A stretch of 64,000 nt of DNA from sequence record NC_019401.1; one strand, given 5' to 3'. Positions 1-64,000 of the stretch are shown in pieces. Each line of letters opens with the position of its first letter. The stretch's first letter is position 1. The notes under the pieces were generated by a model. The model saw nothing but the letters and a program-made list of their open reading frames with translations, was not told where the DNA came from and did no database searches. The translations under genes and the position numbers were made by a program.

Positions 1-528
1 ATTTTAACAGAACTTACTCCAGAATATTCATATCGTGTAAAATTTGCGTGTGAGCCAAGCTCCGAAGAATTACATAAAGTCGTCGCTAGGCTTACAGATC
101 GTTATGATGCTTTTGAAGTTGGTCCATTAAAGAAAACAATTTTCCAAGACCGTCCTATTGATTTTTATAATCTAGATTGTGGCGAAATTTGGATGTTCGA
201 TTTTAAATGCCATCGTGGTGTGCAACCACAAGTACTATTGTTTGAAATCGGTAGTCTATTGAAATGGTCGGAATCATTAATTCACGTTAGAAATAATTTA
301 GACCCATATCAGGAAGAAATTTCTGATTCTGAAGATGATATTGAATTTGATGAATACGAACCACGTCTTTTAGACCCTGAATATAAAGAAGTTCCAGAAG
401 TTAATGCTGAGGAACTAGGTGGTCAGGGTCGTGCAGATACTGCGGTTAAAGATGCATTAGACGATTATAAAAAAGGTAAAACACCATACGCAGAATATAT
501 GTCTGCTGGATTTGGTAAGAAGGGGTAA
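1..528 (+). CDS. Hypothetical protein, 5'-truncated by the window edge, with acidic C-terminal half
   Basis: Frame 1 is open from base 1 (ILTELTPEYSYRVKF...) through the track ORF 193..528 to TAA, so the true start lies upstream of the window. Confidence 0.8.
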   Translation: MLTELTPEYSYRVKFACEPSSEELHKVVARLTDRYDAFEVGPLKKTIFQDRPIDFYNLDCGEIWMFDFKCHRGVQPQVLLFEIGSLLKWSESLIHVRNNLDPYQEEISDSEDDIEFDEYEPRLLDPEYKEVPEVNAEELGGQGRADTAVKDALDDYKKGKTPYAEYMSAGFGKKG

Positions 529-530
529 TC

Positions 531-1106
531 ATGAGTCTTTTAGAAGAAATGTTTGATGGTCAACCAGAACCATTGAATGAAAGACCTTATAGCCGTACAC
601 AGTCAGCAATTGATTCGGCAAAAGGAAAAGTAAAAGGTTTCTTTGGTTCAGGTCAAGTTGAGCAAGGTGCTCAAGAAACTGGACAAATGGCAAACCAGTT
701 GTGGGCTGACTTTAAACGTTATATCGGTAGAAAATATGGTTCCCATCCACAATCTGTTTCATATAGTGATGTTGCTGCGTTTTTTAAAGGTAACGATTTG
801 GACACTTCCTTTTTAGGTAATAATGAGCGTCGTTCATTTTCTCCTAAAGATGTTGGTAATGCATTAATGCAAGCTGTTCAGAAATTGAATACCGATTATG
901 AATATCAAAAAGAAAAACAACCAGAACAAGGTGAAGAACAACCAGAACAAGGCCAAGGCCAAGGTTCAGAACAAGGTTCAGGGGAAGGTCAGCCACAAGC
1001 TGGACAAGGCCAACCACAAGGAGCAGGTGCTGGATCATCAATTCCAGATCGTTTATCTTCATTAAGTTCTGCTGATAGAGCAAAATTACTAAGACTAATT
1101 TCTTAA
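531..1106 (+). CDS. Hypothetical (putative virion/head) protein with Q/E/G-rich linker
   Basis: 191-aa ORF; AAGAAGGGG upstream; PEQG/GQG low-complexity tract at about 917-1021. Confidence 0.8.
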   Translation: MSLLEEMFDGQPEPLNERPYSRTQSAIDSAKGKVKGFFGSGQVEQGAQETGQMANQLWADFKRYIGRKYGSHPQSVSYSDVAAFFKGNDLDTSFLGNNERRSFSPKDVGNALMQAVQKLNTDYEYQKEKQPEQGEEQPEQGQGQGSEQGSGEGQPQAGQGQPQGAGAGSSIPDRLSSLSSADRAKLLRLIS

Positions 1107-1118
1107 TAGGAGAAGAAT

Positions 1119-2540
1119 ATGTTTAAATCTTTAGATAATAACAATTCGATTCCAAATAATTATGTATACACTTCCAATAAAGGTACAGAATATATGTACC
1201 TTGATGGTTCATGGCTTAACTGTGAAACTATGAGTACTGTTCCTAGTACTCATAATTTTAAAATGAATGAGTCAGCAATTCGTCAGATTGCTGAACATAA
1301 CCGACATAACAAATTACAAATCGGTAAGAAATATGTCATCAAAGAATCTGAATATGTATATGTTGGTCGCAATAACTTCACATTAAACGATAACTTATTG
1401 ACAGAAAATGTAAATTCTCGTGTTAAAATGTTGGTTGAGGCTGATGCAAAATCTGAGTTTTCTAATGTAAAATTAGGCAGTACTGAAAATATCGAAATTC
1501 CAGATAAGTTTAAACTTGATGGTTATGTATACAACAAGGCGAAAAAAGCTTGGTGGGGTACTACTGATAACGGTAACGCTGGTTATATAAAAGACCAAGA
1601 ATTAATTGATGAACTTAACAAAGATTCAATTGAACGAATTAAAAAGTATAATGAAAAAGACCCATATCCAGTAGGAACAACTGTTGACTACAATGGTAAA
1701 ACTGCAATATGGAATGGTGAAGTTTTTGTTGTTCCAGGTGAAGGTGCTTACCCACCAGGATTTGCACAACAATTTGATGATTATTTTCAAAATGTTTATA
1801 AATCTGGTAATAACAATGACAGTACTGAACAACAGGATAAAGAAGATACCGTGAATACCTCTGACAATTCAAATACTAATGAACCACAAAATACAGGTTC
1901 AACAAGTAGTACTGAAGTTCCTAACGGATTTGTGTATCAATCTGGAAAAGGCAAAAGTTATTACAAGAAAAATGGTCGCTGGTTCTCAAGTGAAACCAAA
2001 AAGCCAATTAATATGTCTTCTGCAAAACCATTAGAACGTGCTGCACAAAATGCAATTGATAAACATAATGCATCTGCATCTGTTAAAATTGGTGATACCT
2101 TTACATCTAAAAAAGGAATTACCTATAAGTATGTAGGTGGTAATAGATTTATTTCTGCTGATGGAAAACTCCTTCCAAAAGATACTGCACAAAATGTATT
2201 AAATAATTTGCGGCAACAAGCTGATGAAAAGAAAGCACAAGAACAAGGTAGTACTGACAATCAAGAGCAAGGAACAACAGAACCTGCTCCACAACCATCA
2301 ACTGAACCAACGCCTACACAGGGTGATAATACACAAGATACTAATTCTAACACCGATAATGGTTCAGATGATCCACTATCAGGACTTGCAAAACAAATTA
2401 AGTCCAACCCAGAAGCACGTAGAATTATAGTACTTCTAAGCCGTGGTGATGAATTATCTCTATTAGCTGCCGATATTCTTCTTTCTGGACAACAAAAGGA
2501 AGTTACGCAGATTCTAAATTCATTAAATAATGAAGAATAA
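1119..2540 (+). CDS. Hypothetical (putative virion) protein with three internal ~80-aa repeats
   Basis: 473-aa ORF with SD AGGAG; repeated P..(F/Y)...Y...W...(A/S)I..(H/Y)N....(I/V)G modules. Confidence 0.85.
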   Translation: MFKSLDNNNSIPNNYVYTSNKGTEYMYLDGSWLNCETMSTVPSTHNFKMNESAIRQIAEHNRHNKLQIGKKYVIKESEYVYVGRNNFTLNDNLLTENVNSRVKMLVEADAKSEFSNVKLGSTENIEIPDKFKLDGYVYNKAKKAWWGTTDNGNAGYIKDQELIDELNKDSIERIKKYNEKDPYPVGTTVDYNGKTAIWNGEVFVVPGEGAYPPGFAQQFDDYFQNVYKSGNNNDSTEQQDKEDTVNTSDNSNTNEPQNTGSTSSTEVPNGFVYQSGKGKSYYKKNGRWFSSETKKPINMSSAKPLERAAQNAIDKHNASASVKIGDTFTSKKGITYKYVGGNRFISADGKLLPKDTAQNVLNNLRQQADEKKAQEQGSTDNQEQGTTEPAPQPSTEPTPTQGDNTQDTNSNTDNGSDDPLSGLAKQIKSNPEARRIIVLLSRGDELSLLAADILLSGQQKEVTQILNSLNNEE

Positions 2541-2557
2541 TTGAAAAGGAATTGATT

Positions 2558-3514
2558 ATGAAAAAACAAATTAATGAGGCATCAGTTCGTATCGATGTTC
2601 AAGGATTAGAATCGAATGATCTTGAAACTCTTTCACGTATGCTTGCACTAGCTGGACAAGCAGAGAATAAAGGGCCACAAATGGGTGGCATGACTTCTGT
2701 TCCTGCAATTGCACCACTAGACTTAGATAGCATTGGTGGCGAGGATGAAACTCAACCTATTATGAGTCCAGATATGGCTCCTAGTGCTGATGATATGTCA
2801 GGTGCTGGTGCTGAAGAACTTGTCTCAGCAGTGAGTGATTTAGCTGGCTCAGTTACTGATTTCGGTGCTGATTCACTTGACAGCGGCGTAGAAGATGGTG
2901 TATCATCTTTCTCAGTTGGTGACGAATCCGACCTAGACTCTGGTGACATGATGGGTCAAGAAGAAGATTCAAATTACACTGGCGACGATGATTTTGATAT
3001 GAGCCGTATGTCCTCTCTTGCTGGTATTCACGAAAGCCAAGATATTGATGAATCTGATGATGTTTCTGATGATTCAGAAGATGAAGCTGATGATGAAGAC
3101 CAAGCCGTTGCAGAAAGTCTCCTACCTGATTTATCTCTAGACGAAGATTCAGTAGCTACTGAAGCTGATGCACAAAAAGAATTTGGCCCTTTCCGCACAG
3201 AATTTGAATGTGTTCAAGATGGTCAACAAAAAACTAATGGCTTCGAAGGCGATAACTTCATTGTAGTTCCAAAAGGAAATGCTTTCTATTGGAAACGTAC
3301 AATGCAAGAAGAAGTTCAAAATGAACCTAATCCTGAATTTTATGATGACGAAGGTATTCGTAATTCTCGTCATGCTTATAAAGGAAAACAACCTGGTACT
3401 GCATTAGGTGATAATCCACTTGTTGGTGAAAGTGAAGATGATGAAGATGAATCTGTAGATTCTATTTTCGAATCAATCAACAAGCAATATAAAAAATTCA
3501 TGGAGGGTTTATAA
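2558..3514 (+). CDS. Highly acidic hypothetical protein (putative internal head protein)
   Basis: D/E-rich ORF; ATG at 2558 is 7 nt after AGGA (the track start at 2552 is TTG). Confidence 0.8.
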   Translation: MKKQINEASVRIDVQGLESNDLETLSRMLALAGQAENKGPQMGGMTSVPAIAPLDLDSIGGEDETQPIMSPDMAPSADDMSGAGAEELVSAVSDLAGSVTDFGADSLDSGVEDGVSSFSVGDESDLDSGDMMGQEEDSNYTGDDDFDMSRMSSLAGIHESQDIDESDDVSDDSEDEADDEDQAVAESLLPDLSLDEDSVATEADAQKEFGPFRTEFECVQDGQQKTNGFEGDNFIVVPKGNAFYWKRTMQEEVQNEPNPEFYDDEGIRNSRHAYKGKQPGTALGDNPLVGESEDDEDESVDSIFESINKQYKKFMEGL

Positions 3515-3918
3515 TGAGTAACCTACGAAAATTAATGGAATCTATTGACGACATTTATGAAGCAGATGATGAGTCAATGGAACAAGAAACTGAACAATCT
3601 GCACCTGAACTATTAAAAGAAATCATCGGTTCACTAAAAGAACTTTCTGGCATGATTGCTGATGGCTCAGTTGAAGATTTAACTACAATAACTTCTGATT
3701 TAAAAAATATCTCTGCATCCCTTAAAGAACTTGTTGGTTCTGATGGTGATGACTTCGAATTCAACACTGATGAAGAATCCGATGAACCAGAAGAAGAATT
3801 AGAAGAAGAATATGGTGCAGAAGGTATGGGTCCATCTTTTGATGCTAATGGCACTCAAAATTACGAAAATCCACAAGGCTCATCATATCCTGAACAAAAA
3901 GGTTTTGTGGGAATTTAA
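3514..3918 (+). CDS. Acidic hypothetical protein (putative internal head protein)
   Basis: 134-aa ORF coupled to the upstream stop (TAATG); GGAGG upstream. Confidence 0.8.
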   Translation: MSNLRKLMESIDDIYEADDESMEQETEQSAPELLKEIIGSLKELSGMIADGSVEDLTTITSDLKNISASLKELVGSDGDDFEFNTDEESDEPEEELEEEYGAEGMGPSFDANGTQNYENPQGSSYPEQKGFVGI

Positions 3919-3921
3919 TAA

Positions 3922-4296
3922 ATGATACCAAAAACCAACAGTACTGAATATCATTATCAGGTATTAAAATCAATCAAGGAAGTTCACGAATTTAATTCTG
4001 ATCTTTCTGATAGAATGATTTTTATGTCGATCTTTGATAATTACAGAACTGGTGGTGGTCTAAGATTAAGTAAGCTGGGGTATCAAATTTGTAATGACAA
4101 TTCTTTATATGATTTTGCCCCAATTCCTTTCAAAAAGACGGATCGTAATTCAAACGTTTATACATCATTAGACCGGATTTGCACCACTCCATACTATGTT
4201 GATGGAGATACTTTGTACTTATCAGATGATTTAGTAATCGCACAACTAACGTTTTGCAGCGATGACTTTGCTAAATTGTTTGCTGCATTTTTATGA
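3922..4296 (+). CDS. Hypothetical protein
   Basis: 124-aa ORF tightly packed in the operon; normal composition. Confidence 0.75.
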   Translation: MIPKTNSTEYHYQVLKSIKEVHEFNSDLSDRMIFMSIFDNYRTGGGLRLSKLGYQICNDNSLYDFAPIPFKKTDRNSNVYTSLDRICTTPYYVDGDTLYLSDDLVIAQLTFCSDDFAKLFAAFL

Positions 4297-4322
4297 AACG
4301 TCAAAAAAAATTGTGGTATAAT
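4294..4322 (+). promoter_or_regulatory. Early/middle-type promoter TGAAAC-N17-TATAAT with extended -10 (TGG)
   Basis: TGAAAC 4294-4299 and TATAAT 4317-4322; the same architecture occurs at five other sites. Confidence 0.8.
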
Positions 4323-4354
4323 AGCATTGTTAATAGATAAATGGATACAATAGA

Positions 4355-4385
4355 AAAGCACTGAATGTTCAGTGCTTTCTTTTTT
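4355..4385 (+). terminator. Intrinsic terminator
   Basis: AAAGCACTGA-ATGT-TCAGTGCTTT followed by CTTTTTT. Confidence 0.75.
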
Positions 4386-4436
4386 CAAACGGATTTGTTA
4401 GTAATTCAATTATAACTAAAGTGTAAAGAGAGATGT

Positions 4437-5780
4437 ATGAGTGAAGTAACTAAAGAAGTACAAGATATTCTAAGCTATAATCTAAAACCTCTACAAGTAG
4501 TGGAAGCAATGTCCGTTGCAGATGCAGTTCGAGATAGCTTAATGATTTGGGGTTCACCTGGTATCGGCAAATCCGCAATCGCATTACAATATGCCAATGA
4601 CAACTATCCACTTCGTAAAGATAATGTGGGTAAGTTACAATATCTCCTACAACGTGCACAAGACCCTGAAGATTCTCTTGTAACTATGGAAGATTATCAT
4701 AATTTTAGTTGTTCACTACTAGATCAAGAAACTAACTTTATTGATTTCCGTTTATCACAGATTGAACCTTCAGACCTTCGTGGCATTCCAATTCCAGTAA
4801 AAATGTTTTATGATGAAAATGGAACCCAAATTAGTGAATCAGAAATTCACCTATATCCAGGATACATCGAAGAAACAGGCGTAGTATGGGCTTCTCCAAA
4901 CATTCTTAAACTTCCAAAAGATTGGAAAGGTGTAATTCTGTTTGATGAAATCAACTCAGCAATGCCAATTGTACAAGCTGCATCCTATCAGTTGATTCTT
5001 GACCGCCGTGTAGGTGAGCTAGTACTTCCAGAGAATGCACTAATTCTTGCTGCGGGTAACCGTGAAACTGATGGTGGTGTAACATTCAGTCTAGCGACTC
5101 CACTACGTGACCGTATGACTCACATTGAAATGGTTCCTGATTACAATGACTGGATTGAAAATTATGCTATTCCTAATATGCTAAATCCAGGTACAATTGC
5201 ATTTATCAAACAAACTGGCTCCCGTTTGTTTAACACATTAAGTCCAAAAGATGCAAGTCATTCTGGTGGTTCTTCTCCACGTTCTTGGACTCGTGTTTCA
5301 GATATTGAAAATGTTCGTAAGAAAAAAGGTATGTCCTCTGCGGTATATAAAGCACTAATTGCTGGTCGTGTGGGTAGTACTGCTGGTATTGAGTATACTA
5401 CTTATATTGAAAATATGGCTGACTTGCCTGATGTTATGGATATTCTTAATGGTATCGTAACTGATTTTAGTGAACATAAACAAGAAGTTTCTAAAAACTA
5501 CTTTATTACTATCAGTCTAACTCAAAAAATTATTGAATTTGGTCGTTCACGAAATGAACGAAAGGCAATTATCACTGATGAAGAATGGTGCAAGTACTGT
5601 AGTAACTTTATTGAGTTTATTGACAGTCAATTTGCAAAAGAACAATCAGAACTTATTGTCCATGCAATCCGTACTCTTACCGATGCTGGAATTAACATCA
5701 CGTATAGTGAAGTGCCAAAATTCAAAGACTTTGTTCGTAAATACGGACCACTTCTACGTAAAGCACGTCAGATGAAGTAA
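4437..5780 (+). CDS. MoxR-family AAA+ ATPase
   Basis: Walker A GSPGIGKS, Walker B ILFDEIN, sensor LAAGN, PLRDR arginine-finger region; VWA gene adjacent. Confidence 0.88.
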   Translation: MSEVTKEVQDILSYNLKPLQVVEAMSVADAVRDSLMIWGSPGIGKSAIALQYANDNYPLRKDNVGKLQYLLQRAQDPEDSLVTMEDYHNFSCSLLDQETNFIDFRLSQIEPSDLRGIPIPVKMFYDENGTQISESEIHLYPGYIEETGVVWASPNILKLPKDWKGVILFDEINSAMPIVQAASYQLILDRRVGELVLPENALILAAGNRETDGGVTFSLATPLRDRMTHIEMVPDYNDWIENYAIPNMLNPGTIAFIKQTGSRLFNTLSPKDASHSGGSSPRSWTRVSDIENVRKKKGMSSAVYKALIAGRVGSTAGIEYTTYIENMADLPDVMDILNGIVTDFSEHKQEVSKNYFITISLTQKIIEFGRSRNERKAIITDEEWCKYCSNFIEFIDSQFAKEQSELIVHAIRTLTDAGINITYSEVPKFKDFVRKYGPLLRKARQMK

Positions 5781-5783
5781 TTT

Positions 5784-5813
5784 AAGGGGGCTGATTGCCC
5801 CTTTTGTTTTTTT
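5784..5813 (+). terminator. Intrinsic terminator between the MoxR and VWA genes
   Basis: GGGGC-TGATT-GCCCC followed by TTTTGTTTTTTT. Confidence 0.65.
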
Positions 5814-5822
5814 GAGGAATTT

Positions 5823-7178
5823 ATGACTAATAAACAAAAAAATGATTTACCACAAGAATTGTACGATCAATGCCATGAAGCCATTGTTATTGCACGTACT
5901 GCAATGGTAATGGCATGTCCTTTCTTTGGTATTCTTGCAGCACAACTTAAACTTGTTCCTGAAAATACTTGGTGTGCAACGCTTGCGGTAGACGGAAAAC
6001 ATCTTTATTATAATGTTGAATTCATTCTAGGCGTTACTGATCCAGTTCGTCGAGCTAAGCAAGAAGCACGTCTTCGTGCAAAAATTCAAGATATTACGGA
6101 AGAACAGATTAACGATGCATTAAATGGTTTAAGTACTTCTAACTTAATCGCTGCAATCTGTCATGAAATTTTGCATTGTGCATACAACCACTTCCTACGT
6201 AAAGGTACACGTGACCGATTACTATGGAATAAAGCTGCTGACTATGCTATTAACCAGATTATCAATCGTGATAAAAAAATGGGTGAAATACGCAAAACGT
6301 GGCTATTCGATCCACGGTTTGAAGGTATGCCAGCGGAAGAAATATATAATATTTTGATTAAAGAGCAAGAAGAAGGTGGTTCTGGTTCTAGTTCAGGTGG
6401 TTCTAGCAGTAAATCAAAAGGTGGAACACTAGATCATCACGATATTCCACAACAGGGCGATCCATCTGATGAAGATGATGAAAGTACTGAATTTCCTGGT
6501 CATTCACAGGAAGAACTTGAAGAATTCATGGAAGCATTTAAGGATGCAATGATCAGTGCTGCAATGGCTGAAGGTGCACCAAAAGAAATCCGTGCAATGA
6601 TTCAGGAATATAAAGAACCTAAAATTGACTGGCGTTCTAAACTTAACCGAACACTACGTTCACTAATTAAGAATGATGTTACCTATATGATGCCATCCCG
6701 CCGCTCATGGTCACGTGGTATTGGGTATGGTATGCCTATTTTCCCTGGGCTAAAGCCAGATGTTGACATTGATATTTGTGTTGCACTTGATGCATCGGGA
6801 AGTATCAGTACTGAAATGTTACGAGATTTTTTATCTGAAGTGTATGGTATTACACAACAATTCAGTCAATTTAAACTTCGAATCTTAACATTCGATACTA
6901 GTGTATATGAAGTCCATGACTATGTTAATGGTCAAGAAGAACAAATACTTAGCTATCCTGTAATTGGTGGCGGCGGTACTTTGTTTACCGCAGTATGGGA
7001 TTTTATGAAAAAAGAAGAATATTGTCCTAAACAACTCGTGATGTTCACTGATGGTGAACCTTGGGGTTCATGGGGAGATGAACATTATTGTGATACATTA
7101 TTTGTTGTGCATTCTAATCCGAAAGTAGATGCACCATTTGGCGTCACTGTGCATTACGAACTTGAAGGTAAGAAATAG
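5823..7178 (+). CDS. Putative metallopeptidase plus VWA-like domain protein (DUF2201-type)
   Basis: HEILH (HExxH) zincin motif; acidic/Ser-Gly linker; MIDAS DASGS, GGGGT and FTDG motifs. Confidence 0.88.
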   Translation: MTNKQKNDLPQELYDQCHEAIVIARTAMVMACPFFGILAAQLKLVPENTWCATLAVDGKHLYYNVEFILGVTDPVRRAKQEARLRAKIQDITEEQINDALNGLSTSNLIAAICHEILHCAYNHFLRKGTRDRLLWNKAADYAINQIINRDKKMGEIRKTWLFDPRFEGMPAEEIYNILIKEQEEGGSGSSSGGSSSKSKGGTLDHHDIPQQGDPSDEDDESTEFPGHSQEELEEFMEAFKDAMISAAMAEGAPKEIRAMIQEYKEPKIDWRSKLNRTLRSLIKNDVTYMMPSRRSWSRGIGYGMPIFPGLKPDVDIDICVALDASGSISTEMLRDFLSEVYGITQQFSQFKLRILTFDTSVYEVHDYVNGQEEQILSYPVIGGGGTLFTAVWDFMKKEEYCPKQLVMFTDGEPWGSWGDEHYCDTLFVVHSNPKVDAPFGVTVHYELEGKK

Positions 7179-7222
7179 TAATGCTAAATAGAAGGTCGTT
7201 ATGGATGACGACCTAAATTTTA

Positions 7223-7251
7223 TGAAACGTACCAAATTTTTGTGGTATAAT
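7223..7251 (+). promoter_or_regulatory. Early/middle-type promoter TGAAAC-N17-TATAAT
   Basis: TGAAAC 7223-7228 and TGTGGTATAAT 7241-7251. Confidence 0.8.
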
Positions 7252-7285
7252 ATAGTTAATTTCAAAAAATACATGGAGTGTATAT

Positions 7286-7522
7286 ATGAGTGAAAATATC
7301 CAAGAACAAGAAACCGTAGTTGGTCCACAACTAGAATTCATTGACATTATCAATGCAACCAAAATCATGGAAGCTGCAATTGAACGTGGTATCTTTAATG
7401 TTAAAGAACTAGCTGAAGTTGCTCCAATTGTTTCCCGTTTCCAAGACTTCTCTGCTGCAATTCTTGCAGATCAAGAAGCTCGCCAAGCTGAAGCTGATGT
7501 ACAAGCAGAGCAGGGAGAATAA
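7286..7522 (+). CDS. Hypothetical protein
   Basis: 78-aa ORF with SD GGAG, directly behind the promoter. Confidence 0.8.
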   Translation: MSENIQEQETVVGPQLEFIDIINATKIMEAAIERGIFNVKELAEVAPIVSRFQDFSAAILADQEARQAEADVQAEQGE

Positions 7523-7523
7523 T

Positions 7524-8210
7524 ATGAGTATTGTTCGTCACTGTGGCGTTGTTCGTAGTACTGGTTCTCGTGTCTTTGTAGTATGGCGTCAACTCGAAAA
7601 TGATCCTAATCATTGTCTAGTAGTATATCGTGATTCACTACCAGAAGTTTATTCTAATCGTGTAGCTGAACTTGTTCTAGGTCGTGGTCAGAGTTCAATT
7701 GAACTTTGGGATGTAATGGATAAAATCGGAACCCTAGAAGGTGGAAACATGCTTTCCGTACTTCATCGTATGGGATATATCCGTAAACAAAATACCCTAG
7801 ATATTGACATGCATGTTGGTGGAACTAATAAAATTCCTCTAAATGTTCTAAATGAAGAAATCAATCAGTCTGCTGTTGTTCGAGACGGTACTGTTAAAGA
7901 ATTCAACCCATATGAACAGCAACAACAAAATGTTCAGTATCCAGAGCAAGATACTATCGTAAGTCGATTACTTCAAGAAGCCGACAAATACGAACAACTT
8001 GCAACTGAAAACCGTGAACGTGCTTATAACTTAGACCCAAGTCTTCGTCCACAAGCACAAGTACTAAGTGAGCAATCTTATGTAGTACTACCAAGTGATA
8101 CAAATGAAGATAAATCATCGTCTCTATTTGTAGAACTTCCTGAAGGTATTTCACAAGCTAAAGCAATTGAACTTGTAAAGAAAGTATTGAAAGAACGTAA
8201 AGGTGAATAA
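7524..8210 (+). CDS. Hypothetical protein
   Basis: In-frame ATG at 7524 with SD GGGAG; the track start at 7419 overlaps the upstream gene. Confidence 0.8.
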   Translation: MSIVRHCGVVRSTGSRVFVVWRQLENDPNHCLVVYRDSLPEVYSNRVAELVLGRGQSSIELWDVMDKIGTLEGGNMLSVLHRMGYIRKQNTLDIDMHVGGTNKIPLNVLNEEINQSAVVRDGTVKEFNPYEQQQQNVQYPEQDTIVSRLLQEADKYEQLATENRERAYNLDPSLRPQAQVLSEQSYVVLPSDTNEDKSSSLFVELPEGISQAKAIELVKKVLKERKGE

Positions 8211-8518
8211 TGTCAAAAGTTACTAGGGAACAGATAATTCAACTAATTATCGAAGAACGCTTAAAACAAATGAGCAACCCAAATACTTTAGCAGATCATC
8301 TCAAAACGAAAAATGATTGGACTGGTTTAGCAGGATACTATCTCTTTGAGAGTGCTTCTAGGCCAGATAAACATGTATCATTTGATGAGTTCAGACTATC
8401 TTTAATAAAATCAGCAGCAGTCATTTTGGCTGCTCTTGAAACAAGTTTTTCGCTTGAAGATGCAAGTTTACAAGACTTACTTTCTAAATTGGAAGAAAAA
8501 CAAGATGACTCGAACTGA
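8210..8518 (+). CDS. Hypothetical protein
   Basis: 102-aa ORF with TAATG coupling. Confidence 0.75.
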   Translation: MSKVTREQIIQLIIEERLKQMSNPNTLADHLKTKNDWTGLAGYYLFESASRPDKHVSFDEFRLSLIKSAAVILAALETSFSLEDASLQDLLSKLEEKQDDSN

Positions 8519-9092
8519 TCTCGCAGAGATGTTGTTAGAGTTGCAAAATGTATGTTTTAGTGGCGGTGCTGCGGGTGCAGACCGCCTTTTTGGTTTGTGG
8601 GCTGAGGAAAACGGTCATGATGAAATCCACTTTTCATTTAAAGGTCACAAACAACATGTTAAACCAGAAACAGTACTAGAATTACCTAACGATATGTTAA
8701 TATGTGCTGAAGTTGGTATGCAACTCAAAAAAGCAAATGGAAGTTTAGGAAGAAGCGTTCCTAGATTTGGTTATGTGTATAATCTATTAGCTAGAAATAG
8801 CTATCAAATTTACTGTACTGAACGTGTGTACACTATCGGTGAGTTGGTTTCTCCATCTCAATTAGATGGTGGTACAGCATGGGCGGTACAAATGTACTTA
8901 GATTTACCTGGTGATAATAAAGAAATATATCATTATGATATTATCGACCATAAAGTTTATAAGTACTGTAATACCGCAAAACAATTTATTGAAACAGATA
9001 CTGTTCCTAAACCACATGGTAGATGGACTGGTATCGGCACAAGACGTGCAACTGAAGAAGATTTACGTAATTTTGAGAAGAAATTTGAGTAA
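8505..9092 (+). CDS. SLOG/DprA-like Rossmann-fold protein
   Basis: CFSGGAAGAD and DGGTAWAV motifs typical of the SLOG superfamily; in-frame ATG at 8505. Confidence 0.65.
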   Translation: MTRTDLAEMLLELQNVCFSGGAAGADRLFGLWAEENGHDEIHFSFKGHKQHVKPETVLELPNDMLICAEVGMQLKKANGSLGRSVPRFGYVYNLLARNSYQIYCTERVYTIGELVSPSQLDGGTAWAVQMYLDLPGDNKEIYHYDIIDHKVYKYCNTAKQFIETDTVPKPHGRWTGIGTRRATEEDLRNFEKKFE

Positions 9093-9098
9093 TTAAAT

Positions 9099-9452
9099 AT
9101 GTCAGAAGAAAATGACGATACTTATGATTCTGGTTATGATCAGGGTTATGACCGTGGTCACGAATGCGGGTTCGATGATGGTTATACTGCCGGAGAACAA
9201 GCGACAATAAAACACTATGAAGAAAAAATAGAAGATATTGAAAGTGAACATGAAAAAGCGTTAGAGAGATCGTACAAAGATGGTTATTCGGACGCTGAAG
9301 AAAAATATGAAAGAGAATTAGGTAATATTCACTATAATATTGAAGCTATGATTGATAACTTTTCTTCAATTATAAAAGATTTACGTAAACAAAATTATGA
9401 TCTAAGGAAGGAAAATGCAGCAATTACACGATCTGTACAAAAAAGTACTTGA
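9099..9452 (+). CDS. Hypothetical protein with GYxxG repeats and a coiled coil
   Basis: YDSGYDQGYDRGHECGFDDGYTAG tract followed by an E/K-rich helix. Confidence 0.7.
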   Translation: MSEENDDTYDSGYDQGYDRGHECGFDDGYTAGEQATIKHYEEKIEDIESEHEKALERSYKDGYSDAEEKYERELGNIHYNIEAMIDNFSSIIKDLRKQNYDLRKENAAITRSVQKST

Positions 9453-10344
9453 GTTTGGACAACACAGCGATGACCGTACTGGTGTTGGTACTATTAAACT
9501 TGTTGGCGAAACCATGCGTTTCAATTTACAAGAAGGCTTCCCAGCTACTACAACTAAACGTTTAGCATGGAAAGCAATGGCCTCTGAATTACTATGGTTT
9601 GTTGAAGGTTCACATGACGAACGTCGATTGGCTGAAATACTTTATGGAACTCGTGATTGGGAAAAGAAAACTATCTGGACTGCTAACTATGAAAATCAAG
9701 GCGTAGCACTAGGATATTCAAATGGTGAACTTGGTCCAGTATATGGTAAACAATGGCGTGAATGGGATGATACTGTTATTTCAAATGACCCTGTTGAAAT
9801 TGAAGCATTAAAAGCGTGTGGTTACCATGTCGTTGACAGTACTTTCTTCCACGGTGTAATTCTAAAAAGAACTATCGACCAGCTTGAAGTACTTATTGAT
9901 GGATTGAAAAATAATCCTGATTCTCGACGTCATATTCTAACTGCATGGAATGTTGGTGAACTAGATAAAATGACTTTGCCACCATGTCATTGCTTTAGTC
10001 AATTCTTCGTAAATGACGGTAAGTTATCATGTATTCTATATCAACGTAGCTGTGATCTATTCTTAGGAGTACCATTCAACATTGCTTCATATTCATTACT
10101 AACTCATATGTTAGCACAAGTTTGTGGGTTAGAAGTTGGTGAGTTTGTATGGATGGGTGGAGATGTTCACATTTATAAAAATCACGTAGAAGCAGTTCAG
10201 GAACAACTTTCACGTGAACCTAAAGAATTACCAACTCTTTGGATTGATACTAGTATTACTGATATTAAAGATTTCACAATGGAATCTTTTAAATTGGAAA
10301 ATTATAATCCAGATGCAACCATCAAAGCACCGATGGCAGTATAA
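9415..10344 (+). CDS. thyA: Thymidylate synthase
   Basis: DDRTGVGT, ELLWF, LGPVYGKQWR, catalytic LPPCH, YQRSCD.FLGVPFNIASY and GDVHIY motifs; uninterrupted ORF. Confidence 0.97.
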   Translation: MQQLHDLYKKVLEFGQHSDDRTGVGTIKLVGETMRFNLQEGFPATTTKRLAWKAMASELLWFVEGSHDERRLAEILYGTRDWEKKTIWTANYENQGVALGYSNGELGPVYGKQWREWDDTVISNDPVEIEALKACGYHVVDSTFFHGVILKRTIDQLEVLIDGLKNNPDSRRHILTAWNVGELDKMTLPPCHCFSQFFVNDGKLSCILYQRSCDLFLGVPFNIASYSLLTHMLAQVCGLEVGEFVWMGGDVHIYKNHVEAVQEQLSREPKELPTLWIDTSITDIKDFTMESFKLENYNPDATIKAPMAV

Positions 10345-10350
10345 AAAATA

Positions 10351-10376
10351 AAAAGGAGCCATTGGCTCCTTTTTTT
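10351..10376. terminator. Bidirectional intrinsic terminator
   Basis: AAAAGGAGCC-ATT-GGCTCCTTTT between convergent genes. Confidence 0.9.
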
Positions 10377-12312
10377 ATTGATATTGTACAATCACACGAC
10401 CGTTGAAACGTAAGTCTGGAGTCGCTGGAACTGAAAGTACTGCATTCGTTGAAGAAATAACAATACTATCAACTTCAACTGGTATATAGTTAGAACCGCT
10501 AAGTTCCTGAACTGCAACCTGTTGAATATTACCATTAGTCACTGTGTATGTATAGTAAGCACCATTCAACACCCAATCAGCAATAGCGAAAGTAGTTGCT
10601 ACCCCACCACCTGACCCAACAGTAGTCCATTTACCGTTTGATTTCTGAACTACAGTATTACGTTGAGTACTGTAAGCAATCATACCATCAACGCCAACTG
10701 CATCATTAATCGGATTTAGTACTGGTAATTGAATACCATATCTATTAAATCTAGTACGCAATGTCGCACCATCATATATAGAAACATCATCAAAATTACC
10801 CATATTAAAACGTAATTCAGTTGCAGCTTTAGTCATGGAAGCAGTATTAGTTCCTTCAAACGATAATGTTGCACCAGAGCTAAGAACCGCACCTAAAGTA
10901 AAACGGTTAGATGCATTATTGAATGATGTTGAACCTACAAAAGTACTTGCAGCATTTACTGTTAATGTGTCTGTTCCGGCATCACCTAAAATAGTATTAC
11001 CATTTACTGTCATATTACCATTGATAGTTTCATTACCAGTAACAATTACATTACCATTGAATGTACTTAGACCTTGTGCTAAACTAACGTTTGTTGCACC
11101 ATTACTAACGAAACTGATAATATTACCAGTTGTGTTGATACCTAAATTAGTATTTCCAGTTGCGGAGAAAAGTATATTTGGAGCACTTACCGTACTGTTG
11201 GTAACAGGGTATAATACTAACTGAGTTGGAGATATACGTAAACGTTCAACTCCACTTGCAGTAAAGCCAATAGAACCCGTTGCTGGATGGAAAATACCAG
11301 TACTGGTATCAGACCATAAAGCAGGGTTGACTCCTGGGTCAGTATTAGGGTCAAATGGATTGCTATTAAACGCAATAGCAGGGGCTGTAGCAGTTCCGTA
11401 AGTCACCCCTAGTCGTCCTGCACCTTGTGTACCATCGTTGTACATGGTGTCACCTGTGCGGCGTAAACCTTGTAGTAGTAGGCTATCTATAATAGTTTGT
11501 ACTGTTCCAGAAGTTCCGTTAAATTGACGATTTGATGCAGTCAAGAATGTACGGTCAAATGAAACTGCACCTGCACTAATACTGATTCTATTTTGACGTA
11601 GGCGAACATTTTTATTTGCACCAGAAATAACCCAATCGCCATCAGTTAATGCTAATTCAGTTGTTTTATCTACAATTGAAGTAAATTCGTCAGTCAACGT
11701 TGGGTCAGTAGCTAGTGAAACTAATCCTTCATGTCCTGTTGTTGGAATAGATGCAGTGATAATACGAGCATATGCAGCAACTACTATCTTTTTGGCTGTG
11801 TTTAGTGGGTCAGTATCGATATAATATTTTATTTCAATCCAATTACCCTGACCACTTGGGTTTGTTGGAGTGAAAGTTACTGTAGCTGTTGTCGGATTAT
11901 TAGTTCTGAAGTGGGTTACCGCAGCATCATAAATTCCACGAACAATATAGTACTGTCCAGAATTATCAGCAGATGGGGCTGGTAATTTTGCAAAGGTTGC
12001 ATCAACTGGTGGATCAATATCATCCGAAATTGGTGAATATGTTCCAATCCATTGCATCCCACTTGTTATTGTGTCTGGTAGTTGTGATGTTAGTAATTGA
12101 CCGTTATCGTCAAGTTGTGCAAAACGGCGATAGCTTACGCTACCATCAGAAAATTCTAATACACCTTCAAACGCTTTCCATGCTGAGTTATATCGAATCA
12201 TCCCCGCACGTTCGGCGTAGGTTGTTTGTTTTGTAGGAGCTTTAGGTAATTCTAAAAAGTAAGTACTATTTATAATTACACCTTCAGCACCTTTTATAGT
12301 AGAAGCACTCAT
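10375..12312 (-). CDS. Tail fibre / baseplate-associated structural protein
   Basis: GMIRYNS...FEG, RRTGDTM and GTATAPAIAF...TGIFHPATGSIGFTASGVERLRI fibre motifs; late promoter upstream. Confidence 0.75.
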   Translation of the reverse strand: MSASTIKGAEGVIINSTYFLELPKAPTKQTTYAERAGMIRYNSAWKAFEGVLEFSDGSVSYRRFAQLDDNGQLLTSQLPDTITSGMQWIGTYSPISDDIDPPVDATFAKLPAPSADNSGQYYIVRGIYDAAVTHFRTNNPTTATVTFTPTNPSGQGNWIEIKYYIDTDPLNTAKKIVVAAYARIITASIPTTGHEGLVSLATDPTLTDEFTSIVDKTTELALTDGDWVISGANKNVRLRQNRISISAGAVSFDRTFLTASNRQFNGTSGTVQTIIDSLLLQGLRRTGDTMYNDGTQGAGRLGVTYGTATAPAIAFNSNPFDPNTDPGVNPALWSDTSTGIFHPATGSIGFTASGVERLRISPTQLVLYPVTNSTVSAPNILFSATGNTNLGINTTGNIISFVSNGATNVSLAQGLSTFNGNVIVTGNETINGNMTVNGNTILGDAGTDTLTVNAASTFVGSTSFNNASNRFTLGAVLSSGATLSFEGTNTASMTKAATELRFNMGNFDDVSIYDGATLRTRFNRYGIQLPVLNPINDAVGVDGMIAYSTQRNTVVQKSNGKWTTVGSGGGVATTFAIADWVLNGAYYTYTVTNGNIQQVAVQELSGSNYIPVEVDSIVISSTNAVLSVPATPDLRFNGRVIVQYQ

Positions 12313-12344
12313 TAAAAATTCCTCAGATAAAAGGTTATATCCTG

Positions 12345-12352
12345 TATTTATT
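12345..12352 (-). promoter_or_regulatory. T4-type late promoter (AATAAATA)
   Basis: TATTTATT on the + strand, 33 nt before the start at 12312. Confidence 0.7.
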
Positions 12353-12368
12353 CAGTACTACAAAAAAC

Positions 12369-12394
12369 AAAAGGCCAACATAAGTTGACCTTTT
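12369..12394 (-). terminator. Probable intrinsic terminator
   Basis: AAAAGG.CAAC-ATAA-GTTG.CCTTTT with flanking A/T runs. Confidence 0.6.
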
Positions 12395-12400
12395 AATTTA

Positions 12401-13039
12401 TTATAGTGCTTCACCATTCCATGTCGCAGCAGCACGAATATCTTCGTAAGTCTGTGCGGCATCAATAGCAGCCTTAATGCTACGAGCTTGCTTGAATGTG
12501 TTGCGAGTAAAATCAGCTAACGCTTTAACGAAAAGTTTAAACTTAGCCAAATCCATTGGGATTTGTTTACCATCAATTGTATCCCAAACTAAATCTGATG
12601 GAAAATCTGTTTCATCAATTAAAGCAGTCATCATAATTAGCTGGATGTTGTTGCGATTAGAAATTCCAGAAATAAATGTTTCTCCTTCGAATTCAAATCC
12701 GCTGAAATACAAAGTATCTCTTTTAGAATCTACACGACCTTTAAGGTCTGCACGAATATCATCTAAAGGCATTAATTCATAGATGTAAGTATTAGTTACT
12801 TCCGCATTTTCTTCACTAAAATCAACAGTTTTTTCTTTGAAGATCATAAACTCGCCAGTGTTTTGATAAACATCGTTTTGAGTCCAGAAACCTTCGGCTC
12901 GACGAGTATCCAAGTCTAGCTTGGATATATCGCCATAAGTGTTTCCTGTTTTGTTACCAACCACGTTGATTGGATATGTGATTGTTTTTAGAATTTTCCA
13001 ATCACCATTTGCATCTTTTACTACTGATAAGTAAATCAT
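12401..13039 (-). CDS. Tail fibre assembly chaperone-like protein (DUF4376-like C-terminus)
   Basis: W.T.DG..I.M...F..F..AL......F..AR..K..I..A pattern; lies directly downstream of the large fibre gene. Confidence 0.7.
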   Translation of the reverse strand: MIYLSVVKDANGDWKILKTITYPINVVGNKTGNTYGDISKLDLDTRRAEGFWTQNDVYQNTGEFMIFKEKTVDFSEENAEVTNTYIYELMPLDDIRADLKGRVDSKRDTLYFSGFEFEGETFISGISNRNNIQLIMMTALIDETDFPSDLVWDTIDGKQIPMDLAKFKLFVKALADFTRNTFKQARSIKAAIDAAQTYEDIRAAATWNGEAL

Positions 13040-13052
13040 TCTTTATCTCCTA

Positions 13053-16000
13053 TTATGGGCGTTGTGCAATGAATACGTCAAAGATTGAACCAATACCGCA
13101 GTAAACAACTTGACAAATACTTACTGCATTCGCCGTTGTATTTACTTCACCGCCGATAATTTTGTATGAAGAATCCCAAGTTACAGTACGACCACCAGTT
13201 GCATCCTGAGTGATGTAGATAAACCATGAACCTGCTCCACCTGCCGCTGCACCAGTAATTGGTTGAATGGAGGTATTAGAAGAAACCGTTACGTTATAAA
13301 CGTTTGAAGTTCCATCTGGTGTATAAGTTGTAGTACTTACAGTTTCTTGAGCATGTTGTTTAACAAAATATGTACCAGTTTTGAATGATGTAGTTACCAA
13401 ATTAGATAAGTTAGCATTCAATGTACCGTTTACAGTAATGTTGTTAACAGTTACAGCCCCAGCAAAAGTACTTGTTGCGTTAACAGTCAATGTGTCAGCA
13501 GAAGCATCACCTATAGTTGTATTACCATTTGCAGTTAATGCACCAGTGATAGTTGCACTGTTTAGAGTTGCAAGACCAGAAGTACTTAGAGTACTTAGAG
13601 TTGTTGCACCAGTTACGCCTAGTGTAGTAGTAATGGAAGCACTGTTTAGAGTTGCAAGACCAGAAGTACTTAGAGTACCAGTAATTGCATGGTTACCAGA
13701 GTTAACAATACCTAGAGTAGTAACACCAGTTACACCTAAAGTTCCACCAACTGTTGCGTTAGTACCAATAGTAGCACCAGCAGTTGTAGTTACAGATTTG
13801 AATGTAACATCAGAGTTAGTTTGGTTTAGTGTACCGTTAATCACACCAGTTACAGTAAAGTCACCGTTGGTTACTACGTTACCATTAACTTGTAAGTTGT
13901 TATTGGTGGAACCATTTGCACCGATAATTGCTGTAGCAGCAGTTAATGAAGTAGCAGCAGTAATAGAAGACGCAGAACTGATTGAACCAGATGCAGTAAC
14001 ATTACGTGGAGCAATATCACGAGAAGTCAAGTCAATCGCAGCGTTAATAATACCAGTTACGTTCAAATCACCAGTGATTGTAGTATTACCAAACACATCT
14101 AGAATTACACCAGAGTTAGCAGTACCAGTACCAATTTTAATACTATTAGCATTTGCAGCTTTAAGTGTAGTTGTAGCACCGTTAACAGTTAAGTTACCTG
14201 ATAGTGTTGTATTTCCCGCAACAGTCAATGTGTTACCTACAGTTACCGCAGCTAATGTACTTGCACCAGTTACGCCTAGAGTACCAGTAATTGAATGGTT
14301 TCCAGAGTTAACACCCGCTAAAGTAGTTAGACCAGTAACATTTAATGTAGATGCAAGAGTTAAACTATTTGCACTAATATCTGCTCCGCTTAGGTTTAAA
14401 CCACCAGAAGGAGTGAATGTACCAGTTACAGTTACGTTATTTGCAAAAGTGGTGTTACCAGTAATGCTAGGAACTGTTAAGCTAGTAGCAGTTACTCCAG
14501 CTAAAGTACTTGCACCAGTTGCAGTTAGTGTAGAAACAGTTGTTGCACCAGTTACGCCTAGAGTACCACCAATAGTAGTATTTCCAGAAATTTGTGGAGC
14601 ACCAGTAATTACACCAGTTGTTAGTACTAAGTTTCCACCAACAGTAGTATTACCAGAACTTGCCAAAGACGCCGCAGCAAGATTAGTTGCACTTAGGTCG
14701 AATTGTCCATCAACAGTTAAATCACCGACAATATGTGCGTCACCGCTTGAAGTTAAAGTTTTTACAGTAACATCAGCATTACTTAAATCAATTGCACCTG
14801 GGGTTACAGTACCAGAAACTGATAGGTTACCAGTAATTGAAGTATTTTTTGCAATGTTAACAGTCGCACCAGTCGCAGTAATATTTCCATCAATTGTTGC
14901 GTTACCAGTAGTATGGATTGATTGTGCATCAATATCAACAGCAGAAAGATCTAGACCACCAGCTAGTACTAATGTACCATTAACAGTTAAGTCATCAGAC
15001 ATAGTTACCGCTGAACCAAATGTTACTCCACCTGTGTGTGTAATGGTTGCAGTGTCTAAAGATGATGCAGTTACTGCACCCGCAGTTACACCAGCAAGTG
15101 ATGTTGCACCAGATACGGTTAGTGCTGTAGCATTTACTGTACCAATTGTTGCAGTAGTACTGTTCAATGTTGGCAAAGTGCTTGCAGAAGTAGCACTAAT
15201 AGATTTAACAGAAACATCAGATGCACTAAGATCAAATGTACCAGTTACTGCCAAGTCACCGCCTACGATTACATCACCAGTAGTTGTTAATGATTGTGCG
15301 TTAACATTAGTAGTACTTAGATCAATTGCACTTGGTGTAAGTGTACCAGTTACAGTTACGTTATTTGCAAAAGTAGTGTTGCCATTAATTGTTGGAACAG
15401 TTAATGTTGTTGCAGTTACACCAGCTAAAGTACTTGCACCAGTTACTGTTAGTGAGTTTAGTGTTGCTAAACCAGAAGTACTTAATGTTGTTGCAGTTAC
15501 ACCAGCTAAAGTACTTGCACCAGTTACTGTTAGTGCAGTTGCAGACACACCTTTTAGTGTACTTGTACCATCAACTGTTAGTGTGGTATCCACAGCTACA
15601 GAATTAGGAGCAATATCTAGACCATCAACGTTTGCAGAAGCAGTAATACCAGTAGTAGTACCAGTTACAACTAAGTCTTTAACCGTTATGGTTTGACCAT
15701 TAACAGTTACGTTACCACCAAGTACAGAACCACCAGTAACACTTAGAGAACCAGAAGAAACTTGTCCAGTAGTAGTTACACTTGCAGCATTAACACTAGT
15801 TGTTGCAGTTAGTGAGTTCAAACTAATATCTTGACCAGTTAGGTCAAATGTGATACCACTTACTGTGCCATTAACTTCTAAATCGTTAAGAACTGTTTTG
15901 CCAGCAACGGTTAGTTGTGCACGAGTAGTACCAGTTGTTGAGTTACCGACAATATCTAGATAATCGATTTTTGCAATACCAGCAGCAGTTAAACCGGGTG

Positions 16001-17726
16001 TTGAGAATGTTACATCACCAACGGTAATGCGATCCATATCAGCAATTTGACCTTGGAAGGTGTTAGAACTGATTTTGTATGGTTCGATAGCTGACTTAAT
16101 ATCAGAAGGACGAGCCGGATCGTTGTAGCTAAATTGAATAACACCAGTTTGACCAGCAACGTTATAAGTCTGGAAAGTTGCAGATTGTGTAGTACCGGTA
16201 ACGTTACCAGAAAGAACCACGCTAGATAGAGAACTTTGACCAGACACTGTTAGTGTTTGGAAGTTACCATTAGCAATTGTGAATCCACCAGTTAATGTAC
16301 CATTAATAACAACATCATTAAGTGTTGCAGTACCAGTACTGTCTAGGTCTACGAAAGTAGCTTTTTGTGTAAAATCAGAAGTACCAGCAACATTCAAATC
16401 ACCAGTAACATTTAGGTCAGTGAAGCTTAGACCCGTTACTGCACCAGTAATGTTTAAATCATGAACAGTTACTGCACCAGTGAAATTACTTGTACCAGAA
16501 ACAGTTAGTTGTGGTCTGGTAGTACCAGTTGTTGAGTTACCGACAATATCTAGGTAATCGATTGATGATTTACCTTTTGCTGTTAGACCATAATCGTTGA
16601 ATGTTACATCACCAACTTCAATACGGTCAATGTCAGCAGTTTTACCTTGGAAGGTATTTGAACTAATTTTGTATGGTTCAATTGCAGATTTAATATCTGA
16701 TGGACGAGCAGGATCATTATAGGTGAATTGAATAACACCGCTTGCACCTGCAACATTATAAGTCTGGAAAGTTGCTGAACGAGTTGTACCAGTTATATTA
16801 CCAGAAAGAACAACACTGTTCAAATTACTTTGCCCACTTACTGTAATAGTTTGGAAATTACCATTGGCAAGAGTGAAGTTACCACTTAGGTTACCATTAA
16901 TAATAACATCTTCAAACGATGCAGTAGTACCAGTACCCATTACTAGGTCACCTTTAAGATTGCTAGTTCCGTTAACAACCAAAGATTCTAGTTCAGTAGA
17001 ACCAGTTACAGAAATATTGCCATTGATAGTAGTTGCACTGTTAATTGTTAGAGTATCAGTTGCGTCTTCACCAATTACAACATTATTTTTAAAATTAGAG
17101 GCAGCATTTACTGTTAAAGTATCAGTGCTTGCATCACCAACGATGGTGTTACCTTTTAAATTTGTTACGCCATCAACCGTTAGGTTGTTTTTTACGTTAG
17201 CTGTAGAGTTTACAGTTAAAATATCAGTTGCGTTTTCACCGATAGTTACAGAATTTTTGAAATCTGTTGTAGAATTCACAGTCAAAGCATCAGTACTAGA
17301 AGCACCTACAGTAACATCTTTATTGAATATTGCTGGAGCAGCGAAAGTACTTGTCGCGTTAACAGTTAAAGTATCGGTACTTGCGTTACCAACAACAGTA
17401 TTACCCTCAATTGATACATTACTTTTTGCAGTAATTGGAGCATTAAAAGTTGATGTTCCATTAACAGTAACCGTATCGGTATCGGAATTACCAAGTGTAG
17501 TGTTACCTGAAACTTGAACATTGTTTAATGCAGCAGTACCAGTAGAGTTTACGTTGTTTAGATTCGCTGTACCTGTGACAGTAATCTGAGTAAATGTTGC
17601 ATTAGCAAAATTGACAGTACCGTTTACGGTAAGATCATTTGCAATGACAGCACTACCACTAACCAAAAGGTCTTTAGAGATCGTTTGATTACCAGATACG
17701 CCAAGATCAGTTTTTATTGAATACAT
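13053..17726 (-). CDS. Large tail fibre / adhesin-like protein with T/V/G/N-rich beta repeats (1557 aa)
   Basis: ATG at 17726 with SD GGAGGG; many LTV.G..TL repeats; C-terminal ITQDATGGRTVTW domain seen in fibre tips. Confidence 0.8.
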   Translation of the reverse strand: MYSIKTDLGVSGNQTISKDLLVSGSAVIANDLTVNGTVNFANATFTQITVTGTANLNNVNSTGTAALNNVQVSGNTTLGNSDTDTVTVNGTSTFNAPITAKSNVSIEGNTVVGNASTDTLTVNATSTFAAPAIFNKDVTVGASSTDALTVNSTTDFKNSVTIGENATDILTVNSTANVKNNLTVDGVTNLKGNTIVGDASTDTLTVNAASNFKNNVVIGEDATDTLTINSATTINGNISVTGSTELESLVVNGTSNLKGDLVMGTGTTASFEDVIINGNLSGNFTLANGNFQTITVSGQSNLNSVVLSGNITGTTRSATFQTYNVAGASGVIQFTYNDPARPSDIKSAIEPYKISSNTFQGKTADIDRIEVGDVTFNDYGLTAKGKSSIDYLDIVGNSTTGTTRPQLTVSGTSNFTGAVTVHDLNITGAVTGLSFTDLNVTGDLNVAGTSDFTQKATFVDLDSTGTATLNDVVINGTLTGGFTIANGNFQTLTVSGQSSLSSVVLSGNVTGTTQSATFQTYNVAGQTGVIQFSYNDPARPSDIKSAIEPYKISSNTFQGQIADMDRITVGDVTFSTPGLTAAGIAKIDYLDIVGNSTTGTTRAQLTVAGKTVLNDLEVNGTVSGITFDLTGQDISLNSLTATTSVNAASVTTTGQVSSGSLSVTGGSVLGGNVTVNGQTITVKDLVVTGTTTGITASANVDGLDIAPNSVAVDTTLTVDGTSTLKGVSATALTVTGASTLAGVTATTLSTSGLATLNSLTVTGASTLAGVTATTLTVPTINGNTTFANNVTVTGTLTPSAIDLSTTNVNAQSLTTTGDVIVGGDLAVTGTFDLSASDVSVKSISATSASTLPTLNSTTATIGTVNATALTVSGATSLAGVTAGAVTASSLDTATITHTGGVTFGSAVTMSDDLTVNGTLVLAGGLDLSAVDIDAQSIHTTGNATIDGNITATGATVNIAKNTSITGNLSVSGTVTPGAIDLSNADVTVKTLTSSGDAHIVGDLTVDGQFDLSATNLAAASLASSGNTTVGGNLVLTTGVITGAPQISGNTTIGGTLGVTGATTVSTLTATGASTLAGVTATSLTVPSITGNTTFANNVTVTGTFTPSGGLNLSGADISANSLTLASTLNVTGLTTLAGVNSGNHSITGTLGVTGASTLAAVTVGNTLTVAGNTTLSGNLTVNGATTTLKAANANSIKIGTGTANSGVILDVFGNTTITGDLNVTGIINAAIDLTSRDIAPRNVTASGSISSASSITAATSLTAATAIIGANGSTNNNLQVNGNVVTNGDFTVTGVINGTLNQTNSDVTFKSVTTTAGATIGTNATVGGTLGVTGVTTLGIVNSGNHAITGTLSTSGLATLNSASITTTLGVTGATTLSTLSTSGLATLNSATITGALTANGNTTIGDASADTLTVNATSTFAGAVTVNNITVNGTLNANLSNLVTTSFKTGTYFVKQHAQETVSTTTYTPDGTSNVYNVTVSSNTSIQPITGAAAGGAGSWFIYITQDATGGRTVTWDSSYKIIGGEVNTTANAVSICQVVYCGIGSIFDVFIAQRP
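13555..13678. repeat. Perfect 40-bp direct repeat (84-nt period) inside the fibre gene
   Basis: GCACTGTTTAGAGTTGCAAGACCAGAAGTACTTAGAGTAC at 13555 and 13639. Confidence 0.9.
15401..15535. repeat. Perfect 54-bp direct repeat (81-nt period) inside the fibre gene
   Basis: TTAATGTTGTTGCAGTTACACCAGCTAAAGTACTTGCACCAGTTACTGTTAGTG at 15401 and 15482. Confidence 0.9.
15900..16900. repeat. Tandem duplicated fibre segment (594-nt / 198-aa period)
   Basis: YNDPARPSDIKSAIEPYKISSNTFQG and DYLDIVGNSTTGTTR each occur twice; AGTACCAGTTGTTGAGTTACCGACAATATCTAG at 15927 and 16521. Confidence 0.9.
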
Positions 17727-17783
17727 GTAATCCCTCCGTTGGATTTTAATATGGAAAAACTTATCCAAATCATTTATTTCAAG

Positions 17784-17791
17784 TATTTATT
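17784..17791 (-). promoter_or_regulatory. T4-type late promoter (AATAAATA)
   Basis: TATTTATT upstream of the fibre gene. Confidence 0.7.
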
Positions 17792-17823
17792 ACCCCTATC
17801 ATAAATCACTTGAGATAATAAAG

Positions 17824-17853
17824 AAAAAAAATCCAAGAAAAAATCTTGGATTT
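17824..17853 (-). terminator. Probable intrinsic terminator
   Basis: AAATCCAAGA-AAAAA-TCTTGGATTT with an A-run (U-run on the - strand). Confidence 0.65.
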
Positions 17854-17860
17854 ATAAGTA

Positions 17861-18724
17861 TTATTTACCGCTAATAACAACTTTCCCACTGAAAGTTACA
17901 CTACTAGTTAGTGTGATATTTCCAGAAGAATCGATTGATGTTTGAACAGCAGCTATTTGATATGGTGAAGTACTAGTTGCAGAATCGGTAGTATTTTCAT
18001 ATACTGCTATAAAGATTGCACCAGGAACTTGACCATGTGTTGCTTGAGGAATCGCAAGGGTATACTCTTGTCCAGAAGTAACCCAATCTGCTTTATTAAT
18101 TAAACGATTGTATGGTGTAGACAATGTGGTAGCTCCTATAATTACTACGTTGATATTAGTGGTTGGTTCATCAGACATTGAAACTGTAATATTACCAGAA
18201 GAATCAACTTGAACATCTGCATCCTGTACGCTTCCAGTTTGACCTTGAAGTTGAACAATAATATTTGTTCCACGTTGATGTACAGCAGATGTTAATGTGT
18301 AAACATAATTTGAACCGACTTGTGTAAAATCTGATGGGGCAGCTACAGTAGTAGTTACGTATTCAGAATCAGTTGGTGGGCTTGCTACGAAAGGTTTCCA
18401 TATTCCTGAATCTTTAATATAAATTTGTAATATATTAATGCTGTCAACCTTGTAATACACATCACCATCTGTACCTAAACTTGGATCTGGATCTACAGTT
18501 CCACGCAATGCATTACCTGAACCACCACCTGAGTGGGATTTATAATAAGCTAAGGTTACTAGGTGTGTATCGTCTAATGGGTCACCCGCACTGATAGGAA
18601 TAAGACTTGTACCTTGATAATTATATACTGAAAGTGCTGAACCATCTGTTGTTAGTTTAGCCCCATTCTTACCAAGGATGAAAGCCTTTTTCATGGTTCC
18701 TTCTAAATTAGAAAAAACTGCCAT
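17861..18724 (-). CDS. Putative virion structural / fibre-like protein
   Basis: 287 aa; GTVDPDPSLGTDGDVYY fibre module; SD AGGAG; late promoter upstream. Confidence 0.75.
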   Translation of the reverse strand: MAVFSNLEGTMKKAFILGKNGAKLTTDGSALSVYNYQGTSLIPISAGDPLDDTHLVTLAYYKSHSGGGSGNALRGTVDPDPSLGTDGDVYYKVDSINILQIYIKDSGIWKPFVASPPTDSEYVTTTVAAPSDFTQVGSNYVYTLTSAVHQRGTNIIVQLQGQTGSVQDADVQVDSSGNITVSMSDEPTTNINVVIIGATTLSTPYNRLINKADWVTSGQEYTLAIPQATHGQVPGAIFIAVYENTTDSATSTSPYQIAAVQTSIDSSGNITLTSSVTFSGKVVISGK

Positions 18725-18757
18725 CGATACTTTCTCCTAAAAAATGTTTGTTTCTTA

Positions 18758-18765
18758 TATTTATG
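18758..18765 (-). promoter_or_regulatory. T4-type late promoter (CATAAATA)
   Basis: TATTTATG upstream of the start at 18724. Confidence 0.65.
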
Positions 18766-18771
18766 TACAAC

Positions 18772-18798
18772 AAAAAAGGGAGATACTATATCTCCCTT
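18772..18798 (-). terminator. Intrinsic terminator
   Basis: AAGGGAGATA-CTA-TATCTCCCTT with an A-run. Confidence 0.75.
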
Positions 18799-18802
18799 CT
18801 TT

Positions 18803-19942
18803 TTAAATATTGTCTTCGATTGGCGTAATTGGAAGTTGTTTCGCGATTGTAACGATAATAGTCATTAACCCTACTTCACTATTATTAACGGATTCGTTAA
18901 AGATACACGAAAGAATTTCTTCAGTACTGCTTATTTCGTGGTTAACTTCATCAACAATATATCGTTGTACCCTGTTAATATCGAAATAATCTGGTGGAGC
19001 GATAACAGTACCATCGATTTCAGATTGTGCTGTGCCACCAAATCTAACTGTCAACTCATTCACAACTGAATCATATGCATTTTGAATATCAACTTCAATT
19101 CTTGTTACTAGATAACCAGCGGGTACTTTACCAATAACAAGTAATGCGTTTTCGTAAGATGTATCTATTACGTTTTTAATTGCATAAATGTTATTTGCAT
19201 CTGAACCAGGATCACCTTTAATACCTTTGTCACCATCTTCACCTTTTGGGCCACGGAATAAAATTCCTTGACTCCATGCTTTTTGTTTAACTGGACCATT
19301 TTGAACTTCTTCAACATAGTACAAGAATCCGGTATCAGTTTTATAAAAAGTATATCCAGTATCGAGATTTTCAATAGCTGGGAAAACATCATCTTGAAGA
19401 TCAATTTTAAAACGACCCTGAAGACCTTGCAAACCACGCCATTGATATGGAGCAGACCATGAAGTACTATCTAAGTCATATACAAAAATTTGACCAGTAA
19501 CTGTATCTAAGAACGTATAGTTATCAAATAATCCAGTAGTTGGCTTCGTAGTGCCTTGTGAATCGATATGGAATGGAGAACCCATTTCACCTTGTTGACC
19601 TTTACCAAATGGAGCACTTACCCAAGTAGCAGTTGGTTCATTCGCAGCATTACTTTTAAAATAAAGTGTTGGAACAGTTTGTGTTGAATTGATAGCTAGG
19701 CTAAGGTAAGACCATCCAATATCTTTATCTAAGTTAAATGTAGCGTCTGGAATATCGAAACCTGCATCATTCGGATAAAAATTAGTACCGTTTGCACCAT
19801 CATGACCAACAACTAAACCTAGATCTTCAATCGTATTATCGTCGTATGTAACAATCAAATGACCAGCATTGTTGATCACTAAACTCTTAATACCAGAACA
19901 ATTACATGAAGATGAAGATCCATTATTTAATGAAATTGTCAT
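18803..19942 (-). CDS. Putative structural/fibre protein with short collagen-like G-X-Y segments
   Basis: GPKGEDGDKGIKGDPG, GKGQQGEMG and GLQGLQG triplets. Confidence 0.75.
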   Translation of the reverse strand: MTISLNNGSSSSCNCSGIKSLVINNAGHLIVTYDDNTIEDLGLVVGHDGANGTNFYPNDAGFDIPDATFNLDKDIGWSYLSLAINSTQTVPTLYFKSNAANEPTATWVSAPFGKGQQGEMGSPFHIDSQGTTKPTTGLFDNYTFLDTVTGQIFVYDLDSTSWSAPYQWRGLQGLQGRFKIDLQDDVFPAIENLDTGYTFYKTDTGFLYYVEEVQNGPVKQKAWSQGILFRGPKGEDGDKGIKGDPGSDANNIYAIKNVIDTSYENALLVIGKVPAGYLVTRIEVDIQNAYDSVVNELTVRFGGTAQSEIDGTVIAPPDYFDINRVQRYIVDEVNHEISSTEEILSCIFNESVNNSEVGLMTIIVTIAKQLPITPIEDNI

Positions 19943-19977
19943 AGTTCATTCCTTTTTATGTTATGTCATATTACAAA

Positions 19978-20016
19978 TATTTATCGTCTATTTTTAGTAT
20001 AGCGGTGCTATAAATA
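19978..20016. promoter_or_regulatory. Divergent pair of late promoters
   Basis: GATAAATA on the - strand (19978-19985) and TATAAATA on the + strand (20009-20016). Confidence 0.7.
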
Positions 20017-20046
20017 AGTAAAAGTTCATAAAGAGGGCTAAAGACA

Positions 20047-20544
20047 ATGGCTTTAAGATCAAAGAATTTTCTTTTTAGAAGAATTGACAAAAGCGGTAAA
20101 GAAATGGATTTCCAAGATACTGACTCATGGTACAGTACTAATAATGATTATCATTGGAATGAAGTGTCGCTTCCGCTCGCTGCTGGCGGTTATTATGGAA
20201 GTACTTCTGGATTACACACAATTGCGTTCACATTACGTAACTTCATTGGACGAATTTATGTTGAAGCAACTTTAGCAAGTAATCCTACCGAGGCAGATTG
20301 GTTCCCAATCATCTTTAAAGAAAGTTGCAAATTTTACATAGAATTTACTGATACAGTTATCTACAATCCTAATTCCGAGAAAACCATATATCAACATGGT
20401 ACTACTGGAACATTTGCAGAAAACGTAGTTGGTAATTTCACATACTTGCGTGTTGGTGTTAGTAGAGATTATATTAGTGTAGAACCTACTGAATTACAAA
20501 AAACATTAGCAGGTAAATTAGAAGAAATTCAAATTAATTACTAA
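20047..20544 (+). CDS. Hypothetical (putative structural) protein
   Basis: 165-aa ORF behind a late promoter; SD GAGG. Confidence 0.8.
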   Translation: MALRSKNFLFRRIDKSGKEMDFQDTDSWYSTNNDYHWNEVSLPLAAGGYYGSTSGLHTIAFTLRNFIGRIYVEATLASNPTEADWFPIIFKESCKFYIEFTDTVIYNPNSEKTIYQHGTTGTFAENVVGNFTYLRVGVSRDYISVEPTELQKTLAGKLEEIQINY

Positions 20545-20554
20545 GGGATTAGAA

Positions 20555-21163
20555 ATGAATAACAAAACAGAATTACCAAGACTATTTGTTAAAGGGCATG
20601 TACTAATTACCGATATTACTGATCCTGATAATGTATCAATAGTTGTTGATAAATCTAACGCAATCCATCCTGAAAATATGAGCCAAGCAATTGCAAATGC
20701 ATTGGCTGCAAATGTGGATTCATTAGGTATTAGTTTAGGTGCTATCTCTGAAATGAGATTTGGTAACGGCGGTACGGTTGTCCTAAGTACTGGTCGTGTA
20801 ACTTATAAAACCCCAAGAATTAGTTCATTCGGTGGACTATATTCAGAAACATATTCAAAGAAAATCAATGCTAACGTAAACGCTGGTGTTGAATCTGAAT
20901 ACAATAATGTTAGTACTGTTCACATTCCAGGGCAAGTATATACTGATATTGTATGTCTATGTACACTTGGTTTAGGTGAACCATCTGACCAAAATGTTAG
21001 TTCAACAACTGACATGGAAGGTAATTACGTATTTGATGAGCTAGGTTTATATACTGATGGTTCATCAGGAATTGCCCTTTCTCATATTATTTTCCACCCT
21101 GTGGAAAAAAGTGCTAACCGTATTCTACAGATTAAGTATACAGTACGAGTACAGTTACAATAA
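20555..21163 (+). CDS. Putative baseplate/tail structural protein
   Basis: 202 aa; FDELGL...HIIFHPVEKSANR...I.Y C-terminus resembles baseplate/fibre-collar proteins. Confidence 0.65.
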   Translation: MNNKTELPRLFVKGHVLITDITDPDNVSIVVDKSNAIHPENMSQAIANALAANVDSLGISLGAISEMRFGNGGTVVLSTGRVTYKTPRISSFGGLYSETYSKKINANVNAGVESEYNNVSTVHIPGQVYTDIVCLCTLGLGEPSDQNVSSTTDMEGNYVFDELGLYTDGSSGIALSHIIFHPVEKSANRILQIKYTVRVQLQ

Positions 21164-21173
21164 GAGGTGATGA

Positions 21174-22283
21174 ATGATTAACTATATTATCAAGCGTAGT
21201 AATGGAAAAATCTATGCTTCAATTCCAAATAACGTAATACTTGGCCCAAACCAACCTAACGCGAATCCAGTACCTATTAACTTACTAGGTCGTGATAAAG
21301 TTGGATATGGTCAAGAACTAAACGAAAACTTTTTATGGCTTGCAGAAAACTTTGCTGGTCAAGAAAGACCAAAAGGTTCTGTTCCAGGACAATTGTGGTA
21401 CAGAAATACTTCAGGAACTGGTGAATTATTAATTTCATTAGTTGATTCTGCTAGACAGCCTGATAACACAAATCCAAGTACTGAATTAGATTGGGCTAGT
21501 ATCCCAATGATTACATTGTTCAATACCGTACCAGATGGTGATACTTCAATCATGGGTCGTATGGTATTAACCAATAACGGCGATTCGTTGAAAGTACTGA
21601 TGAAGAACAAAGAATGGCGTGAAATTCAAACAACACGTCCAATCAATAAGCAATATGAATCATTACTTGATATTAACTACGATACTGGTACTAAGTATAT
21701 TGCATTTACCCAAGACGTTCCAACAAAAACTATCTCATTCTTTAATTTAGGTGGTGCAAGTATTACTGATGCGAATGGTTGGGTAACTTTCCAAAATGGT
21801 GAAAGTGTTCTTCAGTTCGGGTCGAACTATTTTTATGAGTTGAAAGTAATGGGTCGGATTGTGAATACTGATGCAACGACTGGTGAAGTTGTTCCATTCC
21901 CTAGTGTCTATAATTCATGGATTATTCGTGGTTCGTTTTATGTAGATAACAAAGGTGTCATCGTTCCGGGTGATGTAACTGCAAATCAAATTCCAGATCC
22001 TAGAAAGATTGCACAATTAACTCAAATTGTTGATACCATCGATAGTGAAGATCTTACATGGTCAGTGAATGTTGCTATTAACGGACCAGATGTGACTTTA
22101 CCTAGTGCAAATGGCTTGACAAAAACTGATTACAATAATTATGTAACAGCGTCATTGAATAGTAAAAAACATTTAGGTTTTAGAATTGACGTTACGGTTT
22201 CAGATTTGAACCCAGGACAAACAACGCTAACACAATGGTCAGCGTTGCTTCAGTTGACAGGTATACCACCAGTTGGGGTATAA
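21174..22283 (+). CDS. Putative baseplate/fibre attachment protein
   Basis: N-terminal L.L.GR...GYGQ.LNENF..LAENFA....P....GQLWY motif of phage structural proteins. Confidence 0.65.
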   Translation: MINYIIKRSNGKIYASIPNNVILGPNQPNANPVPINLLGRDKVGYGQELNENFLWLAENFAGQERPKGSVPGQLWYRNTSGTGELLISLVDSARQPDNTNPSTELDWASIPMITLFNTVPDGDTSIMGRMVLTNNGDSLKVLMKNKEWREIQTTRPINKQYESLLDINYDTGTKYIAFTQDVPTKTISFFNLGGASITDANGWVTFQNGESVLQFGSNYFYELKVMGRIVNTDATTGEVVPFPSVYNSWIIRGSFYVDNKGVIVPGDVTANQIPDPRKIAQLTQIVDTIDSEDLTWSVNVAINGPDVTLPSANGLTKTDYNNYVTASLNSKKHLGFRIDVTVSDLNPGQTTLTQWSALLQLTGIPPVGV

Positions 22284-22284
22284 T

Positions 22285-22752
22285 TTAGAAATAATATGGC
22301 AGACTGTTTTCGAATGGTCTGCCATTTTTTATTGATTCCCAAAGAGAATTAAAATCCGTTACAATGTTAGTATTGTACAGAGTACTTTTAGCTCCTGGGT
22401 GAAGTGGTTTAGGCCAGTTTCCTATTTTAACCCACGAAAAACCAGCACTTTCATCATTCAGTTCCGGTATAAATTCATCCGGTACTACAACAATAAAAGA
22501 GTAATATCTGAACTTTTCGTTTTTAGTACAGAAAACATCAAAAGGAATTATATCTTCAATTGGGGGAACTGAATCCCCCAATTCTTCTGCGATTTCTCTA
22601 TACAGAGCTTCAATTGCAGTTTCATCGTTTTCAATCTTACCACCAACGAAGCCCCAATTATTTGAGTACGTAACCGTCTCAGAACGTAAATTTAGCATCA
22701 TACGTCCAGTACGTTTTGATAAAAATATAGCTCCTACTGCTTCGTTTGTCAT
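22285..22752 (-). CDS. Nudix hydrolase
   Basis: Nudix box GGKIENDETAIEALYREIAEELG. Confidence 0.92.
   Translation of the reverse strand: MTNEAVGAIFLSKRTGRMMLNLRSETVTYSNNWGFVGGKIENDETAIEALYREIAEELGDSVPPIEDIIPFDVFCTKNEKFRYYSFIVVVPDEFIPELNDESAGFSWVKIGNWPKPLHPGAKSTLYNTNIVTDFNSLWESIKNGRPFENSLPYYF
22296..22331 (+). terminator. Intrinsic terminator with UUCG loop, overlapping the 3' end of the Nudix gene
   Basis: ATGGCAGACTGTT-TTCG-AATGGTCTGCCAT followed by a T-run. Confidence 0.8.
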
Positions 22753-22762
22753 AATCTATTCC

Positions 22763-24100
22763 TTAAACGCTTTTAAATGCGATTCTCCAATAACCTTGTC
22801 TGTATTTGTTCATCACAGATTGATGCCAACCCACGACTTCGTTATATTTGTAAAAATGTGTATCATCTGAATTGTAAATGTAGTTAGATACTGTATCAAG
22901 ATCGATAATTGTAGCTTTGTCATTTTCAATTTTGAATAAACCATTTGGCTTAATCGTAGTTCCTTTATATTCAATGTCATGTTCAGCAATGTTAATGAAC
23001 ATTTGTTCAGGTAATGCATTAAGCAACTGAGTACTTTCTGTTACAAATGATTGAATTGCGTAATCCACAATATATGAAGAAGTATCAACTTGAACTACCA
23101 TTTTGTTTGGTTCATCAGTTGTTGCACGTTGAATCACATCACCACGAATAGGATTTGTTTCTTCTATACCTTGCTGGAATTTGATATATAAATCTTTATC
23201 TTCGAAATCTGGATCGAGATATTTTAAATATCTATCCCATGAATAGATTTTACCATTAGATGATAATGGATTAAGACTAGAGCTAACTAGTGTTAATACA
23301 TACGTTTCTGAATTATTAGTATTATCAATTCTATCAACCAATATGCACATATTTTTTGGCGTATACACATCAGTAATTGCATCAGTATAGTTTTCTAAAT
23401 CAATTTCAAATTCATCTTTAGCAGTATTAATATTGGTAACAATCTGTTGAATAAGTTTAGCTTGTTTAACATTAGCTGGTAGGCTTAGCCATATTGGACA
23501 TTCAAATGTTAGTACCATAATATCTAAATCAGTATCAGTTCCTTGTGGAAATCCTCTAGTACTGAATTGGCAATCAGTTAATTCTACATCAACTGCACTA
23601 GTCCAATCAAGAGGATTTTCAGACATTTGTAATGTTACTGATGGGTTAAACAATGTAGCAATTTGTTCAAACAACTCCATCTTATTAGTTAATGTGGTTG
23701 TCCATATATTCACATTGAATGTTAATTTCCAAGGAGTTGGGTTATAACGAGTTATTTGATATTGTTTATCAAGCTCGTCAACATATTCATTTTCTGCTGG
23801 ACTTTTGTTTGTTCCCATTACAGTAGTGTGTGAAGCAGGAGCACGTAAGTTAGGGCGGTCAAATTTTAATGACTGCACATTAATTGTTATCATTGGTGTT
23901 GATGGCATAACGTTTTCTGAGTTACCTGCAATAATATATGCAGCTAGTCTAGATATATCAGCGTACCTAGCAGGAACGGATTTATATTTGGGCTTTCCAT
24001 CTTCATCTACACCATTTCTTACTTGAAATTCACCAAATACTCTGATAAGGTGTTTCAAGAGACGGCGAAATTGACCGTCATAGTAGTAGTTTATTTTCAT
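22763..24100 (-). CDS. Tail terminator / sheath stabiliser (T4 gp15-like) with C-terminal extension
   Basis: N-terminal YYYDGQFRRLLKHLIRVF resembles gp15 YFYNSSFRRY; PTPWKLTFNVNIW and EQI...FNP motifs. Confidence 0.75.
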   Translation of the reverse strand: MKINYYYDGQFRRLLKHLIRVFGEFQVRNGVDEDGKPKYKSVPARYADISRLAAYIIAGNSENVMPSTPMITINVQSLKFDRPNLRAPASHTTVMGTNKSPAENEYVDELDKQYQITRYNPTPWKLTFNVNIWTTTLTNKMELFEQIATLFNPSVTLQMSENPLDWTSAVDVELTDCQFSTRGFPQGTDTDLDIMVLTFECPIWLSLPANVKQAKLIQQIVTNINTAKDEFEIDLENYTDAITDVYTPKNMCILVDRIDNTNNSETYVLTLVSSSLNPLSSNGKIYSWDRYLKYLDPDFEDKDLYIKFQQGIEETNPIRGDVIQRATTDEPNKMVVQVDTSSYIVDYAIQSFVTESTQLLNALPEQMFINIAEHDIEYKGTTIKPNGLFKIENDKATIIDLDTVSNYIYNSDDTHFYKYNEVVGWHQSVMNKYRQGYWRIAFKSV

Positions 24101-25593
24101 TTTTTATCCTTTTTTCTATAAACGATATTTGGTTTAACAACGTCTTGAATAGAAACCCTATCAGGACTATTGATGAAGTTTGTTTGTTCTTGGTTAGCAC
24201 CAGTCCAAGGTAAGCGTCCACCATAGTTAAATTGTGACCATGAAGATTTCTCTGCACTATATTTCCATAGAGTTACTGGAACATAGTCAGTACGGTAAAA
24301 ATAAGAACCATCTTCAGGATCACTTGGGAACATAGTACCGCTATTTTCGTCGGTTTGTGTTGGTGGAATTCCTTCTCTCATATCATCATGTGCCGTTCTG
24401 TTCGCCGCAATATCTTTAGTGGTAAATGGAACATCGCTATGTGATTCTGGTGGAATTACCCAAGTAACACCATCATCTTCAACTTGATACAACTGCGGTT
24501 TATGGTAATAACAATAAAAATCATCAGCATCATCTGGAACTTCGTGTTCATCAGTGAATGGAAGTATACAATTTAGCCATTTTTTATCGCTTAAATAGTA
24601 TTGATACAACGAATATCCTGAAACACTTGCTGGATCTTCAAGGAAGAAAAATGAGAAATCATTTGCCTTTCTAGGTAGTTTGTTTCCATATTGTGTATCA
24701 ACAATAACCCAATTACCATCGGTATCTTTTTCATAAAGTACTGGTAATGTTTGTTTTATAAAGAACATGTTCTTTGATGGGTTGACTGGAAATTCATAAC
24801 CACTGATGATATATCTTGCTAACTCATTAATGTCAGAAATGTCATCGTAAATGTGTTCATTAGTCCAGTGTATATAAGGTACTTCAGAGTCTGCTTGTTG
24901 AATAATTCTATTCATAATATCAAGTTCAGTTTGACCAGTACTGTTTCCGCCACCTGAGCCATTACCGTTTCCGTTATTTGGATCATTTGGATTATCAGGG
25001 AAGTGATTATTATCTGGATCTGTAATTTCTGAAAACTCAGGGGAATCTGTTAATGGTTTAACCCGTAATTTAAAAATGTGGTGCTGCCATGTTGCGGAAT
25101 AACCCTCTGAAGTTCTAAATGCATCCTGAACAACATAAAAACGGTTCAAACCCACATCACGACCGATAACGTCAAAATCTCGTAGGTTTGGTAGTTCGAT
25201 AACATCGCCAGGCATGATTTTTCTTCCCACACGCTGCATCATTGTGTTATAATGAACTGTTATGTCCATCGTATCGAAATTAAAAAACAAACCTGGTATT
25301 TTTAGGTCTGGTGTAGCTTCTTGCACTTGATAAACAGCAGGAAGTGTGATAGCTTGAACGTTGTAGGAACGTTGTGTGACTTCACCGAAAACATAGTCAC
25401 TTAAACTTGACAAGGTACTATTTTCGATGGTATAATCGGGTAAAGTTTGGTCAGTACTTCCTTCATTGCCTTTTGGACCCTGATATGTATACAACCACAT
25501 ATCAACCCCACCAATGTTGTATTGTTCAGCAATGGCTTTATCAATGAAGTTGTAGTCATTAGTTCGACCTTTTTTCCACATTCTATAAGACAT
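24097..25593 (-). CDS. Neck / head-closure protein (T4 gp14-like) with long C-terminal extension
   Basis: D..I.EQ..IGG...Y.Y N-terminus; PGD.I.LP and FYVVQ motifs; ATG at 25593 with SD GGAG. Confidence 0.7.
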   Translation of the reverse strand: MSYRMWKKGRTNDYNFIDKAIAEQYNIGGVDMWLYTYQGPKGNEGSTDQTLPDYTIENSTLSSLSDYVFGEVTQRSYNVQAITLPAVYQVQEATPDLKIPGLFFNFDTMDITVHYNTMMQRVGRKIMPGDVIELPNLRDFDVIGRDVGLNRFYVVQDAFRTSEGYSATWQHHIFKLRVKPLTDSPEFSEITDPDNNHFPDNPNDPNNGNGNGSGGGNSTGQTELDIMNRIIQQADSEVPYIHWTNEHIYDDISDINELARYIISGYEFPVNPSKNMFFIKQTLPVLYEKDTDGNWVIVDTQYGNKLPRKANDFSFFFLEDPASVSGYSLYQYYLSDKKWLNCILPFTDEHEVPDDADDFYCYYHKPQLYQVEDDGVTWVIPPESHSDVPFTTKDIAANRTAHDDMREGIPPTQTDENSGTMFPSDPEDGSYFYRTDYVPVTLWKYSAEKSSWSQFNYGGRLPWTGANQEQTNFINSPDRVSIQDVVKPNIVYRKKDKK

Positions 25594-25624
25594 ATTCTTA
25601 ATCTCCAAAAAGAAATTTATAACG

Positions 25625-25632
25625 TATTTATT
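25625..25632 (-). promoter_or_regulatory. T4-type late promoter (AATAAATA)
   Basis: TATTTATT upstream of the neck gene. Confidence 0.7.
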
Positions 25633-25634
25633 TT

Positions 25635-25663
25635 TGGAACGACATAAAAAAATGTGCTATAAT
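25635..25663 (+). promoter_or_regulatory. Early/middle-type promoter TGGAAC-N17-TATAAT
   Basis: TGGAAC 25635-25640 and TGTGCTATAAT 25653-25663. Confidence 0.8.
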
Positions 25664-25698
25664 GTATAAGTGCAGACAATTTAACGAAGGAGAGCACA

Positions 25699-27993
25699 AT
25701 GAGCTTTAGTTTCGAAGATTTTTATCAAGAAGGCGAATCCCTAGCACGTTCTATGGGTCATACAATTATGACTGTAGATCATTTGACTGCGGTTGCCCTT
25801 GATGTTCCAAGCATCGTTGAGTTCTTGGAAGATATTAATGTCGATGCAGTAAAACTTAAAAAACGTATTACCGATTTTCTTCAAAATACTGAAGCGGCAG
25901 TTCTGCCATATTCAGTTGAAGAACAACTTGGTGAAAATATGACTCCTGTTTCCTCCATGATGACTAAAATCATGGTTGAACTACAAAAGAAAGCAGTTAT
26001 CGAACAACTAAAAGAAAATGATTATACAATTCAAGCGTATTTCATTTTGTTTGAATGTCTGTCTTTCCCATATACTGCATTAGATACTGCCCTAGATGAA
26101 CTAGGTTTAAGCCGTACTTCTGTAGCACGTGAACTTCAGAACTATATTCACAGCCGTGATTACGAAGTTGATCTTCGTAGCAGTACTGCTGATGAAGAAT
26201 CACAGCCAGAAGAAAAACCTTCTACTTATGAGCGTAAAACTCGTAAGCGTGATGATAGCAAACGTGGTATTGAAGCATATACAACTAACCTAACTGATCT
26301 TGCAGCAGAAGGTAAACTTGATCCACTAATTGGTCGCGAAACTGAACTTGATGATCTAATTCAGATTCTTTCTCGTAAAACCAAAAAGAATGGTGCGTTA
26401 GTTGGTGAACCAGGTGTTGGTAAAACACAAATCGTTGACGGATTAGCACAACGCATCGCTAATGGTGATGTTCCAGATTCTATGAAAGATGTTGAAATTC
26501 TTTCTTTGAATATGGGTGCATTTACTGCTGGTACTAAGTATCGTGGTGAATTCGAAGAACGTGTAGACAATTTGCTACAAGAACTAAAAGAACGCGATGA
26601 TGTTATTCTGTTCATCGATGAAATCCATACTATTATGGGTGCTGGTGCGACTGGCGGCGGTTCTTTGGATATGAGCAATATGTTAAAACCTGCTCTATCT
26701 CGCGGTGAAATTCGTGTCATCGGTGCAACAACCTACGATGAATATCGTAAACACATTGAAAAAGATGCAGCACTACAGCGTCGTTTCATGAAGGTTGATA
26801 TTGTTGAACCGACACTTGAAGAAACTCGCCAGATTGTACTTGGTGTTAAAAGTACTTTTGAGAAGTTCCATAGCACTAGCTATTCCGATGATGCTATTGC
26901 AGCAGTACTAGAACTTTCTAATAAGTTTCTAAAGAATAAACGTTTCCCTGATAAAGCTATCGATCTTCTTGATGCAGCAGGTGCACGTAACCGTACTAAA
27001 GAAACACCAGCAAAACAAGTTACTCGCTCTGATATTGAAAACGAAGTAGCTCGTGTTGCAAACTTACCACTTGAAGTAGTGGCATGTGAAGAAAGTGAAC
27101 GTATGCTTTCTTTGGGTGATAATCTTCGTAAACGTGTGTTTGGTCAGGATGAAGCAATTGAAAAACTAGTCGAAAACGTTATGGTTGCTCGTGCTGGTCT
27201 TCGTGGTGAAAGTACTATTCAAGGTGCGTTCATGTTTGTCGGACCATCTGGTACTGGTAAAACCGAAATTTCCAAAGCACTTGCTGATGCAATGGGTCAG
27301 GAACTAATTCGTTTCGATATGTCCGAATATGCACAAGAACATAACGTTTCTAAACTTATTGGTTCGCCTCCAGGTTATGTAGGTCATGACTCTGGTAATG
27401 GTATGCTACTTGATAAAATTGAAGCACATCCTAACTGTATTTTGCTTCTCGATGAAATTGAGAAAGCACATAAGAAAGTACTTACTACTTTCCTACAGGT
27501 TATGGACGATGGTCGCCTAACTGGTTCTCATGGTAAAACTGTCCACTTCGACAACGTAACCATTATTATGACAACCAACTTAGGTGCTCGTGATTCTTCA
27601 GTGCTATCATTGGGTATGGATTCATCTGGTGATGATGGTATGGATGCTGCTATCAAGCAATATCTTGCACCAGAATTCATCAACCGTATCGATGCTATTG
27701 TGAAGTTTAACGAGCTTGGACACGATACAATTCTAAGTATCGTAGATAAGTTCATTGGTGAACTAAATTCTGATATTGAATCTCGCAACGTCAAAGTTGT
27801 TTTAACTGACGCAGTAAAAGAAGCATTAGCAGAAGAAGGTGTAACTCCTGGCATGGGTGCTCGTCCGATGAAACGTATTATCAACGATAAAATCCGTGTT
27901 CCACTATCGAAAGAGATTCTTTGCGGTTCTCTAAACAAAGGTGGTAATGCATTGTTCGATGTGATCGACGGTGAAATTACGTTAGTAAAATAA
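25699..27993 (+). CDS. clpA: ClpA-like two-NBD AAA+ unfoldase
   Basis: Clp N-domain; GEPGVGKT/FIDEIH; RFPDKAIDLLD; GPSGTGKT/LLDEIEKAH; GARPMKR; no ClpB M-domain. Confidence 0.9.
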   Translation: MSFSFEDFYQEGESLARSMGHTIMTVDHLTAVALDVPSIVEFLEDINVDAVKLKKRITDFLQNTEAAVLPYSVEEQLGENMTPVSSMMTKIMVELQKKAVIEQLKENDYTIQAYFILFECLSFPYTALDTALDELGLSRTSVARELQNYIHSRDYEVDLRSSTADEESQPEEKPSTYERKTRKRDDSKRGIEAYTTNLTDLAAEGKLDPLIGRETELDDLIQILSRKTKKNGALVGEPGVGKTQIVDGLAQRIANGDVPDSMKDVEILSLNMGAFTAGTKYRGEFEERVDNLLQELKERDDVILFIDEIHTIMGAGATGGGSLDMSNMLKPALSRGEIRVIGATTYDEYRKHIEKDAALQRRFMKVDIVEPTLEETRQIVLGVKSTFEKFHSTSYSDDAIAAVLELSNKFLKNKRFPDKAIDLLDAAGARNRTKETPAKQVTRSDIENEVARVANLPLEVVACEESERMLSLGDNLRKRVFGQDEAIEKLVENVMVARAGLRGESTIQGAFMFVGPSGTGKTEISKALADAMGQELIRFDMSEYAQEHNVSKLIGSPPGYVGHDSGNGMLLDKIEAHPNCILLLDEIEKAHKKVLTTFLQVMDDGRLTGSHGKTVHFDNVTIIMTTNLGARDSSVLSLGMDSSGDDGMDAAIKQYLAPEFINRIDAIVKFNELGHDTILSIVDKFIGELNSDIESRNVKVVLTDAVKEALAEEGVTPGMGARPMKRIINDKIRVPLSKEILCGSLNKGGNALFDVIDGEITLVK

Positions 27994-28001
27994 AAACAAA
28001 T

Positions 28002-28030
28002 AAAAAGGGAGCCATATGGCTCCCTTTTTT
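28002..28030. terminator. Bidirectional intrinsic terminator
   Basis: AAAAAGGGAGCC-ATAT-GGCTCCCTTTTT between convergent genes. Confidence 0.9.
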
Positions 28031-28031
28031 G

Positions 28032-31000
28032 TTATAATAGTTGTCCAATTTGTGAACCAGTAACAGTATAACCAGTACTGAATGTTGCTAATGGAATTGC
28101 TGGGTAGAAGTTGTTGTAAACTTCGAACTCACCTTCATTACCAAGAATAACACCAACATTTGTATATGTAGTTCCTGTTTCAAAATTGTTTTCACCTGTT
28201 CCGTACATACCACGTAACATATGATGATTATTACGTAGAAGAACAATTTCATCATTTACCGCAACTAGACTATTATCTGTTGCATTAGATGAAGTTAGTA
28301 CACCATCAGTGATTGAAGTACTTTCTACATGTTTTGGTTTAACAACGTAACCCATATTTTGTGCAGTATCGCGAATGGTTAGAACCATCGATGCATTCTT
28401 ATCACTAATATACACATTATCTACCATAGTGCCAGTATATGTCCATGACAAACCGTTTTTAACTGGATTGATTGATGCTACTGGATATTCGTAAACGAAT
28501 ATTTGTAAGCTATCTTCCATCTTAGTTCTCACTAGTTCGCTCAATACACCTTTACCATAAATTGGTAAGTAATATCCGTGGTCAACTTCTACGCCATCAA
28601 CTTCTACAATTTCATTCGATGTATACCAATCATCATAGTCATTTGATGTATAAACATCTGAGTATTTTGAACTCTTAATCATTCTGTCATAGAACATGTC
28701 ATAATCAAGAATGCTTATGCGATACGAACGCTCAGTGCTATATAATACATTTGAACCACTAACAAACTCAGGGTCTGCGAATGATGTGATTCTGACAATG
28801 TTGATTGATGTTGCTGTACTTGGAACCTTCAAATCAGTCGAAGTACTGTCATATGTTGAAGTAAATGTCAATCCACCTAAGCGAATTGTATCACCCGATA
28901 CAGATGAAACAGTAAAGATTCTTGGACGGTTACCAGATTTAATGTTTGCAACAGGTAGAACAGTGTTCGTTGTGTTGTCAGCCATTAGTACATCATAATC
29001 AGTTCCTTCTGGTACGAATACCATAACCTTTTCACCAACTTTGAAATCGTTTTCCTGTACTAGACGAACTGTACCAGAGGTATTGATTACGTCTTTAACA
29101 CGATATGAATAACGAATTTCATTTTTAGCTATTAGATCGCGTTGCATATACTCAATCGCTTGAGCATAACGAGGAATACTTACGATAGCTTCTTTTAGAT
29201 TGTATGGGTTCTGTAGTACATAACCTTCAATTTGGAAATTACCTTGTGATTTAAGTTTGGTGTTACCAGAGGTATCATATCCATAACCATTCACCGTAAA
29301 TCTCAACTGTGCAGCGTCTAAACCTAATGGGTTAATATCACTAATATCAACGAATACAGGATCTTGTGTTGAGTTAACAACGTCAGATGCATAGTATACT
29401 ACGTCTTTAGTTTGTGACTCTAGACCTGAATTATCGAATGCGTTAGCATCATCAAGATATTGTTTTCCTGAAACAGTACTTAGAACATCGCGAATATTAT
29501 CATATAATGGGTTGTTAATATCAAGCTCCAAGTCATTTAGACTTATCTCTGCTAGTGTGACTACATTATTATTGACAATTATCTGATCTTGCATGAAAGA
29601 GTCAAGACTTACGTCCATCGGAACTTGCATGTATTTTTCAGTATTCACATTGTATACGTATACTAGTTTACGTGGAATCATAACCATGCAGTACATGTCG
29701 ATAGTTGGTTGTTCAAGTATTTGTCTTGCAATTTCAAACTGGTCAACAGCATCTGGATTATATGTATTACGCATTGCGGTTAGTACATATAATGTATCAA
29801 GATAGTTTTTACCATTTAAAGCACCAGTGTTTTCATCGACAGAATCCATATCTACTTTCCAAGGATACAAACCATATTCATACACTAGGTAATCATTGAT
29901 TTGTTCTTCAGTATAAGAAGGATGAGATTCTTTAACTAGAGCTACATATTTTTCATACAAATCACGGCTGTACATAATGTATCCATAGTTTTCACTATTA
30001 GATCCAGAATATCCAAATGGCAATCTAGTATTCAAATTGTCAGTTAGTACGCGGCCTTTGAATGGACAGTTCATTTCCTGAGAAATAGTATTATCATTCA
30101 AATTGGTATACAATCTTCTTCTGTTAGCTAAAGTATTGTACTGTGTATATTGTTTTGCCACCTGAACAGATTGATCAGTACTGATTACAGATTTATAAAC
30201 TGATTCTAGGTCTGAGTTAAACTTCTCAGAAGCAGCTACATCATTTTTCAATGTTTCTAGTTTAGACTTAATAGACTCTGCTAGAGTTACATCAGTATCC
30301 ATGTCTGGATACATTGAGCTAATACCAATTAGTACGTTAGCATCAAATGTAGTGTAATCAATTTGCGGATATGTAAATGCATATCGTTGTAGTTTATAAT
30401 GGTTTCCAGAAAGAAGAATATCATCTTTATTATTCATAAATGAATTATTGATGGCTTCTAGATCTAATCTGTTACCCAAATCTGAATCTGGAGTACATTG
30501 GAAATTGTCGTAAACGAACATTTCGTAAGACTCTTGGAATCTACGGCTCGGATAAACGAAGTTAGAAGGTAGTGAACCTACAATTTCCCATTTTCCAGTA
30601 GTACTGTTGTACTGTGCGTATTCTTTATCCCAAATATCATCTTGCGTTTTAACCCATGCACCATTAGTGAAAATGTATCCGTTAGGATCTAGGTCATTTG
30701 ATAGACCAAACATTTCATCAGTGTCAGAAGTCTTCTGCTCAATTTGAGAACGAATTTTAGTTCTGTATGGTTTAACTTCTTCAAAGTACTCAACAATCTG
30801 ATTAATTAAATTATCGGTAGAATTATTTTGTTGTAAAGATTGCTCTAAACCAACAATATAAATGTAAGAAGTTTTGAATACCCAATCAACAACAGTTTGT
30901 TCAGTGTGTACATATTTTACCATGTCAAATACGAGGCGGCTTTGTGTAGTATTAAACGATTTTTTCAACAAGCTCAAAGCTTTGCGAACGTTAATTTCTA

Positions 31001-34000
31001 CATTGGTCAAAGTACCGTCATCATTGTATTGTTTGTAACCATTAAACAATTGGTTATTCAAAGCTACAGTACTGTTTTGTCTAGCAACTGCTTGCCAAAT
31101 TACAACATTACGAGACAATGATTTAACATACAATGTCCATACCCCATCAGCATCAGTGATTCTAATCACGTCACCTTCTTGATAGTTCTTTTGGTTTGCA
31201 ATATCAATACTAATCTCATCAGTGTAAGGAGTATTTTCATTGTAACCAATATCGTACCAATCAGCTAGTGACCAGTACTGAGTCATATCAAGAGAAGTTC
31301 CTAGAGATTCGATATAGTCAGCTTGTTTAATCATTTTATGCTGACCTTCACCTCTGTTTTCCAAAGTGATATAAACTGCTGCACCACCAGTATTAGGTGA
31401 GTTCATTAAACGAATATAGTTATTCTCATCGAAGTGTACGAAATACACAGTAGTTGAATTTAATGGAGAAGGTAGAGTACCATTGGTGCTAACCAACACG
31501 GCATCATTTTCTACAAAAGAATCAGTACTTGGGTTTATAACTAATTCATTGTTAAAGTTTAGTACCTTGAAACTTACTAGATTTGGGTTTTCTTCTTCGG
31601 ATTTAACATTGAATACATCATTCATTACAACAGTATTAGTTGTAACGTTGACGGTTTTGTAAATTGCGTTAGCAGAATCAACAAAAGTTCGACGAGCCTC
31701 AATTGGATCTTGGAACCAAGTTTCTCCTGGCAAAATACCGTTATCGTTAATTGGGTACATTAGGTTAGATGTTTTACCATCTGGTAACGTTTCTTGTGAA
31801 ATCAATGAATTCCACATAGAATCCCAAATAACAGGGTTAAAATTGTAATCCAAACCTTCTTTACAAAGTTGATACTGGTCATGCTTGATAACTTCAGTAG
31901 CATCGTTCTGATAGGTTATAGATAGAATGCTCTTATCATCGGTGATTTCTTGTTGTAGACCGCTGATGATAAACGAATTTGTACTAATTGGTGCGAACCA
32001 CGGAGCATTTAGTAACGTTGGATCTGCAATTGTTCGTGACAATTCATTACACGGTTTGTTTCTATTCTTAGCTTTTGGAACATAAATTGCATTCTTAACC
32101 CAAAAATAGTAAACAGTCTTATAAGAATTTGTGCTATAATCATACTCTTGGAATTCAGAGTAATAATCTTCAATTGCCTCACCACTTGGAACCCATGCAG
32201 AGTTGTCTTTATTCAACTTAGATTGACGTTCGCAGTACTTAGACCATTCATAAGGTAATACTGGTGATGCTACCCATTCTAGAACATTAATTTCTGAATT
32301 TGGTAGTAGTTTGCCCCAATTGTAGCGTTTATAGTTATTAGTAGCTTCTTCATCTACATTGCCATTTGCATCATAGATTGGACGTGTATAATCCATAAAG
32401 AATGCATTAGTAGTATTCCACCATACTAAACCAACTTTTTCTGAACCCCATGCTTGTGTAGTTTCATCTTCACTGTTATACTTAGCAGGATCTACTGGAC
32501 TGATAAATGTAATATCAGTCATGATGCTACCAGGGATAACCCCATTGATTGGGTCATAAATGTTCATATACAACTCAGTTACGTTAGTTTCTTTGTTGTA
32601 AGTTGTTGGACGTACAAATAAAGTACTTTCTGGTGCAGCGTAAGAGTATTTCTTATCGATGTACGCATTCTTTTGTTCCGCAGTACTAAAACGATTTACA
32701 TAACGGTACAATACTGGTTTGTTATCACTGAATGTGATAGAGTTACGAATATCTAGTGGAATTACGAAACTAGTTGGATTTGAACCAGTAGTGAAATACT
32801 GAGTTTCAGGTTTCAACAAATCTGGCATATATTCAGATTCGTCAACGAAGAAGAAGTAATCTCCATCGTCCATTCCATGTTCTGCACTTAGTTGTAGAGA
32901 ACAATGCTGTCCTGGATAGTTATCTTCATCACCAATTGGTGTGATTGATTCTAATGTAATTCCAGTGTTAACTAATTCGTAGATGTTCCAGTTGTTATCC
33001 ATATCACGGAAAACCCAAACTGATGTTGGATTTTTACCAGTTTTACTGATGTAAGATAAGCGGTCAGCATAAGCTGTAGTAAAATCACGAGTACTGTAAG
33101 ACACTTCATCTAGTGTTACTGGACCAATATCAGGTAGATGAATACGTTCGCTTTTACCTGAACGCATTGGGAACGCAAAGGTTCCTTTTGGTCTAGTAAT
33201 CCAACGGCTATCGATACCTTGAGTACCGAAGTATACGATATTGTTTTCAGAACTGTCAGAAGATGCATTTTGATCAAATGTAAACAATTGTGGTTCTTGA
33301 ACAAATTCGTTATTGATTAGTTGGAACTGTAAGTGTTTTTTACCGTAGATGTTACCATATTCACCAATTTTAAATGCCCATTCTTGTAACGCTTTGTAGT
33401 TATCAGTATTGTATGATTTCGATACACGAAGAACACGTTCAAATACTTGATTAGTACCTTTGTCACGAATGAAGCCTTTATAAAAATCGATTTGTGATGT
33501 ATCACTAGTAATCATTTGCGAAATATAATCACGAGTCTGGAATCCAATTAGGTGACGTGCTAGGTTACGTAGTGTAACATTGTCAACTGGATTTTCGTTG
33601 TCGTAATAATGACGGAAGTCATCAACTAGTTTTTCGAAATCAGGCATTGTACCAGATTCAAGAATAATAAATCCTGGTGCTTCTAGGCGACCATTCCAAG
33701 AGCCAGTTACATAACCATACATTTTAAGCATTTCATGTATTACACCGTACTTAGGAATATAGATGTTATTACCGAAAATAGTTTTATCATCAAAGATTAC
33801 TGCATGTTCATATGCAACAACACTTACACGAATTAAAGCCATACGTTTATCAGATTCGTCATTTAAACGAACACTGAACACGTTACCAATACGAGAAGTA
33901 TCAATTTCATATGGACGGATACCAGTGTTTGCATCATCTAACAATGACCATACACCGCCGTTAAATTGTGTTACGGATTGAACTGAACCAAAAGTTGTTC

Positions 34001-37000
34001 CGAATTTAGCATTTTTAGTACTTGGCGAAACTGAAATGTACTCACCAACTGCTGGAGATGTTGCACTCCAAGTGATGAAATCTTTACCAATAACAGACCA
34101 GTCTTGTGTAATACCATCTTCGCTAACGTCTTCAAAAATCCAGCCGCTATCTTTAAGATATTCACCGTAACCGCACAAGAAGGTATAAACTTCTTGATAT
34201 GTTTTTAATAATGTTCCATATTCATAGGATTCATATTTGTTCAAATATTCATTATAATGAACAACTGCACGTCTATCAACTTGAACTGATACACGGCGAC
34301 CCGTTTTATTAGGAACTTTATATGTTAATTTAGCACCAACTAGGTCATAACCGCTAATAGCAAAGCCAGAACCAGTCCATTGAATTTTCACTGCACTAAG
34401 TACTTCATCACGGAATGAAGAACTTTTAACTAAACCGATGTGTTGGTTTTCTTGTGATACCAATCCAAATGAATCAGAGCTAAATGTTAATTGATCTTGT
34501 TTTGTATAACCACCGATGCGATGGCCGACATTTACATAAGATGAACGTAAAATATCACCATAGTTTGCAGTCACATCCTTATTCTGGTACACTAGGTAAT
34601 CACTTACCCAAGTTTGATAACCAAGAATTCGTTGATTATTCTCATTATGCACGATGGTATTAGAATTAAAATTCAAACGCTTGTTGCTTTCGCCGTACAA
34701 GAATTGTTGACCATCACTAGCGATATTTTGAACAACGCTTCCTTTTGTATCATAGAAGTAGTTTGCGAACTGACCTGGTTTTGCACGTAGCAACGCCATA
34801 GCCTTATCGTATGCGTACATAACGGTGTTCATGTAAGTGAATTCCATGTCACCCATATCACCATAAGCCCAAGGCTCAGAAATATGAGATAGAGAACCAC
34901 TAACTAAACCTAATACTTCAGGAGCGATTAGTTTTAATTCACAAATTTCTTCACCATCAGTAGTGAATACACCAGTACCGATAATTTCAAAAGGTTGTGT
35001 ACCGAAACGTTTATAACGATCATACTGACCAGCACGATTTCCGTGTAGGATTGTACCAGTACTTGCATCACCTTTACCAGAAGTAGTATCCCATAGTCCA
35101 CTTGGAACTTGATCACCATTTTCATCAATTACGTATGCAGTATAAACATAAACATATTCAGTTGTACCATGTCCTAAACGAACTTTTGTTGGTTCGTATT
35201 CTTGGTTAAACCAGTCTGGACGTTGTGTGAATCCGAACATTTCCCAAGGATGGGTTGCTGGGCGATAAGTACCAAACATATCAGTATAAATCGCTCTCCA
35301 TGAACCACGTGCTGGAATATTTGTTGGCTGACCGTCAACAACATAAGTTGTTCCGGTGTAGTTCCAAGTCATCCAGTTATTGTTATCATAGTCATGAGTA
35401 CTGTTATCGATACCATTAGTAGCGATGAAGTTTACATAACCACGAAGTTCAAGTTGATTATATTCATCCATTGAGTATTCAGTACTGTTGAAGTACGGAG
35501 TAGGTTTCAAAAAGTCTTCATCCATTGCTGGTTGGAAATCAACTGTTTTAAACGAGTTATCAATACTTGCGAAAATACGGTTTTCTAGTTCGTAAATCAC
35601 ATCATCCATTAAATCAACACCATTAATTACACGGTAAGCTTTACTTGCAATACCCATATGGTCGATGTTATAACAACCAATATCACGCCCAAGGTGTAGA
35701 TATGTTGATTTTTCTGGTTTATAAGCTTTTAGGATACCTAAAAACTGTGGCGTAGGTGGTATAAAAGTTTTACCAGTTGTGGTATTAGAACCTACATTAT
35801 CTAACGCAAATGGGAATGAATTATCTTTACCAACGTTAATTTTGGAGAAAATAATATCCACTAGGTTAGATGCATTCTCAGATAAGAATAAATTGGGATC
35901 AGAATTATACAAATTCATCATTTGTGTATTGAATTTGTTTTTAAATCTGAAATATTCATACTGAGTGAAAATAATTGCAGAGAATAAATCTAAATTCTCA
36001 TTTGCACTATGAAGCATCAATGGAAGTAGTGATGTTTCATTTTGAATAATTTTAGTACCTACAGAATTATCAACTAGACCAGCCTCTAAACGTTCTTCAT
36101 AATCGTTTAGATCATTTACTGAACCTTTAGTGATGTTTTTACCGATAATATCTAGGAAGTGTGGAGTATACTCACCTTGATCGATATAATCAACAAATTC
36201 ATTATATGGGTTATTTTGTAGGTTGATTGGAATTTGGTATGAACCTAAACTCAAATCTGGAACTTTAGTTGCACTATAAGTTACAATTTCAATGACACTA
36301 TTTTCATTAATAGAAACGCTGTCATCAAAAACTACGCTTTCAATATTCCCATCAGCATTTAGTACTGTGTTGAAATCAAAAGTCTTAGTACCATTAAAGA
36401 ATACTTCTAAACTTTCATTAGTATCAGTTGGGTTAATTTTTTGTGCAAGTTCGTATGTGTGTTCGAAACGATCAGACTGTACAGCAGTTGCAGAAGTTAA
36501 ATTCCACTTCATAAAAGTACTGTTTGATGGCTTGTAATATTTGTAAGTGCTGTCATTTTCAACAACATATGCATACATGTTTTCAACTGGATTTTTGAAA
36601 ACATTCATTTCACTTACAGAGTTAAACACTTTGTACATTGAAGTTTTAGTAACTTCTGGTACTTGACGAACATATTGTTTTGATTCTTCTTCACTACGAA
36701 CCCAATCGGATTTAAGATTTTGTACTAAATCACCATTTGCATCAGCATCAATTACATTATAGAAATATAATCCAGGGATTTCAGTGATAGCACCAGCTTT
36801 AGAATATTCAAAGCGTTGAGTTTGTAAGAAGTTCTCAAAAATGTAATAGTTATATTGATTCAATTCTACATGTTGGCGATAGATTTTATCTAGACCATAA
36901 TTGTAGTTGATTTTTAAACCAAAAAGATTAGAACCTTTAAAAGTACTGCTTGGATATACTGTACTGTTGTCTAGTTTGATACCGTTCTTATCATACAATT

Positions 37001-38057
37001 GGAACATAGGGAATGTATTAACAGCAGGTTTAGCCTGTGCTTTAGTCCATTCGCGAGAATTCCAATACATTGCGGTATTACCATAAACATTACCTTTACG
37101 GACAAGAACAACATCACCAGTTAATGGTTCACCTGTTGGGCGTTCAGTTGTTTCTTCGTCTTCATCTAGTACTAGACCATATACACGAGTACCGTCAGCC
37201 ATTTGTTTGATGTAAACTTTATAGATGCGGTTGTTTTCGCCTGGGTTACCAATACTAGTGAATAGAATACGGTCACCAGCTTGTAGTACGAAACCATCAA
37301 TACGAACGTTTTTACTTACGTCTTTTTGTACAATATCTTCTGGTTTAACAGAATCAGACAAATAATCAACAACACCACGGAAGCGAGTACCGTAGTTTAG
37401 TAGTTCGATGTTTTTGTTAAATTCAATAATAGGAACAGATGCACGTGCGAAACGACCACTCTGTGCCATTTGTTCGGTTACTACAGTACCATCAGGTAGA
37501 GTTTGGCCTACAGTATACCAGAAGTTTTGTAGTGACCATGTGTTACCATTTAAAGCACCACGTTCCATCACAACATAATCTGGTTCAATACCGTATTCGT
37601 TCTCAGTATCCCATAGATATGAACTATAGTTTTGTAGTTTGTTTGGATTAATTGGTGGAGTCCATGAATAGAACTTACCACTCAATAAACGTGCCTGATT
37701 ATCAGTTAACGCACCATAATGTTCCAAATAACCTACTAAATCTGGATAGAATTGAATGGAGCGAACGCTAGTATCAGCATTACGAGATACGTATGCAGTA
37801 CTAAATTGATAGTCTTGACGTTGTAAATCTAGTTCATTTAGGAAGATTTTTCCAGACGCAGCAGGTGAACCACGATCACCAATGTAACCGTCTACGATTT
37901 CCTCATCTGCTGGATTGAACCACTGTTGGATAATGTCGTCACAGAACATTTGGATCTGTTCTAGACCTTGCATCCACTCAGGCAATCTCTTTATGAACAA
38001 TTTTTGATTCACTGCTTCTGATATTTTTGAAGCCTGAAATTTAAATTCGTTCGCCAT
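28032..38057 (-). CDS. Very large baseplate wedge / structural protein (gp7-like, 3341 aa)
   Basis: Single 10-kb ORF next to gp6/gp25; ATG at 38057 with SD GGAG; YFEEVKPYRTKIR motif; family assignment rests mainly on synteny. Confidence 0.65.
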   Translation of the reverse strand: MANEFKFQASKISEAVNQKLFIKRLPEWMQGLEQIQMFCDDIIQQWFNPADEEIVDGYIGDRGSPAASGKIFLNELDLQRQDYQFSTAYVSRNADTSVRSIQFYPDLVGYLEHYGALTDNQARLLSGKFYSWTPPINPNKLQNYSSYLWDTENEYGIEPDYVVMERGALNGNTWSLQNFWYTVGQTLPDGTVVTEQMAQSGRFARASVPIIEFNKNIELLNYGTRFRGVVDYLSDSVKPEDIVQKDVSKNVRIDGFVLQAGDRILFTSIGNPGENNRIYKVYIKQMADGTRVYGLVLDEDEETTERPTGEPLTGDVVLVRKGNVYGNTAMYWNSREWTKAQAKPAVNTFPMFQLYDKNGIKLDNSTVYPSSTFKGSNLFGLKINYNYGLDKIYRQHVELNQYNYYIFENFLQTQRFEYSKAGAITEIPGLYFYNVIDADANGDLVQNLKSDWVRSEEESKQYVRQVPEVTKTSMYKVFNSVSEMNVFKNPVENMYAYVVENDSTYKYYKPSNSTFMKWNLTSATAVQSDRFEHTYELAQKINPTDTNESLEVFFNGTKTFDFNTVLNADGNIESVVFDDSVSINENSVIEIVTYSATKVPDLSLGSYQIPINLQNNPYNEFVDYIDQGEYTPHFLDIIGKNITKGSVNDLNDYEERLEAGLVDNSVGTKIIQNETSLLPLMLHSANENLDLFSAIIFTQYEYFRFKNKFNTQMMNLYNSDPNLFLSENASNLVDIIFSKINVGKDNSFPFALDNVGSNTTTGKTFIPPTPQFLGILKAYKPEKSTYLHLGRDIGCYNIDHMGIASKAYRVINGVDLMDDVIYELENRIFASIDNSFKTVDFQPAMDEDFLKPTPYFNSTEYSMDEYNQLELRGYVNFIATNGIDNSTHDYDNNNWMTWNYTGTTYVVDGQPTNIPARGSWRAIYTDMFGTYRPATHPWEMFGFTQRPDWFNQEYEPTKVRLGHGTTEYVYVYTAYVIDENGDQVPSGLWDTTSGKGDASTGTILHGNRAGQYDRYKRFGTQPFEIIGTGVFTTDGEEICELKLIAPEVLGLVSGSLSHISEPWAYGDMGDMEFTYMNTVMYAYDKAMALLRAKPGQFANYFYDTKGSVVQNIASDGQQFLYGESNKRLNFNSNTIVHNENNQRILGYQTWVSDYLVYQNKDVTANYGDILRSSYVNVGHRIGGYTKQDQLTFSSDSFGLVSQENQHIGLVKSSSFRDEVLSAVKIQWTGSGFAISGYDLVGAKLTYKVPNKTGRRVSVQVDRRAVVHYNEYLNKYESYEYGTLLKTYQEVYTFLCGYGEYLKDSGWIFEDVSEDGITQDWSVIGKDFITWSATSPAVGEYISVSPSTKNAKFGTTFGSVQSVTQFNGGVWSLLDDANTGIRPYEIDTSRIGNVFSVRLNDESDKRMALIRVSVVAYEHAVIFDDKTIFGNNIYIPKYGVIHEMLKMYGYVTGSWNGRLEAPGFIILESGTMPDFEKLVDDFRHYYDNENPVDNVTLRNLARHLIGFQTRDYISQMITSDTSQIDFYKGFIRDKGTNQVFERVLRVSKSYNTDNYKALQEWAFKIGEYGNIYGKKHLQFQLINNEFVQEPQLFTFDQNASSDSSENNIVYFGTQGIDSRWITRPKGTFAFPMRSGKSERIHLPDIGPVTLDEVSYSTRDFTTAYADRLSYISKTGKNPTSVWVFRDMDNNWNIYELVNTGITLESITPIGDEDNYPGQHCSLQLSAEHGMDDGDYFFFVDESEYMPDLLKPETQYFTTGSNPTSFVIPLDIRNSITFSDNKPVLYRYVNRFSTAEQKNAYIDKKYSYAAPESTLFVRPTTYNKETNVTELYMNIYDPINGVIPGSIMTDITFISPVDPAKYNSEDETTQAWGSEKVGLVWWNTTNAFFMDYTRPIYDANGNVDEEATNNYKRYNWGKLLPNSEINVLEWVASPVLPYEWSKYCERQSKLNKDNSAWVPSGEAIEDYYSEFQEYDYSTNSYKTVYYFWVKNAIYVPKAKNRNKPCNELSRTIADPTLLNAPWFAPISTNSFIISGLQQEITDDKSILSITYQNDATEVIKHDQYQLCKEGLDYNFNPVIWDSMWNSLISQETLPDGKTSNLMYPINDNGILPGETWFQDPIEARRTFVDSANAIYKTVNVTTNTVVMNDVFNVKSEEENPNLVSFKVLNFNNELVINPSTDSFVENDAVLVSTNGTLPSPLNSTTVYFVHFDENNYIRLMNSPNTGGAAVYITLENRGEGQHKMIKQADYIESLGTSLDMTQYWSLADWYDIGYNENTPYTDEISIDIANQKNYQEGDVIRITDADGVWTLYVKSLSRNVVIWQAVARQNSTVALNNQLFNGYKQYNDDGTLTNVEINVRKALSLLKKSFNTTQSRLVFDMVKYVHTEQTVVDWVFKTSYIYIVGLEQSLQQNNSTDNLINQIVEYFEEVKPYRTKIRSQIEQKTSDTDEMFGLSNDLDPNGYIFTNGAWVKTQDDIWDKEYAQYNSTTGKWEIVGSLPSNFVYPSRRFQESYEMFVYDNFQCTPDSDLGNRLDLEAINNSFMNNKDDILLSGNHYKLQRYAFTYPQIDYTTFDANVLIGISSMYPDMDTDVTLAESIKSKLETLKNDVAASEKFNSDLESVYKSVISTDQSVQVAKQYTQYNTLANRRRLYTNLNDNTISQEMNCPFKGRVLTDNLNTRLPFGYSGSNSENYGYIMYSRDLYEKYVALVKESHPSYTEEQINDYLVYEYGLYPWKVDMDSVDENTGALNGKNYLDTLYVLTAMRNTYNPDAVDQFEIARQILEQPTIDMYCMVMIPRKLVYVYNVNTEKYMQVPMDVSLDSFMQDQIIVNNNVVTLAEISLNDLELDINNPLYDNIRDVLSTVSGKQYLDDANAFDNSGLESQTKDVVYYASDVVNSTQDPVFVDISDINPLGLDAAQLRFTVNGYGYDTSGNTKLKSQGNFQIEGYVLQNPYNLKEAIVSIPRYAQAIEYMQRDLIAKNEIRYSYRVKDVINTSGTVRLVQENDFKVGEKVMVFVPEGTDYDVLMADNTTNTVLPVANIKSGNRPRIFTVSSVSGDTIRLGGLTFTSTYDSTSTDLKVPSTATSINIVRITSFADPEFVSGSNVLYSTERSYRISILDYDMFYDRMIKSSKYSDVYTSNDYDDWYTSNEIVEVDGVEVDHGYYLPIYGKGVLSELVRTKMEDSLQIFVYEYPVASINPVKNGLSWTYTGTMVDNVYISDKNASMVLTIRDTAQNMGYVVKPKHVESTSITDGVLTSSNATDNSLVAVNDEIVLLRNNHHMLRGMYGTGENNFETGTTYTNVGVILGNEGEFEVYNNFYPAIPLATFSTGYTVTGSQIGQLL

Positions 38058-38095
38058 TATAATCTCCAATAAAAAATTCTTTTTCTCATTTGTTT

Positions 38096-38103
38096 TATTT
38101 ATG
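38096..38103 (-). promoter_or_regulatory. T4-type late promoter (CATAAATA)
   Basis: TATTTATG upstream of the start at 38057. Confidence 0.65.
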
Positions 38104-38111
38104 GAAGAATA

Positions 38112-38133
38112 AAGGGCATCCGAAGATGCCCTT
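38112..38133 (-). terminator. Intrinsic terminator with C(UUCG)G loop
   Basis: - strand reads AAGGGCATC-TTCG-GATGCCCTT then TATTCTT. Confidence 0.8.
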
Positions 38134-38138
38134 GAGAA

Positions 38139-41100
38139 TTATTTTCCAATATTAATATTGCTTTTAGCTAGTGAGTTAACTATGATAACATTATCTACAG
38201 TAGCAGTACTTATGAACAATTGGTCAGATGCACTTGGTATTTCGAACAGTTCACCAAACTTAGAGCTTGGGTTCTGTGGAACAATTACCACTGAAGCAAT
38301 TTCAGTACTCAAATTGATGTGAATGAACGTTGCTAGTTCAGTATAGTAGAAGCTTTCACCGAAATCCCAATTATCAATGCTGAAGAAATCATTTGTTAGT
38401 GAAATTACACGTTGACGAATTTCATCATCACTCAATGTTGAGTTTGGCAATTTAATAACTTTGAAATCTGCACGATAATCTGGATCAGCAGTTTCACCAA
38501 ATAGCTGTAAGTACTTAGCACTATGCCAGATAGTACTGTCGCTGACAACAATACGGTTCTCTACTTCTGCAAACATCTCACTTAGTTCAGCACTTGTTGG
38601 TGGTTTAGGGAATTCTGAACCATTATTCTGTTTTAACCATATATCAACTGCTTCTTTGTACGAATTTGTTAGTACATACATATCAATCAAGTTAGTTTTA
38701 CTTGGGTCGATACGGTTATCATCAGGTGCATAGTGCTTCCAATGATAGTTAATATCCACACGAGCATCTTTCTTGATGAAATAATCAGTACTTACATCTT
38801 TATATCCATAATAGTCGAGCTTAACACTTTCGTCAGCTTTTGGATCGCTCATATTTTCTATTGCACGAACGAAAGCTTGTTCTGGTGTTATTGGATTTTG
38901 ATCAGAACTTAGTGTCATATTGGACAAGAAGTTGTTCAAACGATCATTATTGTTACCAACAGTTTGTTCGATGAAGTAATCTCGGCCATTATATTCAAAT
39001 CCAACTATAAATCCTGAACCATGATTGAATAATCCAGAAATACTAGTAGTTCTCATATTGACATTACGCAAAAGAGCAGATTTTTTATATGCTACAGTTT
39101 CAGCGTTGGCTTGAGCAGCAGTATATGTCCATGCACTATCCAATAAAGTGAAATTATCAGATACTGGATTAACAATATCAATAGTGAAATCTTTATTTTC
39201 ACGGAAAAACACCCACTGTTCATACTTAGTTTTATCTTCTCCAGATAAAGTAGGAACAATCTTTCTAAATTGGTTAGGATTTAGAGGAATACCATTAGTA
39301 TCTCTTGAAGCACTCGTAATAATAACACGTGAACCATCAATATAACCATTTTCCTGATTAACAGTTTCTAAAATCTGGAATTGTTCGTTATCTGTATAGC
39401 CATTGTTGTTAGTATAATTTGGATTATACGATAAAACTACAATTTTGTCTGATTGAACAGTACCGGTACTAATATCACTGATATTTCCAGTACTTACAAA
39501 ATAAAAACGTACTTTTTCGCCGCCGACAAAGATATAATTTATACCATTACTTACAAAATCCCATGATTCTGCTGTATATGAACACTTAACAAGAATCGGA
39601 TAAGAAGTATTGTTATATGTCACCGTATCAGACGTGAATGTCCCTTCTACTGGAATCCATGTTAATGTAGTTGTATCATAGATAAGAACAAAATCGGTTT
39701 TCTTATCTAACATAGCAGCAATAGTTTGTACTTCAACGTTAGAAAACTTAACTCTGAATGGTTTAATATACTCACCTAGCAATTCTTTACCAGAAATTGG
39801 CATAGATAGTACCAAATATCCATTATCAAGTGAATCTACTACAGAAGTCCAAATATCAACACCAGATGCTGATGGGAAATTCAATAGTGTACCAATTTCG
39901 TAAACTTCTGGAGTACCATTAGCTATAATTCGACCATAAGTATTAGATGAATAACTTGAATTGAACTCTGGAGTCCATATTTGGTTATTAACTACTGATA
40001 CAGTATTAGCTGGATAATCCTGATATAGCTGAATAACAGAAGTATCGCCAATTAGTGGTTGAATGTTGTCAATGGCTACCGCAGTATTAGATTTTGCCGA
40101 TGGTAATAGCAATGTAGTACTTTTATGTGACGTATCACGGTATATTGCACCGTCATCAGTGAATACATCGGTATTTTGATACTTACCAGTTGGGTCGTTA
40201 ATATCAATAAAGCGTGATTGACCTGAATATATACGGTTAATTGCTTTTGCTTTTAATACAGAGTTACCTAACATTAATGGTGCAATATTATAATCTTCAC
40301 CATTTACAAAACGGTTCTGTGTATAATATAATTGTGGTGCACGTTCTTTAATTTGTTCAATTGTCTCTCTTGATTGTGCAAAAGATGACTGGAACTGCAA
40401 ACTAAATTGAATATCCAAAGTACTGCTTTCATACTCGGACTGTGTGTTAGTACGATATATATATTTTATTGCTTTATTTTGAATATCAGTTGTTTTAATT
40501 GTATAGGTTTCACCATTACTTACTCTGTACCAAAAACGATACGCTCCACGAGGAACTTGACCACTGCGAGCATCAGGAAACTTAATAGTAATCTGATCAT
40601 TATCACGAGTAGTTACTGAAAAAATGTTTTTCTGTCTACGGTCAATAGAGTTGTATGCAATTGATTCGATTGCAGGAACACGAGTCCATTTAGTACGGAC
40701 TAAACCATCTTCTGTAATTTCTTGAACCCATACATCCGTTTCATTGATATTATTTGTATTAATATCTTGAACTCTGTTCTCGATACGTTGGTCATATTGA
40801 AAATCAGTATACGATAAGTTACCTTGTTTGAAATAAACAAAGAAGCCGGTATACGGAGAATCAAAACCGTTACCATCGTTACGATAGATAATATGTTTTT
40901 GCTCTTGTGGCTGTGGATGACGCTCAAATGCAGTACCAGTGCTTGAAATATCAGGGTTAACTACTTCAAATGCCATCGACTCACCGTTAATATTCGCACT
41001 GAATGGAATATTGGGAGCACTCATTGGAATTGTGTTTAGTTGATATAGCTGACTTGAAACACCATTTATAATAACTTTCTTAATTGGGTCACCGAACTGA

Positions 41101-41603
41101 TTTGTATCAACAAAAGCACTATTCATAACAAGAATAAAGTTTTCGTACCAGTTAGGATCGCTTGGGTCATTCCAGCGAATGATTTGATTTCTCAAAGATG
41201 TTCCAAAACTATTTTTAATATCTTGATTTGTTTTAACTGTAGTTACTTTTGCAAGGTCACGCCCTGGATATGCACGTTTTGGTGCATAAGAAATCATTTT
41301 TGCCAATTTTAGTACTGATGCTCTACGTTCCGCCGTATCAAGAAAGTTCTCTCTACTGTTCATATCCATACGGAATGCTAAGTTCTGACCAATCAATGCG
41401 ATTGTATCAAGAATAAAAATGAACTCGTCAGACTCAATCCAGTCGTTGAATGAATCAGGATATGTTAAACGTAGATAGTTAACCATACTTTCACGAATAG
41501 TATCAAAATCGTAGGCAGTTAAGTTAATTTGAGCAAATGACTCATAAACTTGTTGCCAATCTTCAGCAGCATACAAATTGGATTGTCTTTTTTGTTGTGC
41601 CAT
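38139..41603 (-). CDS. Baseplate wedge subunit (T4 gp6-like)
   Basis: YDFDTIRESMVNYL, ENFLDTAERRASVLKLAKMISY.P and FVNGEDY motifs. Confidence 0.88.
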   Translation of the reverse strand: MAQQKRQSNLYAAEDWQQVYESFAQINLTAYDFDTIRESMVNYLRLTYPDSFNDWIESDEFIFILDTIALIGQNLAFRMDMNSRENFLDTAERRASVLKLAKMISYAPKRAYPGRDLAKVTTVKTNQDIKNSFGTSLRNQIIRWNDPSDPNWYENFILVMNSAFVDTNQFGDPIKKVIINGVSSQLYQLNTIPMSAPNIPFSANINGESMAFEVVNPDISSTGTAFERHPQPQEQKHIIYRNDGNGFDSPYTGFFVYFKQGNLSYTDFQYDQRIENRVQDINTNNINETDVWVQEITEDGLVRTKWTRVPAIESIAYNSIDRRQKNIFSVTTRDNDQITIKFPDARSGQVPRGAYRFWYRVSNGETYTIKTTDIQNKAIKYIYRTNTQSEYESSTLDIQFSLQFQSSFAQSRETIEQIKERAPQLYYTQNRFVNGEDYNIAPLMLGNSVLKAKAINRIYSGQSRFIDINDPTGKYQNTDVFTDDGAIYRDTSHKSTTLLLPSAKSNTAVAIDNIQPLIGDTSVIQLYQDYPANTVSVVNNQIWTPEFNSSYSSNTYGRIIANGTPEVYEIGTLLNFPSASGVDIWTSVVDSLDNGYLVLSMPISGKELLGEYIKPFRVKFSNVEVQTIAAMLDKKTDFVLIYDTTTLTWIPVEGTFTSDTVTYNNTSYPILVKCSYTAESWDFVSNGINYIFVGGEKVRFYFVSTGNISDISTGTVQSDKIVVLSYNPNYTNNNGYTDNEQFQILETVNQENGYIDGSRVIITSASRDTNGIPLNPNQFRKIVPTLSGEDKTKYEQWVFFRENKDFTIDIVNPVSDNFTLLDSAWTYTAAQANAETVAYKKSALLRNVNMRTTSISGLFNHGSGFIVGFEYNGRDYFIEQTVGNNNDRLNNFLSNMTLSSDQNPITPEQAFVRAIENMSDPKADESVKLDYYGYKDVSTDYFIKKDARVDINYHWKHYAPDDNRIDPSKTNLIDMYVLTNSYKEAVDIWLKQNNGSEFPKPPTSAELSEMFAEVENRIVVSDSTIWHSAKYLQLFGETADPDYRADFKVIKLPNSTLSDDEIRQRVISLTNDFFSIDNWDFGESFYYTELATFIHINLSTEIASVVIVPQNPSSKFGELFEIPSASDQLFISTATVDNVIIVNSLAKSNINIGK

Positions 41604-41634
41604 GTTTTATACACCTCATATAATAATATAGAAA

Positions 41635-41642
41635 TATTTATC
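41635..41642 (-). promoter_or_regulatory. T4-type late promoter (GATAAATA)
   Basis: TATTTATC upstream of the gp6-like gene. Confidence 0.65.
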
Positions 41643-41648
41643 CAAAAG

Positions 41649-41675
41649 AAAAGGCATCACGAAGGATGCCTTTTT
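41649..41675 (-). terminator. Intrinsic terminator
   Basis: AAAAGGCATC-ACGAAG-GATGCCTTTT. Confidence 0.75.
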
Positions 41676-41678
41676 AAT

Positions 41679-42068
41679 TTACGCTGCATTAATAAATGCC
41701 ATTCTTTGTTGTGAACGATTATCAAATACCAATGATAAATCTTCTACTGTTTCCAGTTGAACATATCTCAATCGCATATCAACTTGATAGCCGTACTCAA
41801 CACTTTGAACCTGAATAGATAGCAACTGTAATCTAGGATCTTGTGCCACTATATTACGTGCATCAGCTTCAAGTAATTGTGCATTACCTGGTCTATCAAG
41901 TTCAAATAGCAAATCCCAACCAATAAAACCATAGTCCACATCCATCACTCGCTCACCCTTTCGAGTATTAAAATGATTCATGAGGTCTTGCTTAACAAGT
42001 TCTACATCAAATAGTACTTTAGTTTTACCAACGATTGGAGATGAGAATCCTTTAAAAACTACTGCCAT
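41679..42068 (-). CDS. Baseplate wedge subunit (T4 gp25-like)
   Basis: D.ELVKQDL.N.F.TRKGERVM..DYG and I...DPRL motifs. Confidence 0.9.
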   Translation of the reverse strand: MAVVFKGFSSPIVGKTKVLFDVELVKQDLMNHFNTRKGERVMDVDYGFIGWDLLFELDRPGNAQLLEADARNIVAQDPRLQLLSIQVQSVEYGYQVDMRLRYVQLETVEDLSLVFDNRSQQRMAFINAA

Positions 42069-42078
42069 CTATTTCTCC

Positions 42079-42567
42079 TTATAGAGATTCTACAATACGT
42101 GCTAATTTCTCAGCACGTGAAGTGGTTTGTTTATACCAAGCAGAATTACGCATTCCTGCCGCTGCACCTTTATAATCTTCACGAGCCATGCATGTAAGAG
42201 TGTTTTTGAATGCAAGAACTTTACCTTTACCCATTTGGAAAACCATTTGAGTTAGTACTTTCTGTAGTTCAATACCACCTTTCATACCATATTGCTCATA
42301 AATTGATTTAGCATCAGCAACTTTCGCTGCCAAGTCTTTAGCTAAAAGAGCATCAGCTTGACTTTCATTTAAGCCTTGTTTAAAATCCTCACCACTAACA
42401 ATTAAATGTCCATATCCAATAGTTGGATACCCTAAACTGTCTTTGTATGTCCAGAATTTATCATTCTTGTAATACCCAAGTTTAGCTTGATAGTCTTTAG
42501 AACCTTCAAAAACTTTAATGTCACTTAATAGGTTAGGATCTTTACTAGTTAAAACCCAATTACTCAT
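42079..42567 (-). CDS. T4-type lysozyme (muramidase)
   Basis: FEG...YKDSLGYPTIGYGHL, MVFQMG and SAWYKQT..RA motifs; ATG at 42567 with SD GGAGGT. Confidence 0.92.
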   Translation of the reverse strand: MSNWVLTSKDPNLLSDIKVFEGSKDYQAKLGYYKNDKFWTYKDSLGYPTIGYGHLIVSGEDFKQGLNESQADALLAKDLAAKVADAKSIYEQYGMKGGIELQKVLTQMVFQMGKGKVLAFKNTLTCMAREDYKGAAAGMRNSAWYKQTTSRAEKLARIVESL

Positions 42568-42599
42568 ATCAATTACCTCCCGATGATAATCAGTATAAG

Positions 42600-42607
42600 T
42601 ATTTATT
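42600..42607 (-). promoter_or_regulatory. Late promoter embedded at the end of the gp5-like gene, serving the lysozyme gene
   Basis: AATAAATA overlaps the gp5-like stop codon. Confidence 0.6.
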
Positions 42608-45287
42608 GACATGACTCTACTCGACGTGCCATTACTTCTGCACGTCTAGGTGTTTGTCTATACCATGCAGAATTTCGGATACCTGCGGCGGCGGCTTTAT
42701 AATCACCACGTGCCATTGCAGCTAACGTATTTTTGAATTTTAATACTGAACCTTTACCCATTTGGAAACACATTTCAGTTAATACTATTTGACAAATATA
42801 TGGTGTCTTCATGTTGTATTGTGCATAAATTGATTGTGCATCTCTTACAGTACGAATAAGGTCTTTTTGTAATAGTGCGTCAGCTTGTGCTTCATCAATA
42901 CCACCACCAAAATTGTCACGAGCAGTTATTAAATGTCCATAACCAATTGTTGGATAACCTAAGCTATCTTTGTAAATCCAGAATCTACCATTACGATAAT
43001 ATCCAACCGCTGTTTGATATTCAATTGTACCTTCAAATTCTTTCACTTCTTCAATTAATTTACTGTCACTTGGTAGTACTTTCCAATCAACTGCGGTCTT
43101 ATCAATATTTGATAAGTCTTCTGGTGGAGTATTAGCAGATGAATTGCCATTTTGCTTACTACGAGTTGTTTTTCTAGGAACATGTTTAGAACCACGTTGT
43201 GAATATGCCGACCCGATGCTGTTCACAGTTGTTATAACAACAAGCTCTGAACTATCTGGCGAATATCCGGTAGCAGGTTTTGGATTAGGGTTAGATGGCT
43301 TACCAATAGTTAAACTTTTGTTTGCACAATCTTTTCCTTTACCAGTTACTGAACTGAAAAATAATCCAGGATCTACTGTTCCAGAGAAACCATAAATGTT
43401 TGCAGACTGTAGGCGAATTTCATATTCAAACACCCCATTTGCAGTTCCTATTTTCTCTCCTTTTTTGACAGTATCTTTATTATTAACAGTAGCAGTAATA
43501 TCATAAAAAATAGATTTGTATCCGATTGGGTGGGTAATAATTATTCCACCGTTGCCCATTTTAGTAATGAGTCCACCTTCTGGTGCAACAACATCACCTT
43601 TAGCTTGAATAATCCATCCATTTCTGTTTGTATTTGTTCCGGTCTGTGTCGGTACACCTTTGCCCCAATATCCGAATTCACGAATTGTGCCAGTACAAGG
43701 CATAAACAGTTGCAATCCTTCGTAGGTTGTGGTATAAGATTGTACTGTGGTGTCGTCTTCGTCTCCATCAGAAACTACTAAATCTTGAGTTAGGACTTGA
43801 CCAACTTCTTGTGTACTGTTAATATATTGAACAGTTTCTTGTGCCTGTTGCGTTGGTGCAACTGGTGCAACATCATTTGCTGGTTGTGGTTCAGCAGCAG
43901 GTTTAGTATTAGGTGAACCACCTCCATTAACAGGGGGAGCCATCTCATTACTGTGATTATCCGCTGATGAAAATGCCGCATGGTAGTGAATATGGCTGTT
44001 TAGTCCAACTGATGGAGTAACTACATCAGGTGCATTAATTTGTGAACTTGAGTCAACCGTACCTGAAATATTAAAATTAGTACCGCCACCAGATAAATTT
44101 ATTGAACTTGGTGCGGTTACATCCATTGTTGAACCAGTTTTAATTGCTGTGTTTTCTCCAGATGTGATGTTAGTACTTGCCCCTGACTGAACGCGAATAC
44201 TAGCAGCCGCTACTAAACGTAGGTCTGCACCAGTGTTGATCACGACTTGTCCATTAACAATCGCATCAAGTTTACCAACTAAGTTTAGTTTAGTATCTGC
44301 TTGTGTATGAACATTTAAGTTTCTTCCAATTTCAACGTTCATATCACGTGCAACTGAAAGGTTAAAGTCTTCATCTGTACGGATAGTAATACTTTTATCT
44401 GAATGAACTGTAATTTGACCATCAGCAGTCATTTCAAAACGAGCAGTACCATCACGGTTAATAAGAAACACATTACCATCACTTTCTGAAAGAAGGAACT
44501 GTGCACCGCTACGAGTGCGTAAAACAATACCTTCATTCTTACGTAAACCAACCGTTGTGTCGTTTACAGGGTTTCCAAATTGGGTATCCTGATATGAATC
44601 AGGGTCATCATCCCAACTTGGTGCAGTTAGTTCTGATTCCGTAAAGCCATCATCCACGATAAAGCTGTTACCACGAGGCGATGACAACCCATAAACAGTA
44701 CTGATGGTTTGACGAGTACTACTACGGTTCGGAATACCTTTTTGTTCGTCATATAATAGGTTTTGTTTTTTTAATCCTTCGACCAATGGAACATTAATAT
44801 ATTTTTGGTCAATTTGTGTTTGTAGTGTGTTACGATCATAGTCAGTAATTGGTACTGGCATATCATAACCACTGTCTGGTAATTTTTGGGTTGCACTACC
44901 AGGAACCATTGTGTTCATTCGGTCATCATAACCGCAAGCGAACCACCAGCAATCATGGATGTTACCGTTAGCAAAAAAAACTGCTACTGTAACACCAACA
45001 TCTGGAGGAACACCCCAAAAGCCGTAGCCTTTTGGGAATTGTTGATAAGATTCTGCACCTGGTGTACCTGGTGTTCTTCCGGCAAATGGAGAAAGGTAAG
45101 ATGCAGTAATCCAAGAACCTTTGGAATCACGATCACTTTGTGAGTTCTGAATCCAAACTTTTAACTTACCGGTTCTTGTTGGATCTCGGTTGTCCATTAC
45201 AGTTGCTAATTGCACGAATTGTGGATTAAAACGTGCCTTTTGGTTATTAGCAAATGCTTGACTTTTACTGTTATTTGAATCAGCCAT
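42603..45287 (-). CDS. Baseplate central spike / tail lysozyme (T4 gp5-like): OB-fold, beta-helix, M23-like segment and C-terminal lysozyme
   Basis: DNRDPTRTGKLKVWI and PPDVG..V.V.F..G N-terminus; LRTRSGAQ; H.H.H tip motif; C-terminal YKDSLGYPTIGYGHL. Confidence 0.88.
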   Translation of the reverse strand: MADSNNSKSQAFANNQKARFNPQFVQLATVMDNRDPTRTGKLKVWIQNSQSDRDSKGSWITASYLSPFAGRTPGTPGAESYQQFPKGYGFWGVPPDVGVTVAVFFANGNIHDCWWFACGYDDRMNTMVPGSATQKLPDSGYDMPVPITDYDRNTLQTQIDQKYINVPLVEGLKKQNLLYDEQKGIPNRSSTRQTISTVYGLSSPRGNSFIVDDGFTESELTAPSWDDDPDSYQDTQFGNPVNDTTVGLRKNEGIVLRTRSGAQFLLSESDGNVFLINRDGTARFEMTADGQITVHSDKSITIRTDEDFNLSVARDMNVEIGRNLNVHTQADTKLNLVGKLDAIVNGQVVINTGADLRLVAAASIRVQSGASTNITSGENTAIKTGSTMDVTAPSSINLSGGGTNFNISGTVDSSSQINAPDVVTPSVGLNSHIHYHAAFSSADNHSNEMAPPVNGGGSPNTKPAAEPQPANDVAPVAPTQQAQETVQYINSTQEVGQVLTQDLVVSDGDEDDTTVQSYTTTYEGLQLFMPCTGTIREFGYWGKGVPTQTGTNTNRNGWIIQAKGDVVAPEGGLITKMGNGGIIITHPIGYKSIFYDITATVNNKDTVKKGEKIGTANGVFEYEIRLQSANIYGFSGTVDPGLFFSSVTGKGKDCANKSLTIGKPSNPNPKPATGYSPDSSELVVITTVNSIGSAYSQRGSKHVPRKTTRSKQNGNSSANTPPEDLSNIDKTAVDWKVLPSDSKLIEEVKEFEGTIEYQTAVGYYRNGRFWIYKDSLGYPTIGYGHLITARDNFGGGIDEAQADALLQKDLIRTVRDAQSIYAQYNMKTPYICQIVLTEMCFQMGKGSVLKFKNTLAAMARGDYKAAAAGIRNSAWYRQTPRRAEVMARRVESCQ

Positions 45288-47674
45288 TATTGTGTTTTCC
45301 CATTCTTTTTAATTGACTCAGTACTTTCAGTAACATCGGTATATTGATCTTTCTTACGTAGTGAACGAATTACTAGACCACCAGTGATTTGTTGTGTGAA
45401 AGTACCATTACTATTAAATTCACTTACAACTTTATTCACACGATAAAATGTTTGTGCGAATACTGAGCTTTGGTTAACTTCTAAAATACCGGTTTCATCG
45501 CTTATTGCTACTATTGGTTTTAAGTTCAACAACAAATAAGTTTCTGTTGTTAAAAAGTTAGCAAAGTGAATGTCAGAAGGATCTGGATTAATATCTTGTC
45601 CTTCGACTGCACGTTGAAGATATTTCATGTAAGAGTAGTCGCCCCATCCTAACCAGAATGGATCGCCAACAACTTTAATATCCAATTTAGCTAAGAATGA
45701 ACGGTTATAATAGTTATCTCGAACCAAACGTCTTTCAAGTTCATCATCAGAACTGTTATCACCTTTGGAACCAGAGTTTGTTTGTTTAATGTTGGTCGGC
45801 TCAACTGGAATACTGTCAACTCTAGGAGAACCAATACCATTAGTACCTTCCGTAGTAAGGTCAATATCCTTACGAAAATCTTCAATGTACTGTGGCAATG
45901 CTGCTGATAATGATAAGTTGTAGCGACTTTGATCCGTCTCACCTTCAACTGGCATAACTTGTGAAGCTGCAACACCTTGTGCATCACGAATAAACTGACG
46001 TTCTTCATCAGTAAGTTGACGACCATTTTCCTGCTCACGAAGTAAGCTTTGCGACTTTGACCATAATGCAGCAGAATCTGAAGTAGAATATTCCTGACCA
46101 GCTAATTCTAATGTTTCGGCAACATGCGTACCGCTTGAGTTAGATGGATCAATTTGCGATTGTGGATTACGAACGACTGCGATATTAAATCCTTGGTCAT
46201 ATTTAAGATCTAGATTTATAATTTCGTTATTCAATCCACTAAATTGATAATCATATCGTTTAGCATTTATTTTTGGAATCTTATTAGGATCAGTTTCATC
46301 AACTATTTTATCAGCATTCTCATAGAAGTACTGCAAATTAAATGATTCAGGTGCAAGGTCATCTTTTGATGTTACATCACCAATTTTATATTTCAGAATA
46401 TAGAAAAAGCTTTTAAAAGCAGAAGTATTTCTGATTGGATCGAATCCAACATATCTTGAAACTGGAATAATGTTTACAAACTGCCGACGCTTATCAGTAC
46501 TTTCATGCAAGGGCATACAGCAGTCTAAAATATCATCAATGACACGTGAAACTGGCACATCTGCACCCCATGTGAATTGTTTTGCAGCACTTGAACCATT
46601 TGGTGACTGGTTAACCTCTGGACTTTGCTTAACGTCATAGTTAATAGTCATGTTAGCTAGTTCAGTTGGACATTTGATTTCAAAGTACTTATCATTTGCA
46701 AATTGTGCATAACGATAGCGAAGGTATCCGTACTGGTCGGTAGCTACTTTATTAAGATGATCTTCAAGTTGTTGTACGAATTCACCAAAGTTTCCAGTAG
46801 TACAAGTATAAGGTTCCATTAACGTCCAGTCTTTGTTTTCCATAATACCACCACGTGTACTTGTCATCGTGAAGGTATAAGTCATTGAACCACCTGATGG
46901 ACTTGCAGAGCCAGTGATAGTGTTTATTCTAACACCCCATTTTCGGTTTAGACCTGGAATATTCATTGCCATGCCAGTATCTTGGTCATAACCTACAAAG
47001 TTCAACTCAAGTATTACAGGAATATCCATGAATTTTTTATAACCTAGCTCATTTGACAGTACTATCAAGTCGTCAAATAAACTCATACCACCATTTTCTT
47101 GTAGTTCAAGGACGCAAGTGTTTAGTGAATAGTTTGATGTTAACCCAGGAGTTGCTGGACCAGCAGAAGTCATCTTAACACTATTAATACTGTATCTACC
47201 AGTTACGCCACTTTGGGCGATTACATACTTGGAAACATCAGCATCAGAGTTATCTAAAAAGAACTCATACTCAGTTGCATTCATTGTATACAATGAAAAA
47301 TTCCAAGTGTATTGATGATATGAAAGTAGTGGGTTTTCATATGGTAAAATCAAATCATTGAAATTGATATTAGAATATGTACCATCAGCAGCATTATACG
47401 ATTTTTGTTTTTCATCAGATGCACGAAGGGTATAACCATTAGACGTGCCGGGTATCATACCCTTAACGTTTGAAGTAGCTTTTTCTACTCCTTGCTTGTA
47501 TGAATTAACAGTTGATGTTGCTGCTGCCTGAACATTTTTCTTTGCTGATGAAACACTTTCATTTAATTCATTTACATTCGAAAGTATTTGTTCATTAACA
47601 CCTTCAACACTAAGGTTTTGTGTATTAACTTTACCGTTAGTTGCTTGATTTACTATTTTATTAATTGACGCCAT
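45287..47674 (-). CDS. Baseplate hub protein (gp27-like)
   Basis: 795 aa next to gp5 and gp53; C-terminal LDIKVVGDPFWL...Y.V..V.S.F..G.FTQ pattern. Confidence 0.6.
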   Translation of the reverse strand: MASINKIVNQATNGKVNTQNLSVEGVNEQILSNVNELNESVSSAKKNVQAAATSTVNSYKQGVEKATSNVKGMIPGTSNGYTLRASDEKQKSYNAADGTYSNINFNDLILPYENPLLSYHQYTWNFSLYTMNATEYEFFLDNSDADVSKYVIAQSGVTGRYSINSVKMTSAGPATPGLTSNYSLNTCVLELQENGGMSLFDDLIVLSNELGYKKFMDIPVILELNFVGYDQDTGMAMNIPGLNRKWGVRINTITGSASPSGGSMTYTFTMTSTRGGIMENKDWTLMEPYTCTTGNFGEFVQQLEDHLNKVATDQYGYLRYRYAQFANDKYFEIKCPTELANMTINYDVKQSPEVNQSPNGSSAAKQFTWGADVPVSRVIDDILDCCMPLHESTDKRRQFVNIIPVSRYVGFDPIRNTSAFKSFFYILKYKIGDVTSKDDLAPESFNLQYFYENADKIVDETDPNKIPKINAKRYDYQFSGLNNEIINLDLKYDQGFNIAVVRNPQSQIDPSNSSGTHVAETLELAGQEYSTSDSAALWSKSQSLLREQENGRQLTDEERQFIRDAQGVAASQVMPVEGETDQSRYNLSLSAALPQYIEDFRKDIDLTTEGTNGIGSPRVDSIPVEPTNIKQTNSGSKGDNSSDDELERRLVRDNYYNRSFLAKLDIKVVGDPFWLGWGDYSYMKYLQRAVEGQDINPDPSDIHFANFLTTETYLLLNLKPIVAISDETGILEVNQSSVFAQTFYRVNKVVSEFNSNGTFTQQITGGLVIRSLRKKDQYTDVTESTESIKKNGKTQ

Positions 47675-47685
47675 GTTGAATATCC

Positions 47686-48000
47686 TTACTTAACATTTCT
47701 AGAACTGTTTAACCAGGTCTGTACACGTTGTAGCGATGGAACTAAAATTACTTTACCAGCAGTAAAATCATAAATTGGATCTACTAGAATATCTGGATTT
47801 AGTAATGAAAAAATATAATATAATCTCTCATTACCATATAAATCTTTAGCTAAACGCCAAGGTTGTTCGTTGTAATGATTTGGAATTGTATATTCTATAT
47901 CAGAATCGGCTTTAACTATGCCTTGTGGTAAATTGTATCCAAGATACCATGTCTGTTTTACTTTCGCATACGGAGAGTATAAACTATATTTGGAAGCCAT
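47686..48000 (-). CDS. Baseplate wedge protein (T4 gp53/LysM-like)
   Basis: YTIP..Y...P..LA.DLYG...LY.I...N..I.DPI.DF..G..I.VP pattern. Confidence 0.8.
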   Translation of the reverse strand: MASKYSLYSPYAKVKQTWYLGYNLPQGIVKADSDIEYTIPNHYNEQPWRLAKDLYGNERLYYIFSLLNPDILVDPIYDFTAGKVILVPSLQRVQTWLNSSRNVK

Positions 48001-48737
48001 TAAATGAATCCTCCTTTACGTAATAGTGCACCACGTTTGAAAGCATTAAGATTAAATTTACTAGTCATATAATCTGGTGTTGGTTGCTGTTCAAGCTGTA
48101 GTGTAATTGTCATTTTTTGTGGAACCCATACTTCGTTTTCTGGATTAGTTGTACCTACATTTCTAAGATTTTCAAAGTACGCACGAGTTGCGGAATCAGA
48201 ATAATCGTAACCATCTAGAGAACTATCTATTGGTACTTGAATGTAAGAAACATCATCTGGATAACTGAACTGATATGATTTGATAATAACTGGAATATCA
48301 TTATAAACATATCGACCATATCCGCTTAGTAATAGAATTGGTGGCGGTGCACCAACTACTGCGAAATCTGGATTCTGCGATAACGCAGCAGTTCTACCAA
48401 AGTCCATCAAAGTTACCGAACGAATAAAATGCATACACGCAAGAGTGTACATTGCTTCCATTGCAGTATTCGAATAGAAAGAACCTTGTAGAGTTATTAC
48501 TGTGTTTGAAGTGTTTTTATAGTTGTTGTATCCACTGTTTGTATGTACGGGCTGATCCATTTCATAGTTTACGGTTCTTTGTTCAGATATGATAGGTGTA
48601 TAGTTCCATACCATACCATTTGTAACACGCAAGAATGACAAAATGGATGTTTGGTTTGTTCCACCATTGTTAACATCGCCGTAAACATAACTAGCTGCCG
48701 CATCTTTTGGTCTTAATCTAATTCTACGATCTATCAT
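48000..48737 (-). CDS. Baseplate / tail tube initiator-like protein (gp48/gp54-like)
   Basis: G.PPP...L.GYG.Y....IPVII.S...Y motif; ATG at 48737 with SD GGAG. Confidence 0.6.
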   Translation of the reverse strand: MIDRRIRLRPKDAAASYVYGDVNNGGTNQTSILSFLRVTNGMVWNYTPIISEQRTVNYEMDQPVHTNSGYNNYKNTSNTVITLQGSFYSNTAMEAMYTLACMHFIRSVTLMDFGRTAALSQNPDFAVVGAPPPILLLSGYGRYVYNDIPVIIKSYQFSYPDDVSYIQVPIDSSLDGYDYSDSATRAYFENLRNVGTTNPENEVWVPQKMTITLQLEQQPTPDYMTSKFNLNAFKRGALLRKGGFI

Positions 48738-48765
48738 ATATGTTCTCCGAGAAAATACTATTATG

Positions 48766-48773
48766 TATTTATT
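48766..48773 (-). promoter_or_regulatory. T4-type late promoter (AATAAATA)
   Basis: TATTTATT upstream of the baseplate operon. Confidence 0.7.
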
Positions 48774-48776
48774 ATA

Positions 48777-48805
48777 TGGAACGTTTTTTAAAAATGTGGT
48801 ATAAT
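48777..48805 (+). promoter_or_regulatory. Early/middle-type promoter TGGAAC-N17-TATAAT
   Basis: TGGAAC 48777-48782 and TGTGGTATAAT 48795-48805. Confidence 0.8.
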
Positions 48806-48854
48806 AGAGAGGTAAAACAAGGATCGTTTTATATAAAAACATGGAGATTTTTTA

Positions 48855-49715
48855 ATGGCAATTAAACCAAAACGCAAGAAGTACTTGAACAATGCGGATT
48901 TGCTAAGAGAAATTCACATCAGTAAAATGTCATATTGTTGGGTTCTAGACGATGCTTACAGTATGTATGATTATATCGTCTTTGACGAATCCGAAATTAC
49001 TGAAGAATTACTTGAACTGGCAGCACTAGAGCGAATCAAACGCTTAAATTCCAGTACTTTAGATAAAATACGTGCAGAACATGCTTTCACTGCCAAGAAA
49101 GCTAAAGAATATGCTGAAGAACAAAGTCTTTTTCTACATGATGTTCCTCTAGATGAGGTTGTTATTCGAGTTATTACGAATGAACACATTCCTTTCATCG
49201 AAGGTTCTAATGGAGAGAAAAAAGTTCGTACCATTTTTGAACCATTCAAGCATTACATCGTAGATAGTACTGGTGAACTTTATGAAGTTGCTAGGTCACA
49301 TTGGCGTGGTAATTTGGAAAATGGGGAATTTAGCCAAAATCATGGCAGACAAACTAATGAACTAGGTAAAATGTTCATTAAACTTGCTGAAGAAATTTCA
49401 CATAAGCCTAATTATCGAAATTATACGTACTTAGATGAAATGATGGGTGATGCTAGAATACAATTAGTCAAGAATGCACTACTATTCAATGAAAGTATCT
49501 TGTACAAAAAGGTAAAACCAGCAGTTCAGCTTAATCCTTTCGCATATTATACTTCGTTTGTCAACAATGCGTTCCGTTCAGTACTTAATGCTGAAAAGAA
49601 TGTACGTAACATCCGTGATGACTTATTAGAATTACAGGGTTTTAACCCAAGTCATACAAGACAAATCGAAATTGAAATGAAAATGCTAGAAAGGAAGCAA
49701 AATGGCACTATTTGA
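48855..49715 (+). CDS. Late-transcription sigma factor (T4 gp55-like)
   Basis: YLNNADLL.EI; LG.MF.K.AE..S.KPNY.NYTY.DEM; NPFAYYT..VNNAF motifs; adjacent to gp47/gp46 as in T4. Confidence 0.9.
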   Translation: MAIKPKRKKYLNNADLLREIHISKMSYCWVLDDAYSMYDYIVFDESEITEELLELAALERIKRLNSSTLDKIRAEHAFTAKKAKEYAEEQSLFLHDVPLDEVVIRVITNEHIPFIEGSNGEKKVRTIFEPFKHYIVDSTGELYEVARSHWRGNLENGEFSQNHGRQTNELGKMFIKLAEEISHKPNYRNYTYLDEMMGDARIQLVKNALLFNESILYKKVKPAVQLNPFAYYTSFVNNAFRSVLNAEKNVRNIRDDLLELQGFNPSHTRQIEIEMKMLERKQNGTI

Positions 49716-50733
49716 TAAAGCGATTATCTTTACTGATATTCACTTAGGTTTAAAAAACAATAGTAAAGAGCATAATATCGATTGTGTTGACTTTGTTCAG
49801 TTCATGATCGACGAAGCTCAAAAGCGAGATATTAAAACTTGCATCTTTATGGGAGATTTCTTCCACAATCGTAGTAATATTAACATCCATACACTAGATT
49901 ACGGTTTACTCATCATGAATATGTTGAATTCGTACTTTGATATTACCTACTTCTTAGTTGGTAACCATGACATGTACTATAAAAACAAGCGTGATGTTAC
50001 AAGTATCAATATGGCACAAGCATTTGACAAGATTCACTTCGTCAATAACATTGAAACCGTTGATGACTGTACTTTTATTCCATTTCTAGTTGATGATGAG
50101 TACAAACAGCTTCCTTCAATAAAAAGTAAGTATGTTTTTGGTCACTTAGAACTCCCTGGTTATCTTTTGAACAAGATGGTAGTAATGCCAGACCACGGAA
50201 AAGAGACTGAAGAATCATTTGGTGGATGTGAATATGTCTTTAGTGGACATTTCCATAAGAGACAAGCTAAAGTTACATCAAAAGGTACTAAAATTTTATA
50301 TACTGGTAACTGCTTCCCACATAACTTCTCAGATACATGGGATGATGCACGTGGTATCATGTTCTTAGAACATGGTGGCGAACCAGAATTCAAAATGTGG
50401 CCTGGTGCTCCGAAATATCGGCACTTTACCTTATCAGAACTTCTATCTGAACCAACATATTATCTAGAAGACAACGTTGTTGCTAAAATTCAGATAGATA
50501 TTCCAATTACAATGGATGAGATTGCTTTTATTCGTGAAACTTTTACTAAATTGTATAAGATTCGTGAATTTAACATCATACCTGGCAAGAAACTAGTTGA
50601 AAACAACTTCAGTAATGAGAATTTTGAAACCACTACTGAAACTGTCGATGAAATTGTTATTGCACAGATTAAAGAAAACAAATCTAACGTAATTGACAAT
50701 GAACTGTTGATTCAACTTTATCTATCACTATAA
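49702..50733 (+). CDS. Recombination nuclease subunit (gp47, Mre11/SbcD-like)
   Basis: Metallophosphoesterase motifs DIHLG, GDFFH, GNHD, GHL and SGHFH. Confidence 0.93.
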   Translation: MALFDKAIIFTDIHLGLKNNSKEHNIDCVDFVQFMIDEAQKRDIKTCIFMGDFFHNRSNINIHTLDYGLLIMNMLNSYFDITYFLVGNHDMYYKNKRDVTSINMAQAFDKIHFVNNIETVDDCTFIPFLVDDEYKQLPSIKSKYVFGHLELPGYLLNKMVVMPDHGKETEESFGGCEYVFSGHFHKRQAKVTSKGTKILYTGNCFPHNFSDTWDDARGIMFLEHGGEPEFKMWPGAPKYRHFTLSELLSEPTYYLEDNVVAKIQIDIPITMDEIAFIRETFTKLYKIREFNIIPGKKLVENNFSNENFETTTETVDEIVIAQIKENKSNVIDNELLIQLYLSL

Positions 50734-50745
50734 TTGGAGGCAAGG

Positions 50746-52887
50746 ATGCTATCTATTAAACGTATTTCGATGCGTAATTTCTTTTCATTTGGTAATGCAC
50801 CACAAGTTTTAGAACTAGATAGTACTGACCTTGCGTTGGTACTCGGTCAAAATAATGATGCATCAGTCGGCGATGATGCTGCTGGACGCCGTAACGGTGT
50901 TGGTAAGTCAGCTATCATTCAAGGAATCGTGTTCGGATTATACGGAAAAAGTATTGGTAATGATATTAAAATTCCTAACTTAGTTAATAAAATTAATGCT
51001 AAGAATTGCGAAGTCATTATCGATTTTGAAAAAGATGGCGTAGAATATCGTATTGAACGTGGGCGTAATCCCACGTTTTTTAATTTTCTAACGCTAGGAA
51101 CCGAACAAAACGTAGTTGATGATTCTCGTGGTGAAAAGAAAGATACACAAGAAGACTTAAATGAAATTCTTGGAATCTCTCAGTTACTATTTGAGCACAT
51201 CGTAGTATTGAATGCTAACGTAGAACCATTCCTATCACTTTCACAACAGAAACAACGTGAAATGATTGAAGAATTACTTGGTATCACTCAACTAACAGAG
51301 AAAGCAAATCTCTTAAAGGATATGTACAAGGAAACTAAACGTCAAGCAGATCAAGAGAAGTTCAAGATCGAGACAATTACAGAATCCAATAAACGTATTC
51401 AACAAAGTATTGAGTCGTTACAGACTCGTGCTAACGAATTTGAGCAAAAGAAAGCACAAACTATTAAAGATTTAACTGATAATCTAAAAGATTTTGAAGG
51501 TGTAGATTTTAATCATCTATTTGTACTAGCTGAACAAATGGAAGCTGCTATTGCACATAATAATGCACGTGAACAACTTGAAAACCGAGTTAATCAGCTT
51601 GCAGTTAAGCACGAAGAATACTCAATGTCACTTCAAGCAAAGAAAGATGCAGTACTGAAACAAATTGAAGACTTATCTAAGTTAGATATTGATGCAGAAC
51701 TATCTTTACACGAAGAATTAGAGATGTGGAACACGCTAGACCAGATGTTAAAAGAGTCTTTGAATACTAAACGTTTTAAAGAACAACAAATCAAGTCCGT
51801 TTCAGAAAAACTAAAGCTTCAGAACACCAGTTTAGCAAGTACCAAACTTAATATGGCTACCCTAGCTGATAATAAATGTCCTATGTGTCAGTCTGAACTG
51901 GAAAAATCACATAGCCATGATGAAATGATAAAGAAATCTGAGGAAACTATTAAAGAATTAGAAGAAAGTATTAAAGTACTTGAATCTGAGCTTCAAACAT
52001 TGCAAAATGAAGTTCAAGAGTTAGAAATCTTTGATATGCCAGAAAAACCTAAGACTTTTTATCCTTCAATTTCTGAAGCTAAGCTTCATGAACACAAATT
52101 GGAAGAATTGAAGAAGCAATGTGCTGGTGATGACATTAATATCTATGATGAGGAACTAATGACTGCATTTGCAGAGTTAGAAAGCACTGAGTTAATGGAT
52201 GTTCCTGAAGTTTACAGTACTGATGAGGTGAAAGACCTTAAACGTGCATATGATTCATACATTACTTCATTAGATCGTGAGAAAAATTCTCAAAACCCAT
52301 TCTTTGAACAAATTGAAACTCTCAAAACGAATTCAATTCAAAGTGTGGACTATGATGAATACAATAAGCTAGTCAAACTTGCTGACCATCAGGATTATTT
52401 GACTAAACTACTAATGAACAAAGATTCGTTCGTTCGCCGCCGCATTATTGACCAGAATATTTCATTCTTGAACTCAAGATTGCAGTACTGGATCGATAAA
52501 TCCGGTTCACAACATACTGTTGAATTCCTAAATGACCTAAGTGTAGATATTAACCTAAACGGACAGTCATATGACTTTAAACAGTTGTCTCGTGGTGAAC
52601 GTACTCGTGTAATCATTGCGTTGAACCTAGCGTTCCGAGATACTTACGAGTCACTTTATCAAGGAATCAACATTCTTCTAGTTGATGAGCTACTTGATAA
52701 TGGTTTGGATTCTGGTGGTATTGAATGTTCATGGCATATGCTTCAAGATTTGAGTGCAATCCGTGGTAAGAATATCTTTGTTGTTTCACACCGTGAAGAA
52801 TTGGTGAATCGTGCTAGTTCTATTCTACGTGTTGTAAAAGAAGATAGTTTCAGTACTATGGAATTCTGCGACGTATTAGACCTATAA
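50746..52887 (+). CDS. Recombination ATPase subunit (gp46, Rad50/SbcC-like)
   Basis: Walker A RNGVGKS; coiled coils with CPMC zinc hook; LSRGE signature; LVDE; VSH; ATG at 50746 with SD GGAGG. Confidence 0.93.
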   Translation: MLSIKRISMRNFFSFGNAPQVLELDSTDLALVLGQNNDASVGDDAAGRRNGVGKSAIIQGIVFGLYGKSIGNDIKIPNLVNKINAKNCEVIIDFEKDGVEYRIERGRNPTFFNFLTLGTEQNVVDDSRGEKKDTQEDLNEILGISQLLFEHIVVLNANVEPFLSLSQQKQREMIEELLGITQLTEKANLLKDMYKETKRQADQEKFKIETITESNKRIQQSIESLQTRANEFEQKKAQTIKDLTDNLKDFEGVDFNHLFVLAEQMEAAIAHNNAREQLENRVNQLAVKHEEYSMSLQAKKDAVLKQIEDLSKLDIDAELSLHEELEMWNTLDQMLKESLNTKRFKEQQIKSVSEKLKLQNTSLASTKLNMATLADNKCPMCQSELEKSHSHDEMIKKSEETIKELEESIKVLESELQTLQNEVQELEIFDMPEKPKTFYPSISEAKLHEHKLEELKKQCAGDDINIYDEELMTAFAELESTELMDVPEVYSTDEVKDLKRAYDSYITSLDREKNSQNPFFEQIETLKTNSIQSVDYDEYNKLVKLADHQDYLTKLLMNKDSFVRRRIIDQNISFLNSRLQYWIDKSGSQHTVEFLNDLSVDINLNGQSYDFKQLSRGERTRVIIALNLAFRDTYESLYQGINILLVDELLDNGLDSGGIECSWHMLQDLSAIRGKNIFVVSHREELVNRASSILRVVKEDSFSTMEFCDVLDL

Positions 52888-52890
52888 ACA

Positions 52891-52917
52891 AAAAGGAGCC
52901 ATTAGGCTCCTTTTTTT
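52891..52917. terminator. Bidirectional intrinsic terminator
   Basis: AAAAGGAGCC-ATTA-GGCTCCTTTT; the stop of the - strand gene lies in the loop. Confidence 0.9.
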
Positions 52918-53396
52918 ATATCATTCATTTTAAGTAATCCATCACGTATAAGTTTACGTGCCTGATTTGCTCTCTTTTTAGTATTTGATTCTGGAACCAA
53001 ACCGAAAGATTCCAAAATTGTACATTGTTGTGTTGCTGGGAGGTTTTTAAATTTTTTCACATCAACAGTAAGTGCAGTATGATGAATTACTTGTTCATCT
53101 TCTGGAGTTTTCTCGTTACGCTCTATATAATCTGCTAAATTTCTCAGTACTTCATATACTGGTTTATCTGTTAAGTGACCCAAGCACCTCTTAAAGCTGT
53201 TAACAACTCTGCCCTCCCACCCATTGACTTCATTTTGGAGAACTTCACGACAATGTTGATTTCCTGAGTGTTGGTGATCTAGAACTGGCTTAGTTATTTC
53301 TATTCCAATAATAGGGTCAATATTTTTTTGTTTTTTCAAAAGTTCGTTGCGGTAAGTCGCCGCTTCTTTTGGATTTTTTAATCTTTTCTTTGCCAT
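52902..53396 (-). CDS. Endonuclease VII (T4 gp49)-like junction resolvase
   Basis: VLDHQH, R.VL...N..EG, L.NL..Y and IH match the Endo VII pattern; zinc-binding Cys pairs absent. Confidence 0.7.
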   Translation of the reverse strand: MAKKRLKNPKEAATYRNELLKKQKNIDPIIGIEITKPVLDHQHSGNQHCREVLQNEVNGWEGRVVNSFKRCLGHLTDKPVYEVLRNLADYIERNEKTPEDEQVIHHTALTVDVKKFKNLPATQQCTILESFGLVPESNTKKRANQARKLIRDGLLKMNDIKKGA

Positions 53397-53436
53397 AGAT
53401 ACCCCAATAACGATTCCATGTAGTATTTAATAATTT

Positions 53437-53465
53437 TGGAACATTAATGAAAATTGTGGTATAAT
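53437..53465 (+). promoter_or_regulatory. Early/middle-type promoter TGGAAC-N17-TATAAT with no downstream protein gene
   Basis: TGGAAC 53437-53442 and TGTGGTATAAT 53455-53465. Confidence 0.8.
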
Positions 53466-53471
53466 ATGTTA

Positions 53472-54195
53472 GTAAAACCCTGCTTGGCGGTACGAAAGTA
53501 CTGACAAAATAAACCTGATCCTATCGAAAATGTAGATGGCAGATGAGAAGTTCAAGCAGTTCGCAGTGCAGAAGACACCCGTTAGGAGATGGCATAGTTT
53601 GTACCACCCACGGCAATACGGCACTATAAAGAAGTACACTAGACTGATAGTACTTCCTCGATAGATATATAGGTTCGCACCCTACCAATAAGTTAAGGGA
53701 GTTTATCTGGATGATAAATTTTGCGATCAATTTTTATACAATATTGATCCGTCCAAATTTCCAGATGAATAGGTACTGAGTTTGATTGTATAGACTTAGT
53801 GCTGAGTGTGGTTAGCCCACGACCGTTACTATATGAACTGCGATAGAGAGAAACAGAGTAACCCGCTTTCGTTCTACCTTGTAGAAATTCGCAATACAAT
53901 GAATCGACGACTATCATCGTCAGATATAAATCAGTACTTTAAATAGTACTTTTTTACGCCTTCATTCCCCTGCGGGGGGATGATAGAATCTCTACAAATC
54001 TCGTCAGTAATAAATGTGTTTAACGTAACAGTACAACAGATAGATAATTGAATTGAGTTGTTTCAGTACAAACGAAGTGCAGTACAGAACAACGAAAATT
54101 CTTTGACATTCGAAGAATGGCAAATCTCAATCATTCAGTACAGTTAGAACAGTTAAGAATTTTAGACACAAAAAAAACCAGCACTAAGGCTGGTT
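53472..54195 (+). ncRNA. Candidate large structured non-coding RNA (unknown family); alternatively an origin/primer transcript
   Basis: ~730 nt without a credible ORF in an otherwise densely coding genome; own promoter; at least 10 stems, a GAAA tetraloop and G-U pairs on the + strand; terminator-like hairpins at 53933-53955 and 54176-54195. Confidence 0.65.
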
Positions 54196-54196
54196 C
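54170..54196. terminator. Intrinsic terminator (clear for the - strand, weaker U-tract for +)
   Basis: A8-AACCAGC-ACTAAG-GCTGGTT-CTT. Confidence 0.75.
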
Positions 54197-54200
54197 TTAA

Positions 54201-54377
54201 TTATTTCTTATTTTCCTTTTTGACCTTCTTGTTATATTGCTTCACCAACAGGTCACGGTCAGTCACAGGCATATTGAGTAGCATCTCATAGCTAGTATTC
54301 TCAATGTATACAGAAACCTCCATTAATCCACTTTTAATATCTTCACAGTTCAAACGAAGGTCTGCGATTTCCTGCAT
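54201..54377 (-). CDS. gp51-like baseplate hub / tail assembly chaperone extension (58 aa; absent from the ORF track)
   Basis: My translation: MQEIADLRLNCEDIKSGLMEVSVYIENTSYEMLLNMPVTDRDLLVKQYNKKVKKENKK; LLNMP..DR resembles gp51-type proteins; frame open back to the slippery site. Confidence 0.7.
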   Translation of the reverse strand: MQEIADLRLNCEDIKSGLMEVSVYIENTSYEMLLNMPVTDRDLLVKQYNKKVKKENKK

Positions 54378-54397
54378 AATTTCTTCAGGACTAGAAA

Positions 54398-55255
54398 TTA
54401 GAAGCTTTGTACGAAAAAATTGCTAGGATCAAATTGTAGATTTTCAAGTGTCCATTCATGACCACAGCTTGAACATCCTACTTCCATCTCATGACTCACA
54501 CCAACATTATTAATAAAATCGCTTTTTTCACGAATTTGTTTTAAAATAAATGCTGGCTGTTCACCTAACCATTCTGCAATAAATTCACGTTCAGTAATTT
54601 TAGTACCATCTACAGTTTCAACACTTTCAATGTTTGCTACAATCATTTCAAAGCTAAGTTTTGTCATTGATTCAAAAATAGTACTGAAATGTTCCATTTT
54701 TTCCTCATCACTCATATCTTCTAAATCTTCAAGCATACGTGCTTTCTTTTGTTCTTGGAACATTCTTTGACCGAATGCGGAATATTCTTCCCAAGTATGT
54801 GGTTTGAATTTCAAAAGCAATCCACCAACTTCTTCTAGAAGTAATTCAGGTTGTTCTTCAAGAAGCTCAGCACTATCAAGTAAGAATTGTAGGTCACGTT
54901 CAAAAGCACCATGATGACCACATTCAGGACAATCAACTTCAATATGATATTCACGTTCTTTTGTTGCTAATTTAATTCCGATAAGTAAAAGTTCTACATC
55001 TGGAACATATAACTTACGAGCATCTTCAATATTAGGAACGCAGTTTTCAATAACACTTGCAACTGCTTCACCATTCATTAGTGCATCTGGATTATTAAAC
55101 ATTAATTCATCACGTGCTGAACGTGCACAAATACCACATTCAACTGTATCATTCACTAAAACACCTGAAGGATATTTGATTACATCATTACTTATCAACT
55201 TAGTATAAAGTACTTCAACTTTTGTATACTTTGACAAAGGGTTCATCTTATTCAT
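54398..55255 (-). CDS. Baseplate hub assembly protein (T4 gp26-like)
   Basis: SARDEL....PDAL..G.A...VI..C.P, D...LL..I..AT, CP.CG and C..CG motifs; ends NFF. Confidence 0.8.
   Translation of the reverse strand: MNKMNPLSKYTKVEVLYTKLISNDVIKYPSGVLVNDTVECGICARSARDELMFNNPDALMNGEAVASVIENCVPNIEDARKLYVPDVELLLIGIKLATKEREYHIEVDCPECGHHGAFERDLQFLLDSAELLEEQPELLLEEVGGLLLKFKPHTWEEYSAFGQRMFQEQKKARMLEDLEDMSDEEKMEHFSTIFESMTKLSFEMIVANIESVETVDGTKITEREFIAEWLGEQPAFILKQIREKSDFINNVGVSHEMEVGCSSCGHEWTLENLQFDPSNFFVQSF
54413..54419 (-). other. Predicted -1 programmed frameshift site (U UUU UUC)
   Basis: Heptamer at the N-F-F codons of the gp26-like gene; the -1 frame reads FFRTKLLISSPEEIMQE... into the 54201-54377 ORF. 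Confidence 0.6.
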
Positions 55256-55266
55256 ATCGACTCCAT

Positions 55267-55307
55267 AATAAATACGACTATACTATATTTTGTATTAGTT
55301 ATTTATA
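55267..55307. promoter_or_regulatory. Face-to-face late promoters for the gp26-like (-) and tape measure (+) genes
   Basis: AATAAATA on + at 55267-55274 and TATAAATA on - at 55300-55307. Confidence 0.7.
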
Positions 55308-55318
55308 AGGAAAATCAC

Positions 55319-57481
55319 ATGGCAGGATTAGGCTCTGATTACATTCAACAACAATTGTTGGATCAAAGTGTTGCTATGAATGATAATTTAAGTGCGATGC
55401 GTACCATACTTCTTGATATAGAGAAGAATACTAAAAATGGAAGTGGTTCAGGCGGATCAGGTGGTGGAAGTGGTAACCCAGGAAACCGCGACCGTGATCG
55501 TCGTGGCGGTGGTAATGGTGGAAATCCATTCAAGGATGCATTTAAAGATTTATTCGGCGAAGTAAACAATGTGAGTAGAACTATTTTAGGTAATAATGGT
55601 TCCATTCAGAATACCGTAGGTGCACTATCAACCTCTGCTGGTGCATTACGATCTACTTTCAGTAAATTACCTGGCCCGATTGGATTAGCAGCAAATGCAT
55701 TTTTAGGCATTGTTGAAGTTGGTGGTAAAGTATACGAGTACTTGAACGAACAATTAAACATGTATAATCAAATAAACAGTGCTGGTATTTCGTTAGCAGA
55801 TGGTATGTTAACTGTACGTAAAGGTTCCGGTGCTGCATTCATGAGTATTAATGAATTCAGTGCAGCTATTTCAAAGAACAGTGATGCTCTTGCTGCAATG
55901 GAAGGTCAGTACGGTGATGGTGTAGAACACTTTGGTAAATTACTAAATACCGTCCAACTTACTCAAGAAAAACTTGGATTATACGGTGTATCGGCACAAC
56001 AATTGGCTGATATTACTGCTAAAAACTACAAATTCGAAAGAATGTATTCCGGTCAACAACAGATTCGGAATATGAATGAGGCACAAAGTACTACTTCGTT
56101 TGTTCAACAAATGACTTACTTGAGTAAGACTGTAGGTAAAAGTGTAGACGAACTTATTTCTAAATTTGCCAATATGGGTGATAATTTAGATTCAAACACT
56201 GCAATAGATGCGTTACAGAATAACTTTGGTTTATCTGAATCAAAAGCTTCTGAAGTAACTAAATCTATGAACTCGATATTTGCAAGTATGGGTGCTGCTG
56301 GGGAAACTTTACAAAAGTTAAACTCAAGTAAATTAGCAGATAACATGCTACCGGAAGAATTTAACAATCAGTTTACTCAATTATATACAGACAAGTTAAG
56401 AGAATTACAAGCAGCCGGAATTACTGATGAAAAAGTTCTTCGTAGAGCAATGTCTCAGTACGTTAAAGAACATGAAGGGCAATTGCAAACAGAAATTCAG
56501 GCACAGCGTCGTATTGGTAACGTGGCGGCAGCACAATGGTTGTCACAATTAAAAAATATTGAACGAGTATTAAACGACCCTAAAAATCAGCCAAGCCCAA
56601 TTATTGAATCATTTACTAACCGATTTAATTTATGGATAGGTAAAACATTTACTGAACCATTTAATAAATTTTATACTGAAACGGCTGAGAAAGCAGCGAC
56701 ATATCTATCTAATCTGGCAGATAACAGTACTGATGCATGGGATTTCATGTCTAAATTAACTACTGATGCATTTACTAAATTTAATGCAGGTATGCTTGGG
56801 CCATTTGGTGCGTTAGCTAATATTCCAAATAGACTTATGGAATCTATTTTCGGTGAAAGTTGGAATAAAGTAGCTGATGCGTTTGGTAATTTAGCGGGTG
56901 ATATTGTCCAGATTCCTATTCGTTTAGGAAAATTGATTTGGGAAATGTTTACTGGATCAGAATCTGAAGTAGATGCTGCTGGCAAAGAATTAATGGGTTC
57001 CATTAAGAGAATATTCAAGGATGTTATTGGTGTATTCACTAAGATTGGTAGTTTAAGTATCAATTTTGATGATGTTAAGAAAGGATTCACTGAAGCAATT
57101 GAATCTTTAAAGAATAAGTTCACTAATTTGTGGAGTAGGATTAAAAACTGGTGGTCAGATTCATCTGATGAAGAACCAGAATCAAAACAAAGTCCATCTT
57201 CACCACCAGTAACCCCTACGCCAACGGCTAGTCAGCCAAAAACCGCAGGTGTTCAGAAAGTCACTGCTCCACCAGAGTATACTAAGCCTGAAAAAATTGA
57301 GCAAGCAGAACAAACCGCACCTCAAGAAATTCAGACTGCACAAAATAACTCAAATGAAGGTATGAATAAGCTTCTTCAGGCAATACTAAATAACCTAGAA
57401 GCTCAATCACAGAATAATAGCCAAGCCGCTATTATCTTACGTCAGATAGCTGAGAATACTGAACCACCTCGAAATGTATAA
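55319..57481 (+). CDS. Tape measure / baseplate hub protein (gp29-like)
   Basis: 720 aa, helical and A/G/S/L-rich, with F/W-spaced repeats and a P/Q-rich tail; next to the gp26-like chaperone and portal. Confidence 0.65.
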   Translation: MAGLGSDYIQQQLLDQSVAMNDNLSAMRTILLDIEKNTKNGSGSGGSGGGSGNPGNRDRDRRGGGNGGNPFKDAFKDLFGEVNNVSRTILGNNGSIQNTVGALSTSAGALRSTFSKLPGPIGLAANAFLGIVEVGGKVYEYLNEQLNMYNQINSAGISLADGMLTVRKGSGAAFMSINEFSAAISKNSDALAAMEGQYGDGVEHFGKLLNTVQLTQEKLGLYGVSAQQLADITAKNYKFERMYSGQQQIRNMNEAQSTTSFVQQMTYLSKTVGKSVDELISKFANMGDNLDSNTAIDALQNNFGLSESKASEVTKSMNSIFASMGAAGETLQKLNSSKLADNMLPEEFNNQFTQLYTDKLRELQAAGITDEKVLRRAMSQYVKEHEGQLQTEIQAQRRIGNVAAAQWLSQLKNIERVLNDPKNQPSPIIESFTNRFNLWIGKTFTEPFNKFYTETAEKAATYLSNLADNSTDAWDFMSKLTTDAFTKFNAGMLGPFGALANIPNRLMESIFGESWNKVADAFGNLAGDIVQIPIRLGKLIWEMFTGSESEVDAAGKELMGSIKRIFKDVIGVFTKIGSLSINFDDVKKGFTEAIESLKNKFTNLWSRIKNWWSDSSDEEPESKQSPSSPPVTPTPTASQPKTAGVQKVTAPPEYTKPEKIEQAEQTAPQEIQTAQNNSNEGMNKLLQAILNNLEAQSQNNSQAAIILRQIAENTEPPRNV

Positions 57482-57499
57482 TGGAGTTACATAAAATTT

Positions 57500-59242
57500 A
57501 TGAGTAGTTGGAAACGACATATGACAATGGGGCGTTCTAAGATTTCGAGCACCCCACAAAATAATAATCCAGTACAAACATCAGGAGCAAAGACTAACTT
57601 TGCTTCATATCTACCTGCTGTTTATACTGGTCTTGCGAATCGTGTTGACCGTTATCGTCAATATGACCAAATGGATCAAGATCCAGAAATCAGAACAGCT
57701 TTAAATATCATTGCAGATTTTTGTACTCAAAGTACTAAAGATTTTGGTTTACCATTTCAGATTCAATATAAAGATGAAATGGGTGATAGTGAAGTTACTA
57801 CACTAGAAGATAGATTAGAATCATGGGCTGACCAAAACCAATTCAAAATTAGAATTTATGATATTATTCGTGGAATTTTAAAATATGGAGATCAGTTCTT
57901 TGTACGAGATCCAGAAACTTTTGAATGGTATTGGGTAAACCCAATGAACGTTGATAAAGTTGTTGTCAACGAAGCGACAGGTAAAAATCCTATCATATAT
58001 TATATGCGTGATATTTCTTTGAATATTCGTGACAAGGTTATGAGTAATAATAATCTTGGATTTGATAAACAGACATACGGTGCTATGCCAAATTCATTAT
58101 CTGGTGCTGGTAATCAGTATGGTTCTGTTGGTGGTGCAGCGAGTGGAAGTACTGATAACTCAAATGCATTCGGTACTAACGGTCAGTTAGATGTATTACC
58201 AGTTGCAGCGGAACACGTAATTCACTTGTCACTAAATACTGGACAAGATCCATTTTGGCCTTTTGGTACAAGTATTTTAGAAAATATTTTTAAAGTATAT
58301 AAACAAAAAGAACTATTAGAAGATAGTATTATTATCTATCGTGTTCAACGTGCACCAGAGCGTCGTGTATTTAAAATTGACGTTGGTGATATGCAACCTC
58401 ACCAGGCAATGGCATACGTAGAACGTGTTAAAAATGATATTCATCAACGTAGAATTCCTTCTAATAAAGGTGGAAGTACTTCACTAATGGATGCTGCTTA
58501 CAACCCATTAAGTATTCTAGAAGACTATTTCTTCCCACAAACAGCGGAAGGTCGTGGTTCGTCAGTAGAAACTTTACCAGGCGGCGATAATTTAGGTCAA
58601 ATTGATGACTTACGTTATTTTAACAATAAATTAATTCGTGGTCTACAAATTCCAGCATCATATCTACCAATGGGGCCAGATGATGGCGGCGTTGCGTTAT
58701 TTGGTGATGGAGCAACACAAGCGATGGCTAGTGAATTGCGTTTTAATAACGAATGTATGCGTTATCAACGTATTATTTCTCGTATTTTTGATGAAGAATT
58801 CAAGCGTTATATGATTAAAAACGGATATAACATTAGTGCATCATCATTTGAAGTAACATTTAATCCACCAATGAACTTTGCAGCGAATCGTAAAGCTGAG
58901 ATGGATGCTAAATTAATTCAAACTTATATGCCACTAAATGATCTCAAATATTTCTCTAAACAATTCATTATGAAGAAAATGGGCTTCGAACAAGATGATA
59001 TTGTTGAGAACGAAAAATTATGGCAACAAGAAAACCCTCAAGCTATGGCAAATTCACAAGGTGTTGATGCACCAGGTGCAAATGCAGGATTGCAATCTGT
59101 TGGTATTGAGTCACCAAATAACCCTGAAACTGATTTAGGAATAGATGATGATGGTAACCTTCAAGATGCTGATTCAGAATACAAAGACCAAAATGGTGGT
59201 GATTCTGGATTTGATCCAAATAGTTTAGGCAATTCATTTTAA
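57500..59242 (+). CDS. Portal protein (T4 gp20-like)
   Basis: LLEDSIIIYRVQRAPERRVFKIDVG, EDYFFP...GRGS.VETLPGG and YF..KL..L.IP motifs. Confidence 0.96.
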   Translation: MSSWKRHMTMGRSKISSTPQNNNPVQTSGAKTNFASYLPAVYTGLANRVDRYRQYDQMDQDPEIRTALNIIADFCTQSTKDFGLPFQIQYKDEMGDSEVTTLEDRLESWADQNQFKIRIYDIIRGILKYGDQFFVRDPETFEWYWVNPMNVDKVVVNEATGKNPIIYYMRDISLNIRDKVMSNNNLGFDKQTYGAMPNSLSGAGNQYGSVGGAASGSTDNSNAFGTNGQLDVLPVAAEHVIHLSLNTGQDPFWPFGTSILENIFKVYKQKELLEDSIIIYRVQRAPERRVFKIDVGDMQPHQAMAYVERVKNDIHQRRIPSNKGGSTSLMDAAYNPLSILEDYFFPQTAEGRGSSVETLPGGDNLGQIDDLRYFNNKLIRGLQIPASYLPMGPDDGGVALFGDGATQAMASELRFNNECMRYQRIISRIFDEEFKRYMIKNGYNISASSFEVTFNPPMNFAANRKAEMDAKLIQTYMPLNDLKYFSKQFIMKKMGFEQDDIVENEKLWQQENPQAMANSQGVDAPGANAGLQSVGIESPNNPETDLGIDDDGNLQDADSEYKDQNGGDSGFDPNSLGNSF

Positions 59243-59246
59243 CAGT

Positions 59247-59254
59247 CATAAATA
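59247..59254 (+). promoter_or_regulatory. T4-type late promoter (CATAAATA)
   Basis: Lies just after the portal stop, upstream of 59299. Confidence 0.6.
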
Positions 59255-59298
59255 GTTATGATTCGTTCAGTGAACGATTAATTATAAGGATATAGGTT

Positions 59299-59529
59299 AT
59301 GTTAGACGAAATTTTTGAAGCTAAAGATGATTCTATGTACGACCCTGAAGATGATCAGACAGTATATAAAATTACCGATACTCGCAAACCTAAATTGACA
59401 TTACAAATTCTCAACAACTTGAGAAAGTACAGGGAATTTAAAAAAAACGAAGCTGCTAAACGTAATGCGGTGGTTGCTGTAGTTTATGCTCCAGCACCTG
59501 CTGAAGATTCTGGCGGTGGAATGATGTAA
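59299..59529 (+). CDS. Small head-module protein (putative prohead core component)
   Basis: 76 aa; RKPKLTL..LN.LR motif; located between portal and protease. Confidence 0.7.
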   Translation: MLDEIFEAKDDSMYDPEDDQTVYKITDTRKPKLTLQILNNLRKYREFKKNEAAKRNAVVAVVYAPAPAEDSGGGMM

Positions 59530-59583
59530 TTATTGTGAAAAGTGCCATTTTTGAGCTTTTTCGAAAATGGTATTTTTTCAATC

Positions 59584-59591
59584 TATAAATA
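59584..59591 (+). promoter_or_regulatory. T4-type late promoter (TATAAATA)
   Basis: Exact T4 consensus, preceded by a hairpin plus U-run at about 59539-59579. Confidence 0.8.
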
Positions 59592-59636
59592 ATGACATAC
59601 CAAAATAAATTTTTGTATATCTGTTTGGAGGATATA

Positions 59637-60479
59637 ATGGCTAATATTAAACTATTGCAAGAAGCTATTCAGGCTTTTGCTAATGGCGATAACGAAGTAG
59701 CAGACAAGAAAATGCGTAAGTACTTTGTTGAGCAAGCTCAAGAAATTAACAAAAAACTAGAAGAAGAAATGGATTCTGAAGAAGAAGAAATGTGTGAAGA
59801 CATTGAAACTGGCGAAGAAGAAGACATGACTGATGACGTTGGTTATAAACTTGATGAAGAAGAAGAACTTGATGAAGGTCTTTTCGGTAATGAAATGGGT
59901 AACGGTAATTCCGTGAACATCGGTTCCGGTTCTGCGTCAGGTCAAATGGACGAAGAAGACGAACATCCTGAAGAAACTGAAGAAGAATTCGGTTCTGAAG
60001 CAGAAACTGGCGAAACTCCAGATGCTGACCAATGGGAATCTATTAAAACTGCATTTGATGCTCTAGAACGTATGTTCGATGAGATCGAAGGTGGTGAAGC
60101 TGATTTCGGTGACGAAGACGGCGAAGAAGAACAAGAATCTGATGAATTTGCTGATGTAGATTTCGGTGATGACAAATTTGGTGAATCTTTCCAAATGAAG
60201 AAAGTTTCTGAACCAGAAAAATCAGAAAAAGCTGGCGTTAACAAAAAATCTGTAGTTGCTAAAAATGCTAAGTCTCCAGTAGACGGTGTTAAACCAGTAA
60301 CTATTAAAGATGGTTCTGTTGATGCAACTGACGATAAATTTGAAAACTCAGATGCGTTGGATGCTAAAGTAGAAGACCATAACAACGTTATGGATAACGG
60401 TAAACACGTTATGAAACCTGCTAAAACCCCAACCAATACTGCTGAAAAATCTAAATCAGTACTACCAAAACAAAAATAA
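59637..60479 (+). CDS. Acidic prohead core protein (gp67/gp68-like position)
   Basis: ATG at 59637 with SD GGAGG; very E/D-rich; sits between portal and protease. Confidence 0.7.
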   Translation: MANIKLLQEAIQAFANGDNEVADKKMRKYFVEQAQEINKKLEEEMDSEEEEMCEDIETGEEEDMTDDVGYKLDEEEELDEGLFGNEMGNGNSVNIGSGSASGQMDEEDEHPEETEEEFGSEAETGETPDADQWESIKTAFDALERMFDEIEGGEADFGDEDGEEEQESDEFADVDFGDDKFGESFQMKKVSEPEKSEKAGVNKKSVVAKNAKSPVDGVKPVTIKDGSVDATDDKFENSDALDAKVEDHNNVMDNGKHVMKPAKTPTNTAEKSKSVLPKQK

Positions 60480-60501
60480 TTAAAGAACGGAGATCATTTT
60501 A

Positions 60502-61134
60502 ATGAGTAATATGATTAGAGAATGGTCTTCATTCAATGATTCTAAAATAGTACTAGAGTACAAAGAGGATCAACATACTGGTCGTAAAAATTGTTACCTT
60601 AAAGGTATTGCAATTCAGGCAGACCGTAGAAACCTAAATGAACGTGTATATCCTTTTGCGGAAATCGCTAAAGCTGTAAACAATATGGCTCAGCGTATTG
60701 CACGTGGTGAAAGTATTCTTTGCGAATGTGATCACCCTGAAACCTTAACTGTAAACTTAGATCGTGTTGTTGGAATGATTACTGAAGTTTGGATGGAAGG
60801 TGCTAATGGTATGGCTACTATTATGCTACTAGACACCACACATGGTCGTGACATTCGTTCAATGATTGAGAGTGGAGTTAAACTAGGTGTAAGTTCTCGT
60901 GGTTCAGGTAATGTTGATCACAACGGTATTGTATCTGATTTCGAAATCGTAACTATTGATATTGTAGCACAACCAAGTGCTCCAGATGCGTATCCTCAAG
61001 CGGTATTTGAATCTCTGAATAGTAAGTACGGAGCACCTGTAAATAGTTCAAATCGAGTATTTGAGTCTAAAAAAGGTACTTTTAGTTCTGTAGAAAATGA
61101 AATTCATCAATTTTTTAAGAATTTAAAAGGTTAA
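60502..61134 (+). CDS. Prohead protease (T4 gp21-like)
   Basis: N.N.R.YP, DHP, GVSSRGSG and D.V..PSAP.A motifs. Confidence 0.93.
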   Translation: MSNMIREWSSFNDSKIVLEYKEDQHTGRKNCYLKGIAIQADRRNLNERVYPFAEIAKAVNNMAQRIARGESILCECDHPETLTVNLDRVVGMITEVWMEGANGMATIMLLDTTHGRDIRSMIESGVKLGVSSRGSGNVDHNGIVSDFEIVTIDIVAQPSAPDAYPQAVFESLNSKYGAPVNSSNRVFESKKGTFSSVENEIHQFFKNLKG

Positions 61135-61145
61135 TAAAATAAAAT

Positions 61146-61153
61146 TATAAATA
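61146..61153 (+). promoter_or_regulatory. T4-type late promoter (TATAAATA)
   Basis: Exact consensus upstream of the scaffold gene. Confidence 0.8.
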
Positions 61154-61203
61154 TCTGTACATCAAGAGTACAGATATTATCAGTACTTTAAAGGAGAAAA
61201 CGA

Positions 61204-62331
61204 ATGTCAAAATTGGATAAGTTTCTAAACGAATCATCTCTTTCTGACGAAGCTAAAAAGCTTATTCAGGAAGCATGGAATGAAGAAAAGGCTAATGTAG
61301 CTGCTGAAATGCGTGAAGAAATGAAAGAACGTTACCAAGAAGACTTAGCTAAATTAACCGAAGGTCTAGACAAAATGATGGCTGAAGTAATCAGCGAACA
61401 AATGTCAGAAGTATATGCTGAGAAGCGTAAACTTGTAGAAGACCGCGTTAAGCTACGTAAAACTTTAGGTAACTTCTCAGATTTCGCTAACACAGTATTA
61501 GCTGAAGAAGTTAAACAAATGCGTAATGAACGCAAACACATCAATGAAAGTCTAGAAAAATTCATGGGATTCAGTAATCGTATCCTAGCTGAAGAACTAA
61601 AAGATTTCCACGATGAAAAACGTCAACTAGTTGAAACTCGCGTTAAACTAATTGCAGAAGGTGCAAAACAAATTAACGAAGCTCGTCAGAACTTCATTAA
61701 ACGTACTGCTGAAAGTGCTGCAACTTATATCGCTGAAACCACTGAGAAGAATCTTTCTGCTCTTAAAAGTGAACTAGTCGAAGCTAAACAAAATATGTTT
61801 GGTCGTAAGATTTTCGAAGCTTTTGCTAACGAATTCTATAGTAAACAATATAACGAAAGTTCTATTCTACGTGAACTAAATGAATCTGTTAAAGAAGCTG
61901 AAGAAGAAGCAATCGCTGCTAAAGTTGCTCTACAAGAAGCAAAACAAGCTGCTGCTGAAGCTCAACGTAAAGTCCGTATCATGGAAGATAAAGCTGCTCG
62001 TTCAGCAATTATTTCTGAACTAACTAAACCTCTTACTTCACAACAAAAACAAATTATGGAATCTCTACTTTCTGCAACTCCAACCGAGAAGCTAAAAGAA
62101 GATTTCAGTAAGTACCATAAGTCTGTACTTAAAGGTACTGTAAATGAATCTGCTGCTAATTCTAGCCGTCCAGCAGTTAATACAAAGGCTAAAAATACTT
62201 TAACGGAAGGTAGTAAAGTTATTACTGGTAACCGTGAAAGTAATTTCATTAAAAACGAAGAACTATCTTCTGACGATATGAGTTTCCTAGATGAAATCGC
62301 TAAATTGTCAGGAATGGATAAAAAACGTTAA
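61204..62331 (+). CDS. Prohead core scaffold protein (T4 gp22-like)
   Basis: Coiled-coil, E/K/A-rich; located between protease and capsid genes. Confidence 0.85.
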   Translation: MSKLDKFLNESSLSDEAKKLIQEAWNEEKANVAAEMREEMKERYQEDLAKLTEGLDKMMAEVISEQMSEVYAEKRKLVEDRVKLRKTLGNFSDFANTVLAEEVKQMRNERKHINESLEKFMGFSNRILAEELKDFHDEKRQLVETRVKLIAEGAKQINEARQNFIKRTAESAATYIAETTEKNLSALKSELVEAKQNMFGRKIFEAFANEFYSKQYNESSILRELNESVKEAEEEAIAAKVALQEAKQAAAEAQRKVRIMEDKAARSAIISELTKPLTSQQKQIMESLLSATPTEKLKEDFSKYHKSVLKGTVNESAANSSRPAVNTKAKNTLTEGSKVITGNRESNFIKNEELSSDDMSFLDEIAKLSGMDKKR

Positions 62332-62356
62332 TTATTAAATGCTAATTTTTCTGTAA

Positions 62357-62364
62357 GATAAATA
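62357..62364 (+). promoter_or_regulatory. T4-type late promoter (GATAAATA)
   Basis: Lies upstream of the major capsid gene. Confidence 0.7.
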
Positions 62365-62408
62365 AAAGCATACAGAAAAGCAAAAAATATCTTTTTAAGG
62401 AGATTATA

Positions 62409-63584
62409 ATGTCACAACTATTAACTGAATCTAAATGGGCTGCTGTAAAAGATAAGCTTGTTGAAGGTCTTTCTGGTAATCGTAAAACTGTAATGGAATC
62501 AGTTCTAGATAACCAACGTAAAGTAATGCTACGTGAATCTGCAACCGCTGGTGCAACTTCTGCTGGTAACATCGCTACACTAAACAAGGTAATTCTACCT
62601 ATTATTCGTCGTGTAATGCCAACCGTTATTGCTAATGAAATCATCGGTGTTCAACCAATGACCGGCCCTGTTGGTCAAATCCATACCCTACGTGTACAAT
62701 ACGCTGATAACGCTCCAGGTGTTGTTGCAGGTGAAGAAGCTCTATCACCATACAAAATCGCTAAGTCTTATACTGGTGAAATTAACTCTGACAATACCGC
62801 ACCACGTGCTGCACCAACTTCTCAACTAGAAGGTGTTATGGGTCGTCGTGTTAACATCCGTATTCTACGTGAAACCGTAGAAGCTCAATCTCGTCGTCTA
62901 TCTGCTCGTTGGACTGTTGAATCTGCACAAGATGCACAAGCTCAACACGGTATTGACGTTGAAGCTGAACTAATGGCTGCAATCGCTCAAGAAATCACTA
63001 CTGAGATCGACCAAGAACTACTAGCTCGTCTACGTGCTCTACCAGGTGCTGCTGCTGTTGTTTACGATCAATCTAAAGTTACTGGTGTTGCTACCTTCGT
63101 TGGTGATGAACATGCTGCTCTAGCTACTCTAATCAACCGTCAAGCAAACGAAGTTGCTCGTCGTACCAAACGTGGTGCTGCAAACTGGGCCGTTGTTTCT
63201 CCAACCGCTCTAACTATTCTTCAGTCTGCAACTACTTCTAGTTTTGCACGTACTACTGAAGGTACTTTTGAAGCTCCAACTAACGTTAAATTCGTTGGTG
63301 TTCTAAACTCTACTATGCGTGTATACGTTGATACCTATGCTGATGACAGTACTGATGTACTAATCGGTTATAAAGGTAACCAAGAGACTGATGCTGGTGC
63401 ATTCTATTGCCCATACATCCCACTAATGGCTTCTGGTACTGTGATGGACCCAAATACTGGTGAACTAGTAACTAGCTTCCTAACTCGTTATGGCTATGTA
63501 CAACTAACTGATTCTACCAGTTCACTTGGGAATGCAGCCGATTACTACAGCAAAATTGCTATTCGTAACGTTACATTCATGTAA
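62409..63584 (+). CDS. Major capsid protein (T4 gp23-like)
   Basis: IIRRVMP..IA.EI.GVQPMTGP.GQI..LR, SRRL.A.WT.E.AQD, YCPYIPL and TRYG motifs. Confidence 0.97.
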   Translation: MSQLLTESKWAAVKDKLVEGLSGNRKTVMESVLDNQRKVMLRESATAGATSAGNIATLNKVILPIIRRVMPTVIANEIIGVQPMTGPVGQIHTLRVQYADNAPGVVAGEEALSPYKIAKSYTGEINSDNTAPRAAPTSQLEGVMGRRVNIRILRETVEAQSRRLSARWTVESAQDAQAQHGIDVEAELMAAIAQEITTEIDQELLARLRALPGAAAVVYDQSKVTGVATFVGDEHAALATLINRQANEVARRTKRGAANWAVVSPTALTILQSATTSSFARTTEGTFEAPTNVKFVGVLNSTMRVYVDTYADDSTDVLIGYKGNQETDAGAFYCPYIPLMASGTVMDPNTGELVTSFLTRYGYVQLTDSTSSLGNAADYYSKIAIRNVTFM

Positions 63585-63630
63585 TAAAGTAGTTATTTAG
63601 ATTTAAATAAGTCTTGATATAAATTAAAAA

Positions 63631-63655
63631 AAAGGATGCTTCGGCATCCTTTTTT
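63631..63655 (+). terminator. Intrinsic terminator with C(UUCG)G loop
   Basis: AAAGGATGC-TTCG-GCATCCTTT followed by TTT. Confidence 0.9.
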
Positions 63656-63673
63656 ACATTATAAGGAAACAAA

Positions 63674-63907
63674 GTGTTAACAGCTAATGAAATAGTAGTA
63701 GAACCCGGAAATGCTATAATTAAAAAGAAACCTGCAAGTTATTTTGAAGATGGTAAGGATGCAGTACTGTTAGAATCTCAGATAAAGAATACATTCAATT
63801 GCTCAGTACTGAAAAAAGATGATTTACCTGATGGATACACTGAAACCGTCAATGCTAGTGATATTGATGTACTAATGGAAATGATAAATTCGTTTGTTCA
63901 ACGGTAA
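63674..63907 (+). CDS. Hypothetical protein
   Basis: 77 aa; GTG start with SD AAGGA. Confidence 0.65.
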   Translation: MLTANEIVVEPGNAIIKKKPASYFEDGKDAVLLESQIKNTFNCSVLKKDDLPDGYTETVNASDIDVLMEMINSFVQR

Positions 63908-63923
63908 ATAGCTCTATGATGTA

Positions 63924-63952
63924 TGAAACGTGTACATTTTTTATGGTATAAT
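63924..63952 (+). promoter_or_regulatory. Early/middle-type promoter TGAAAC-N17-TATAAT
   Basis: TGAAAC 63924-63929 and TGGTATAAT 63944-63952. Confidence 0.75.
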
Positions 63953-63967
63953 CATGGAGACAAAAAT

Positions 63968-64000
63968 ATGAATATTAAACCAGATTCAACTGTTGTTGTT
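63968..64000 (+). CDS. Start of a gene truncated by the window edge
   Basis: ATG at 63968 with SD GGAG behind the promoter; frame open to the end of the window. Confidence 0.55.
   Translation, partial: MNIKPDSTVVV

Follow-up and report, generated by a model that had tools for sequence, protein, structure and literature searches.

The 804-bp gap at positions 53397-54200 of the stretch of the genome of Cronobacter phage vB_CsaM_GAP32 (GAP32) analysed here (64 kb, 100% identical to the record NC_019401 and referred to as the window; window coordinates equal those of that record minus 124000) appears, on comparative sequence evidence, to encode a large + strand non-coding RNA of a family without detectable relation to the described ones. 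An initial annotation had proposed a large, ornate, undescribed + strand RNA with its own promoter at this place, and the proposal is supported by covariation, by conservation, by the lack of a match in Rfam or the literature and by the lack of a conserved open reading frame (ORF). Its view of the setting was incomplete, because each genome has three paralogues of the RNA (the present locus is copy A) and the RNA also occurs outside jumbo phages. The gap contains no annotated gene and exceeds every other ORF-free stretch of the window in length, as had been noted and as a comparison of the ORF gaps of the whole window bore out. One of its borders is the gene for endonuclease VII (endoVII; 52902-53396, - strand), the other is GAP32_242, which encodes a 58-aa hypothetical protein (54201-54377, - strand) and is followed by a baseplate-hub-like gene. 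EndoVII and the hub gene flank the copy-A locus in every jumbo-phage genome compared; in these relatives the locus is either unannotated or carries small “hypothetical” CDSs that disagree between genomes. The G+C content of the RNA core is 43-47%, compared to 35% for the GAP32 genome.

IMG/VR, GTDB genomes and metagenomes were scanned for sequence patterns, and these scans, together with nhmmer, brought the set of homologues to 67 distinct sequences (a loose pattern, CGACCGTT-N-GAGAAAC, returned mostly chance matches in IMG/VR). The core model was built on an alignment of 38 distinct homologues that was scanned for covarying column pairs; it comprises 97 pairs in 19 helices, and its controls were models with the partners slid by 1-3 columns and 500 shuffles. 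Across the 38 homologues, 90.6% of the cells of the model are paired (35-40% in the slid controls) and 70 of the 97 pairs change on both sides, so that the covariation check suggested in the initial annotation came out positive. The covariation score was 0.419, compared to 0.06-0.09 for the slid controls, and none of the 500 shuffles reached this value. RNAalifold, run independently of the core model, recovered most of the helices (57 pairs, 33 of them with a compensatory change), and the covarying-pair scan on all 67 sequences found the same helices. When RNAalifold was applied to the first, crude MAFFT alignment it missed the long-range helices, and a fold derived from average base-pair probabilities was only partly useful. 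The folding energy of the single sequence is unremarkable (z = -2.8 for the + strand and -2.2 for the - strand), and since single-sequence folding is unpersuasive the case rests on the comparative evidence.

The structured core (about 460 nt, 53471-53932, + strand) is defined by this covariation and has 13 nested helices and four pseudoknots. The nested helices in its 5' half are P2 (53488-93/53498-503), P3 (53515-25/53535-42), P4 (53547-49/53560-62), P5 (53565-69/53621-25), P6 (53579-82/53610-13), P7 (53631-37/53650-56) and P8 (53670-73/53681-84); these are followed by P9 (53702-10/53761-69), P10 (53773-81/53794-802), P11 (53808-11/53817-20), P12 (53839-43/53889-93), P13 (53846-50/53866-70) and P14 (53873-77/53881-85). 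Pseudoknot PK1 (53480-87/53552-59) pairs into the loop of hairpin P4, PK2 is formed by 53616-18 and 53666-68, and PK4 (53825-29/53858-62) pairs into the loop of P13. PK3 (53785-91/53894-900) is 99.6% paired and five of its seven pairs covary; the most distant homologues form it with wholly different sequences (UUCGUGU/ACACGAA and CUCAUAU/AUAUGAG). Many unpaired bases of the core are invariant. RNAalifold also pairs UGA/UCA at 53544-46 with 53920-22, where both sides are invariant.

Several of the stems that the initial annotation had paired by eye are real and covary among the 38 homologues: 53631-37/53650-56, 53774-83/53792-801, 53808-11/53817-20 and the TTCTAC/GTAGAA stem at 53872-77/53881-86. 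Others needed trimming: 53702-11/53760-69 covaries as 53702-10/53761-69, and 53825-30/53857-62 as 53825-29/53858-62, which is PK4. The inner part of its first hairpin (53488-93/53498-503) covaries too, while the outer part (53484-87/53504-07) clashes with the PK1 helix and the proposed GAAA tetraloop (53494-97) is not conserved among the homologues. Its hairpin at 53962-83 exists as 53962-70/53975-83. Of its two long-range pairings, the one thought to close a domain (53521-27/53658-64) is wrong (77% paired, one compensatory change), and 53523-25 pairs with 53535-37 instead. Its pseudoknot between 53556-62 and 53835-41 is wrong as well (53% paired, no compensatory change); here the partner of 53839-43 is 53889-93, and that of 53552-59 is 53480-87. 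The four pseudoknots of the actual fold are different ones. The stem 53906-10/53917-21 is weak (65% paired, no compensatory change), and the last one, 54095-103/54155-63, is not conserved, the covarying hairpin in that region being 54103-11/54115-23.

The core is preceded by a promoter of the host sigma-70 type, as used early, at 53437-53465 (+ strand): TGGAAC, a 17-nt spacer and an extended -10 element (TGgTATAAT). It is an exact match to TGRAAC-N17-TATAAT, a motif that has six matches on the + strand of the window and none on the - strand; the other five lie shortly upstream of ORFs, in agreement with the earlier remark that this motif elsewhere drives genes, and the match at 53437-53465 precedes none. 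A consensus promoter scan found the same site, including the TG ahead of the -10 element, and the promoter is conserved in copy A of all relatives and also in copy B. Transcription should start near 53471. Behind the core, a covarying hairpin (53933-38/53945-50; 96% paired, compensatory changes in four of the six pairs) and a U run form an intrinsic terminator (53933-53957, + strand). The U run consists of 6-8 U in the A and B copies, and the terminator is absent from the C copies and from a distant clade. Because the tail beyond the terminator is also under RNA-level selection, we expect two isoforms: a short one of about 490 nt, which the terminator ends near 53957, and a longer one of about 655-730 nt, made by read-through, which reaches at least 54123. 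The two alternative 3' ends of the initial annotation (about 53955 and about 54195) thus both find support, one in the terminator and the other in the covarying read-through tail to about 54123. Further downstream, the terminator scan detected a two-way hairpin (AACCAGC-ACUAAG-GCUGGUU, 54173-54198, both strands) with A and T runs on both sides, which is conserved in A copies; it serves the convergent - strand genes as terminator and is probably also where the read-through RNA of copy A stops.

The orientation of promoter and terminator, an invariant G.U pair and a variation restricted to U.G in a hairpin of the tail all argue for a + strand RNA, which had been favoured from the start on account of G-U pairs. 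The G.U at 53848:53868 (P13) is present in 38 of 38 homologues, and the core alignment contains 151 G.U cells versus 82 A.C cells. Hairpin P15 of the tail varies only in its 5' arm, always from C to U, and the resulting U.G wobbles are paired only as + strand RNA. A - strand pair of -35/-10-like elements, with a spacing of 14-17 nt, overlaps the motifs CGUCAG and GAUGA; the distant clade has lost this pair, and the promoter scan and the alignment revealed no consistent antisense promoter across the homologues. The transcript, its ends and its abundance are predictions.

The modest advantage of single-sequence folding over shuffles, about equal on both strands, would also fit a decayed gene, protein-binding DNA, a cruciform or some other DNA-level or chance feature without a functional RNA. 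We attach almost no credence to this explanation, against which stand the 70 pairs with compensatory changes, the invariant G.U and the wobble-only variation (A.C on the other strand), the maintenance of PK3 by wholly different sequences, the conservation of promoter and terminator in register, and the absence of a conserved ORF. As for a protein or small-peptide gene, the longest ORFs (28-85 aa) are scattered over both strands and over different columns, and the frame that follows an invariant AUG at 53980 differs between homologues; several published genomes nevertheless annotate spurious small proteins across the RNA.

The tail behind the terminator (53962-54123, + strand) is conserved at the RNA level. 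It begins with the G-hairpin P15 (UCAUUCCCC-UGCG-GGGGGAUGA, 53962-53983, + strand), which is 94% paired and kept in all three paralogues, in chromosomal islands and in the distant clade, and whose 3' arm GGGGGGAUG does not vary. Next comes an apparently unpaired CGUCAG motif, CAAAUCUCGUCAG (53995-54007, + strand), with invariant alignment columns; the homologues have different reading frames here, so what is conserved is the nucleotide sequence and not a series of codons. The motif echoes CAUCGUCAG at 53915-53923. A variable A+U-rich linker (54008-54102, + strand) with recurring AGUAC and ACGAAGUG words is otherwise poorly alignable, and no supported helix was detected in it by the covarying-pair scan. 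The conserved unit ends with the 3' hairpin P16 (UUGACAUUC-GAA-GAAUGGCAA, 54103-54123, + strand), which has a conserved A.G mismatch, is 87% paired and shows compensatory changes in seven of nine pairs; the C copies form it from a different sequence (GGAACAUC/GAUGUUCC). Long-range helices between tail and core were represented only by 3-bp candidates at noise level in the covarying-pair scan. Selection on a tail that lies behind a terminator is not explained by the simple picture of a terminated small RNA.

With blastn the region was found in 62 jumbo-phage records (Mimasvirus, Eneladusvirus, Asteriusvirus and unclassified relatives). In the more distant phages of the Asteriusvirus type only positions 213-727 of the query align and the flanking protein genes do not; by this measure the RNA locus is more conserved than the protein genes that flank it. 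Three motif matches per genome were present in GAP32, 121Q, Serratia phage BF and two jumbo-phage genomes from IMG/VR (about 358 and 371 kb). The GAP32 copies are copy A in the gap 53397-54200 of the window (+ strand), copy B at 261.3-262.0 kb between GAP32_343 and GAP32_344, and copy C at 35.1-35.8 kb between GAP32_066 and GAP32_067, the latter two likewise in long unannotated gaps, outside the window. A tree of the copies splits into three clades (A, B and C), each of which extends across several genera, indicating that the triplication is old and that all three copies were retained; the spacing between copies differs among genera. Islands on bacterial chromosomes carry single copies: in an integrated element of Serratia fonticola the RNA adjoins two ParB-like genes and a large serine recombinase, in Serratia sp. 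2723 it directly follows a serine recombinase, in an Enterobacteriaceae MAG it lies between the thi operon and a CI-like repressor, and in E. coli it occurs in an island next to ffs (2 of 5,426 complete genomes). Unrelated metagenomic phages also have single copies; a G+C-richer distant clade was found on metagenomic phage-like contigs, and no match was obtained in 72,556 plasmids (PLSDB). Covariance model R1 (53771-53903), built from jumbo-phage copies only, has a single match in the window, namely this locus (132.6 bits, E = 3e-28), and scores 96-139 bits on the island and metagenomic phage homologues. No constant protein neighbour accompanies the copies: Pfam showed no common family among the island neighbours, and phage homologues are lacking for the proteins that adjoin the two island copies L214 and L168, so that no partner candidate emerged.

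The succession of promoter, structured domain, intrinsic terminator and further conserved RNA is that of a classical leader, and the tail is reached by read-through only. The core might therefore act in cis, by antitermination (as in HK022 put or EAR) or by riboswitch- or T-box-like sensing, and decide on read-through past 53933-57 into sense genes or into RNA antisense to convergent genes. In copy A of Yersinia phage Yen9-04, as well as in copies B and C, P16 is directly followed by the start of a + strand gene, and the genes into which the unit points in the islands and copy A are convergent (CI-like repressor, parB-like genes, baseplate hub). We consider such a role quite improbable, because no co-directional gene directly follows GAP32 copy A or the copies of the islands examined (Serratia, E. 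coli, MAG), the downstream genes share nothing, the terminator is absent from the C copies and the distant clade, and the three paralogues keep the same core in unrelated operons. Like the GAP32 RNA, the put and EAR elements are structured, closely follow an early promoter and precede a terminator; they are cis-acting antiterminator RNAs of 70-120 nt without pseudoknots and, to our knowledge, are always followed by the operon that they serve, whereas the GAP32 unit often stands alone.

The main rival, which we regard as unlikely, is a primer for a replication origin resembling ColE1 RNA II, T4 oriF/oriG or mitochondrial CSB II. The folded early transcript would remain hybridised in an R-loop at the G6 run of P15, be processed, and prime the leading strand in the A+T-rich stretch downstream; the three copies would be three origins, and the islands would be replicated by the phage replisome or titrate it. 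Such a function would suit a self-contained unit of about 650-700 nt that is driven by a strong early promoter and lacks a dedicated protein, an invariance of the G6 run that includes the most distant homologues, the A+T-rich variable stretch after the run, the several copies per genome, and the occurrence in both lytic phages and integrated islands, some of them next to ParB-like genes. A replicon that needs host enzymes only would be expected on plasmids, where there was no match among the 72,556 searched, and no known primer needs anything near a core of 460 nt that has four pseudoknots and numerous invariant unpaired bases. Moreover, P15 and P16 are kept as RNA hairpins and P15 competes with hybrid formation, the stretch behind the G run has a weak G skew, the GC skew has no origin signature, and the copies are differently spaced in different genera. 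RNA II of ColE1 is about 550 nt long, has to fold correctly and forms a persistent hybrid through a G-rich segment. The GAP32 RNA resembles this ColE1/pMB1 transcript in its own sigma-70 promoter, its comparable length, a G-rich segment, a presumptive dependence on folding and the lack of a dedicated protein; it differs in having no homology to RNA II, no evident antisense partner corresponding to RNA I, no plasmid occurrence and a far more complex, pseudoknotted core, and an origin role is only a candidate.

No described family accounts for the RNA. Rfam 15 had no match in the whole window at the gathering threshold, so that the novelty proposed in the initial annotation stands; at E <= 10 the region 53300-54400 gave only chance look-alikes, mostly on the terminator hairpin 54173-98, a distant homologue (L181) gave none, and the island loci gave only TPP and SRP matches elsewhere in the loci. 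The families covered include GOLLD, ROOL, OLE, raiA, HEARO, RNase P, tmRNA, 6S, SRP, group I/II introns and ribozymes, and we found no description of this RNA in the published literature. ARAGORN predicted no tRNA or tmRNA in the window, in line with the earlier statement that their hallmarks are lacking. What sets the new family apart is found at the locus: the P10-P14 core, PK3, PK4, the motifs CGACCGUU and GAGAAACNGNNNAACCCGCUU, and the G-hairpin GGGGGGAUG.

Single motifs that recall known RNAs were dismissed on account of variable positions, conflicting pairings, variable loop sizes or inconsistent frames. Hairpin 53670-84 could be read as a T-loop plus CCA, with a loop that varies from 4 to 7 nt. 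Hammerhead ribozymes have an invariant CUGAUGA ... GAA core that flanks stem II; in the candidate CAGAUGAG (53540-47) U4 is A, the supposed GAA (53563-65) varies (GCA, GAA, GUU, GAU, GUA, GGU), position 53565 is paired in P5, and Rfam has no match. Group I introns lie inside a gene with exons and have a G-binding site and a P3/P7 pseudoknot that encloses P4-P6. The borders of the GAP32 RNA are a promoter and a terminator and not exons, only 9 nt separate the 5' strands of PK4 and P12, where P4-P6 would sit, and again Rfam has no match. Words resembling the CR elements of RNase P and a reading of GGGGGGAUGA as a Shine-Dalgarno sequence plus AUG were both dropped after a check against the alignment.

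The closest likeness is to GOLLD and ROOL, large ornate RNAs of phages and prophages that form RNA-only cages as seen by cryo-EM (doi 10.1101/2024.12.08.627333). They share with the GAP32 RNA a size of 500-800 nt, many helices and pseudoknots, an occurrence in phages and prophage-like elements, a promoter of their own, the lack of a dedicated protein gene and a function that is not known. The GAP32 RNA differs from them in lacking any sequence or structure match (Rfam, E <= 10), in its presence in enterobacterial jumbo phages and islands, in its three paralogues per genome and in not adjoining tRNA genes (ARAGORN). Other abundant ORF-less phage transcripts are the ~800-nt ncRNA of ICP1 and ncRNA001-004 of PA5oct, detected by RNA-seq (PMC7567579, PMC7318152). 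These also come from ORF-less gaps in large lytic phages, are made early or constitutively and have no known function; no conserved structure was reported for them, and PA5oct ncRNA001 and ncRNA002 have no homology to the GAP32 RNA.

On balance we favour, with about even confidence, a new family of stand-alone, early-made structured RNAs that act in trans on a host component. The host RNA polymerase would make the RNA immediately after infection, and the RNA would work in trans through its folded core, the sole reason for proposing action in trans being that no neighbour is constant. As the RNA moves alone between mobile elements, it probably partners with a conserved host component, or with itself in an RNA-only particle like GOLLD or ROOL, and not with a phage protein. 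The likeliest role would be to bind, sequester or scaffold a host component, to the benefit of the mobile element in takeover or in phage-host conflict, with catalysis by the RNA as a sub-possibility. A bolder reading, which we think quite unlikely, is that of an ornate RNA traded among mobile elements as a protein-free weapon: lytic jumbo phages would produce the RNA in three specialised versions, within minutes of infection, and use them to capture a core host machine or to reprogram it, or for assembly into an RNA-only particle or a ribozyme, and chromosomal islands would keep a copy to interfere with those phages. If true, this would be an RNA-only layer of phage-host conflict, for which there is no known precedent.

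A covariance model of the family would correct the records that annotate spurious small proteins, and because the RNA is present in phages that grow on E. coli K-12, e.g., Sharanji, its role is directly testable. It is rare for a large RNA to have a complex fold that is conserved, and the classes that are understood (the ribosome, RNase P, introns, tmRNA and riboswitches) each revealed basic biochemistry. The present RNA has strong support from comparison, about 60 distinct sequences being available, and its three copies and the transfer between lytic phages and islands point to a function in infection biology that is carried by RNA alone.

Besides copy A, the copy of the RNA unit within the window, GAP32 carries two further copies elsewhere in its genome, copy B at NC_019401 261341-262046 (about 4040-4780 of locus L032) and copy C at NC_019401 35091-35804 (about 4072-4780 of L165). 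Both have diverged from copy A, and each lies in a long gap without annotation. Copy C lacks the internal terminator; upstream of the RNA, and downstream of a TATAAT box, there is a hairpin with a T run that the annotation assigns to GAP32_066 as its terminator. With the GAP32 sequence as query, the Klebsiella phages RaK2 and K64-1 and the Xanthomonas phage XaC1 were missed. Core matches in these three phages were found when a distant homologue served as query (JQ513383 / NC_019526 191645-191697; NC_027399 191754-191806), which suggests that the RNA family covers the wider RaK2-like group.

In several public records the RNA is overlain by other features. The GenBank records of Kaldavass (L004), 7t3 (L009), Hallingskeid (L011) and WPEC5 (L013) place three to five small 'hypothetical proteins' over it, at positions that are inconsistent between records, and in the UE-S1 record a portion of it is labelled 'repeat_region' (L166 1464-1621). 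These small CDSs and the 'repeat_region' are probably annotation artefacts.

On the opposite strand, the RNA gene is bracketed by a TAAATAC motif and a - strand terminator (54198-54173). The motif (GTATTTA on the + strand, window 53421-53431) is conserved, lies 25-35 nt upstream of the start of the neighboring - strand gene endoVII and resembles a T4-type late promoter. A second - strand signal, a promoter-like pair (CTGACG, 16 nt, TATCAT; window 53980-54007), falls within invariant RNA motifs, and many relatives have TTGACG in place of CTGACG. An antisense RNA transcribed from this pair is possible but unsupported, because homologues differ in its spacing (14-17 nt) and the pair is gone in the distant clade.

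The tip of the core helix P9 (window 53736-53753) consists of a hairpin module, ACAAUAUNGAUCCGUC, which was present at this tip in 27 of the 67 scanned sequences and had no occurrence at all in 36 of them. In UE-S1 the module is found instead at the tip of another core helix, P14, and it occupies both tips in copy B of phage 121Q, in L177 and in L169 (from Serratia fonticola), as well as, judging by its sequence, in L214, the E. coli island locus (the loci with the module at the P14 tip being L166, L162, L169 and L214). This portable hairpin may serve for docking or protein binding.

The surroundings of the unit vary as well. In Yersinia phage fHe-Yen9-04 an adenine methyltransferase gene (L007 1846-2652) is inserted immediately 3' of the final hairpin of copy A, at a site corresponding to window position about 54124, and phage fENko-Kae01 has an additional 957-nt gene immediately 5' of the RNA (L010 254-1210). 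Judging from these two arrangements, the borders of the unit appear to act as insertion points for additional genes.

The RNA also occurs in bacterial chromosomes. Two Serratia copies, in S. fonticola GTA-SR07 (L169 61-4270) and Serratia sp. 2723 (L168 3257-6033), occupy the margins of small integrated elements and adjoin a large serine recombinase; the S. fonticola copy also adjoins two ParB/RepB-like genes, beside tilS. A full-length copy (L214 11930-12560) was identified in E. coli LR-29-1 (NZ_AP027515), in an island between ffs and ybaA of a rare type carried by two of 5,426 complete genomes (the second being NZ_CM130020). The island further contains IS3, an integrase fragment, a small serine recombinase gene and genes for DuOB, DUF488 and DUF4326. 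About 450 nt downstream of its RNA and upstream of the next gene, a TATCGATCGTT-like motif of about 11 nt is directly repeated to give three copies (L214 12960-13030), each containing a GATC site; these copies may represent an operator or iterons. The nearest relative of the island RNA is the Eneladusvirus copy A, a relationship which implies that lytic jumbo phages and a chromosomal island have recently exchanged the RNA.

What the first reader, a model, noticed from the sequence alone, without database searches (positions are those of the whole stretch)
54201..54419. Predicted -1 frameshift fusing gp26-like and gp51-like ORFs (a G/GT-type tail chaperone in a T4-like phage)
Seen: the canonical slippery heptamer U UUU UUC (54419-54413) lies five codons before the gp26-like stop. 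The -1 frame has no stop and runs through RTKLLISSPEEI into a 58-aa ORF that lacks a clear SD, giving a ~351-aa fusion. An 8-bp hairpin (TAATTTCT/AGAAATTA on the - strand) begins 12 nt downstream, slightly further than typical stimulators. The locus abuts the tape-measure gene. Established: a G/GT frameshift in tail assembly chaperones is conserved in many long-tailed phages (Xu, Hendrix and Duda 2004), whereas T4 gp26 and gp51 are normally treated as separate genes. Inference: gp26/gp51 here are a frameshifted chaperone pair.
Basis: partly seen in the sequence, partly recalled or inferred. Interest (0 to 1): 0.7.

Follow-up and report, generated by a model that had tools for sequence, protein, structure and literature searches.

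The report
Conserved frameshift in baseplate-hub chaperone gene
A phage tail-baseplate assembly gene very probably makes a short and a long protein from one message by a programmed ribosome slip, and phage T4 makes the matching pair (gp26 and gp51) from two separate genes.

Summary
The window is Cronobacter jumbo phage vB_CsaM_GAP32. T TTT TTC lies in X XXY YYZ register five codons before the stop of GAP32_243, a 285-aa PF12322 "T4_baseplate" protein. The -1 frame is open from there for 70 codons, through annotated GAP32_242, to a terminator.

Comparison makes it far more than chance. Every one of 21 named relatives, 67 IMG/VR jumbo-phage loci and 78 cyanomyovirus loci has such a heptamer in register, followed by a 54-79-codon -1 ORF. 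So do Aeh1-type Aeromonas phages and a Stenotrophomonas phage. Identity to GAP32 falls to about 25%. Synonymous positions are fixed, coding periodicity switches frame at the heptamer, and many lineages have no usable start codon.

T4 lacks the site. Its gp51 is a gp26 paralogue carrying an in-frame C-terminal tail, and that tail is homologous to the cyanophage -1 extension. T4 therefore encodes the short and long forms as two genes.

Not supported: the hairpin as a stimulator, membership of known G/GT chaperone families, and the tape-measure identity of the neighbouring gene. No paper or database record I found reports this frameshift. All evidence is comparative, and no trans-frame protein has been observed.

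The parts
54398..55255 (-). GAP32_243, gp26-like gene (285 aa, zero-frame product). It belongs to the T4_baseplate / baseplate-hub assembly chaperone family and has three CxxC pairs.
   Evidence: PF12322 at 78.7 bits (cut-off 24.5) and phrog_150. AF2 model pLDDT 88.8 with residues 279-285 disordered. 74 BFVD fold matches, all named ones being baseplate-hub proteins.
54413..54419 (-). Slippery heptamer T TTT TTC in X XXY YYZ register. It is the proposed site of tandem tRNA-Phe -1 slippage.
   Evidence: The site is conserved in register in all 21 named relatives, 67/67 IMG/VR loci and 78/78 cyanophage loci.
54201..54413 (-). The -1-frame extension: 70 sense codons plus the stop. It contains annotated GAP32_242 (54201-54377, 58 aa).
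   Evidence: Open frame. phrog_18291. Coding periodicity in the -1 frame starts directly after the heptamer. The AF2 model is a three-helix domain, pLDDT 86.8.
54377..54400 (-). 8-bp AU-rich inverted repeat, 12 nt after the heptamer. Its 5' arm starts with the zero-frame stop and its 3' arm ends on the A of the ATG at 54377.
   Evidence: Present. Not significant and not conserved. Probably not a stimulator.
54173..54198 (-). Intrinsic-terminator-like hairpin plus T run, directly after the stop of the -1 ORF. It ends the transcription unit.
55300..55307 (-). TATAAATA, the T4-type late-promoter motif, 45 nt upstream of the gp26-like ATG.
   Evidence: 5 copies in the window. Its function is inferred only.
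55319..57481 (+). Divergent neighbour GAP32_244, a 720-aa virion structural protein. Some relatives annotate it as a tape measure.
   Evidence: phrog_14121, with phrog_167 (tape measure) only at E 0.028. BLASTP against T4 gp29 gives E 0.26. The CBB homologue yielded 29 peptides in virion MS (PMC5259590).

Best explanation
GAP32_243 encodes a baseplate-hub assembly chaperone of the gp26/gp51 family. Most ribosomes terminate five codons after the U UUU UUC site and make the 285-aa short form. A minority slip back one base on that heptamer, with both Phe-tRNAs re-pairing. They then read 70 further codons in the -1 frame and make a 351-aa long form, which carries a short linker and a small three-helix domain. 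The two forms share the folded zinc-ribbon-containing body. The long form corresponds to T4 gp51 and the short form to T4 gp26, which T4 encodes as two paralogous genes. Shown here: the site, the open frame, their conservation, the switch of frame-specific constraint, and the gp51 relationship. Inferred: that slippage is ribosomal, that it is a minority event, and that the two forms act together in hub assembly in the way lambda G and GT act on the tail.
For: The heptamer is in register and the -1 ORF is open in 21/21 named relatives, 67/67 IMG/VR loci and 78/78 cyanomyovirus loci. The same holds in Aeh1, AsFcp_4, BUCT608 and C48C1.

Among 70 distinct non-cyanophage junctions the heptamer is TTTTTTC in 61, TTTTTTT in 8 and AAATTTT in 1. 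The zero-frame tail varies from 1 to 11 codons, while the extension stays at 69-79 codons. The first extension column is Arg in 59/70, and columns 4 and 5 are Leu in 65 and 62 of 70.

The preceding codon always ends in T, even across the two Ser codon families (AGT and TCT). The joint probability is about 1e-9.4.

Per-site entropy by codon position is 0.62/0.57/1.06 in the zero frame upstream of the heptamer and 0.70/0.60/1.13 in the -1 frame just after it.

PA5oct has no ATG, GTG or TTG anywhere in its -1 ORF. In 35 of 70 junctions the first possible start lies more than 12 codons into the conserved extension.

T4 gp51 matches PF12322 over residues 1-201 (E 3.9e-52) and has an in-frame tail. 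An HMM of cyanophage extensions hits that tail in all 14 gp51 proteins tested, hhalign gives 95.9% probability, and the C48C1 extension against T4 gp51 gives BLASTP E 1e-6.

T4-type gp26 genes, which have a separate gp51, do not keep the heptamer.

H_HH.U_UU.Y heptamers are among the most frameshift-prone in E. coli (PMC4066793). T4 gp26 and gp51 are both listed as hub assembly chaperones (PMC3004832).
Against: No protein, ribosome-profiling or transcript data were available, so everything is comparative. There is no conserved downstream structure or upstream SD-like stimulator. GAP32 itself has an ATG 13 codons into the extension, preceded by a weak purine-rich stretch, so independent initiation there cannot be excluded. 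Vibrio phage K474 lacks the heptamer and has ATG codons overlapping the stop, so in at least one lineage the extension may be made on its own. Homology of the GAP32-type extension to the gp51 tail is not significant by sequence (hhalign 9.5-17%).
Confidence: 0.82

Rival explanations
1. The small ORF is an ordinary separate gene (GAP32_242, as annotated). It would be translated from its own ATG, or by termination-reinitiation coupling, and no fusion protein would be made.
For: There is an ATG at 54377 in GAP32. Many relatives have an ATG overlapping the stop by 1 or 4 nt. Vibrio phage K474 has such starts and no heptamer. All database entries are separate short ORFs.
Against: Start codons are not conserved. 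There are none in PA5oct, the first in RaK2 is 71 nt past the stop, and the first is more than 25 codons in for 13 of 70 junctions. Amino-acid conservation and codon periodicity begin at the heptamer, upstream of any start. This model does not explain the fixed synonymous positions of the heptamer. T4 gp51 shows that the tail works when joined to a gp26-like body.
Confidence: 0.07
2. The same long protein is made, but by transcriptional slippage. RNA polymerase would add one U in the T6 run, and the edited mRNA would then be read normally.
For: The site is a homopolymer (T6, or T7 in 8 junctions), and the outcome would be indistinguishable at the protein level.
Against: Six T is short for efficient polymerase slippage (own knowledge). 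Contig L042 keeps an X XXY YYZ pattern (A AAT TTT) with only five T. Base 7 is C in 61 of 70 junctions rather than extending the run, although the conserved Arg codon in the -1 frame also explains that.
Confidence: 0.09
3. Coincidence. The heptamer would be a by-product of a conserved Phe-Phe in the protein, and the downstream ORF would be unrelated.
For: Phe-Phe is invariant in the PRF-type proteins, and the genomes are AT-rich, so TTT is the commoner Phe codon (71%).
Against: The joint synonymous-site probability is about 1e-9.4. The relative frame and the extension length are constant while the spacing varies. In T4-type gp26 genes Phe-Phe is itself not kept (Phe-Ile and Leu-Phe occur) and is coded TTC TTT.
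Confidence: 0.02

Closest known systems
Lambda gpG / gpGT and the conserved -1 frameshift of tail assembly chaperones (Xu, Hendrix and Duda 2004; summarised in PMC5009743)
   Same: There is one gene with a slippery heptamer near its 3' end. A majority short form and a minority long form share the N-terminal body, and the long form gains a small extra domain. Both serve assembly of the tail machine. The T4 counterpart gp51 is absent from particles.
   Different: The protein family is unrelated (PF12322, no Phage_TAC hit). The fold has no solved relative, including solved chaperones. The gene is not placed between the tube and tape-measure genes. The heptamer is U UUU UUC rather than G GGA AAG. 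The T4 counterparts act in hub assembly, and tape-measure binding is untested.
Phage T4 gp26 and gp51, hub assembly chaperones (PMC3004832)
   Same: The domain family is the same (PF12322: GAP32 6.5e-22, gp26 8.8e-64, gp51 3.9e-52). gp51 consists of that domain plus a C-terminal tail homologous to the cyanophage -1 extension. This gives the same short/long logic.
   Different: T4 uses two divergently transcribed paralogous genes and no recoding. Its gene 26 lacks the heptamer and is followed by gene 25. The GAP32 body is about 80 residues longer. Similarity of the GAP32-type extension to the gp51 tail is only suggestive.
Phage P2 gpE / gpE+E' (myovirus tail chaperone made by -1 frameshift; own knowledge, not tested here)
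   Same: It occurs in a contractile-tail phage and gives two products from overlapping frames by a -1 slip.
   Different: It is a different family and sits next to the tape-measure gene. No comparison was run.

Membership tests
Programmed -1 ribosomal frameshift site (tandem slippage) | X XXY YYZ heptamer in zero-frame register | tested here: met
   T TTT TTC at 54419-54413 with codons AAT TTT TTC.
Programmed -1 ribosomal frameshift site (tandem slippage) | -1 frame open across the site and extending into a conserved coding region | tested here: met
   70 codons in GAP32 and 54-79 in all relatives. Codon periodicity switches to the -1 frame at the site.
Programmed -1 ribosomal frameshift site (tandem slippage) | Site conserved at synonymous positions across diverged relatives | tested here: met
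   24 clusters below 50% identity, joint probability about 1e-9.4. The control genes in T4-type phages do not keep it.
Programmed -1 ribosomal frameshift site (tandem slippage) | Stimulatory element (downstream structure 5-9 nt away, or upstream SD-like sequence). Usual but not obligatory. | tested here: not met
   The GAP32 hairpin has a 12-nt spacer and z +0.15 to +0.57. The consensus fold energy is -0.8 kcal/mol with no covariation. Only 5 of 29 lineages have z below -2. There is no Rfam match.
Programmed -1 ribosomal frameshift site (tandem slippage) | Trans-frame protein observed | not testable with these tools
   No proteomic or ribosome-profiling data were at hand.
G/GT-type tail assembly chaperone | [quoted passage not shown] | tested here: met
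   As in the rows above.
G/GT-type tail assembly chaperone | Gene pair lies between the tail tube gene and the tape-measure gene, in the same direction | tested here: not met
   In GAP32 the putative tape measure is divergent. In other lineages the downstream gene is gp5-like, a peptidase, or unknown. A tube-family gene lies upstream in C48C1 and Aeh1 only.
G/GT-type tail assembly chaperone | Sequence or fold membership of known chaperone families | tested here: not met
   Pfam and NCBIfam give only PF12322. No PDB match by sequence or fold, with best Foldseek E 0.34. Named BFVD matches among the 50 listed are almost all baseplate-hub proteins and none is a tail chaperone.
G/GT-type tail assembly chaperone | Products are needed for assembly but absent from virions | tested here: inconclusive
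   T4 gp51 is absent from particles (PMC3004832). The CBB virion MS table jumps from CBB_247 to CBB_251. The PA5oct homologue is not flagged as MS-detected, whereas its neighbour is. There are no data for GAP32.
G/GT-type tail assembly chaperone | Common part binds the tape measure and the extension binds the tube protein | not testable with these tools
   No interaction data.
T4_baseplate (PF12322) gp26/gp51 hub assembly chaperones | Pfam domain above the gathering score | tested here: met
   78.7 bits against a cut-off of 24.5. All 98 homologues carry PF12322.
T4_baseplate (PF12322) gp26/gp51 hub assembly chaperones | gp51-type C-terminal tail | tested here: inconclusive
   For cyanophage extensions the feature is met (hhalign 95.9%, BLASTP 1e-6). 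For the GAP32-type extension hhalign gives 9.5-17%, and HMM hits are collinear but E is 0.13 or worse.

The most novel reading that the evidence does not exclude
A programmed -1 frameshift in the gp26-family hub chaperone gene is the ancestral and still prevalent state across the T4 superfamily. It occurs in jumbo Rak2-like phages, PA5oct, Atu_ph07, cyanomyoviruses, pelagimyophage and Aeh1-type Straboviridae. The T-even lineage replaced it with a gene duplication, giving gene 26 (short form) and gene 51 (long form, in frame). [quoted passage not shown]
Probability: 0.55. Interest if true: 0.85.

Novelty: new variant of a known kind. Interest (0 to 1): 0.75.

Why it matters
T4 is the reference model for contractile-tail assembly, yet the roles of gp26 and gp51 in hub assembly have stayed obscure. 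T4-like phages have also had no recognised counterpart of the frameshifted chaperone pair found in most long-tailed phages.

If the frameshift is real, hundreds of genomes carry an unannotated recoding event. These include marine cyanophages and therapeutic-candidate jumbo phages. The small ORFs annotated as "hypothetical protein" or "gp51" would then be C-terminal domains of a longer protein.

It would also be a clean natural example of one solution (two products at a fixed ratio by recoding) being exchanged for another (two paralogous genes). That makes the function of gp51's tail directly addressable.

Tried and rejected
- **Hairpin as stimulator:** rejected.
- **Conserved structure in the nine nearest relatives:** none found.
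- **Known RNA family:** none found.
- **tRNA in the downstream gap:** none found.
- **Whole T4 gp51 against the profile of 39 extensions:** hhalign gives 7.7% and aligns to the wrong region.
- **gp26-like profile against single T4 sequences by hhalign:** weak. The Pfam link is what holds.
- **Bridging the GAP32-type extension to the gp51 tail with a pooled HMM:** true extensions rank first, but E is 0.13 or worse.
- **Tape-measure identity of the 720-aa neighbour:** not established.
- **Solved-structure relatives:** none by sequence or fold for either part.
- **In-frame long forms in the Rak2-like clade:** none among 98 homologues or in 1.84 billion representatives.
- **Literature:** searches on gp26, gp51, baseplate hub, frameshift and slippery site found no report. 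The 2016 recoding review text held (the first 300,000 of 449,034 characters) mentions phage T4 only for the gene 60 bypass. Subscription journals were not searchable.

Full report
**Identity of the window.** Window 53900-55500 is 100% identical to Cronobacter phage vB_CsaM_GAP32, a 358.7-kb jumbo myovirus (NC_019401; window coordinate = record coordinate minus 124000). The two ORFs in the finding are GAP32_243 (54398-55255, minus strand, 285 aa) and GAP32_242 (54201-54377, minus strand, 58 aa). Both are annotated "hypothetical protein". GAP32_243 is a PF12322 "T4_baseplate" protein (78.7 bits against a cut-off of 24.5) and matches phrog_150 "baseplate hub". GAP32_242 matches only phrog_18291, of unknown function.

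**The observation.** On the minus strand the zero-frame codons read AAT TTT TTC, then four sense codons, then TAA at 54400-54398. T TTT TTC (54419-54413) is therefore a heptamer in X XXY YYZ register. The -1 frame is open from 54422 to the stop at 54203-54201 and passes through the ATG at 54377. A slip there would give 281 + 70 = 351 residues. I computed this by arithmetic only and never built the joined product. The 8-bp inverted repeat 12 nt downstream exists. A terminator-like hairpin follows the -1 stop directly at 54198-54173.

**Conservation in relatives.**
- I read the same junction in 21 named phages: Mimasvirus, Eneladusvirus, Asteriusvirus, Alcyoneusvirus, XaC1, a Vibrio jumbo phage, Atu_ph07, PA5oct, Phosso, SCTP-2 and Xoo-sp13. 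All 21 have the heptamer in register inside the open -1 zone, and a -1 ORF running 57-75 codons past the stop.
- A pattern search of IMG/VR with the protein alignment gave 68 loci, with identity down to 24%. All 67 evaluable ones show the same arrangement.
- Pooled, the 70 distinct non-cyanophage junctions have TTTTTTC in 61, TTTTTTT in 8 and AAATTTT in 1.
- The zero-frame tail after the site varies from 1 to 11 codons, while the extension stays at 69-79 codons.
- The first -1 codon is Arg in 59 of 70. Extension columns 4 and 5 are Leu in 65 and 62 of 70.
- In 24 clusters below 50% identity, the chance that all keep NNT-TTT given their amino acids is about 1e-9.4.
- Site-wise entropy has coding periodicity in the zero frame before the heptamer (0.62/0.57/1.06 bits) and in the -1 frame directly after it (0.70/0.60/1.13).
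- PA5oct has no possible start codon in its whole -1 ORF. In RaK2 the first lies 71 nt past the stop. In 13 of 70 junctions the first is more than 25 codons in.

Independent initiation therefore cannot be the general way this conserved peptide is made.

**Reach into classical T4-like phages.** Cyanophage S-BM1 gp26 ends with the same heptamer and a 62-codon -1 ORF. Part of that ORF is annotated "gp51". All 78 evaluable cyanomyovirus loci from IMG/VR have TTTTTTC ten nucleotides before the stop. The preceding codon always ends in T, including both AGT and TCT for Ser. The same arrangement occurs in Aeromonas phages Aeh1 and AsFcp_4 (Straboviridae), Stenotrophomonas phage BUCT608 and Kyanoviridae phage C48C1. 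tblastn with the Aeromonas extension also finds it at the end of gp26 in phages 65, PX29 and phiAS5, Cronobacter phage S13, a pelagimyophage and Prochlorococcus phages. None of the annotated records I fetched marks a joined CDS.

**The T4 connection.**
- In T4, gene 26 (208 aa) codes its Phe-Phe as TTC TTT. The -1 frame closes at once, and gene 25 follows. Gene 51 is divergent.
- T4 gp51 (249 aa) is itself a PF12322 protein over residues 1-201 (E 3.9e-52). It is therefore a paralogue of gp26 (BLASTP 2e-6) with about 48 extra C-terminal residues.
- An HMM built only from cyanophage -1 extensions hits residues ~207-251 (the C-terminal tail) of all 14 T4-type gp51 proteins tested (E 2e-8 to 6e-4) and nothing else in those loci. 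hhalign gives 95.9% probability. The C48C1 extension aligns to gp51 residues 204-247 at E 1e-6.
- gp51 is thus the in-frame equivalent of the frameshift product, and gp26 is the equivalent of the short form.
- In-frame gp51 occurs in 1380 phage records, all T-even-like Straboviridae. In their gp26 genes the heptamer, and even the Phe-Phe, is not kept.
- Leiman et al. list both gp26 and gp51 as hub assembly chaperones and note that gp51 is absent from particles (PMC3004832).

For the GAP32-type extension the link to the gp51 tail is weaker. Matches are collinear and true extensions rank first among 2015 six-frame ORFs, but E is 0.13 or worse and hhalign gives 9.5-17%. Position, length and frame argue for homology, but sequence statistics do not prove it.

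**Mechanism.** H_HH.U_UU.Y heptamers are among the most shift-prone in E. coli, and U_UU.U_UU.C is used by IS elements (PMC4066793). I found no conserved stimulator. The GAP32 hairpin has z +0.15 to +0.57 and is intact only in CBB. Across nine close relatives it is 73.6% paired with no covariation beyond shuffles, and the consensus fold energy is -0.8 kcal/mol. Only five of 29 lineages have a notably stable hairpin 6-8 nt downstream. Transcriptional slippage on T6 remains possible. Contig L042 argues against it, because that contig keeps the X XXY YYZ pattern with only five T.

**Structure.** The zero-frame protein models confidently (pLDDT 88.8, pTM 0.85). Residues 279-285, which hold the slip site and the zero-frame tail, are disordered. 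It has no PDB relative by sequence or fold. It matches 74 BFVD models at E <= 0.001; among the 50 listed, almost all named ones are baseplate hub, baseplate hub assembly protein or chaperone, from many myovirus groups, and none is a tail chaperone. The extension, modelled on its own, is a short linker plus three helices (pLDDT 86.8) with no PDB match.

**What is not supported.**
- Known tail-assembly-chaperone families are not matched.
- The gene is not placed between tube and tape-measure genes. In other lineages the downstream gene is gp5-like, a peptidase, or unknown.
- The 720-aa neighbour is a major virion protein, but its tape-measure identity rests on E 0.028 to phrog_167 and on other annotators.
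- Vibrio phage K474 is a true exception. It has no heptamer, and ATG codons overlap the stop.

Noticed in passing
L091 (T4, NC_000866) 3803-4429 (-) and 4480-5229 (+): T4 gp26 and gp51 are paralogues. Both match PF12322 end to end, and they are adjacent and divergent. I found no paper in the library stating this.
   Followed up: yes
L188 (Vibrio phage K474, OZ195913) 2402-3405: This is the only lineage seen without the heptamer (Leu-Phe, CTT TTT GCG). Its -1 ORF is still 60 codons long and starts with ATG codons overlapping the stop. That suggests a free-standing small protein or a single-tRNA slip on U_UUU.
   Followed up: partly
window 54029-54142 (-): Four copies of TGTACTG lie within 114 nt, in the ~780-nt gene-free stretch between the terminator and the endonuclease VII gene (53397-54172). 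The whole window has 15 copies against 11.5 expected.
   Followed up: partly
window 55300-55307 (-); 48855-49715 (+): A T4-type late-promoter motif, TATAAATA, lies 45 nt upstream of the gp26-like start. A gp55-like late sigma factor gene (GAP32_238) is in the same window.
   Followed up: no
L014 (Escherichia phage CMSTMSU, MH494197, UNVERIFIED_ORG): The gp26-like gene is annotated in two pieces (one frame break) in a record flagged as unverified. This is probably an assembly error rather than biology.
   Followed up: no
L007 (Yersinia phage fHe-Yen9-04) 1201-2076; proteins P0012, P0045, P0084, P0093: The gp26-like protein is misnamed by automatic pipelines as a heavy-metal P-type ATPase, ribosomal protein S27E, Mu Com, or glutaredoxin. 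The cause is presumably its CxxC zinc-ribbon motifs.
   Followed up: no
L042 (IMGVR_UViG_3300020576_007305) about 2320-2345: A variant heptamer, A AAT TTT, sits at the homologous position. The X XXY YYZ pattern is kept but the T run is only five long. This is a single metagenomic contig, so a homopolymer sequencing error cannot be excluded.
   Followed up: partly
L190 (Aeh1), L186 (AsFcp_4), L189 (C48C1): In these phages a tube-family gene (gp54 or 'tail tube') lies directly upstream of gp26 on the same strand. That is closer to the classical tube-chaperone order than the GAP32 arrangement.
   Followed up: partly
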